A stretch of 53,910 nucleotides of DNA, filler included, from Sluysia triapertura (lineage: Eukaryota), in the NCBI GenBank assembly GCA_046118255.1. It is 4 parts of 4 records of this genome, joined end to end, with 100 filler letters (N's around TTAATTAATTAA, not from the genome) between each part and the next. Parts side by side here need not be neighbours in the genome. Positions count along the whole stretch, not along the records: positions 28,941 to 41,580 come from JBJNIA010092787.1; 3 more parts are not named here. One strand, written 5' to 3'. The notes below the pieces were generated by a model. The model worked only from the letters and a program-made list of their open reading frames with translations, ran no database searches and was not told where the DNA came from. The translations under genes and the position numbers were made by a program. Below are positions 1-53,910 of the stretch, one piece after another (position 1 is the first letter of the stretch; each line of letters starts with the position of its first letter).

Positions 1-10
1 CATTAAGTTT

Positions 11-70
11 GTAAGTCCAATACGTTGGTGAACTCACCATTTATCTAGGTAGCTTTATTCTCGCATATAT
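11..70 (-). repeat. Dispersed repeat, copy A (core only, at the window edge)
   Basis: GTAAGTCCAATACGTTGGTGAACTCAC...TTTATTCT. Confidence 0.65.
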
Positions 71-1859
71 CTTTACGTTAAATTCTTGCAAAAAGAAATA
101 ATGTGTAAATACAATTATTAAAAATTTTGAATTTACTTTAAATTTTTTTATTATACAAGAAACATTAAAAAGAAAAATATTCCATTTTTATTGTACATTT
201 TTATAATAATTTTATGACTGTAATAAAATTCTATGATTTTATCGTCTAAATAATAAAAGTTTTATCGTATGAAAAGTAGAAAACTTTGTAATTTTATAAT
301 TTTACGACTGTACGGATTTATATAAATTAAAAAAACTTAAAACTCGCACACTCAAAAATATTTTAAAGTTGTATAGTCTTGGAATTTTTGGTTCTACGAA
401 AGCTAAATTAAATTTTGGAAATTCATTGAACGTATATTAGCAGAATTAGTGACAAATTTACAAATCGTGATTGCTAAATTTTGCACACAGTAGTTTCCAT
501 ATTCGATTCGATATTAACAGCTCTTTTTTGACAGATTCAAATCAAAATTTATGATCCATGCATTCGTACGGTTTTTTCAGATAAGATTTGTCCTAGAATT
601 TTTGCAGAATTAATATTTTACTAAAAATCAAAATCAACTGGCTCAATATTAAAATCTAAAATTAAAATATTGAAATTAAGTGCAAACTTGAATTTTTAAT
701 TTATCATTATGATTATTGAGTATTTTATTGTTTTATAATATACTTTTGGTATTGTTTAATTTTGTTTTTTGAATAATTCAAGGCTAAATCACAAGTAAAA
801 AAATTTTTAAAGTGTTTAAGTAAAAGATACATTTCTATTGGCATTTATCGGGTAAACATTTAAATAGAATTATAATATTTATAATGTAACATTCATTTAT
901 AATATTTAAGAGTAGATATTCAATTGAAACATTTAATTGTGACCCTCTATTGAATTGTTTGACATTTATAGTAACTTTCGAAGAGTAAGGTAATATCTTC
1001 TGTGGTATTATCAATTTTGAAGTAGTGTCTTGTTCGCATATAAATCACAAATAAAATATATTTGCTAGGATTTATTGTTAAAAATTGAATTTATTGTTGG
1101 TTACCAATTTATTGATTATTGAAAAAATGTTTTAGATAATGTGAAATATTAATTAACCATAGAATAACAAAAATTTTAAATTGTTGAGAGTAATTTATAC
1201 TAATCAATGATTAGTTCTAAATATTAACAGCTAAAGTAGGATAAACAATCGGAATTTAATTTTAGATTGATAAAAATGAACCTCTAGAAAATATTAAGTC
1301 ATTTTACTAAAGCATATTAAGTTGCATAAACAATAAGTACAAATTTGAAGTTCAGAAGTTAGTTAAATTTACATATTTGTAGTCATAGTTACAGACACAC
1401 CTACTGCACGTTTTAAATCGTGTACTGTAATAGAACACTATTTTATTTTTCTCAACATTAATTTAATAAATTATAAAATTAATAATAAAAGTTAAAATGA
1501 TATTTAATAATTGCATTAATCATAATAATGTAAATAATAATGATAATAATTGTAATTAAAATGATTAACCAATAATCGTTTAAGACTAGGACGATATTGT
1601 ACGATATTTTTAGATGAAAAGACTATGAAAACCTTAAAATTGATAAAATTACATTTGTTAATTAAATTAATTAAAATACGTTTTGTAAAATAAATTTGGA
1701 AAAGCTACAATAGTGAATAAAAGGTTACATCAATAATAAAACAATTGAGGCCTTGAGATTTAAATTAATGGAGATTAATTGATCATCCAGCAATTCACTA
1801 TAAACATCATCACTTAATTTAGAAATTGAAAGAATACAACTTGAAAAAATTTTAATTTC

Positions 1860-2520
1860 ATAAATTTATATTTTCCAAAAATAATAGCCCATGAAATAAT
1901 GTTTTTTGATATAGTTGCACCTGCATTACCCATTGAGCAAATATATAATTCGCCTTGAATTTTTAAGATATAGGTGGTCTATGTGTAAACATAATAACAT
2001 AATCAAAACCCAGAAGGCCAAAACATTCTACTCCTTGAGTTGGTTCGGCCACGTCATCTACATTACCAAAATTATTCCCTGAAATAACTCCAGTATTATG
2101 AGTTTCCAGGAAATGTTGAGCAACCAGACCAACATTAATATTATTTGAACCAATTATCATCGATGATAATACAACACGAGATATATTAGGTGGTTCGCCT
2201 GGCAAAACAAAAAAACATCACAACATAGAACCTTAATTATTTCTGGAATGCTTTCAACAACTACTTGATCAGGCATTTCTTTTAATTTTAATTTTTGTGC
2301 TACATGTTTACTAACACCACGCAGACCATCCCTTAAATAACTTTCACTCTTACAAACAATTAAAGACAATTTTCTTGATATATTTCAGCTTCAAATTTAG
2401 ATAATACAAATTTGTAGTGTGACGTTTCAAATTATAAGAAGTAATTCACTTTCATATAACATACATTGTACCTTTTGCTCATTTTTTTCAAAACCATATT
2501 GGGCATACCATATCACATCT
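1860..2520 (-). pseudogene. Frameshifted coding-like segment, product unknown
   Basis: The overlapping ORFs 2157-2369 and 1963-2205 join into protein-like text (...IKVLCCDVFLF/PGEPPNISRVV...) with one frameshift. Further broken coding-like text lies on both sides. Confidence 0.4.
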
Positions 2521-3940
2521 TCGTTGTTTCATTTCCAAAAAGTAAATTTAAAAAATTTTGAAATCATAAACTTTTTGTTTAATTTTTAAACAAGTATAAA
2601 AATATAACAAGTATAAAAACAAATATAAAAGTATTATATAACTTATAAAAATCATTAACAAATTGTAGTTTCGATTGTTTGTCATAAAATTCGCTCATCT
2701 AAATTGTTACAAATTATTAATAAATATATATTCATAATCATTAATCACAAAAAACATATTTGGTAAGCAAACAAAATAATTTGCAATCTTTTAAATTTAA
2801 AGATATATTATAATAAATATTAGTTTATTAGAACGGTCCTTAATTTTGAAATATAGTTTTATTTTAATGGATAGTACAATTCTAAAGATTAGACTATTCT
2901 AAACTATCGCATTGTATTCATTGTAAATGAAGATATTGATTATTAGGACAAATTATTGGACATTTCTGTTAGACAGTTATTGCATCTTGTTTATTGGCAA
3001 ATGAATAATATTCGTTTTGATGTAACTTTGGGAGTTCTGATATGTGTGACTTAATAAAATTAAAAGTGACATCTTTACATAGTAACAATGAGCATAAATG
3101 TTTTTAAAGTGTGCTTCAAAAAGTTCTTCATGTTTCTGAATTGAAAATATTAATTAAAGAAAATCAGATCTAGTTCGAATTTTAAATTTAAAAAGAGTGT
3201 TAAAAAAATAAAATAACCTTTCAGCTTGTCATCGGACCAATAGTGTCGATAGTGATAACGATATTAATAATGACAATCATGAGTTATAATGTTTTATTGA
3301 AGTTAAAGTTTATTATTGCTATTAGATGAAAAACATAGTTTAAAATTAGTTAAAAATTTTATAAATTTACTATTTTAAAAAGTAATGTTTGCTAATAAAG
3401 ATATGGGAATCTAAGTAATGTCTATTTTGAAGTATATTTTGATTAGTGTTAAAGATGAGGTTTTGTATATATATGTGGCATTGATGATGTAATATAATCG
3501 TAGATAAAGGGATGAACCATAATATCTTCTTGGTTTGAAGAAACACTGAGATTGTGCAAGTGAAGAACTACAATTGTATAACTTTTAATTGATTGAATCG
3601 ATAGTTTAGTGAGTGTGTAAATTCTAAAATCATAATAATAGATTTGCATGGATAAAATATCGTTAATAATTTAAAGGTGTTTGAAAATAAGACAAAGATT
3701 TACATAAGTATATCTTCAGATAAATAGAAGTTGTACAACGCATTACGTCTTTTTTCTTTTTGATTGCATATCGGAATTTTGCAAGGTTCTTAAATGTTTT
3801 ATTACCGTCATATTTGTTTCATTTTTATGAATGACCTTCTGTAATTTATAGCTTTGTTGTTTTGTTAAAGGTTTGTTTTTTGCTTTTATAATCTTCATTA
3901 TCATACATCTACGACACAATCCGATGACATTAATTAAAAG

Positions 3941-4089
3941 TGTTGGGATACTAAATTGCCATGTATTATAATTGACTATAGAAATATAAAATTGTTAGAC
4001 AGGGCTGATAGTTCAGTGGTGTAGCATCGAACTGCGCAGCGAGAGATCCCGGGTTCGATTCCCAGTCAGCCCATTTTATAAAGTCAACA
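3941..4089 (+). mobile_element. Solo LTR of the tRNA-bearing TRIM family
   Basis: TGTTGGGATA...AAGTCAACA, homologous to the TRIM LTRs. AAAG duplicated at 3937-3940 and 4090-4093. Confidence 0.9.
4002..4073 (+). tRNA. tRNA-like pseudo module inside the solo LTR
   Basis: GGGCTGA/TCAGCCC acceptor stem, B box GGTTCGATTCC, TTTT downstream. D and anticodon arms are degenerate. Confidence 0.7.
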
Positions 4090-7000
4090 AAAGTATTAAT
4101 GAATCAAATCTTTAAAGTTAAATAATAATGGTCAAGCTCATTATCTATTCATTCATTAATTATAATATTAATTATAACTCAGAAAAGCGATAATCGTTAA
4201 GAATAATTCTTCATTCATAAAGATCTCATATCGTTAAGAATCACACTAAAATTAAAGTTAATGTTTTCGAAACATAACTGCTTACATATTAATAATAACG
4301 TAAGTGATAAATCAAATAATATTTCAAAAAATTACTATCAACAATCGGAACATTTCAAATCAATGGAAGATCATAAAATACTGGAAAATAATTCGAAAAT
4401 ATTTTATTTTATTTAAAAATTAATATTTAAAAATTTTTATTTGTTTCGTATTACTTTTCTAAAACGAAATTGCAATGTATTCATATTTAAAAGTATCCAA
4501 ATATCAATTAATAAATACTTGTCTAATTTTGGAAATATAATTTTGTTCAGTTCACGTACATGTACATTATAATTATTATTACTATTACTATTACATTATT
4601 ATTACTATTATTATTATAATTATTATTACTTTATTATTATAATTATTACCATTATATTATTATTACTTTTATTATTATAATGGGATATATTACTATTTTA
4701 TCATTATATCTAGGTTAATAATGCCACTTAAAATTCTAAATTTAGATATTTCTGAAAGAATGAACGAATGTATTGTAGAAATTAATTAGACTTGATAGAT
4801 ATCAGAGAAATTTTTATTTTATTTTAAAAATAAATCAACTGTAAGCGCAATATATTATTTTGTATGTGTATTGCAGAAAAAGTCAAATGTTTCATAATAT
4901 ATTAATTATACAAACTGATTACTATAATTTATATATTTTTTGTTTTTAGCACATTACGTGCCTTGTCATTCATATATGTATGACGGTTAACTTTTATGTT
5001 TAATTGTTGTTATTCATATAAAAATATATAAGAAAAATTAATTAAATCATTTATTCAACAAGAAATATTCTGCAAATAAACATATAACTACGGGGCAATT
5101 TTGTCATGTCACCGAACAGTGCTTGACACGTAATATTTTAGTATACATTAGGTTCCCAGTTGGGTTTTCACAAACCGAACATTAAAAAATAATAAGTGAT
5201 AATAAATTACTGTTGTTTTAAATAAATAATCGAAATGAAATTTATAACGCATTTGCCTAAAGGTGACATCTTATGACTTTACCGGTAGATTTAAACTTAA
5301 ATTTGACCATGAAATTTTACTATTTAATTTATCTTATGCAAATACAAAGTTCTCATGTCTACAAAAAAAATAATCGAAAGACTAACTTTTACTGATTAAT
5401 AAGAATCAAAATAAAACAAAACAAACACGAAATTAAATTTAAATACTAAGTTTGAACTTAAAATTAATTTGCTAAAGATTATCATGAATAGATATTGATT
5501 TTAAGTGGAGTTTAGGTAAGCAAACTGTGAAATTAAAATCCTATTTTTTATTGAATGAGTGATCTTCTAATCCCTCCTGTGAAACAAAAATCATTTTCCA
5601 ACTTCCAATGACAATGACAGTGTATAAAATTTAAATGTATTTTGTGATTCTTTTTAAAATTTGCGTATGCTTGAATGTTTTTTATAGATTAGTAACTTCT
5701 ACTAATAATCTAAATTTCTTTATAAATTCTTATTGTTAATAATATTCTAAACTTGTCTATTAATATTCTCACTTTGTATTAAGTTTAATTGGAGGTACAA
5801 TCTTTTGTCCATATAAATCCGTTCTATTGTCTTATTCTACAAATATTATTTGTACTTTATATTATATTCACCTTACTTAGAAGTGTGAATTCCAATACTC
5901 GTTTCGATGTTCTGAAATGGAAGTGCTTAGATGTTTCAGTTCCTTGTTTAATTAAATCTTTATCTAAACCTAGATGAAATTTTTATTTATTCAAATTTTA
6001 ATTTAATTTCTTGTTTTTACTTAATGTACTTTACTCAGAATTAAGAATGAATGTTTGAGTTCACTAACGTATCTAGACTTACTAGTTAGGACTAGCCGAT
6101 GGATTTTAAAAGTTAGTAGGAGGTCAAATCGTAACCCTAATGTTTCATTTTAAATATATAATTAAATTACTTTAATATATTTCTGTCAGTTAAAAATTTT
6201 ACGAAAAATTCTTTTTTGAAATGAGTTTGAGATTGCGAACAATGTATAAATTTCAAAAAATTAAGGATGAATAATGACTTACAAAATATTATTAATTGTA
6301 GTTTACGCAAAATCCGTTTAAAAGAATTGATTTAATTTCACACTTCCGATAAATTTCGGAGAAATTAAATATAACGATCAATTTTAATACTTGAAAGCTA
6401 TTTAAGTTGCGATAAAGATTCTTCAAAACTGAATGAACGATCAATTCAATATTAATATGATACTAATACGGCAATAATATTTTATAATACAATCAATAAT
6501 GAATTTACCATATTAATTAAAGTGTTAATAATATTTATAAACGTGCTTTTAAATTATATTCTACGTAGGAACTTTGAAAATTGTTCCGAAATATGTAATG
6601 GTAATTTTACGCGTATTTTATGTAATACCTAAATGTATAAAAACCTTGCTAAAATTGAACTAACGATTCTTTTTTAGTAATCAGAGAAAAACTAATCTTG
6701 ATAATAATTTGAAAAGATGGTTTTCGCCTAACTTAGATGCAAATGTAACTTGGAGAGAGTTCGCCTAACAGATTTTTTATAATAACAAATTTTTTAATTT
6801 AAGTCTTTTAAATTCTGATTTAATTTTATAATACATATTTTAATAACTAATTTATTTACAATAAATGTTTTAATAAATAATAAATAAATAAAATATAACA
6901 ATAAAGTAATTATTAAAATAGTTTACATTAATCACACTTTAATAACATTTAAAGTTTCTCATTCTATTCTTCACAAATTTATAATAATTCATATGTTAAT

Positions 7001-7649
7001 TGATTAACTTTGGTAGACATTTATATTAAATTTATCACCAATCTTGACTTACTTTAGTTAATTTAAGTGATTTTAAAAAATAAAAAATATTTTTAAAGAA
7101 TTACTTAAAATTTAATTTTTAAAAAATATTTTAACAATTAAAATATTTAAAATAAATCACTTACATTAAAAATTAAGTACTACAATATATAGTTACATAT
7201 AACTAGTCATAAATAATTATCACAAAATAAATCAATAAATCAATTATAATACAATATATATAAAATTAAATATTAAAAATTTATTCAATAAAATTCTAAA
7301 TTAAAACAAACTACACAATTGCTAAATTAGGAAAATGGTCCACAATATAAACCAAGTATATGTAATTATTATTAAAAATAATTATTAGAAATGTAATAAT
7401 TATTATTGTAATAATTATTAGAAATAGACATTGTCTAACACTATAAGTATGAATTTAAAAAATCAAAATTATTTCTAACGAAATTAGAGATTGAATTTTA
7501 ATATTTTAAGTGTTTAAATCATATCTTATGAAAACAAGATGAAATTTTATACAAATCAACTTACAAAATTTTCTGCTTTAATCAAAATTGAGTCAGTATT
7601 CCACGATTAAGGCGCTCAAAATTGTTTACAGAAAAAATATCACGAATCG

Positions 7650-7800
7650 AATCACTAATTAAATTACCAATGTGTCTCGAACAATGTAACAATGTATCTC
7701 GAATTAAATCACTAAATTACCAATGTATCTCGAAAATAATCAAATTACCACAGTATCTCGAACAATGTATTTTCGAATTAAATTAACCAATTACCAACAA
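7650..7800. repeat. Short degenerate tandem repeat
   Basis: About five copies of (ATTAC)CAATGTATCTCGAA. Confidence 0.7.
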
Positions 7801-8194
7801 TTGGAATTATCCGTAAAGACGCAAAATAAAGTTGATTACAACATTGTGCGAGTGCTGTATTTTGAACTCGCTTTACCGACTCAATTGTACTAGGTAAGTA
7901 ATTTTTAATTTATTTTTATTTTTTACTGCAAATAATTTTATTCATTTTTAAATTTAGGTACCATTAAAAATAAGTGATAAGTACATTTGAAGGATCGTTA
8001 TTTATTCATTTAATTTAGTTAAATAGTTCTCAGGTAATTTGTGTACTTTTTATTTATNNNNNNNNNNNNNNNNNNNNNNNNNNNNNNNNNNNNNNNNNNN
8101 NNNNNNNNNNNNNNNNNNNNNNNNNNNNNNNNNNNNNNNNNNNNNNNNNNNNNNNNNNNNNNNNNNNNNNNNNNNNNNNNNNNNNNNNNNNNNN

Positions 8195-8688
8195 GCAAAC
8201 GACTTGATGCTTTACAATATTTTAAATGGTCAATTAAACCATTGAATAAAACGCACAAGTAGAACAAAAAATCAATTAAAAAAGTAAAAGTACGAATTTA
8301 ACGAGTTCTGCAAAAATAAATAGTGAATACTTAACAGTTTCTTTTCAAGAGAAACATTAGTTGTCGAATAACATTGGTAATATCAGAAAGTTGATGACAG
8401 TACGTTGGAGTCTTACAAATCAAATTTTACTCTCGAACAAAATTCAAAGTGATTTAATTTTAACTTTTCCAGATCAATATACAATTGATTTCTTTTTACA
8501 AATGTTGATTAATATTACAATAAAATTAGCGAGAATATTAAAGTTCAAAAACATTCTAGGATCTTCTGTCTTTAGTAATGAATTTTCTTTTTTAGAAAAT
8601 AAGTTTTCCTTTTAAGAATTTAATGGTTTCACTTGTTCTTTTATAGTTTATTTAGTGATATTAAAAGGTATTAAATGACAACCTAACA
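8195..8688 (-). mobile_element. Second, diverged copy of the same LTR, cut by an assembly gap
   Basis: Shares the AATGACAACCTAACA terminus and colinear blocks (CTTTACAA..GTCAAT, ATACAA..CAAATG, AACATTCTAG..CTTCT) with 39670-40287. Confidence 0.6.
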
Positions 8689-9308
8689 TTATTATTACTA
8701 TTATTATTATGCATTATGAGATGGAAGTGTGTTCCGATACAATAATTAATAATAATGTATTAAAATTATTATATTAATAACTGAAACTATAATAGTACAA
8801 TAACAATAATAATAATTCATAATAATAGTAAACAGAGACTATAACTGTCTACATAAAAGTAAAAATTTTATTATCATTATTAAATTATATCATTAACAAT
8901 ATAAAATCTGACTTAACGTCAGTCAAATAAATTATAAAGTCTAATTAGTTTATTGTAAGAAAAATTGTCAGAAGTAAACAAGTATGAAGAGTGTAAAAAC
9001 AATAAGATTTCAAATCCAACAAAAGAATTTCTATAACTTTGATCATCCAAAGCCGAAACGAAACTAGAGATTATCATGGTTAATTTCCATGCATTTTGTG
9101 ATACAATTAATCAATTGTATAGTAAATATTTGTCTGTAATATCACGAATAAACTGAATTAATTGTTGAAATAACTCAATTTTAGAATCGCACGCAAGTCA
9201 CAAAGTTTCTTTTGAGTTTTAAGATAAGTTTCAGTTAAAATAAATAAAACCCCAGAATGTAATTTGATTTATGTATTTCAGATTATAAAATATTTACATT
9301 TATCTAAC

Positions 9309-9584
9309 CCTATGACGAGGTACAGCTTTGTTTGGACTAATGATATGCTGCCTTAAACATTTTCTTACAATATTCTTGAAATAAATCACTTGATCTTGAT
9401 CTGCACATGGATGGAAGACAGCTACGACTGCACCATGTTCCATGGAATGCAAAAAACGTGCTGGTGGAATGAACTTATATGTTCCAAAGTGTGGCCATAC
9501 TGGTCGATGCATTCCAGTGGTTGGTAATGGTTCTCCATAACTTTTAATGAAGTTTATTGGATCATTAATACAGAGATGCCATGG
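9309..9584 (-). CDS. Internal exon of a DUF3105-domain (TP53I13-like) protein
   Basis: PWHLCINDPI...YGEPLPTTGMHRPVWPHFGTYKFIPPARFLHSMEHGAVVAVFHPCAD...IVRKCLRQHIISP matches the DUF3105 pattern (G-H-R-P-x-W; H-x-(L/M)-E-H-G; Y/F-H-P-C). Flanked by a ttcag acceptor and a gt donor. Other exons not resolved. Confidence 0.8.
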
Positions 9585-11112
9585 CTGAATAGAAAGTCTT
9601 ATAATAATGTAATTGATTCAATGTAATATATAAATGTAAAATTGACTGAATGTGTCACATAAATAAGTATTAATTTGCAAAGTACTTCTATCACTTAATT
9701 AATATTTAAAATTTATTAAAATTATTTAGAATTATATAAATTTTATTAAAAATAATTTTGCTCTTACTGTAAAAATTTGTACTTTCTTTATTTTATAATA
9801 ATTTTTAAATCGATTTAATTTTTTGAATTATTAAATCATTAATAATATTTATTTAAATAATTGCAATATACTGTACCGTTTAAACACGTTAAGTGTATGA
9901 TTAATTAACTATTACACACGTATTAGTTGGAACACCAAGATTATTATGAGTCACATTTTATCCCACATTTCAAAAAATCGTTTTTTAATAAGGATATTTT
10001 GATAAATTATTAATTTCTTTTTGAAATTAAATTGTATCAATTATTTTAATCATTAAATGTACTTGCCATCAAAATAAAGACCGCTAGGTGTTAAATTAGT
10101 GGCGTAATATATGCACTTCAATAATGTGTCATAAATAAATAAATATATATATATATATTACTTTATTATTGAAAAAATAATTATAATTCTAGTTCAGGAG
10201 TAAATTTAAATTAATGGTTCGATGTTAAATTTAAAGAAATGATAAAAATACAATATTTATTCACCTTCCTGTTAATTTTGAGAGATACAATTGTCTAATT
10301 TAGAGAAAATAAATTGTTAAACTGAAATGCGAGAAAAACCTGGGCTGGAGTCACGGACATTTCATTTTCTTAGATCTAACAACAATGTATTATAAACAAA
10401 AGAATAAAAACATTGCATTTATTGAATCTTTTGACAGACAAAACAGTTTAATCATCATTATTACAATCAACTAGACGACATTGTGACTGAAGACGTCGTA
10501 AGTTTCACATCGATTTTTGGTATTTTTACATAAACTAGGTATGTTTCAATATATCTATATTAAATCCATTAATTTTCGAAAGTTTCTATCAAATTAAACC
10601 ACAAATTTCATTCAAAATTATTTAAATTTTGTTTTGTTAAACATACGAATCAAAATTATGTAATACATATCAGTAATAAAATATAGTCTTACTTTATAAT
10701 GTATTTTGGATTTTATATATCGACATGCGACCTAGAAGAAAGACACAAATTTGTATCAACAAAACATTAATTTACCGTTAGATTTGGTTTGAAAAACGAT
10801 TCATAACAAGTGTAAGGACGCTCATCAAGAGGATCCCAATCAATTGATATACCGGTCTAAAAATATCAAATAAATTTATATTAACAAAATATATGCTAAA
10901 ATAAGAAAAGATGATCATGGTAAATATTTATAGCTCTATAATTGAAAATAATTGCTATATTATTGTGTAAGAGTGTACATAAATTTTATACTTTTTAAAA
11001 AATAATTTAAATTATAAAAATTTATAAAATTTAGCTAAATGTAAAAAATTAGTTAATTAATTAATTTAAATAAATTTTATTATTATTATATTTAAAAAAT
11101 TATTAAAAGAGA

Positions 11113-11212
11113 NNNNNNNNNNNNNNNNNNNNNNNNNNNNNNNNNNNNNNNNNNNNTTAATTAATTAANNNNNNNNNNNNNNNNNNNNNNNNNNNNNNNN
11201 NNNNNNNNNNNN
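11113..11212. other. Artificial gap linker 44N-TTAATTAATTAA-44N (also at 28841-28940 and 41581-41680)
   Basis: An identical 100-bp construct occurs three times; the 12-mer gives stop codons in all six frames. Confidence 0.95.
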
Positions 11213-11340
11213 CATTGATTTTCAAGTATTTATTTCCAAACCATTTTATCAATTCAGATACTAGTTCTTCTGTTCTTTGAATAGTATCTGAGCTCTTTGA
11301 AAAATCGAGCTCTATATAAATAGAGTACAGCTGTGATGTT
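11213..11340 (-). mobile_element. Non-LTR (LINE) reverse transcriptase fragment with an internal deletion
   Basis: IELDFSKSSDTI resembles LDFSKAFDTI, joined to LIKWFGNKYLKIN, which resembles W..N.LKIN. Confidence 0.5.
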
Positions 11341-12576
11341 CCAAAAGTGGTCATCGAGGTAGTTTTTTTAACGCTTTGCATGAATATGACTAAATTAATG
11401 ATTTAATTTAATTGTAAAATATTACATAATGATTTCCAGTTTCAATAATCCAGTTTCTAGTAATAATTATTATATAGAAAAATCATAATTTAATTTAATT
11501 TAGGGCAATTGTTTTTTCACAAGTGCATCGTTACTGATATTAATTCTTGGTATGAATTCAAAGAAAAAATTATGAATCATTATCAAATCGATTATTTTGA
11601 TTGTTTAGTGAGTTTATTATTTATTTATGTACGAGGTGCAGATAAAATAAGTACTTTTGATTTAAAGAATGAAAATTTTGAATTTGAATTTTTTAAGTTT
11701 GCAATTTTGAATTGTAAAACACTTAAAAGGAACATAAGTTTATAGAATAATAATGATCAATTGATTCTTAGAAAATTCCTTAGTCTTATAATTTAACGAA
11801 ATTAATGATCACATTTGATTGTTACGATATTATTTAGAAATTCCTTCTGTCCTATTTGTTAAACCAACCAAACATTTTGTCTTGGAAGTACAGATCAAAC
11901 ATAAAGCATTTAATTTATGGTATTTTCGATGATTATTTTTCTCTGTGGAATTGCCTTGTTCCTCAATTAATAGTTAATTCAAATAAATTGTGCTTGGAAT
12001 TGATTGAAAAGTCTACCAACTTATTGACCGGTTTAGTAATTAGTATGATTATCCGTGTTCGAGTACATGATCAGTGGACTCGATTCAGTCAAGAACTTGG
12101 CGATAAAGATTGGACAGAAAACGAACTTGAAGTTAGTTTTGTGCAATTCAGTTTCGAAAAGTTTTCTATTCATTCTATTTCAAATAAAAAATAATTGGGA
12201 AATTTTAACCCGGGTCAATAAGACCATTTGAATAAATGGAAAAGAAACACGAATAGTACTGACTGTATTCAATGAAATAGATCAAGTAGTACTGACAGTG
12301 GATCGCAAAGGGTTAAAAAAGAAATTAATTGAAAAATAAAATGCTATAAATATTATAATTAATTATCATTATTTATATTTTAATGAAAATTGCTTACACA
12401 AAATATTAGGAAAAAAATATTGATTTTTACATTGAAAAAGACTATTAAATGAAAATATTAAATTACAAATAATCACTTTTTGAATTTGGCTCCAATTCAA
12501 TTTATATAAGTTATATTAACGATAAATTTATACTATATTTCGCAAATAAATGATTAATCTAAATTTATAATTATTA

Positions 12577-12625
<49 letters not shown>
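12577..12625. repeat. (AAT)n microsatellite
   Basis: Read directly. Confidence 0.95.
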
Positions 12626-12629
<4 letters not shown>

Positions 12630-12703
12630 TAATCAATAATAGTAGTATCACTTATTCGTTTTTCATAATCATAATTAACATTATTTTCTTCATATAAGTC
12701 GTC

Positions 12704-12757
12704 ATCATCATCTAGATAGCATCATCATCTAGATAGCATCATCATCTAGATAGCATC
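12704..12757. repeat. 17-bp tandem repeat, three copies
   Basis: (CATCATCTAGATAGCAT)3. Confidence 0.85.
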
Positions 12758-13189
12758 ACCATCGTCTTCATCATTATCGTCAATATTATACATTATCACA
12801 ATAATTCTTGCTCATCATCATACAATCATCCTAGTCATCACCATCATGATTATTGTTCTTTATTTCATCATCTTCATTATCACCGAATATCATCATTTAT
12901 TTACCCATTGTATACATCTAAGCCAATGAATTTTGAATAACTTTCTTGTGATGCTAATTTAAAGTTTATTGGTGGTATGTTATTTTTATAACAAATCATT
13001 ATAAAACATTATTAATGATATTTCTTTATTACACATTTTTATCTACGATTATGTGACTTATGATTTTATGATAATGATTTTTGTTATTTTGAAATTTATT
13101 TATTTCTCAAGCACTGCACGGTTGCAAATATAATAAGGCTTTGGCATTCGTGGCCGTTTTAAGTACCAGTCTTAGAATTTAAAGAAGAA

Positions 13190-14080
13190 AACCAAGAATG
13201 AATTATTAAAACAGTTGGCTGCGTTTGATAACCAATTAATATTTAATATTGATTTGATTAAGACAAGTGGTAAATAATGGAACCTCAGAAATAAGTTACG
13301 ATGAATTAACGGATGATGTTAAAAGATTATTTCGGCTAATGATGGAGAATGTCGGCACGGATAATCGAAAAACGCGGATAGTCCGCAAAATAATAATAAA
13401 AACTACTAGTCCGATACACAAACAATGAAAATACATTCAATGCTTTATTAAAAAATTGGTAATTTTGGTACTTTTTAATATCATCTGGAATCGTTATAGT
13501 AGAAGCTCCATTGATCGACGTATTCTGGTAAAGTATCGACATAAACTAAATACCAAATAAAGTGATTACGCAATTCACTTGGACAAATATTTGTGTAACC
13601 ATGCTAAAACTTGTGTTCAGACGTGCGTGGACGAGACTAAAAATAAAAGTGCATTTTACGGCCAATAAAACAAATCTAATGAAATTGTAAAAGAAAAACA
13701 CAGGCCAAAAGAAAACAATTTATCACAGTCAACAACAATACCCAACAAAACAAATTCATTGAACAAAGTCAAATCAAACACAGTCAAAATAAACGAAAAA
13801 TGCATTAACAAACAATCCTACAAACAAGAAAGAGCAGAACGAAGGAAACATATAAAAATACTAAATGTGACACTGCATGTGCCATTTGTCAAAGAACAAA
13901 AATAGGAATATTGAACAGTTTGACAAACTACAAAGATGTTTGGTTTACACAACCGCTATCATTGTTCAGATGATGACTCCGAGATGCCAACCACACAAAC
14001 AGAGTCTAAAAAGATGGCGGTTTTTTTACATGTGACATTGGTTCCTGAAGCACGTGGTTTACGATTATCGAGTCCAATTT
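13190..14080 (+). mobile_element. Possible heavily decayed gag/protease region
   Basis: A-rich coding-like stretch with many stops; knuckle-like RC-GLHNRYHC followed by CDIGS (similar to DTGS). Confidence 0.25.
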
Positions 14081-15646
14081 AAAAGAAACCAAAATTTCTC
14101 ACTAATTGCACGATTTACGACATTTCTTTCATTGTAAAGGCACATGCATAACTAATTGGAGATTATAGATCTTAAAATTTGCTCGATAATTCTTCCATTT
14201 AATATGTTTCGACATTTTTGAGTTTTAAATTTTGTGATTATTTAAATTAAATATATTTGATAATCTTTACGAATGTTCTACTTGTTGTTTGCATCTAGTT
14301 TTATTTTAAAATATGTTATTAAAATGTTAAATGTCCTCTAAATGAATTACTTGGTGGTCTACTACTACTTATAAGAATGATATATTCATATTAATAATTA
14401 ATTTCAAAAGTTCAACTTGAATAATGCCAACATTTTAGTACCTATTTGATTATTTACAATCACATTGACACAAAATTTAATAAAGATTTAAATAATTTAA
14501 TATTTTTTCTCGAGGTTTCAGTAATCGTTGAAAAGTATGAAAAAGTAATCAAAACTTCACAAAATTAAACAATCAATTTAATAAAAAAACAAACAATTTT
14601 GATAAGTATAAATGTAATAAACATGTTCTAGATTTTAGAAGTATTTTCTACAACTTTATAATAAATAATTGTAAAAATACAAAATTTATGTCAATTTATT
14701 GATTGATTCTATTTATAAAGAGAGTAATATATAAGAAAAATCAATAATCAATCAAAAAACGAGTTAACGTTCCAGCAAAGTAATAAATATTTTAATAAAT
14801 AAATAAATAAATGTAATTATAGTAAATAAAGTATCATAAGATAAAAAACTGAAAGGTTTATTAAAATTCGGAAAATTTACATGTGATTGTATCTAAACTT
14901 ATAATTAACAATATATTATTATTAATTATTTGATCGATTAGTTAAATTTTGATGTAATTCGGAGATTAAAATGATACAAAGAAAGAAGATGAATTTTAAA
15001 AATAAATATCGTAAAATCTTTTTCGAAGGTATCAAAAAACAAAATTTGATTTGTAATGAATCAATTAAAATCAATAAATACTAACAGTATTTATAAATTA
15101 TTAAATAGATTATTATGAAAAATGACTTAATTTTTTTAAAGTTAATATTATTAATAATTCAAATATCACATTATTATTATTATTTATAGGGTTGTCCGAT
15201 CAATAACATAATCTTACAAACAATTATGTAAAAAAGAATTTAAATGCAATAAATTAACCTTAAAAAATTGCTTCAAAAATTTGAAAATTAGACAATTCAT
15301 GTCATCACTAAATAACAGCAATGTAAACTCCGAAATCACAAACAACGATCAAATATATATCGATGATTACATTATTTTCATATATGTTGCTTTTTTTACA
15401 TTTTTTTTGCACTGTCAATGCTACATTTTTTGAATACATATTTCACTATTTATTATGTATTACCACTTTTAATATCATGTATTATATAATATTATATTTA
15501 CTAAAATTTGAATTCAGTTTCACCTGTTTGATATAATTAACAAAAATCAATAACAGTGATATTTAAAATTTAAAATAATTAGTGAAATTTTATAGTACAA
15601 TTTAGTGAAATTTAAATTTTGCATTTTTGATAATTAGATATACAAG

Positions 15647-15656
15647 TTTCTTTTTT
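15647..15656 (+). promoter_or_regulatory. Possible TCT/5'TOP initiator of RPS6
   Basis: TTTCTTTTTT about 50 nt upstream of the ATG of a ribosomal protein gene. Weak evidence in AT-rich DNA. Confidence 0.3.
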
Positions 15657-15702
15657 GTTTAAATATATCGAAATTTTATAAATCGGAAAAAGAAAGTAAA
15701 AA

Positions 15703-16437
15703 ATGAAAGTAATGATTTAATTTTTGTATGATTTATTGATTTACTTATAGTTCAATATCGCTTATCCAGTAATGGGTACTCAGAAGTTGATTGAAGTCGA
15801 TGATATGCATAAATATGCACCATTTATGTTGAAATCAATGGGTTCTATCATTCCAGCAGACTCTTTGGGAAAAGAGTGGGCAGGATATACATTGAGAATT
15901 ACAGGTGGTAATGATAAGGAAGGCTTTCCAATGATGCAGGGTGTATTAACCACTCAAAGAGTGAAGTTATTATTGAAGAAAGGGTCAAAATGTTTTAGAG
16001 AACGCAGAGCAGGTGAAAGAAAACGAAAGAGTATTCGTGGTTGTATCACTGATACTAATTTAAGTGTTATATCTATGGTAATTGATCGAAAGGGACCAAA
16101 TACAATTGAAGGTTTAACCGATAAACAAGTTCCAAACAAATTAGGTCCAAAACGAGCTAGTAAAATAAGAAAATTATTCAACTTAAAAAAAGAAGATGAT
16201 GTAAAAAAATATGTACTACGACGAACTTTACCAGCGACAGATAAACACAAAAAAGAACGATCAAAAGCTCCCAAAATTCAACGTCTTGTTACACCAATTA
16301 CTTTACAAAGACGACGACGCTTATTGGCTGCTAAGATAACAAGAAAAGAAAAGAAGGTCCAACAACGTGAAGAATATGAAAAACTTTTAGCGACTCGTAA
16401 AAGTCAAGCTAGAAATGGAAAGAAACAAAAAATATAA
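15703..16437 (+). CDS. RPS6: 40S ribosomal protein S6 (eS6); exon 1 15703-15708, intron 15709-15750, exon 2 15751-16437; about 230 aa
   Basis: Spliced product MK|[18 protein letters not shown]...[14 protein letters not shown]...[11 protein letters not shown]...[15 protein letters not shown]...[11 protein letters not shown]. The 42-bp GT-AG intron after codon 2 keeps the frame and matches the first-intron position known in animal RPS6. Confidence 0.97.
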
Positions 16438-16966
16438 TTTGTTTTAAATAATTTCTTCTTGTGTTGTACTACAATTTTTAATTATGTTATTTGTAGAATT
16501 TTTAATTCAGGTTTATTTTCCAGATATCAGATATATTTGAATCAGCTTTGTTACTGTGGAATGATAATTGTCAAAGATTTGAAGATTTGTGTTTATTTAG
16601 TGCTCTTATTCAAAGAAACCCTTTGGATATTGGAAGTTTGAAATCGAGTAGTCATGCTCGACGCGGAAATGTTCAAATTAAACACGATAGAAATTCAAGT
16701 TTTTTGCGTGAAGATTCCGATTCTTTTATGTCCAATCTTCGTAATATCGACTTTTCAAATACGAACTTAACACTAAGTGCGGCTTTAGATATTGGGAAAG
16801 GTCCTATTATTCATTATTATTAATTATTATATTCGTATTAGTAATATTATATTAGATTCGTTATATAATGAATAAGAATTAAAATTCAACTTACAATGTT
16901 CGAATTTTTTCGAATCAAATTCTTATTAAAACATTCTTCATTAGGAAAATCTGAAAATCACTTACA

Positions 16967-17614
16967 AAGGAAACCCAAAGTAAACCGAAGGATTTTATGA
17001 TTTTGTAGATTTCAGCGCGCTGATTCCGAATATGCTACATGTTTTTCTGACAATCATCTCGCGAACCAGTTAGATTTTTCAATTCTGATTTCAGTTTAAG
17101 ATTTTGATTTCAATTGAGTATTAAAAATATAATCTATCGTTATGAAAAAATTTATTTTAAACAATTTTCAGCAAAAAGTGATCTGAACAAATCATTGCGT
17201 ATGCACAGCGAATCAACCGCCGTTGTTGATTATGATGAAAATCGATAGATATTTGCACAAAAAGAGAAATCAGGCTGAAAACAATTTTAAATAAAAAAAC
17301 GACGTGCTTTTTTTAATTCCGGGTCAATGGCCTGTTTTTATGCATAAAAATATGAGGAAGTACCTAACCATTGTATTCTCTATCAGTAATTATAATGGCA
17401 ATAGTGCCAATTATATTGGGTAATCATATTTCATTATATCGAAATTGCACAATTCTAAAACTCAATCCTATTGTTATGCAATGTCTTTTTACAGACTTTA
17501 TGCTTATATCTGAAATCAGCATTGAAAAATTCTATCTTGTTCGCGAACTTTCAAATTTTGGTCCACTTGTCAGGAAAACGCATAGTATGTTCGAAATCAG
17601 CGTATAGTTTCCTT
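16967..17614. mobile_element. Non-autonomous DNA transposon/MITE of unassigned superfamily
   Basis: AAGGAAAC/GTTTCCTT ends plus ~36-bp subterminal inverted repeats CGCTGATTCCGAATATGCTA..CTGACAA / TTGTCAGG..TAGTATGTTCGAAATCAGCG. Confidence 0.65.
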
Positions 17615-19648
17615 GTTAGTTTTTTAAAGATAATTATATTTCTTTACTCGATAAAGGTCTTGAATTATTTTTAGTTATTGTATTATTCAAGTTTGTGTAC
17701 AATGTTAATGACACATAAGTTAACAAAAATATATTTTATTACAATGTGCAATTTTATCGTTTTAGGTATATTTTGTGATAAAATATGTAAATGGTTCGTG
17801 AAATGGAATATGACATTATTGCATGTTCGTCAATTATACAAAAGTATAGGTAAATGTACTCACGCAGTAGGTGACATTTGTGAAGACTCTGAGCTCTGTG
17901 TTAATAATGTCTATGAAGATCAACTACAGCAATCTGGCGGAGATATAATTAATGAACAGTATTGTATTGATAACGATACAAGAGGTTTTTTTGTATTTAT
18001 TTTCAATGTATTTGTGACTACATATTTATAAAAATACGATTTAAAAATTAATTTTGTAAGTAGTACATATTTAAAATTTGAAATAAATAAGAATATGTTT
18101 TATAACCATATCACTCAATAAGTAAAATAATGGGTTTTGTATTCAAATTATGCCATTAAATTTGAAACTCATTTGCAACTAGTATCAGTGAAATTCAAAT
18201 AAATATAGAAAGTTAGTTTGTTTCTTGCCTATGTATAATTTTCTTTTCTTTTGGGACTATCATTGATTTGTGCACATTTGTTTTTCAAATCAGATTATTT
18301 CTATTGATTATGTTTAATAATTAATAATGTACAAACGACTCGATTCAAGGTTGAATAACTGGCTTTTGTTTTTTGACTTATCGACCAATTAAATATATTT
18401 TTCAAATTCAAACTATGATTAGTTTTTAGCACATTCGATTGCTTCATGACAGAAATGCCTAACAATTATTTGTCACGAGACTGAATAAAGTATTTTAAAT
18501 TTCAACCATTAAACAGTGACATTTCATTGATTTTTAGATAAACTCCTCTGAACTATCATCAATTATACAAGTTTCTTTAATTCAGCACTTTTAAAATGTA
18601 ATGTTTTATTGCTTTTATTTTAAATATTGTATAAATTTTAAATAAATAGCTTTATTTATATGTGCATCATCCGAATTTGCACTTTCATGGAAGAGCAATT
18701 TTTGTAGATATTTGAAGTTTTTACTTTAATTAAAAGATAAATTAAATGATTAGACCGCTAAAATAGACAAAATAAAGAATAGACATTTAAATCGGCAACT
18801 CCCGGTAGATTAAAATTGTCCAATTTTAACATTTCTCCAATACATATCTTATCAATAAAGTTTACCTAAATAACTTAAGCCATAACAATTTCACAAAATT
18901 TTACACGTCTCAATTAATGTCCATTATACAATCTCTGAAGCACACGCCGGATGTGTTATCTTATCTGTCACAACTGTCCTTGAGATTTAATTCTGAAAAA
19001 AGATATTGACTAGAATTTTGAAAACACACAACACTTGTTGCAAAAACTGGCATGCTTTATTTTTGAAAATCATTTAAATTTTCTGTAGTTTCAAATTTTA
19101 CAACGAAGCTTGTGATAATTTATCTCTGCATAATATCAAATTCTTCTGTTGACGATTGAGCATTTTACTCTTTGTTTCTTTGTTAATCTCATGGTTATGT
19201 TATACAAAAGAAATATAATAATAGAAAGAAAACCAAAATATATAAATTTAGACAGTAAAAAATTCCACACCCTGGACTTAGAGAATCTATATTCAACAAG
19301 TCTAAAGTTCAAGAAGTTATTTTACTATGGCTGATTTATCCCTGTTTGAATAATAATACCAGACAGTTTAATAATTTAAACATTTTAAAAAAGAGGTTCT
19401 GTTTTTTTCACATTTGTTTTTATACTGTGTGAATAAAACTATAAATAAATCAGCAAAAAATCCCCCTTAATACAGTATTTTCCACTTAGATTACACTATG
19501 GTCAATTCTTTTCTTTAGATAAATGTGTAACATAATTTGCTGTTTAGTTTTTACTGAAACTTGTCGCTTTATTATTAGCTTTAATTTACAGGATTGGTTT
19601 GTGACAATATTTTAAAATTTAGCTTTAAAATTACAATACAGTTGTGGT

Positions 19649-21050
19649 TAGGATTTCCAATCCCGGGATACTGGTTTTAATACCGGTATTAGATATTAAA
19701 AAAATTCAGGTCTTACTGTGTTTTGTTATTTAATTTGCTGATTTTTAATGAAAAATAAAATGTTATAAACAATTTTTACAAATTTTAAATAATAAAAAAA
19801 AGAAAGAGTAAATTGCAGCAGATCTTTTTATTTCTTTAAATCACGAAAAATTGTTGTACATTCGGGGCAATTTTGCATATTTTTAAAATACGATCTTAGA
19901 AAACACAACGCATCAACTGTATGTCACTACGTCTGGAGCGTAGTTTAGTGCAATAATTACCAGTAGTCGAAAAAGCTCTTTCAGCTTCTACACTAGTTGG
20001 ATGAATGATTAACAATGCACGATATACCTTTTCTAAATATTTATCGCTAAATCCATCACGTAAAAACAAGTTTACTTCTCTCTGGATGGTTGTCGATATA
20101 TCTGATCTAGGAATTGTAGTTGGACTGGTATGTATTTTGTTAATAATCGCTAATTCTAATCTTTCCTTAAGCGTAAGTTTCTTTTCATCATTATCTTAGT
20201 TGTCATTCTCGTTCTCTATACCTTCATCGATTTTTTCTGAATGACTACAAGTATCCGGATAAAATTTTTCAATAAAATTTACTAAAACATTGATTAAATT
20301 TGAGGTTTTAAATATTTTCCTATCTTTTTCATTTTTGTAATTATTATAATTGTGTAGATACAGTAAAATATCTTCTATTTCAGTGTGCCTTTCTTCTATC
20401 CGATTCTTTAAAGCAATATATAATTCATACGATAGTTGTTTATGTTGTTCCCTTAGTGATTGTAACATAAAATTAATTGTCGCATTTGCTGTCAATAGAT
20501 TGGCTTCTCTACGGCATAATACCTCCACAGCTAGTTCCGCAGGAAGTAAAGCGGAAAGAGTCCTAGATATTAAGTCAAATTCACCTTCGGAAAAATCAAT
20601 AAGCAAGTTCAAATCAATAGTTGTTATTTTAATTGGGTTTTTTATAAGTAAACTATTCTAACGTGTTTTAGAATCTAATGACAACATATACTCTGTTCTA
20701 TTTTCTTTAAGTACGTATTTCCGTAGTAGTGCATTTTTAGTGGGGGAACGTTTAAATATTTTGACAATTTTTCGAATTTTAACAATTACGTCTTGCAAAT
20801 TTTGATTACATGACAATTCTTCTCCATAAAAATATCTAACAGTGAAATTGAAATATATTGCCGATCTTAGATCTTCATAAACATATATGACGATCTTAAA
20901 ATATTCATACGATATTTCTTCCTTTTTGATCACGCGAAATGTTTTATACAATTTATCTAAAATCTTCGTAAAAATTTTCTGCTGCGAATACCGGTATTAT
21001 GAAATCGAAAAAAGGTCCGGTATCCCGGGATCCCGGTATTGGAAACCCTA
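19649..21050 (-). mobile_element. Decayed, internally deleted hAT transposon
   Basis: TIRs TAGGATTTCCAAT / ATTGGAAACCCTA with subterminal CCCGGGATACCGG repeats. Minus strand encodes KIRKIVKIFKRSP, DSKTR*NS (DxxTRWNS with Trp mutated to stop), LCRREANLLTA and PTSVEAERAFS (dimerisation motif). No 8-bp TSD recognisable. Confidence 0.9.
19880..20830 (-). pseudogene. hAT transposase pseudogene (C-terminal half)
   Basis: The ORF-track segments 20658-20951 and 20196-20612 plus the downstream ERAFS region are separated by in-frame stops. Confidence 0.85.
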
Positions 21051-21733
21051 TTGATAAGAATCATTTAGAATAATAGGTCGCAATTTTATAACATTTTTTA
21101 ATCTTGTTAATATAAAATATAAAATGAATCACCGTTTTTATAATATATTATATGTTAATTTCGATGACACAATCAGCATTAACAATGTATTTAGACTTTA
21201 GAAAATATAAAAAAATTTCACAATTAATTTATGCAACACTTTTAATATCGTGACCAGCGTACTATGCATGACTTCCAATACGATTTTTTTTCTAAACAAT
21301 TTTTACATCTAATTTTTATATAATAAACACTAATATACGTACAGATATAAGAAATATATTGCTAACATGTACAAACCTGCAACCTCATCAAAAACATACC
21401 GCGGTATTGTAACTACTGAAAAGTCTCGGGACAGTATAAATTAAATAAAGTTTTTATTATTATCATAAATATGATGACTATGAAAGAGTAAAAATTTTTC
21501 TTCTAAAAATCAGTATAAATGGTAGATACAAATTTGAAATGTGGCAATTTACAAGAGGACAATTATAGCTAAATTTCCATGAAATCAACTACGATTTTCA
21601 GAGGAAATAACAATTTTACTTAAGACAAACTTAAGTTTATTATTTCTTATAAAAACCTTAAAATGTAAATTTATGAGAACTAAAATTTTCAAATTAAAAT
21701 ATATTAATAAAATTAAAGCCGAAAGGTCTTTAA

Positions 21734-22215
21734 CCATTTCAGGACGGGAAGCCTATTTTGTAGTTTTTAAAGACGATTTGTCAACCGACAGGAATTTTTC
21801 AGAGATCTTTGTATCGAATTAAAGATAATAACAAGAGCTTTCATTTGATACCAAAATATGCTGTATTCCCTAGAAGGATAAATTGTTCCGCGCGAAAGAA
21901 AAGGATTAAAAAAATCGGAAATGGATACTGGATCTTTCTCTCTTCAATGCATACTACCTCTACACGATATGAAATTCCATAAATATTTCATTTATGGACT
22001 TCAATAAAGAAAAGTTTGGCTACCTAAGAGAAATTTTGAGAGGAAGACCACCTTTCCATTTCCGTCATTCATTACTATATTTGGCCTTACCAAAAACCCT
22101 CAAAAGGTTTGTATTGCATTCAGTGGAAGTAAAAAGGCAAAGGTATATATGTAATGATTGTAATTTTGGTTAAGTATGACGGACTGATTCACTATGCATC
22201 ATACAAAAAGACTTT
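21734..22215 (+). mobile_element. piggyBac relic (terminus plus decayed C-terminal Cys-rich domain)
   Basis: TTAA|CCATTTCAGGACGG terminus. Frameshifted KNPQKVC...RYICNDCNFG*...FTMHHTKR resembles the piggyBac transposase C-terminal zinc finger. Confidence 0.55.
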
Positions 22216-23258
22216 TAGATGAATAAAAATTGCAATTTCTGACACTTTTTAATATCTTACAAAAAAGCTCATTCCGAAATTATCAATTGTATCTTAATGT
22301 TTTTTGATGTTTATTTATTAAGAAGTTGAAAAGTTTTGTCATCCAACGCCTTTTTGTCTGATAAGAATTTTGTATCATTGTAAAGTAAAATATCATTGTA
22401 ATAAATATATTAATTAAATTGCGTTTTTTTTCGTTGATTAATTTAGTAAAGTTTTATAGTAGACGAAAGCACGCAGAATAAATTAGACATTAGATATTAG
22501 CATCTAGGTTGTATAATCGTTGTCATAGCTATAGACACGTCTAGTTTACATTTTAAGTAGTGGGGATTAGGCTCGTGCACGTTAGTAAAACGGTAGCATA
22601 AGCAAAAAAAAATGAAATATAAATTTGCCATTCTCAAAACCAGCATAAATTTTACTACAATTTACATATATTGGTCGAAGTAAGCTCAGAATTTCATATT
22701 TTTAGTTTGTAATTTCTTTGGAAGTGGTTTAGACATGTCATATTATTTTAGCTTGAGTTTTCTTTTATAATTACAAGTGCTTTTACAAAGCTTGAAAAAA
22801 CACAAATAAGATTTATTGAATGAAAATAAATCAACCATGTTATTGCGAATAAATATTTCCACAATGTTCAGTGAAAAGTCATCGATATGGGAGCTGTGAA
22901 GTGCAATAACTCAGGGTTACAGTTCAGTTTATTCGATTTTAACCTATGCCTAGCTTTATTGCACCTAAAGTATGCTATTTGTTAAGATTTTGAAAGGACA
23001 TTCAATTACGGTACTGTAATAAAAAAACATACAAGATAATTTGAATCGACATCTAACGAATTTTCCGATTTTCTGGCACATAGCTTTTATTAGGTAATTC
23101 ACTTCTCACTTAATAATTTTATGCATATTAGAAGAGATATTCAATTAAACATCAGCATTTCCTGAAACGCACATTTTTAGTAAATATTTTAAACATTTGA
23201 GATTTTACTTAAACCAAATATGAAAAAGCATTTAATTTAAGTATAAAATATAAATACA

Positions 23259-23470
23259 TGATTCGGTATTCGGACATCCAGCGGCTCCACTAATAACTCG
23301 AACCCACCAATCCGAATTCGCTGCGTCGATCATAACAACATTCATTAAATTTAACACATGTCTACCTATCATAGCACAGGAAAGCCAACCAGTAAAATCT
23401 TCTATAATCAACGCTACTAAAGGAATTGGTATCATGTTACCACTACAAGTCAAATTATCGAAGGCATTTC
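23259..23470 (-). CDS. Putative isolated exon, product unknown
   Basis: GC-elevated open frame between a tttcag acceptor and a gtattt donor (NAFDNLTC...EDFTGWLS...NSDWWVRV...). The opposite strand is also open. Confidence 0.35.
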
Positions 23471-26400
23471 TGAAATATGGAATATAATAGTAAATAAAAG
23501 AGTAAATTTCTTTTAATATTGATATTTCATACATTGCAAAAGATAAATAGATATAATTTTAATAATAGACATTGTAAAAAATCGATATATGCTTTAATTG
23601 AATCTTTTAAAAGGTACAAAATCACAAAATCGTAATCAATCTAAAACAGTTGATAAAGTTCCACCTAACGTTTTGTTAAATCATTGCATACCAAAACTGA
23701 TGCTATTATTACTAATAGATCACCACCATGTATTAGTGATAGTAAAGGATTAAATCTTAGGAAAATAGTTATCGAATTTTTGGATAGATGTATTTGATCC
23801 AGCATGACGTTTTATTATTTTACCACGATTTCGAAATTTATTACTTTATACAATTGCACATTAACGATCAACATACGAGTTCAATTCAGACATCTTGCGA
23901 AGAGCAGTGCATTACACATTACTTGGAAATATTTTTTGTTGGATTGTGGTACGAGATAATCATTATATTCTTGTGATATACAAGTTACTTGAAATTATTT
24001 CAAATTTTTTACAGATAACATTTGATAAAGAATCATACACTCTTAATGTTGGTATTGGAAAAAAATATCCGAATTCAATAAGGCGAATTTACCAAAGTTT
24101 ATTTATACTTATCAACCAGATGCAGCAATTGAAGTATTCAAAAAATTCAATCAAGTTCAAGATGCTAATTCACAATTAGTAGGATTTAAAAAAGAATCAA
24201 GAAAATCAGAACAAAAATTTCGCATCAATTTCAAAAATAAGTTATTCTAACTATAATACTCAATGTTTTAAATCAGCTCGAATTCCTGAATGGTCTAAAA
24301 TTATAAAAAAATAAAAGTTAATAATAATTAAGCTGCTCAACTTTTTATTATGTGTATAATTATTTATGTATATAGTTAAATGTAAATAATAAAATTAATA
24401 AATTAAATAGCAACGATAAAAATTTATATTGTTTTTTGAACATACATATGCAATTAATGCCAACGTCAGATAAAATTAATTAAAGAATTAATTAATAAAT
24501 TAATAAAATAAATTATTAAATTAAATCATGTTATCATTCATAATGATGGTTTCAATTTACAGTTTATGACGTAACTTGGAAATTGAGTGACTATTTGTCA
24601 AGTATTTTGAACCTTTATATTTATTCACGTACGTTATTGTATATATTGTTTTATTCGTTTATCTTTTACTCAATAAACCTTTTGTTAGATTGGTTAATTC
24701 GTTTATTTTAAATTTTGTAATGGTTATAAAAGTTAAAGTTTCTAATGATTTTGTTAATTTCACTTGTTCGAAATGTAAATTAAAATTAAAAAATGAAAAG
24801 ATAAAGAAATTTGTCAATTTTAATATCATTCGTAATTTTAATAATTATATGCCCTCACCAAAATGGTGTCAGGCTAAACAGACAAACACATTAATCAAAT
24901 CCTTTATCTCTATCCATAGTTTTGATAATAATAATAATAAAAATAATGATGATTAAAATTATAATAGAATTATTATGCAGTTTAATGTGATAATGTTGAC
25001 AGAATTAAGATAATATTAACTTATGAGAATTATTATTATTATTATAACTAATGATAATTATACAAAATGACTATGTTTATGTTTTGAATGAATCGAGTAA
25101 TTTGTTTAGCATTTTGTTTATTTAAGAAATGCTCATTGGTGATTAAATGTGTTTGTCATTTTAATGAGAAAATGTGGATTTCACTACAGATATTATTACG
25201 ACTAAAATATATATAAACATTAAAATTTATAAAATATTGTTTAATAATGACAAATTTCAGAAATTTATCTGCCATATTCAAAGATCTATCATTTTAAATT
25301 ATATATTTATGCACTGTGCACAATGATGATAAAGTAAGTAATAGATATAGATTGTTTCAAAAATATACAACCAGCTGCTGGAGAATATCAAAACACTAGG
25401 AGATTGCATATAATATTATATGCATGTAAAGTTATTTCCAGATTTGAAAATAGTTTTCTATAATGTGACGTACCAAAAATATCGCGCGTATATTCTAAAA
25501 TGCTTGGTATTATGCTTGCATTTTTCCAGATAAAAACAGTTTTTACATACTTTTTATAAGTGTTATATTAATAAATATTTGTATTTAATTTGCCTAAAGT
25601 AATAAATAAATAATAATTTTTGTTATCAAAAATATTTTTTGAAGTTATTTTGGACGATGTTGGAGAATCAGTGAGTACTGCCTTATTTAATTAAAGACGA
25701 TGTTTGTGAGCTTCATTGTGAATATAATGTAGGTAATTACATTTAATATAGTGAAAAATTTCCAAAAGTATATATGAAGAAAAGTTGGGGTCAAAAATGA
25801 AGTGCAACTAAAGTAAATACATTAAAATTACGCAGTTAAATTACTTTTATTGTTTTCATAAATTTTGGATAATTTATCTAATATATTAAGGCAAAAAAAT
25901 TTAAATTTATAATTTGTTTTTTATTTCTACAATATACATAAGTAGATTTATCTTTTTTTACAAAACTCTTCTTAAATGTTACAGTCTTAAGGACTGTTAA
26001 ATTACTACAAACTAGATTAAAAATACAAAAATATTCAACAATTAATGCATTCACTAAGATATTGTAAAAAAGATCAAAACATAAATAGATTGTGATAAAA
26101 CTAAGATACTAACAAAATTTATAATACCAGAGTTCAGTGGCGTAAACCAAAAAAGGTAGATATAGCGTACTAGAAGATCCATGGTAGGATTTTATGTATT
26201 ATGCATGGCTAATTTTAGCACGGTTCGCTTACTGAGGAAACATATGACGGATTACAACATTGACATATCAAATAGCAGAAACGTAACTTTAAGTTCAATT
26301 AAGTTCGGATTACAGTTATGTACTTGTAGAGTTAACAAAAATGCTTTGTAATAGTTATTCCACATAATCATATTTTTTTAAACTGCAAAATTTGCCTAGT

Positions 26401-28364
26401 TTAAAACTATCGTGTTAACTTGAAATATTTGTTCGCAATAAATGCCATATAAATTAGTTTATGAAGATTGCTTCTTTTAAAGCATGCCACATTCTTCTGT
26501 GATGATCTTTTTCAATGATGTGATGCATATTTAACTAAAAATTTATCATGTATGTCAATATGAACTGATAATGACATCGTAGGCGAATATTACAAAATGA
26601 AGTATCAAAAATGTCGGTCTAAATCTTTATTAATTATTATTATTTTTAGGCTATTATAATTTTTTAATTTTGATAACACAAATTTGATAATAATTTTTAT
26701 AATAAAAATGAAGGCAAATTTAATGAAAATAATTATAAAAATTTCTATATAAATTTTTAATCAATATATAATTTTTAATTTATTCAAAAAGTAATATTTA
26801 TTTAAAACACTAAATAATAATAATTATTTTTACTCATAAACATGGAACCTTTAGGAGCATGATTACATAAAAACTTCAAAATATAATCACTAAATTACAA
26901 TAATTACTATTAGTTTATAAAATACGTAAAAGAAACGTGATAATACGTATAAAACAGAAGCTCCAATTAAACCAAATGTTGAAACTGCATTAAAATAATG
27001 GTTATAAAATGATACTATTATTATTTATTTATTTTATGATTTTGAAAGAAATGGGGTTTTGTGTGTGAAAGTAAAATAGTTGAGTGAGAATAAACAATGT
27101 TATTGCTTTGTCGAAAGTGTGTTATCTTAGATTGAGGTTATGAACAATTATTGATATATTTGCGATAAATTATTTAATTGGTGAATGATGTTTGTTTCTT
27201 ATTTTTTTGATTATGTTTATAAGATGTACTATTTAGAATTATGAGATGGATAATTATTCTAAAGGAAGAGCATATTTGTTAAGCGGAGTTTGCTTTAGGA
27301 AGGTTACTATGATGCTAACTATGATTTAATCTATCAATAATAAAAGGAAAACTGGAGCTTATATTGATAGTCCGATAAAATGAAGTGATATTCTTATACA
27401 ATAATTCACTCAGGAATTTTACTTGATTTCTGATACAGTTAATGATTGCAGTGATGAGGAAATAAAGTTTGAATACATCTGGTGATATGCTGATGTAACA
27501 TTAAGCTTGCCCCAAACGTTTCAACATCGTAAATTTAATGAATATAAATTTCAATTCCTCGATACCATACATTTAAATATCGCATTCGTAATCCGGCAGC
27601 ACCATTAATAAAATCAGTCTGTGCGCCAAGTATAACTCACATGATGCGAGTCTCAAGCCTTATTCAGCAATTAAAAATTTAATGGTCAACGATAGCATTT
27701 ACACATTTAAAGTTTTTATTGTCGCATTCAATATCTCTAATGATTTTTTACTTTATTTTGTTTCTATGGTGCATATTTTAAAATTGGTATTCTAAAGCCA
27801 TTTCAAAATTATTCAAAGTTACTTTTTGCTATCATTAAACATTTTATTACTACTAATTTGTTATAAAATAAATTTACTTCTACTGTTATAAGAGAAATGT
27901 ATGTATATTGTATGTTTTATCAAATTGTGTCTCAATATATTAAGTACTTTGAAAAATCTAAGCCAATTTATGAATTTAAATATAATTAACCTTTAATGTA
28001 CAAATGTTATATACATTTAACATTTATAAAATTTAATTTAAAAGACAATCTCATAGACAGTAGGACTTTTCATAAAACATGGTTTAAGTAGGCAGCGTTG
28101 AGTTTAAAAAATCGGTTTCCCGCATACTTTGCAGATTTTATAAATTCGTATTCTAAAGGTTAAAGAACATAAGTCATTATCTATCATTCTAATGCGCCTT
28201 AAACGCATTGTAATATTTCGAAAATGTTATCATTGAAGAATACTTTAAAATGGTTTAACATGGACATATCCATCTACTCACAACTTTTCAAGTATAAATA
28301 ATTATCATTAAAGTTTAAAAATTATTCAATAATAGTTAAGGCATTTCGACAATTTAAATAATTA

Positions 28365-28600
28365 CTCTCTCCGTCCAAAATGAAGAAAAGTGGAAGAAAA
28401 TGAAGAAAAATGAAGAAAAAGCGGCTTTACTTTTAAAAGTTAACTGTCATTGTGAAAAATCTTTTTCCTAGAATAAGAGTTTTCTTAATTGAATTCGGAT
28501 ATTTTGAATAAGGTTTTTCTTTCTCACCAGCAGTGTATGGTAGAAACTATGAAAGTAAATGGAGATATCAACTATGAAAAACATTAACAAAGATTTAGTA
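28365..28600 (+). mobile_element. Second, internally deleted DD39D-type mariner copy
   Basis: TA|CTCTCTCCGTCCAAAA left TIR. LNSDILNKVFL-HQQCMVETMKVNGDINY. Nucleotide homology to 36160-36560 (GAAAAGCGGCTTT; TGAATAAGGTTTTTC). Confidence 0.65.
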
Positions 28601-28946
28601 AGCTTCCTATTCCCATAAAAACAATATTGAATGTCACACTTTTGTATTACTAGCATTATAAACATAATATCAATCATCATTCTTGATTCATAATACATTA
28701 TATATAGAAAATAAAGTAGCCAATAAAAATATGAAAAGAACGAAAAAATATGAAGCAAATATACTTCTTATAACTTGTTGAATAAAAATTAACATAGCGT
28801 AATTCTGTAACAATATATATACAATGATTAATAATAATAANNNNNNNNNNNNNNNNNNNNNNNNNNNNNNNNNNNNNNNNNNNNTTAATTAATTAANNNN
28901 NNNNNNNNNNNNNNNNNNNNNNNNNNNNNNNNNNNNNNNNATGTCA

Positions 28947-29006
<60 letters not shown>
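28947..29006. repeat. (ATT)n microsatellite
   Basis: Read directly. Confidence 0.95.
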
Positions 29007-31262
29007 CACTCATGAGGATTAAATCGTTTTAATATTATAAAATTTATAAGAGCACAACAATATATTACATTATAAATTATGCTTTATTTAATTTATTTAA
29101 TTATGATTTATTCAACATAATGGATACTTTAGAATTTTAGATTTAAAATGTACTTTTGATTGCAAAAATGTTATTTATATTGGTGAGAATATTCGAATTA
29201 GAGAAAAAGGTATTTTTTCGATCATTGTTTTTTATAAATACAAAATATGTAAAACTGTAAAAAAAACATAATTTACAATTAGTTTCAAGTGATTAACACA
29301 AGTGTGAATCATAATAATAATTATCATTTTGTCATTGACTACAAGTTTATTTGTAACTTGAATTTCACAATTATTGTGCCATTTTCAATTTTGCATAAAA
29401 GCATTCAATTTAAGCTACCGATGACTTAACATATTTTACACAAAATTATAACGTTAATGAATACATATTACATTTAAGTAAAAAAAATCATATAAAATCA
29501 CATTTAGGAAACATTTAACAGCAGTATACATGAAACAAACTTGGAATGTATTTAAACACCAAAAAAATTATATTCACTGATTTGAATAATAAAATTCAAC
29601 TATATTTTTATCTGATTCACTAAGTTTTTATTTAATACAATTTATTTTTTTATTCCAATCAGTGAATAAACAAATTTCATGCAGCTATCTTGTTTCTTTA
29701 AAAACAATTTACTCACCTTCATTAATTATCAAAAACAGAAAGTTAAAATGAAAAAATACTCAAAATTTAACTCTTCGTCTTAGACATCCATTCACAGATC
29801 GGGTATTAGGTAATATTCTTATCTTGTCGCTAAACAATTTTTATATTTATATTTCTAAATAGATTTAAAAAATTATGTAAACTATAAATCATCCTAAAAT
29901 GCTATTGAATAAGAACAATATCACTTGAAGTTCCAACTCCAATTCCCGTAGTTTTGCCAAAGTCGAGTGTGTAAACCAATGTTATCATGCAACAAAATAG
30001 GAGTCGATCTGTCGATAAATCTAGGTTGTTTTCTTTAAGTATTTGCATTATTTCGTCCATTTGGTTGCATGAAAACACAATGGATAGATCATAATGCGCT
30101 AGATCATTACAAACACTCATCACCAGCCTCTTTCGACAAATATTGTTCAGGTGATTTATCCTTGTCCAACCGATGTGCTGAAAGTTTTCGATTCATTTCT
30201 CATTGAAAGTGACAGTTCGATTCAAAGTCAATAAAGCAAGCTTCCAAACACTTTTGCTTGTTTTTCATTCAGTTCAGTTCATTTCAATTTTACCGATTTG
30301 AGCTTAATAAGTTAATAATGGCTGTTTACCGACTTCAACGATAGACACTCTGAGATAAGTCAGACTCATCAGTAACCATCGGTTCGTCATTTGAAGAATC
30401 CATTTGACAGAGACTGCGGCATAGTAAGATTAATGTCAAATACACTATTAACGTAAAGCGCGGTCTAGGATGCTGCAGTTCCATGTTATAATTCATACTT
30501 CATAATACTGCGAATTTCCGAACATCTTCAACAAAATTAAATTTTTAAAAGTTTTTAATATAATTTAGAAAGTTACAAACGAAATGTATAACTTTCCAAC
30601 AAAAACACACAACGGTAAAATATTAATAAGCTGTTAAAGTTGGCAATATAATTAATTACAAATTTCATCCTTACTAACCTAATAATTTATTCTATATACA
30701 AATTTTAATTAATATAATATTACATCATATATTGTCCAGAAATCCGCCTAAAATCATCCCTCAAAACTTTAACATATATTTAATTTAATTTCTATACATA
30801 TGATGTAAAAGCAGTTACATCGTAATTTTAAATCACAATGTTTATTAAATAAAAATTAATAATTAGTATTTGAATTTTAACTAAATTTTTCACTACATTG
30901 TGCTGCTAGTATAAAATTGCATCCAACTTCATCTGCAGTTTTTTTTCCAAAAACTGAGATTGTTTTCATAAATTAAACAAAATATTTTAGCTTTTAATCA
31001 TCCTAGCACTTCCCAAACTTTGAACAATATATAACAATATTTTAATTAATGTTTACATGTAACATTAAAACAGGTGTAATTTAAAGAGTAGAAAAAATTA
31101 TTTACATTAAAGTTTGGTACAGAAAGCATTTCAAAATTTTTCATCAGTTTTTTAGATGCTTCTAATAGTGCCGCTGGACATTTATATTGACGCAGAAAAA
31201 TTAGATATTTAGTTATAAATAGTCAGTAATTTAGACAATATTATGTATTAAATTTAAAATAC

Positions 31263-32390
31263 CTTTGTGGAACATTGCTAAACACTGTTGTAATATCTTG
31301 AATACTGGATTGATTTGGAGGTTGTTGTTGCTGTTGTGGAGAATGCTGTTGCGGTTGATGTTGTACATATTGTTGTGACAATTGCAGAGTCTTTTGCATA
31401 TTGACAGAAGACTGTGCCGTTAACGGTGAACTTAGCAAAGCTGATGAATTAAACTGTTGATGCTGCTGAGTAGCAAATGTAACTGGTGTTTGTGGAGATG
31501 ATTGTTGAGTAATTAATGATCGATTACGGAAAATTTGAGATTGTGGTTGTTGATGATGTGGTTGTTGTACAGAATGTGGGTTGTTTGTAGATAATGTCTG
31601 TGAATGTGGTGGTGAATGTAACTGATGATACTGATGTTGCTGTGATTGTTGTTGATGATGATACAATAAAGGATTGTGAGAAAACTGCGCGTAACTATTA
31701 GTGTTTGCAGCATTATTATTAGAATTTTGTGGTGCAGTTGTTTGTAACTTGGCACTATTATGAGCGGCATTACTTGTCAATTGAGTAATATAATCTATTG
31801 ATGATGCAGGTGTTGTAGAAGGGTATTTCCGCTTCTGAGATATTTCAGGAGACATGCTCATAACATGGTTGGATGTAGATATATTAGGTTTGATATCCAT
31901 ATTATTCGTATTTATTATCAATGGCTGAGTCGATTGAGGTAATAATTTAATAGTAGGTTGTTGTACTTGGGTCGGACCTTGTTGTACAAGTGGTGTTTGG
32001 GTATGTTGTGGATGTATAGCAGTTTCATTTTGAATTTTAATTCGTTTAGCAGCTGGTTCTTGCTTTATATTACAATTTGAAGGACTCATTAAAGGTGGTG
32101 GTAACTGTGGTTTAGTAATTATAGGAGTTGGCGATGAATTTGTAGTTACCATAGATGCAGTATTGGTTGTAAGAACAGGGCTAATTGATATAGGATTTTG
32201 ATTAGATGTAGGTGTAACAAGTGAAACAGATACCGATAATGGAGTGTTTTGTTGTGTATTAGTACAAATAGATGAAGCTTTGCGCTTCAGATTTGTAAAA
32301 GGAGACACATTGCTTTGATTTGTGTTTTGATGTTGAACAGGTGGTGTTGAAATTGGAGGTGGCATCTTGCATATATCTTTTCCAGTGGAT
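31263..32390 (-). CDS. Large exon encoding a Gln/Ser/Thr/Pro-rich low-complexity region, probably of a nuclear regulator
   Basis: 374-aa ORF with higher GC than its surroundings. ttttattag acceptor at 32391 and AG|gtattt donor at 31262 define a 1128-bp phase-symmetric exon. Contains an IKQE SUMO-like motif and KRK/KRIK basic patches. Confidence 0.7.
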
Positions 32391-33261
32391 CTAATAAAAG
32401 CAATTAATCAAATTGGTTAATAGAACATTACACAGTAAGTTAAGTTCAGTTGATTTATGTTACATAATAATGTCTTAAACTAAAAGTTAATCTTATCTTC
32501 TTGTTCATTGCATCTTTGAAGTTTATTTTATTCTTGTGGTTCCATCCTTCATATTATTCATATGCAAACACAAAATTTTATCTAACACATTAAAACATAA
32601 AAAGCATAGACCATTACCACATCCTCATCACCAAACTTTTAAAATAGTAAATTTATAAATTTAATAATTTTCAAATATTATTTTCATATAACCATTACTA
32701 AATTTTAACTTTTATAAAACATAACTCGCGATTGTCGTCACTATTATTCTTATCACCACCGACACCATTAGTCCGACAAAGAGCTTGAGGATAGCGAGAC
32801 TCAGTGGCTATGTATTTTAACAATAGATTTGCATGTCTATATTCTTTGTGTTACATTATAAACATCGTAATGAAAAAATCGGACCATTTAGATGTTTAAA
32901 ATGGATAAATTTTGCATGCATTTCAGATGGTGATAAAAGCAATCAGGAGTGTTCAAGCTGTCATCATGAGAGTCGAATAATGGACTCGGAACAGTAATAT
33001 AATTAGCGAATTTAAAATTGTATGTACCAGATATCTAAGTGATAATTCAACCATTTACCTAAAATTATGTCACCATACATATTATAACATAAATGTTACT
33101 CCACATACATACAAAACTTCATCTCGAACACATCAAAAAATACTCCATTTATACTATTAAATAACACCACATTAATTCCCACATATCCATTACGGTACTT
33201 TAATTTTTAAAGTAGCAAATATAACATTTTAAAATAATTTTAAACCATTCTTTTCATTTAA

Positions 33262-33492
33262 CCTTTATCGTACGAATGGTTAATATATTAACCATTATTT
33301 TATATCAAAATAAAAAAACTATAGGAATATAGAAAATTCCATTCTCTTTAATTTCGTTTTTGTTTCATAAATCTAGTGTAAATAGTACGTGAGCTGTTAT
33401 TTTAAGTAAATATTTGCACCTGATCACACCTTTTGCAAATTAATTCCGTCCGGCAGGTAATACAAATCAATATAAATAGCGTACGATAAAGG
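33262..33492. mobile_element. piggyBac-type MITE
   Basis: Perfect 13-bp TIRs CCTTTATCGTACG / CGTACGATAAAGG, flanked by TTAA at 33258-33261 and 33493-33496. Confidence 0.85.
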
Positions 33493-36159
33493 TTAATATT
33501 TAAAATTGTTTCAACAATATGAAGTTAAATACGTGATGAATGTGAAAATGTTTATTTCTTTTTTATCATTTGATCATTTAAAAATTCTTTTTAAAATTGT
33601 AACATTTAAAATAATATCGACTTGCAATAAAAGCCTAATATTATATAAAATTGTTTACACTGACAATTAATTTGAGGTCACGTGTGATTAGTCATCGCAT
33701 TTTTCTGCACTATTATCAGTTACTGTATTATTGCCAATCAATTTAAGATTTTCCTTTACATTTATCAAAATCATCTTTCATGTAAAATGTAAAAAGTCCT
33801 TAAAGGTCATGTAGATTTCAGAATATAATAATAATAATAATTATTATTAAAGCACATTTATATTTTCTTTATAAATAAATATAATAATAAATTTATTGTA
33901 ATATCTGCCGATAAATACCCTGAGAATTTTTATATACGAATTTAAATGATATTTTAATTATAAAATAAGTAATTTAAATAAAATATTAGCAAAATTATTA
34001 TTAGTTACTTTCTGATACTATATTATTTCACTAAAAATGAAAAGTTAACATGGTAAAACAACTATAATTCTACTTTACATATTTTATAATAATATAAATA
34101 AGATATGTACAGCTGGAAATTTATATTTATCTATTGTAACTAATTATTGCTATTTTTATTAATATTGTGATATCACGTTTTGGTCACAAACTAAATTCTA
34201 ATTTGTAATAGAAGTGACAGTAATAATAATAAAAATAATAGGATAATAATAATAAAAATAATAACAACAAATTAATTAAATTCTATAATATTTAAAAAAA
34301 TTGAGATAAATACGAAGTAATTACATATAGAAATTATTCATAAGACCTTTTAAGGTCAATTAACAATTATGCATGGAAACTATATCATTGATACAACCTT
34401 TTAAGGTCATAAAAAGAGGCGTTAATATTTCGAATTAGTTTGCTTATAATTAATTTGTTCATAATTATTTTGGTTGTTCGTTGAATTATTTGTTAATTAA
34501 TTGTTAGTTCTATTTCCATGGATAAAAAGTTCTTGAGTCAAATATTCTAGCTTAACACAATTTGAATTCAATAATTACACGTTAGATTTTAATATATGAG
34601 GTTCTCATATGCCTAAGCGACATCAAAAATCCACGCAAAATCTTTTAAAATTATCTTAAGGGTTATTTTAAACTCACAAAGTCTTATTTAAATTTTAACT
34701 ACTTCAATTAAAGTTTAGAAACATTAATTTAGTAAGTTTTATTTTTTTATATAAAATTTTCATATATTTATTCTTTCTTCATAATTGAATTTGGTGAACT
34801 GTAGCTAATTTTTCTTTAATTAAATTGTAATTTATTTTAGTGATTTTAATTATCAGTGACTTTTGAAGGACTATTTTAAATAAGTCCATAAATTAAGGGT
34901 CTGACATATATTTTTAATTTGACGGATTATTTTAAATAAGTTCATGAAATATATTTGTAACTAAACATTTGAAACATTTCAATAAGCCTAAGAGAGTCTA
35001 AAGAGTTTGATTTGAATGTCTTGGTTCGAAATTCGTACTAATAACCAATTAAATTACATTAAGACAAAGACCTTCATAAACTTTGCTTGAAAACCCTTTA
35101 AAACTTTCAAACATTTATTTTTATAACATAGATAACAGTAACGATAATCAGTACTCATTATAAATTTATATTTTCAGTGTTATGTGAAGTAAGTGAAGCA
35201 CAAGACAAAAAATTTCACACAATTTTTATAGAAGTTATGTTGCTTTTTTGAGTTTAACCATCATCAGCTGAACACAGTGTTTGTAGACCATTTCTTACAT
35301 TTTTGTACATCTGTACATCCCCCGTTTGTATGTTCTAAAATGTCATTAAATATAACAACATATTTCTTTTACCTTTTCGTGATAATTATTAATGCAAAAG
35401 TTTTATTTAACAATATTTGATACATTAAAAAATATTAAATAATTTTATTACTTACATAAACTTATTTCTTAATTTATAAAGCATCACTTATATGTACAAT
35501 GGTATATGAAACTTTCATTCAATATTTAATGATTATTTTTTATTATTTTTTTTCCAATAATAATCAATGTCAATTGAAATTTATGTTGTATTTAAAAATT
35601 ATTAATTCATTGTTACCAATAGTTATTATATTAGTGTTATTAAAACAATAGGAACGTTGTGTTATTATTATCATTATATTATCATAATCATTATGATTAC
35701 AATCAATTTTTGTGTCAATAATATACCTTGTGCATTTAAATTTAAAAAAAATTTTAAAAAATGTTGCTTTTTATTCATTTTTTGTGTCACATTTATCTTT
35801 ACAGTCAATATAAGCAGAATTTGACATTTGACATTTGTGTTCAGTCTGTTTTGCACAACGATATCTTTATAAATATTATAAATTCATATTTATGTAGTGG
35901 AAGTTAATTCTGAATTGATTTTTCATGATAGAGATGGAAATGCAAATATTTTCGTCTCAACTCACAATACTAATAATGAATTAAATTCTTGACTCATTAA
36001 GGTATATTTTATAATGATAAAGACAGATGTGCATAAATATTTTGTACAATGAAACTAGATCACTCGTAATTAATTATTTTAATGTTGTACATTTTATTTT
36101 AATTAATTTAGTTTCATTTAGATGTTGTACGCTACTCTAATTTAGATTTTTTTCAAAAA

Positions 36160-36802
36160 TTAAGAAAAGCGGCTTTGCTTTTTCGTAGAATATAAGTTTT
36201 TGATCAAAAAAAGAATTTTAAAGTCCTGATATAAAAATACCAAAGAAGATAATAGGAGATATGGAAAATAATTTGGGAGGACAAGAGGTTTATCATTCAT
36301 TGCTTGAATTGAGTGGAAAAAATTGAAGCAAGGCTCAATCAAGACGAAAATTCGATAAACGTCAGCTACTTAATAGTCCCCCAATATAAGCGTTTTAGAT
36401 TTAGGTTTTCAATGTAATCCAATCGGCTTATAAAACTGTAAACAAATTGATCCATGTTGAAAACGCTTCTTCTGAACTGAATTCGAATTCTATGAATAAG
36501 GTTTTTCCTTCTCACTAACACTATATAGTGGAAAATATGAAAATTAATGAAATAAGATCGTTTACAAAAATTTGGTGACGTTCTAATTTCCATAAATTTT
36601 TATTTTGGACTTTATGAACGCGTACAAGACATTATCAATTCAGTTTAAATGACTCAAATGACTCCTAAATGTTTCTCATAAACGATATTTGTAGTTAAGA
36701 TTCAAGAAAGTATAAAATGTTATAAAATTTGATTCATTTTGATAATTTTTCAAAAATATTACTTTTTAAAGAAATTTGACACTTATTTCTGGATGGAAAC
36801 AG
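36160..36802 (+). mobile_element. Decayed DD39D-type (Stowaway/Guest-like) mariner
   Basis: Frameshifted NSP-NISVLDLGF-NVIQS...VENA-SELNSNSMNKVFL resembles the PNSPDLNVLDLGFF..IQS and LN.VFL.LQ motifs. Right end GACACTTATTTCTGGATGGAAACAG resembles the Stowaway TIR. Confidence 0.65.
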
Positions 36803-36964
36803 TGCCAGTTAATTATGGTCATAATGAATTAAATATTACAGGATTCAAATCGATGAATTATTTTCTCTAAATCACTGAATCTAAAATATAATATTAAATT
36901 GCATTGTCTGGCGACTATGGAATATTTCAAGTTACAAAGAATTTTTTTACTGATACTATATAAT

Positions 36965-37602
36965 TAAGGGGACCAGACGTCCCGATTTTTCACAATTTGT
37001 CCCGCAACGTTTTTCAAAAGTCCCGACTTTTAGAATTAAGTTAAATTTTATATTAATGAAAATCATTGTTTTGCGTTCTAAGAATCCTACGGGCTACGAT
37101 GACTAACATATTGCTTTTGCTACCCAGTTACATTGTATTTGTCTCTCAGATGGTACACTTCGTGTTCGTACTGCGTGCTAGCAAGCTAATTAAACAAATA
37201 AATATTACAAATCTGTTATTTACCATAGAAAATTAAGGTAAGTAATTTATTTATATATTTCATAAATATATAAATTTTCTTAAACTTAGCTTAACATACT
37301 TGTAGTCTTCATATTTTATATTGATGACAAAAAGTATATTACCGACCTTAACCTTAAAAGAAAATTTAGAAAGAAATATAAAATTTACGAATAAAAAATC
37401 TACTGAAACAAATTCACTCAAATAAAAAAAATGTCAAGGAATAAAAATATTATACATTTTTTTATATTTCTAAATTGTACTTATTTTAAAAATGAAAAAA
37501 TATTACGATATTATTTTTTGATTCTGTATGAAAATTTTTGTTGATACTTCCCCCTCCTTCAGAGTTGTCCCGCTTTGCCCATCTAAAAGTCTGATCACCT
37601 TA
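36965..37602. mobile_element. Non-autonomous hAT-like element
   Basis: TIRs TAAGGGGACCAGAC / GTCTGATCACCTTA (12/14 match) with subterminal GTCCCG repeats at both ends. TSD imperfect. Confidence 0.7.
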
Positions 37603-38188
37603 TATTTTACTGAAGCAAAAGTTAAACATAGGTTTGTCGACAGATTCAAGAAATAATAAGTGTCACCTTGATAATTTCTCTATAATTTTCAATTCGTTTC
37701 AATCTGACGGTCTTACATTAATCGTACGCAGATTAAATTATCAAACTTTTGTTCAAATGAATCATTGAAACTCTCTCAAACATAACACTACCGTTCAGTT
37801 ATTTATTTCTCATGCAAATACAATAATACTTCGAAAATATTCGTTCGTTATAAGTTATACAAGTAAGTATGAACTCTTAAGAAATACCTTATTTATATCA
37901 ATGCCCTGCAACAATATAAATAGTGTCCGATGTCTTCATTATCAAACAGTATAAGGTCACAATATTAACGACATTAGTATCATAAATAACAATAATACAA
38001 AAATGACAGAAGGACAACAGATAATTAATGATATATAAATGTAATAAAAATCTAATTTTATTTCAACTTTATTATCAATTTAGAAGCGTATTTACTCGAC
38101 AATTTTGTCCATCAAAAATTTATTTTTACCTCTGTAGTGTTGGGATACAAGTCTAAGGTACCATAGTGTAATTGAGTATTGTTAGACG

Positions 38189-38259
38189 GGGCTGATAGCT
38201 CATGGTAGACCATCGAACTGCGCATCTAGAGATCCCGGGTTCGATTCCCGGTCAGTCCA
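38189..38259 (+). tRNA. tRNA-like (Ala-derived, pseudo) module in the TRIM 5' LTR
   Basis: GGGCTGA/TCAGTCC acceptor stem with G3:U70; A box TAGCTCA-TGG; B box GGTTCGATTCC; then TTTT. Anticodon stem does not pair canonically. Confidence 0.75.
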
Positions 38260-38278
38260 TTTTATGAAGTCTAACATT

Positions 38279-38290
38279 TGGTGAGCCCAC
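38279..38290 (+). promoter_or_regulatory. Primer-binding site of the TRIM (possibly tRNA-Trp type)
   Basis: TGG begins 2 nt after the LTR-terminal CA. TGGTGAGCCCAC resembles the complement of tRNA-Trp 3' ends (TGGTGA(C/A)CCCGAC). Primer identity is tentative. Confidence 0.65.
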
Positions 38291-38433
38291 ATATCGAACA
38301 CCCTTCTGATGTCGAAATTAATGATTTATCAGATGTTTGAGGACAAACATAATGGAATTGGGTGAGATATGTTGGGATAAAGGCCTAAGATGCATAGTAT
38401 AATTGAGTATAATAATCTAAAAATTGTTAGACG

Positions 38434-38505
38434 TGGCTGGTAGCTCAGTGGTAGAGCATCAAACTGCGCAGCGAGAGGTCCCGGGTTCGATCCCCGGTCA
38501 GTCCA
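38434..38505 (+). tRNA. tRNA-like (Ala-derived, pseudo) module in the TRIM 3' LTR
   Basis: D arm TAGCTCAGTGGTAGAGC; T arm CCGGGTTCGATCCCCGG; ends TCAGTCCA. CGCAGCGAGAGGT resembles the tRNA-Ala anticodon and variable region. Confidence 0.75.
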
Positions 38506-39481
38506 TTTATGAAGTCTAACAGTAGGTTCAAATCAACACACTGTGATTTATAGCTTATTTTAATTTTGTTGTGTTCTACTTACAAATGATTGACAAATTT
38601 GTTCACATGTTGAAAAGAAATGAAACACAAAATGCACACCATATTGACTTAACAATATTGACTAAACACACTTGATATATTCTTCACACCAAGTGGTGTA
38701 CCTAAAATTCCAAAATTCCCAAATAAAAATCAATAATTAAATTGCATTTGCGCAAGCATAGAATCTTCCTTGAAATTATACTAATGCTTCAATATACTTA
38801 TAAAATAGCATTTTGAGTTGCACTTTAATGAAAAATATCCTTTTTATAGTATTTTTTTTGAATGTTATTCTATCTTATCCTTTTCTATGTTTAATTCTAT
38901 TATTACAGACAACAATCTCAATCTTAATTTATTGTTAAAATATTATTAAAATTTTACTCACTTTGTCTTAATTTTCAATACTGTCTTATATGGAAACTTA
39001 AAAAAGTTGTAATGATCTCAAAACCTTCAATCGGATTATAATCTTAACTTCAATTGTATATTATATTGAATACTTTTAACTACTCTGTTGTTCGATAGAG
39101 ATGAAAGTACAATTTACGAATATTACGAATATTTTTGCTTTCTCATTTTGCCCATCAGTGCAACAAATAAATTAATTTTTAAACTATATTCACTTAAAGT
39201 TTTACTTAAACGATACAGCAATTGTAGTTTTATGTAAACTTCTAACAAAGGAATTTTTTAATTATTAATTGATGAAAAATTAACTTTGACGGTAATACTC
39301 GCCGGTTAAAATATTTAACAATATTTAACACCTTTTAACATTTCAATTTGAAGTTATTTTTTAAGTTTAGCCATTTTTTCTCAATTCATGTTTTGACTTT
39401 TCGCAAAATAATTGTTAAATTTATTTAGAGGTATAATTTTCTTTTAGCTCATTTTGAATCTAAATATACACATTTTGGTCG

Positions 39482-40287
39482 TGCTATGGTTTCTTCTAAC
39501 ATTTAACCTACGACAAAATATTTCTTTAACAGGGTCCAGTTACAGTAAACGTCTTACAATGTGTAGTTGGCGTTTCTGCAACTTGATAAGTTAATAACTA
39601 CCTTAATTCTAATCCTACAGCCTTAAAACTTACAGTCAAATTTAACACTCGAGGGTCTATATTCAATAATACTTTACAAATACATTTACAATTTTAATAT
39701 AGTCAATAAAACCAAAAACTCAAAAACTTTATTAGTTAAAAAATCCAACAATTTAGACAAATTATAAAACTTATAAGAAGAAAAGAGAGTTAAAATCAAA
39801 TAAGTTATGATTATTTAAGTTAAAACTGTTTTCAGTCTTCAACTTTTATTACTAAGGCGTTAATTTATCTGTAATTTACCACTCAATATATCGGGAAACC
39901 TTATTCTTTCTTTAAAAATTGAAATTTAAGTATATTTTAGAATATTAATCTTATTAATTAAAATTAATATCGCCTTATAAAAAATAGCTCACTGTTAACA
40001 TGGATCTTGAAACTCCTCCAAGTAATTCTTAATCCTTTGAACAAGCTAGAGCGATTGAGAACTCCATACAATGAATTTTGCAAATGGCTGCTTTCTAAAT
40101 TGATGAATTAATGGAGATTCTCATTAAACGGATGCCAGCCAATGAGAATCGATGGAATGTTCTAGAACATTCTAGAAGCTTCTATTCTGTTTTTAGAAGC
40201 TAAATTCCTTTTTTGGAAAATAATTATTTTTAAAGTGATTTTAAAGTATTTTTCATGATTTTAGAGGGTTATAATGACAACCTAACA
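39482..40287 (-). mobile_element. 806-bp solo LTR (Gypsy-like, 4-bp TSD)
   Basis: TGCTATGGTT...AACCTAACA termini. GTCG duplicated at 39478-39481 and 40288-40291. On the minus strand: heat-shock element and CCAAT, then TATA-like, then AATAAA. A homologous copy lies at 8195-8688. Confidence 0.7.
40154..40183. promoter_or_regulatory. Heat-shock element (six alternating nGAAn units) inside the solo LTR
   Basis: GAAtgTTCtaGAAcaTTCtaGAAgcTTC with perfect spacing; CCAAT box at 40139-40143. Confidence 0.7.
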
Positions 40288-40940
40288 GTCGAAATTGGTA
40301 TACACAAAATTGTGGTAGAAATAGTGTTAATGTTCAGTCGATATTCTATCAGAATCCAAAGGTAATATTCAGTCGTTAAAATATTTAATATTTATTATTA
40401 ATATTCTACCAAATTTTGACATTTATTGGTCGCATAGCGTCTTCATTAGAAGCAACTTCTCTTTAATTCAATATTTTACTTTAATTTTATAATAATTTAT
40501 ATGCGTTGGTGTTACACTGTAGCTGTATAGCCATTTATCTCTACATAATAGTTAATTATAATATATAATATTGTTTTATTTTGTATTTTCTCTATATTTT
40601 AATTGATTATAATTCATTTTATAATTCTAACGATACACTTTATTCATCTTGTTAGTTGGTACTTGTTAGTGTTTGTTAGTATTCATTTCTAGAGGTGTTT
40701 CCATGTTTTATTGGTAATTTTAATACTTTTGGATTCTTTCATTTCCTTTTATTGCTTGTTTTATTTTATCTTGGTTTTTCTCAGTGTTTTTTGGTATTAT
40801 TAAGTTTGAAATTACAAAGAAAGTACCGCACCATCTTCGTTAAACTTTTGTTATATTTATTTGTATAATTTTATTTTAAAACCTTTAAGGATGTTCACAA
40901 GTTTATCATCTTGTTTCCACAAGAATTGCTATTAAACAAT

Positions 40941-41097
40941 TGTTAGACTTCGTAAAATGGACTGACCGGGATCGAACCCGGGACCATCGTCTGCGCAGTC
41001 GATGCTCTACCACTGAGCTATCAGCCCCGCCTAACAATTTCAGATTTATTATATTCCATTATACTACTTGGCACTTTTTAGGCCTTTTACCCCAACA
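40941..41097 (-). mobile_element. Solo LTR of the tRNA-bearing TRIM family (minus strand)
   Basis: Reverse complement reads TGTTGGGG...GAAGTCTAACA. CAAT duplicated at 40937-40940 and 41098-41101. Confidence 0.9.
40958..41027 (-). tRNA. tRNA-like pseudo module inside the solo LTR
   Basis: Reverse complement GGGCTGATAGCTCAGTGGTAGAGCATCGACTGCGCAGACGATGGTCCCGGGTTCGATCCCGGTCAGTCCA, then TTTT. Confidence 0.75.
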
Positions 41098-41297
41098 CAA
41101 TGTTTAAATTTAATTCAAGTCGATCTTATGTCTCATTTTATAAGTCAAATTACTGAAAATATTTAAATTCAAATTAAAATAGTTTATAATTTTATTCTAT
41201 ATAAATCGTGAAGATTAGTTGACAGAGGTGGAAGTTCAAAATTACTTAAATTACCAAAGTATACTTATTAAAATACAAAATTTAATTTCCGTTTGAT

Positions 41298-41440
41298 CAG
41301 TGGTTCTCACAACCTTTTTCTTATTAACGAAACACTAATATAACAATAAGATAAATTTAAAAGAACTTCAATTGTTTAATTGATTGATGAAACGTATACT
41401 AAAACAGTCGACTAGTACAGGCGTGCGCAAACTTTTAACT
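41298..41440 (+). mobile_element. Two orphan hAT-like termini before a gap
   Basis: CAGTGGTTCTCAC..AACCTTTTT (41298) and CAGGCGTGCGCAAACTTT (41418) resemble Charlie-type TIRs. Partner ends not visible. Confidence 0.4.
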
Positions 41441-43959
41441 TCATCCCCATTTCAACAAATTTATTTTTGGCACCCCCAACTTAATAAAAATTCATAACGC
41501 CATTATAAAAAAACTTCATAAATAAAATAAACACCTTTTTAATAACAAAATGTATTTTTCTGTTTCTTATAAATTAAATANNNNNNNNNNNNNNNNNNNN
41601 NNNNNNNNNNNNNNNNNNNNNNNNTTAATTAATTAANNNNNNNNNNNNNNNNNNNNNNNNNNNNNNNNNNNNNNNNNNNNATTAAAAAACTATATGCTAT
41701 ACATTAAAAATCCTAAAAGACCTATTCTATTTATACAAAAGATTTTAAATAACATTAATAGAGTTGGGTAACCGGTCATACAGAAGACAACGTCACTGTC
41801 ACTGTACCCTACAACTTAATGGTTAGTTGATGTTTATTTTTACATATTAAGTTATTTTTATTTTCGTGTGATGAAAATATTATAACTTTTATTATGATAT
41901 TGACTATAACTATAGAGTAAAGCATTGTTATCATGATGTTAAAACACATTAATTTTAATATCATCTTTTTGGATATTAAGTAATGTTTCTATACTTTAGT
42001 ATTATTGGTACTTAATGTAAATTTTTGAGTCTTATTTTTATAATACTTACGAACTTTCTTATTCCTCATTGTTATGTTAGTAATAGGTACTATTAAATTA
42101 AATGGACTTTTAAATGGCCAGAAACATATATATTCAATATTTCATTATGGATATTAACGAATCAGATTGATAATTTATTTTAACTGCTTGTCCTGGTACT
42201 ATCAATCCATAAGTGTCTCCTTGATCAATATAATATTTGACAATGATTGAATAGTTTTCTAATGGATTTGTTATTTTAACTAGATTATGATTTCCAATTT
42301 TCGTTAATAATGGACATTTTATCATTATCTTATCAAAGAATGTATAAGGATTAGTTTGTATTCAATGATTCTATGTATATATCGTTTTATCTATTAATTC
42401 GATAGTTGCTGTAACTTTGTAAAAGTGAAATTCGAATAATTTTTCACATGTTATAATCCAGTACTTTATAGTTTTGTAAGGACTTATTGACGTATGCACT
42501 ATTTTTCCAAACAACATCGTATTGATAAGTATATTAGCTTTTTGTCTATTATTTTAATAATAGCTATTATTTCATCTGTCTTTGATTGAATTAATAACTG
42601 CATATTATTATGATAAAGCATTCTTATATTTATATTATTTTTTAGTAATTTTGATGCATGTGTCAGAAATACAAGCTAAGCAAATAAAAAAGCAAAACAG
42701 ATGATATTTGTACTCCATTATAGTGTGTATGAATTCTTGAATTAGTATTATAGTCGTAAATTGGTAGTGGCATCAATGGCGCTCCTGGTGGAACAAAGAA
42801 TTGACGATTCGTGGAACTGAGTAATGATTATTATTATTATCGACATTATTTGATGAATGTGTATTTTTGAATTTAATGGTAATAAATATACCAATCATTA
42901 GTAATGCCATTATGATTTCTATTATAAATAAAGTTTCCGCGGTTATTAGAATTGTTATTGATGGATAATTAATTTTTATTTCTTTAGAATTGCTGTCTTT
43001 TCACGTTTACCTTTAATTGCATAATGTCAGTGTTGATTAGCTTTAGCATGATTCTTTACAAACAATATTACATGTCTCTCTTCCGTAGCTATAAAATCAC
43101 TACAAATAGTTATTGGATACATAGTTTTAGGTATAGTTTGCTTATAGATTTTCCATATATTAAAATTAAATCTAGCAAGATTTACGCATATACATTTTTC
43201 AACATTTTGACCTGTATTTTTGTGTCATAATTATAAAAATCAAAATATCAGATCTATAAACTCTTTGTGATCCGTCCGTAACTGTCATTATTGGTAGCAA
43301 CATTAGTAGCATTATATCTTTTCTCATTTTTGTAGTTTTTAATTCCTTTCTACAAATAATTATGTAATAAACTGAAGATATTAAGTAAAGCAAAGTAAAT
43401 ATTGTAAGTAATATAATGAAATTGTTTTATTATTATTTCCTTCTTGCTTTATTGATATAGTAATATTTATATTAGTATTATTATTTTTTATTTCAATCAT
43501 TAATGGTGGATTACATTCTTCAATAGTAATATGATGGTGTTTAACATCTTTTTTAAACATATCTTTGAAATGTTCTATTTGCGACATTATTATGTAACGA
43601 AAGTGCCAAAATTGTTATATAATAAATTGAATGTTCGCAGTAATAAATAATATTTATTATCAAAAGTCTTTTTTATTAAGAATGGCTTTGTATAAAAAGA
43701 ATAGATGTCAAAATTATAGTTTGGAATTTCATTTTTATGTCTAATTCTATTGACCAATATCGATTAAAAATATGTTTTACAAAGAGTCCTTGTGTAATGT
43801 AAGTGTATAATAATAGCTTTGATGGATATTAGCATTATACTGTTAGTATCACTGTTACTGTGGTCATTATTATTATTGGGTTCTATTCCTGATATATTTG
43901 TTGATCCAGATGATGATATTTTAGTAGTGTCCCACCAATCGAGATTATGTTGCGCCTTT

Positions 43960-44480
43960 AGAAATTATTTTGGGTGTAAATGTTTTCTTTTGGTCTCATG
44001 ATACCAATTTGTTGTGAGACAAGGTAATGCTTACTAATTTTTAAATTATATATTATCTTATTTGTATGGAATTTTGAAAAACAATATAAATCTAATTTTA
44101 TTAATTTGTTCTTTAAATTTAAACTTTGAAAAACTTTATTAGGATACAAATTAAAATAAAACAAATAAGTTGAACATAAAATTTTATTTATAATAGTCTT
44201 TTTTGCGGTTAATTGTTGTTTTCTGTGTGTGTTTCGATCGAAGTTGTACATTCGGCTATCTAAAAAGCAAACATAATTTACAATACTATTATAGTAAGCA
44301 AGAAAAGATATTACTTTTAGAGAGTTAACAAAAGACTTATCGTTAGCGGGTACATTTGCCGATAAATTAAGGTTGTTCATTAATTCGGTAATTCTTGAAT
44401 CGCAGGCAGTGTGGTAGTAACAACAAAAACTTCCATTTTGATGCAAATGCCTTGACTCTCTGTGCCGAATAGACAAAATG
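43960..44480 (-). pseudogene. Possible decayed leucine-rich-repeat gene
   Basis: LNLSAN, SLKVISFLAYYNSI, PNKVFQSL..LIKLDL..NKI and, in another frame, ITLSHNKL resemble LxxLxLxxN repeats. A Cys-containing segment precedes them. Confidence 0.35.
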
Positions 44481-44534
44481 CTATCATATTAGGTTCGTAA
44501 GCATATAGTTTAATACAATTAATCTGGCCATAAT

Positions 44535-44770
44535 CATTGTTACATTTGATTTTGTGGTCACGATCTTTATACTCTTTTGGATCTGCGTCACTAGCTTTAT
44601 ACTCTCTAACTTCGTGGTCATAATCCTTATAAAAATTAAATCGGCACTCATTGTCTTCATACTTTTTAATTTTATGATCATAATCTTTATAATTATAGTT
44701 ATAATGTTCAACTTTATGATAGTTATCCTCATACTCTTTTACATGATCGTTATCGTCTTTATACTCTTTG
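44535..44770. repeat. Degenerate ~21-bp minisatellite, array 1
   Basis: Recurring TAATCTTTATA / ATACTCTTT / ACTTTATGAT units; the minus frame reads KEYKDD/KDYDHK heptads. Confidence 0.7.
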
Positions 44771-45249
44771 ACAAAGGTCATCAACAAATATATATTAACA
44801 AATATCACAAATTATTATGATTTTAAATTATCGACCATAATTGTTGATTTTATTATTATTGGATTTTTATTTAATGACATTGGATTTTTAAATAATTTTT
44901 ATTACTGTGAGTTTATAAATTTTATTACATTTTATTATTAATAATTTTATTTTTAAAATGTATTATTAATCTTATTTTGTTATTAATTTATTAATTTTAT
45001 TTTCAAAATTCTTAAAATATTAAATTTCGTTTTAAATTCTATTAATTTTAAAACTTCAAGGTCAGTCCACACAATAAAACTAATACTTTAAGTTTAAATC
45101 TATTGTTATGTGGGTACAAAAATTTATTTTCTGTTTGTTTTCAATCTGTGATCAATTCAAGAAGAATTCGATATTCTAGTGGACCAATTAGAAATTTATA
45201 ATTTTTTTAGTTAAGGTAGATATTATTATTTTTTTTAAGGTAGATATTT

Positions 45250-45820
45250 TTTTTTTATTAAGGGAGATATTATTATAATATCCCGTAAAAAGCACTTAAA
45301 TTCATTAATCATTAATTTTTGGATCTTATCGTAGATACCTTGTAAAATAATCTTTGTAAAATATAAAGTAAAATCAGGAATTCATAAATAATTCCTTACA
45401 GTAATATTATATTTGATATTATATTCTGATAAAATTGTAAAAGATTATTGAATTTTTGTTATAATATATTTTTGATAGCTAATTTCTTTTATTTAATAGA
45501 AGATTTTTTGACAATCCTTTTAATAGGATTTGAGTAAAATAATCATAACTAACTTCTACAAAAGTCTTTGACGATTTAGGATGCTACAAGTACAATTTAA
45601 GTGCAAATTAATTAAAGATTAGTACTTTAATAATCCTCCAGAATCAAAAACAGATTAATCTAGGAACGCTGTTGTAGAAAAGAGGAAAGACTTACCTAAG
45701 TTATTTTTTAAGAAATCTTTTGCAAAAAACCCACGGCTAGCCCCAGCTGGTAAGCCCAGTACGTTGGTGAACTCACGCAATCTAATCTTTATTTTATTCT
45801 ATACACTTTTTCTCACATCT
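45250..45820 (-). repeat. Dispersed repeat, copy B (unclassified, retroelement-like)
   Basis: Core GGTAAGCCCAGTACGTTGGTGAACTCAC; colinear with the reverse complement of 53195-53760. Confidence 0.7.
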
Positions 45821-46290
45821 TTAACTATATGGTCATATTCTTTATCATTATCATTATAATGTTGAACTTTACGATCGTTATGTTCATATTCTTTTACAAC
45901 ATCGTAATTGTCTTTATGTTCTTTAATTATATAGTTATAATCTTTATAATTATCATTATAATGTTGAACTTTATGATTGTTATGCTTGTATTCTTTTATT
46001 ATTGCCTTTATACACTTCATTTTTATTATCATAATCTTTATAATTATCATTATGATCTTCAACTTTATGATGGTTATCCTCATATTCCTTTTATGTTCAG
46101 CATTGTCTTTATACTCTTTAATTATATGGTCATGATATTTATAATTATCATTATGTTGAACTTTATGATCATCATTCTCATGTTTTTTTACATGATTTTA
46201 TAGTCATAATCTTCATAATTATCGTTACAATGTTCAATCTTTATGATAGTCATTCTCATACTCTTTTACATGACAAGCATCGTCTTTATA
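45820..46290. repeat. Degenerate ~21-bp minisatellite, array 2 (same family)
   Basis: Repeated ATAATTATCATTATAATGTTGAACTTTATGAT blocks. Confidence 0.75.
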
Positions 46291-48864
46291 ATAATTATGA
46301 ACTTGACTGTCGTTTATGAGCTTGTTTTCAACATCAATTCTTTCATGAAACTCAAGTATACTGGATATCATTATTTAATATGATTTTGTTCGTTGTTCGA
46401 AAAATAAACACAAATTAAAATTAAGATAATAATAGATGCTTTAGTGAAGACAAATTATTGTAAATTGTCGTATAATTGAAATAGCGTCAAAATTGTGCTT
46501 ACTAATTTTTGCTGTCAACTTGTTATTTAAATTGTGATTATTAATTTTTTGTTTTCAAAAATTTTAGCAGATAAAACCACATATGATTGGTCATCCAACC
46601 AAAATCGGCCAAAAGCAAACAGAGTGATAATCGATTTTGGCGGATGGCCTATAAGAGTAGATAAATCGCATTACCTAAATGATTGATGAAATCACTGTGA
46701 TGACAACCATCATCAACACTGACACGAAATTGTAAATGCAAAACAAAATTCACTGTTGATGATGGTAAAATTTAATTGGATTAAATTATATTGAAATAAT
46801 GATAATAATAACAACAAAATGTCATTATTATTATAAATCGAAAAATACATAAATTTCCTTCGAATATCTATTTATACATGATCCTGCTTTCTTTCTTTAA
46901 TCCTTCTAGACATTTTGAAATTATGGAAACGAAAAGAACTTGTGGTGTTGAGGCTTTTATTTGTATACTTAATGAATGCTATTTTAAATTAGTTTTTAAA
47001 TGTATGTTTGATGTTTTGAAAGAAAGTTATGTTTCAAGTTGAAAGTGTATTGAAGTGTAATATTTATGGTAACTTTTGGATGTTGATTAATATTTTTAAG
47101 TGGAAGTAAGAGGGATAAGTATAGGGATGCTAAATATTTAAGATGATTAGAATGTGTATGATGATTTATTTTGTATATTGTTGAAATTAAATTGTTTAAG
47201 ATGAAAGAATGCAAAAATAAAATATTTCGAATGAATTTTTAATGCACTTTGATGATTTAAAACGTTATTGTGATTTGAGTGTTATGAGTTGTCGAATGGC
47301 TTAATGTGAATTGATGTTATTCTTTGCAACGTGATTATCTGTTTGAAATATTTTGAAAAGTGAATATGTATTTTATTGTTTAGGAAGAGAAATAAGGTAT
47401 GAAAACGGTTGTGGTGAATTTTGTAAGATTGTTATATGTTGTTGAAAATATGGTTTTCGTTATGTTACATTAGTTTTAAATGGATTAAAAGGTGTGTGAT
47501 GTATATTTGAAAGTTTATGAGATTTAAATATGCTAGAATTTTTGTAAAATTCATTAAGACTAACGGGCTGGCCACCACAAAATTTTAGGTCTTTTATGAA
47601 TCTTCGCGGAAAATAAAATAAAACTTTTAAAATAAATCTCACCCCCAATCAATGAAATGAAATTGTCTTCAAATCAATCCCTAAATCTTTAATGACGATA
47701 ACAAAATTTTTTAAAAATTTGTTTTTACGTCAATTTTTATATTCATTCTTAGAGAAAGTAAAAATTCCAATTTAATTTTAAAACACTTTAAACTTTACGA
47801 TTATTAATAAACTTTGCAATAATTATTTTTTATTTATTAATTATTAATTATTATACTAAAATAAACTTCATTTACATTTAACTAATAACTAATATTGACT
47901 AATTTAATGATTGAATTAACTAATTCTTATTGACAAATGACCGATATTAATCTAAAATAAACTTTATTTACTTTGATATATAACTAATTTAATATTTAAA
48001 TTAGTAATAATTCAGTAATATTTAAATTACTGAATTAATCACTGACAGATGAATTCACGATCATGGTATACTTCAGTACTCACTAATAATTCATCGATGA
48101 AACGAAATAAACATGGTGTAATATTTTCAATTCTTGAAAACTCATGCAAATTAACCTTTCCTTTAAAGGTTTAGTTCATTTGTTACTTAAAACTTATCAC
48201 TAAAAATTTAATATCGAGAAACTATTGGTATTCATTTAATTTTCAAATTGTACTTTCAATAAAAGCAACAGTAGTGCCGAGCAATAACAAAATGTACAAC
48301 TATTAAAATTACTCTAATCAATATAAAAATATTTTTTCCAGCCATATCTGCGTTATGAATTAATAATAATATAAATTTTTTGACAAAATTTTTTAAAACA
48401 CAGCATAATTTAAAATTATAAATCAGTTAGATTTTTATCAAATTATATTTTATAGGTGACTAAAAAGTTATTTTATACTAATAAGTATAAATAATAATAA
48501 AAAATTATAGATAAATAGTAAGAAAGATAATTATTTAACCAAATGAAAATGCCTGCCATATGCAATACGCTGCATCCTGTTGATAGATTCACTGTAGTAA
48601 TGTTAGAAATACAAACAAAATAAGTATTGTAAACTAAACATTCCGATGAAAATAATCCAAGTACTTCTTAGATTGTATCAGTGTTTGTGTAAATAGTAGA
48701 TACTTGATATCTAGCGCCTTTTTGGCACCTTATTATTATTATTATTTCAGGTTTAATACAATAGTGATTAAAATGGTGACGCTGTTCATATGATAAATGT
48801 TTTTTGAAAATGTTTATATGAGGTTAAAGACTTAGATTTGAAGAGTTTGTTTCTAATTGACAAA

Positions 48865-48865
<1 letters not shown>

Positions 48866-48895
<30 letters not shown>
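48866..48895. repeat. (TG)15 microsatellite
   Basis: Read directly. Confidence 0.95.
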
Positions 48896-48900
<5 letters not shown>

Positions 48901-50650
48901 TACTTAGCATTGATTAGTAATGTAAATGTTGTATGTAAACCTTAAAATTGGTAACAACCAATTACATTTTGGTTGGATTCGATATGACATAATAAGGTTA
49001 AATATAGCCGAAGGTGATAGTAATCTCTTTATTAGAAAAAAGAAATATCTTAAGTAAATTTGATGGCAATACTACAAAGTTTTCACATGTTGAAATACTC
49101 GAAATACATGTTAATACTCGAAGAAATGGTTATTACTTCTTGAGAATGTTATATTGTAAAATTATATATATGTAAAAAAATTAATTATTGTGGTTTCGAT
49201 AACTTATAAAATTTAAAAGTGTCTATAGTGGACACGATCTCTCATAACAATCTAAATTTCTTTTACTTATATGAATTTTTATTCTTTTGTAAATAATCTA
49301 AACTTATTTTAAACAATATTAATGTAGTGGCCAACCCCTTAACTTAAAATAAGTAAAACTCATCACATAAAACAACATGCACAATCATAACACCTTTCTA
49401 ACTCACATTCAACAACGAATTAATCCATATCTTAACTCAATAAACTCTTACATTCATTTTAACAACTCAAAACACTCACTCACTAAACACCTTATCAAAA
49501 TTCACAACATCAACTCATCAAACACTCCATCAAACAAGTCAGAACCATCACATAAACCTCATAAATCATAAACACAAGAATATTCAAATCATACTTATAA
49601 CCATTTCAGAAACAACACAATTCATAACCAATGGCAAAAACATTATAGCACGTAAAAAATTATTTCGCAATCATCTAATAATCAAATCAACTTTAATCCT
49701 CTTTAACAAGCACCTTAAACCATAAACTTTTTCGAACCAAACGTCCACTACCTCTACATATTTCTTTTCATCCTTGCTTTTATTTCGCTACCATTCATAT
49801 GTAAAGATATAAAGTACAAAGACAGAAAGATCTTGTATTTTAGAAAAAAGATAAAGGTTTATGCATTATTATTATGATCATCCGTTATCATTTATTATTA
49901 TAGACTCTAATTTAAATTTTATTATTATCTCTTTTTATTATTATTATTATTATCATTATGCACTAATCCCTAATTATCTTATTATTATCACATTATTATC
50001 ATTTTACTATTATATATTTATATATTTAACTTTATCAATTTTATATTATTATTCTTATTATTACAATTATTATTATTATTACTAGTATTATTATTATTAT
50101 TCTCATCATAATCAATTATTTGCACTCTTATATTGATTCATCATGTCACAAGTAGTTATAGTGTGTCATTATACACAAATAGATTTATACTGCAGTTGCC
50201 AGAAATGTAATGTGATTCACACAATTACGTAATAATAAAACGTACCTTAACCTAATCATCAACACACCACCCAATCAGATCGATTACTATCCATTTTAAC
50301 TACAACTAATCTGATTGGGTGGATAATAAAATAGAATTGCTAATTGTTGCTTCCATTATCAATTGGCATAATCATAATTGCGATTTTATTGGCCAACAAA
50401 TCGCACTGACATAAACATGCAATGTGATATCCGAATAACTAATCAGAGTCACGGAGAGAGAGAATTAGGAGTACCTGGCTTTGTAGATAATAAAATATTG
50501 TTTGGCAGCCATATTGAATCATAGTAACTACAAAAAATAAAACACCAGTTAAATTAATAATTTCTTTGCAAATAATATTAGACAAAAAATCGAACCATTT
50601 TACATAATAATAATTTGTCTATTTTAAAAATTAAAAACAATTAAACAGCA

Positions 50651-50905
50651 ATGGATAATCCTGAAGAAATAGAAACAAATTATGATAAAGTTGCTAAAAG
50701 CTTTGATGATATGAATCTTAAAGACGATTTACTTAGAGCGATATATGTATATGGTTTTGAAAAGCCTTCGGCCATTCAACAAAGAGTTGCGTTGCCCTCT
50801 TTTGAAGGTCATGATGTTATAGCACAAGCTCAATCAGGTACTGGCAAAACTGCTACATTTAGTGTTGCTATGTTACAACTCATGACCATCTTGATATTAC
50901 ACTAA
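50651..50905 (+). pseudogene. eIF4A: 3'-truncated eIF4A (DEAD-box helicase) copy
   Basis: [29 protein letters not shown] (Q motif) and [13 protein letters not shown] (Walker A). Similarity stops at ...MLQL, followed by a stop. No splice donor there and no downstream PTRELA/DEAD exons in the remaining 3 kb. Confidence 0.75.
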
Positions 50906-51298
50906 CACAACACAAAAAGTTCACTATACGCTCTAATGGCATTGACAACCACAGCAGATTTATCAAATAATGAGACACCTAAGGTACATCAATATTATTT
51001 CCAAATATAAACAGTCAAGCAATGATTATAAATTAAAGCCATAACAATCAATTTGATTGTTCATGTTAAGCACTAGTTTTATTTTCTATGAAAAGGACTA
51101 ATATAATCAAAGTTCTTTATGTATATTAACACATTGAAGACGGTATGTGATGAAAAGTACATAGCCTGAATTCCCTCATATTTTGTTGACTTTTATATAT
51201 AAATTAAAAGTGATAATTTCGAAAACACAGTGTGTAACATTTATTAATTATAATACTTGAAATTCCAAACAACTTGAATTAAAGTCATACCTCCTTAA

Positions 51299-51545
51299 CC
51301 GTTTGAGTGCGGGAGAATTTTCTTATGCATATGCTAAAGTCTGGGATGACATGAGTAGTACTTTTTGGGGAAACAATGAAAATGGTTATGATTAACACTA
51401 ATTTTGATCAAAAATATTTTTTATTTACACTTATTACAAAAATGTTTTGCAGCACAAATTCCATGAACTCCTTTTTTACGAACAGCAGAATCTTCGCATT
51501 ATCAATACAAAACAAGAAAAACTGCGTACGACAAGCAATGCATAC
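51299..51545 (-). mobile_element. Possible piggyBac 3'-end relic
   Basis: TTAA|CCGTTTGAGTGCGG terminus next to a broken Cys-rich minus-strand frame (CIACRTQFF...GICAAKHFCNKCK*). Confidence 0.35.
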
Positions 51546-53194
51546 TTAAAGTTAAATATTACATGTTAATGAGCTTCCTATTGTTTTGATAAGTCTAGAT
51601 GAAATAACAAATTTAGTTATGATTTAATATTTTTTGAACAGCAAACTTAACTGATTTGTGTGGTACAAAATAGTCGTAAGTTGAAACTAATCATATTTGT
51701 GTTATAATTTATTTCGAACTTAATGAATGTGGTTAAAATAGATGATGTGAAGATGTAGGGTATGTTTGCGAATGTTTTTGTGGCTCCTGTATGATAAAAT
51801 TGTAAATTATATATGATGAATCACCATAAAATTCTAGCATTTTTTATTTTAATATGCTGCTGTCTTATTTCTTAATCATATCTGCTCTGGTTTGGTGAGA
51901 TTCAGACGTCTTCAGACTCGTATAGAAAAACAAAAGCAACAAAAACCAAATTTTATACTCAAGACAACATGAAAATAATGCATTTACTTTTCAATATAAA
52001 ATAACCATTTACATCTAGACATCTTTACACGCTTTTCTCGAAAAACGCTTATCCATTTATGGTCAGTTTCGATTTCAGCTTTGAAATTTTTGTGTTGAGC
52101 AAGAGAATGTAACAAACAATAGTAGGGAAATGTTTTATACATTTAAATTAATGGCTTTCTTAAAATTGTTAACTATTATGTATATTAAAAATAGAAAAAT
52201 AAAATACATAAATTTGAAGTTTAGTCAACTAATACTTTGATTATAAAGTGTTTGCATCATGAAATTGATCGTCTATGTTTCTGAAGTGGACAATTTGTGT
52301 TTTTTGTGTGTATGAATATTTTTTTATTTTGTCTTATATTAATGCTTAATTATTTGTTTCAGATTTGTATTCCTGTCAAATGTTCAATGTTAGTAATTAT
52401 TTAGTTTCTATTATCAATGTTTTAATACCATCACGCACTCAGATCAAGCTTTCTTGTGTAGACATCGAGTTCTGTTGATCACTTTTAGTAGATATGCGAT
52501 GGTTATCAACAACAAATCTTCCTGAGTCATAGGACAACTTCCTATTTTTAGAAACTTAAAGATTATCTAGCTTCTTTCACGTATAGAATTAAATTTAAGC
52601 TAGAATTAGTTGCAAAATTAAAAATATTAAAAAACAAAGCAAATAAGTTTTTGTTATGTTGAAGTTTTCGAAATTTACGGTTTGTGTGCTTTTGGATCTT
52701 TTGATGCAGAATGTTCGATACCCGATTGGTTCTTGTTTAATATCGTTTGAAACGATTTATGCTTTGGAATGAGAAATACTTGAAGGAAGATCAGTCGTAT
52801 CCGTGGAATTATAATGATCTTAAGTATCAATTGCCAATCGGTTATTATTGGTTATGGCGATAGTTCGTCAAGCACTTGACGTAATCATCTTCCTAATACA
52901 CAGATCGTTCGCAAAGTTACTTTTTTCTAATATTGTTTTTGTAATCTTTAAACAATTGTATTAACTTTATTGTCACGTTTCATGTAAAGTAATTTTAGTA
53001 CTTTCTTCGATCTTACTGCGAATTTAAGTATTAAATTTAATTGAGACATGATAGAATGAAAGTCGAAAATTTTGCCGTAATCTGTGTGGACCAAAATATT
53101 CTTTGTCAAATCTGTGAACAGACCTAATCTTCAAAAATGCTTTACAATTTGCATAAAATGGGAAATCAACTACCCCGGAACTGAAAATATGTGA

Positions 53195-53760
53195 TAAGAC
53201 ATGTGAGATAATTGAATGCGTATAGAATAAAAGTTAAATTAAAGTTGCTTGTTCACCAACGTACTTGGACTTACCGGTTAGGGCCAGCCATTGGATTTTG
53301 TAAAATGAAAGTCTCGAGAATTTAGCAAAATTTTGGGTGTTTAATTGTGTATTCTAAATCTCTGGAGGTTTATCAGATGAAATTGACAGTTTAATGAATA
53401 TTTTGCGTGAATCCTATGATAAGGATCTTTTAAAAATTAGTTACGTAGTTTAAAATTTAACTAGAGCAATCTTTATCAAGTAAGAGTTTTTTTTATTTTA
53501 AAGCTATTTAATTTAATATCAATAAAAACAATAATGATTTTTATGAAAAAACTTTATTAGACACAAAAATAAATAGGATTTTACAACTAAAATAATAATA
53601 ACAATAAAATAGTTTACAAGGAATTATTCTGTATAGTTCCAATTAATAAAATTTTATTAAAGATTTTACAAAGATCTATTACAAGTTGTAAAAACACTTC
53701 ATTAAAAGATTTTTAGTGTATTTTACACTGATATTTAATAATGTCTTTACTTAATAAAAT
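53195..53760 (+). repeat. Dispersed repeat, copy C (inverted relative to copy B)
   Basis: GTTCACCAACGTACTTGGACTTACC core preceded by TATAGAATAAAA. Blocks CTGGAGG, AAGGAATTAT and TTTTACAAAGAT are shared with copy B. Confidence 0.7.
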
Positions 53761-53910
53761 AAACTAACGTATACAAAAAATTTTGGTAGATTAATTCGTG
53801 AAATCTTTTCAAATCTTGTCCTTCAGAAAAAACCAATTTACCAAAAATATGTAAATGAATTATGTGTATATGTGATTTTTATTAGTATTTATATACTTTC
53901 ACGTATTAAC

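What the first reader, a model, noticed from the sequence alone, without database searches (positions are those of the whole stretch)
38134..38525. 384-bp LTR retrotransposon whose LTRs are built around a tRNA gene
Seen: two ~140-150 bp TG...CA direct repeats, each holding a full-length tRNA-like sequence with A and B boxes. Between them is a 93-bp interior that starts with a TGG PBS and ends in a purine tract. A 4-bp TSD (GTAG) flanks the element. Established: this is TRIM architecture; Cassandra TRIMs carry 5S RNA in their LTRs, and as I recall the Helenus TRIMs carry tRNA-like sequence and make 4-bp TSDs in animals. Inference: a Pol III-driven, protein-free retroelement moved by an autonomous Gypsy-type element. 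It is easily mis-annotated as two tRNA genes or SINEs. Likely a new family or host lineage for a rarely reported class.
Basis: partly seen in the sequence, partly recalled or inferred. Interest (0 to 1): 0.9.

Follow-up and report, generated by a model that had tools for sequence, protein, structure and literature searches.

The report
tRNA-bearing miniature LTR retrotransposon (Helenus-type)
This is a real but old, dead copy of a 384-bp protein-free LTR retrotransposon with a tRNA-derived sequence in each LTR; it belongs to the 'Helenus' TRIM class described in 2024, so it is probably a new family of a known and still rarely reported kind.

Summary
The element spans 38138-38521. It has two TG..CA LTRs of 139 and 152 nt, 89.8% identical, and a 93-nt interior. 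The interior starts TT+TGG (PBS TGGTGAGCCCAC) and ends in the purine-rich GGGTGAGATA. The flanks are GTAG/GTAG. Each LTR holds a tRNA-like sequence above Rfam's tRNA threshold, with A and B boxes.

It is a solo LTR (40941-41097, minus strand) with the same TGTTGGG..TCTAACA ends and its own 4-bp duplication, ATTG/ATTG.

In a public run that holds this locus, 13,596 contigs lie on the element. Hundreds of them end exactly at the LTR's last base. Others cross LTR-interior-LTR. A second, differently coded organism carries the same arrangement.

These results reject SINEs, tRNA gene pairs and tandem duplication. The element meets every structural criterion of Helenus (Kojima 2024; animal type, 4-bp TSD). 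Its termini and PBS match none of the published consensus sequences.

Three points are untested: Pol III drive, the autonomous partner and the primer tRNA. The host could not be named, so the 'new host lineage' claim stays open. Verdict: a correct reading and a new member of a known kind, of modest interest.

The parts
38134..38137 (+). Left target-site duplication, GTAG
   Evidence: Identical to 38522-38525
38138..38276 (+). 5' LTR, 139 nt, TGTTGGG...TCTAACA. It lacks 14 nt that are present in the 3' LTR and in the solo LTR
   Evidence: Alignments; blastn. In one search, 367+128 contigs of run X1 run into unrelated sequence just behind 38276/38277
38189..38259 (+). tRNA-derived sequence in the 5' LTR. 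A box 38196-38205 (one G lost); B box 38238-38248
   Evidence: Rfam RF00005 at 35.9 bits; ARAGORN; motif check
38260..38263 (+). TTTT directly behind the tRNA-like part. It is the only T4 run in the element and a candidate leaky Pol III terminator
   Evidence: The same T4 is in the solo LTR at 40954-40957; the 3' LTR has TTT
38277..38369 (+). 93-nt interior with no coding capacity
   Evidence: It recurs in other copies: X1 contigs 3-6 and X2 contig 11 cross LTR-interior-LTR
38279..38290 (+). Primer-binding site TGGTGAGCCCAC, 2 nt behind the 5' LTR
   Evidence: No variant was reported at 38266-38298 among family contigs. It matches 11 of 12 bases of the tRNA-Trp-type PBS derived from the A. mellifera tRNA printed in Kojima Fig. 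S2
38354..38369 (+). Purine-rich tract GGAATTGGGTGAGATA abutting the 3' LTR (PPT-like; core GGGTGAGATA)
   Evidence: 12 of 16 and 8 of 10 purines
38370..38521 (+). 3' LTR, 152 nt, TGTTGGG...TCTAACA
38434..38505 (+). tRNA-derived sequence in the 3' LTR. A box 38441-38451; B box 38484-38494
   Evidence: Rfam RF00005 at 36.7 bits
38522..38525 (+). Right target-site duplication, GTAG
40941..41097 (-). Solo LTR of the same family, 157 nt, TGTTGGGG...TCTAACA. Its tRNA-like part is 40958-41027
   Evidence: Rfam tRNA at 51.5 bits; 84.5% identical to the 3' LTR
41098..41101 (-). Upstream TSD of the solo LTR, ATTG (read on the minus strand)
40937..40940 (-). Downstream TSD of the solo LTR, ATTG (read on the minus strand)

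Best explanation
The element is an old, decayed insertion of a Helenus-type TRIM (class 'TRIMp3'). This is a 384-bp non-autonomous LTR retrotransposon that encodes nothing, and each of its LTRs is built around a tRNA-derived sequence.

Shown:
- Its anatomy is TSD, LTR, PBS, short interior, purine tract, LTR, TSD.
- It belongs to a highly repeated family with fixed TG..CA boundaries.
- The family leaves solo LTRs by LTR-LTR recombination.
- It makes 4-bp target duplications.

Inferred:
- It is copied by the reverse transcriptase and integrase of an autonomous LTR element. By analogy with other animal Helenus, this partner would be a Gypsy-type element that makes 4-bp duplications. The partner primes on a host tRNA that pairs with TGGTGAGCCCAC.
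- The genomic RNA is most likely made by RNA polymerase III from the internal A and B boxes of the tRNA-like part of the 5' LTR.
- In that model U3 is the variable first 51-64 nt of the LTR, R is the tRNA-like part, and U5 is the last 13 nt.
- The TTTT directly behind the tRNA-like part would then have to be read through in the 5' LTR and used in the 3' LTR, that is, act as a leaky terminator.

This copy has about 11% LTR-LTR divergence, a damaged A box in the 5' LTR and a broken acceptor stem in the 3' LTR. It is no longer functional.
For: Anatomy and coordinates.

Three LTR copies in the piece share both ends while their neighbouring sequences are unrelated.

The solo LTR carries its own ATTG/ATTG duplication.

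The paired LTRs are closer to each other (89.8%) than either is to the solo LTR (82%). That is expected for one insertion.

In run X1, 13,596 contigs lie on the element at 80% identity or more. Summed depth is 1e5-9e5 inside the element against about 12 in the flanks. Contigs run into unrelated sequence just behind 38276/38277 (367+128 contigs). Loose ends at 38508 continue with the sequence TATGAAGTCTAACA and then diverge. Contigs from other copies cross LTR-interior-LTR. Run X2, from another organism, shows the same arrangement at about 90% identity.

Between elements the tRNA-like part (88-89%) and the 16-nt tail (94-100%) are better kept than the first part of the LTR (71-72%). The B box is intact in all three copies, and the A box in two; the 5' LTR has lost one G. 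This fits selection on the promoter.

The definition and properties of Helenus come from PMC10886601. [quoted passage not shown]
Against: - There is no RNA evidence at all. No RNA run holds the locus, so the polymerase and the transcript ends are unknown.
- A T4 run 13 nt before the end of the 5' LTR should stop part of any Pol III transcription.
- The absence of other T4 runs in the element is not significant (P about 0.4-0.5 by shuffling).
- The first part of the LTR holds TATAAT-like motifs, so a Pol II start is not excluded.
- No autonomous partner is in the piece.
- The PBS matches none of the PBS types listed for published Helenus, and I could not identify its tRNA.
- The purine tract is short and interrupted.
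- The tRNA-like parts do not fold better than shuffled sequence in two of three copies.
Confidence: 0.88

Rival explanations
1. It is the same TRIM, but RNA polymerase II transcribes it from the AT-rich first part of the LTR. The tRNA-like part would be a passenger, the remnant of a tRNA-derived SINE that once landed in an LTR, kept for RNA structure or packaging rather than as a promoter.
For: TATAAT-like motifs lie about 30-40 nt upstream of the tRNA-like start in the 3' LTR and the solo LTR. The T4 directly behind the tRNA-like part would end a Pol III transcript after about 75 nt. Kojima proposes a SINE insertion into an LTR as the origin of the class and states that Pol III function is unproven for Helenus.
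Against: The tRNA-like part is clearly better conserved between elements than the supposed Pol II promoter region: 88-89% against 71-72%. In one search the first part of the 5' LTR also has far lower family depth. The B box is intact in all three copies and the A box in two. Cassandra, the analogous class, is reported to be transcribed from its Pol III promoter.
Confidence: 0.25
2. There is no LTR element here. Either two independent insertions of a tRNA-derived SINE lie 93 nt apart, or a local tandem duplication contains a tRNA pseudogene.
For: Each repeat holds a tRNA-like head with A and B boxes, as SINE2 elements do.
Against: - There are no A- or T-rich or simple-repeat tails. All three copies end at the same TCTAACA and start at the same TGTTGGG.
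- The duplications are 4 bp and flank the pair as a whole, not each repeat.
- TGG lies 2 nt behind the first repeat and a purine tract lies before the second.
- The same 93-nt interior sits between repeats in many other copies and in a second organism.
Confidence: 0.03
3. The repeats are genuine tRNA genes or tRNA pseudogenes in a small cluster.
For: The Rfam tRNA scores exceed the gathering threshold.
Against: The anticodon arm is abnormal. ARAGORN reports a 4-base 'anticodon' and no isotype, and it misses one copy. Thousands of contigs carry the same sequence together with about 50-65 nt of shared upstream LTR and a shared 13-16-nt tail. Two of three copies fold no better than shuffles.
Confidence: 0.01

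Closest known systems
Helenus TRIMs of animals (Kojima 2024, PMC10886601), especially the bivalve families such as Helenus-2_CGi (LTR 139, interior 101, 4-bp TSD)
   Same: - Total size, LTR size and interior size all lie inside the published ranges.
- A tRNA-like sequence with A and B boxes sits in the LTR, followed by a T-run near the LTR end.
- The PBS starts 0-3 nt behind the LTR with TGG.
- The interior ends G-rich.
- The TSD is 4 bp.
- Solo LTRs occur.
- The tRNA-like part is not a plausible functional tRNA.
- The T-arm region resembles that of Helenus-2_CGi by eye.
   Different: - None of the animal consensus sequences has the LTR start TGTTGGGAT or TGTTGGGG; only two or three fungal Cronartium families do.
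- The PBS TGGTGAGC and the tRNA-like 3' end CGGTCAGTC are absent from all published sequences.
- The PBS is not one of the listed primer types Lys, His, Leu, Trp, Arg, Ile, Pro, Glu or Ser.
- The element sits in very AT-rich DNA (20-32% GC), whereas the element itself is 43% GC.
- The host is unknown.
Cassandra TRIMs of plants (5S rRNA-derived sequence in the LTRs)
   Same: It is a protein-free TRIM whose LTRs carry a small-RNA gene with an internal Pol III promoter and terminator. It has a PBS and a PPT.
   Different: Cassandra carries 5S instead of tRNA and occurs in plants. Its PBS is TGGTATCAGAGC. Its 5-bp TSD is stated from my own knowledge of plant LTR elements.
tRNA-derived SINEs (SINE2)
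   Same: A tRNA-derived head with A and B boxes; short; non-coding; highly repeated.
   Different: SINEs are copied by LINE machinery. They end in A-rich or simple-repeat tails with longer, variable duplications, and they have no LTRs, PBS or PPT. This element shows none of the SINE end features.

Membership tests
Helenus (TRIM with tRNA-derived sequence in its LTRs; TRIMp3) | Two direct long terminal repeats with TG..CA ends around a short non-coding interior; total length within the TRIM range (published Helenus 311-1263 bp) | tested here: met
   139- and 152-nt LTRs, TGTTGGG..TCTAACA, 93-nt interior, 384 bp in all; published range
Helenus (TRIM with tRNA-derived sequence in its LTRs; TRIMp3) | tRNA-derived sequence in each LTR with conserved box A (TRGCY..YGG) and box B (GGTTC) | tested here: met
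   Rfam tRNA at 35.9, 36.7 and 51.5 bits in the three LTRs. TAGCTCAGTGG and GGTTCGATYCC are present; the A box of the 5' LTR has lost one G
Helenus (TRIM with tRNA-derived sequence in its LTRs; TRIMp3) | Primer-binding site just behind the 5' LTR, complementary to a host tRNA | tested here: inconclusive
   TGG starts 2 nt behind the LTR, and TGGTGAGCCCAC is invariant among family contigs. No host tRNA set was available. The nearest printed tRNA 3' end is A. mellifera tRNA-Trp, matching 11 of 12
Helenus (TRIM with tRNA-derived sequence in its LTRs; TRIMp3) | Polypurine tract just before the 3' LTR | tested here: met
   GGGTGAGATA, 8 of 10 purines, abuts the 3' LTR. It is weak but resembles the ...GGGGGGTGAG end of the fish Helenus interiors
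Helenus (TRIM with tRNA-derived sequence in its LTRs; TRIMp3) | Target-site duplication of fixed length (4 bp in animals, 5 bp in fungi and plants) | tested here: met
   GTAG/GTAG around the full element and ATTG/ATTG around the solo LTR; joint chance about 8e-5
Helenus (TRIM with tRNA-derived sequence in its LTRs; TRIMp3) | Interspersed multicopy family, with solo LTRs and with the interior recurring between LTRs | tested here: met
   Solo LTR at 40941-41097. 13,596 contigs of run X1 lie on the element, some crossing LTR-interior-LTR; a second organism shows the same arrangement
Helenus (TRIM with tRNA-derived sequence in its LTRs; TRIMp3) | Transcription by RNA polymerase III from the tRNA-type promoter (expected, but not demonstrated for any Helenus) | not testable with these tools
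   No RNA run holds the locus. Kojima states that this is unvalidated for Helenus
Any one of the published Helenus families (sequence-level membership) | Shared LTR termini, PBS or interior with a published consensus (DataS1 of PMC10886601) | tested here: not met
   Exact-word look-ups in the supplementary FASTA. The PBS word, the tRNA-like 3' end and the LTR end were not found in a comparable position. The LTR-start word occurs only in fungal Cronartium families, which have a different PBS and a 5-bp TSD. This is an exact-word test, not an alignment, so distant kinship is not excluded
tRNA-derived SINE (SINE2) | 3' tail of A-rich or simple repeats, variable and longer duplications, no terminal repeats | tested here: not met
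   All copies end at TCTAACA with 4-bp duplications

The most novel reading that the evidence does not exclude
The host may be an animal lineage outside the groups in which Helenus has been reported: chalcidoid and cynipid wasps, pteriomorph bivalves, Lingula, lineid nemerteans, Mnemiopsis, coelacanth, sturgeon/paddlefish and ostariophysan fishes. The family may also be far more abundant there than any described Helenus. Summed contig depth inside the element is 1e4-1e5 times the single-copy flank in run X1, although the tool warns that this figure is not a copy number. The primer tRNA may be of a type not yet seen in the class. Together these would give a natural system in which a Pol III-type promoter and a leaky T4 terminator inside an LTR can be tested.
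Probability: 0.3. Interest if true: 0.5.

Novelty: new member of a known kind. Interest (0 to 1): 0.3.

Why it matters
Helenus-type elements are easily annotated as tRNA genes, tRNA pseudogenes or SINEs. Here Rfam and ARAGORN both call them tRNAs, so recognising the family cleans up tRNA and repeat annotation for this genome.

The class rests on a single 2024 paper. Each further family, above all a very abundant one shared by two species, widens the base for two open questions: whether Pol III really drives an LTR retrotransposon, and how such an element pairs with an autonomous partner.

For this locus there is no sign of any effect on a gene. The copy is old and inert.

Tried and rejected
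- **Naming the host failed.** The runs are coded. The only convincing coding exon in the piece is a Q-rich 374-aa ORF at 31241-32365, minus strand. It has no hit in the word-indexed search, none in the exhaustive HMMER search of 1.8 billion representatives, no Pfam family, only weak language-model neighbours, and no recorded gene. Ten further open frames gave no Pfam family.
- **Collection scans found nothing.** Exact-pattern scans for the LTR end and for the tRNA-like anticodon region found nothing in viral contigs, metagenome contigs (two scans) or prokaryotic genome contigs. I therefore could not fetch further copies as loci or make a copy-by-copy TSD census. Evidence from other copies is limited to the aggregated tables.
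- **T4 depletion as a Pol III signature is not significant.**
- **Self-priming was rejected.** The PBS is not complementary to the element's own tRNA-like 3' end, by eye, as Kojima also found for the class.
- **The bacterial promoter and terminator scan is irrelevant to a eukaryotic element.**
- **Joints are not evidence for tandem arrays.** The 'goes back 245' and 'skips about 250-280' joints link equivalent positions of the two LTRs.

Full report
**1. What is there**

Reading 37800-38900 and checking each coordinate by script gives the following layout.

| Feature | Coordinates | Notes |
|---|---|---|
| Left TSD | 38134-38137 | GTAG |
| 5' LTR | 38138-38276 | 139 nt, TGTTGGG...TCTAACA |
| Interior | 38277-38369 | 93 nt |
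| 3' LTR | 38370-38521 | 152 nt, same ends |
| Right TSD | 38522-38525 | GTAG |

- The interior begins TT and then TGGTGAGCCCAC. It ends GGAATTGGGTGAGATA.
- The repeat finder and MAFFT confirm the two repeats. They are 89.8% identical over aligned bases (K2P 0.111). The 5' LTR lacks 14 nt that the 3' LTR has.
- Rfam's tRNA model matches 38189-38259 (35.9 bits) and 38434-38505 (36.7 bits); the gathering score is 29.
- ARAGORN finds only the first of these, with a 4-base 'anticodon' and no isotype.
- The A box (TAGCTCAGTGG, one G lost in the 5' LTR) and the B box (GGTTCGATYCC) are present in both LTRs.

The only softening is that the 'purine tract' is short and interrupted.

**2.

Rfam's best tRNA hit in the piece (51.5 bits) is at 40958-41027 on the minus strand. 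Reading that strand shows a complete single LTR at 40941-41097.

- It starts TGTTGGGG and ends TCTAACA.
- It is flanked by ATTG on both sides (41098-41101 and 40937-40940).
- It is 84.5% identical to the 3' LTR over its full length.

A solo LTR with its own 4-bp duplication is what LTR-LTR recombination leaves behind. A SINE or a tRNA gene would not produce it.

In the three-way alignment both LTR boundaries are the same in all three copies, while the sequences outside them are unrelated. A 4-bp flank match has a probability of about 0.009 in this base composition, and two independent ones about 8e-5. No further copy or fragment lies in the 12.6-kb piece.

**3. Evidence from outside the window**

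One public run (X1, organism coded) holds 85% of the sampled words of 37600-39100. A second run (X2, another coded organism) holds 11%. Both were kept as contigs and were laid on the stretch at 80% identity or more.

- *Copy load.* The single-copy flanks have depth about 12. Inside the element, 13,596 contigs of X1 align, and summed depth reaches 1e5-9e5. The tool warns that this is not a copy number. I take it only as 'highly repeated, thousands of copies or more'.
- *Fixed 3' boundary.* 367 and 128 contigs run into unrelated AT-rich sequence just behind 38276 and 38277, that is, at the last base of the LTR. Contigs whose alignment breaks at 38508 continue with the sequence TATGAAGTCTAACA and only then diverge. 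These results fix the 3' boundary across the family.
- *The interior recurs.* Contigs from other copies (records 3-6, with 16-31 differences) cross from the 5' LTR through the interior into the 3' LTR. Interior depth is of the same order as the depth of the tRNA-like part.
- *A second organism.* In X2, a contig of depth 209 covers 38181-38381 at about 90% identity. It then continues with the LTR-start variant seen in my solo LTR. Another X2 contig ends ...TACGAAGTCTAACA followed by unrelated sequence. The family, with the same architecture, therefore exists in a second organism.
- *Variable and fixed parts.* The first part of the 5' LTR (38138-38211) has much lower depth than the rest, so that part varies among subfamilies. 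No variant is reported at 38266-38298, so the LTR tail and the PBS are fixed.

**4. State of this copy**

The two LTRs are closer to each other (89.8%) than either is to the solo LTR (about 82%). That is expected for one insertion event.

Comparison with the family majority shows private changes in each LTR.

- 5' LTR: for example 38210, 38225, 38232 and 38246, plus the lost G behind 38202.
- 3' LTR: 38434, 38440 and 38461.

About 11% divergence means an old insertion. With neutral rates of 1-5e-9 per site per year this is roughly 10-55 million years. The rate is assumed, because the host is unknown. The copy is inert.

**5. How it most likely works**

*Shown.* The anatomy is that of a protein-free LTR retroelement that integrates with a 4-bp staggered cut.

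*Inferred from established LTR retrotransposon biology.*
- A host tRNA pairs with the PBS and primes minus-strand synthesis.
- The purine tract primes the plus strand.
- Reverse transcriptase, integrase and capsid come from an autonomous element.

*Transcription.* Between elements the tRNA-like part (88-89% identity) and the 13-16-nt tail (94-100%) are much better kept than the first 51-64 nt of the LTR (71-72%). The B box is intact in all three copies and the A box in two. This fits the view of Kojima, and of the Cassandra work, that the small-RNA module is kept as an internal Pol III promoter.

If so, U3 is the variable first part, R is the tRNA-like part and U5 is the short tail. The TTTT directly behind the tRNA-like part (38260-38263) is also present in the solo LTR, and it is the only T4 run in the element. 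It would have to be read through in the 5' LTR and used in the 3' LTR. That is a leaky-terminator requirement, like the poly(A)-signal problem of retroviruses.

This transcription model is my inference and nothing here tests it.
- No RNA run was available.
- The lack of other T4 runs is not significant.
- TATAAT-like motifs upstream leave room for Pol II.
- Two of the three tRNA-like parts fold no better than shuffles, and the anticodon arm is abnormal. A functional tRNA product is therefore unlikely.
- From memory only, the tRNA-like part looks closest to animal tRNA-Cys(GCA) with two extra bases in the anticodon loop. I could not test this.

**6. Comparison with what is known**

Kojima (2024, PMC10886601) defined Helenus as TRIMs with a tRNA-derived sequence in the LTRs.
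- They have a PBS and a PPT.
- Fungal and plant families make 5-bp TSDs; animal families make 4-bp TSDs.
- The PBS of animal families resembles that of Gypsy elements.
- Solo LTRs are common, and the tRNA-like parts are mostly non-functional.

Published sizes are LTRs of 104-323 bp, interiors of 43-621 bp and totals of 311-1263 bp. The present element falls in the middle of the bivalve range.

Every structural criterion is met (see the membership table). The identity of the primer tRNA is inconclusive, and Pol III drive is untestable here.

At the sequence level it is not one of the published families.
- Exact-word look-ups in the paper's FASTA supplement found no family with its PBS word or its tRNA-like 3' end.
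- Its LTR-end word occurs only once, in a non-comparable position.
- Its LTR-start word occurs only in fungal Cronartium families, which have a different PBS and 5-bp TSDs.
- Its PBS is none of the types in Fig. S2. The nearest is the tRNA-Trp type, matching 11 of 12 against the A. mellifera tRNA printed there.

The literature held here contains no later paper that extends the host range of Helenus.

**7. Host**

I could not name the host.
- The DNA is very AT-rich, 20-32% GC in 1-kb windows.
- The single convincing exon has no detectable relative.
- No collection that I can scan holds the family.

The 4-bp TSD points to an animal host by Kojima's rule. That is a correlation from one paper, not a test. 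Whether this is a new host lineage therefore stays open.

**8. Verdict**

The element is a new member, probably a new family, of a known and recently described kind. Interest is modest. It matters for correct tRNA and repeat annotation, and as one more abundant example for testing Pol III-driven LTR retrotransposition.

Noticed in passing
window 31244-32407 (-), ATG ORF 31241-32365: A 388-codon open frame in 25-32% GC DNA. It is rich in Q, S, T and P and has KRK-type motifs, so it is almost certainly a coding exon. It has no relative in two very large protein searches and no Pfam family.
   Followed up: partly
window 38569-38721: The sequence just downstream of the TRIM has summed contig depth of 400-1200 in run X1, against about 12 for single-copy flank. 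It is therefore another, unidentified repeat. It holds a 14-nt tandem pair (38641-38668) and an 11-bp-stem hairpin (38669-38695).
   Followed up: no
window 28947-29006: A perfect (TAT)20 microsatellite lies at the edge of the piece. AT-rich low-complexity tracts also occur at 33822-33861 and 34221-34280.
   Followed up: no
window 38138-38211 versus 38370-38433: The first part of the 3' LTR is much closer to the bulk of the family than the same part of the 5' LTR. Depth is about 1e5 against about 1e3, and the 5' LTR has a 14-nt deletion. The decay of the two LTRs has therefore been uneven.
   Followed up: partly
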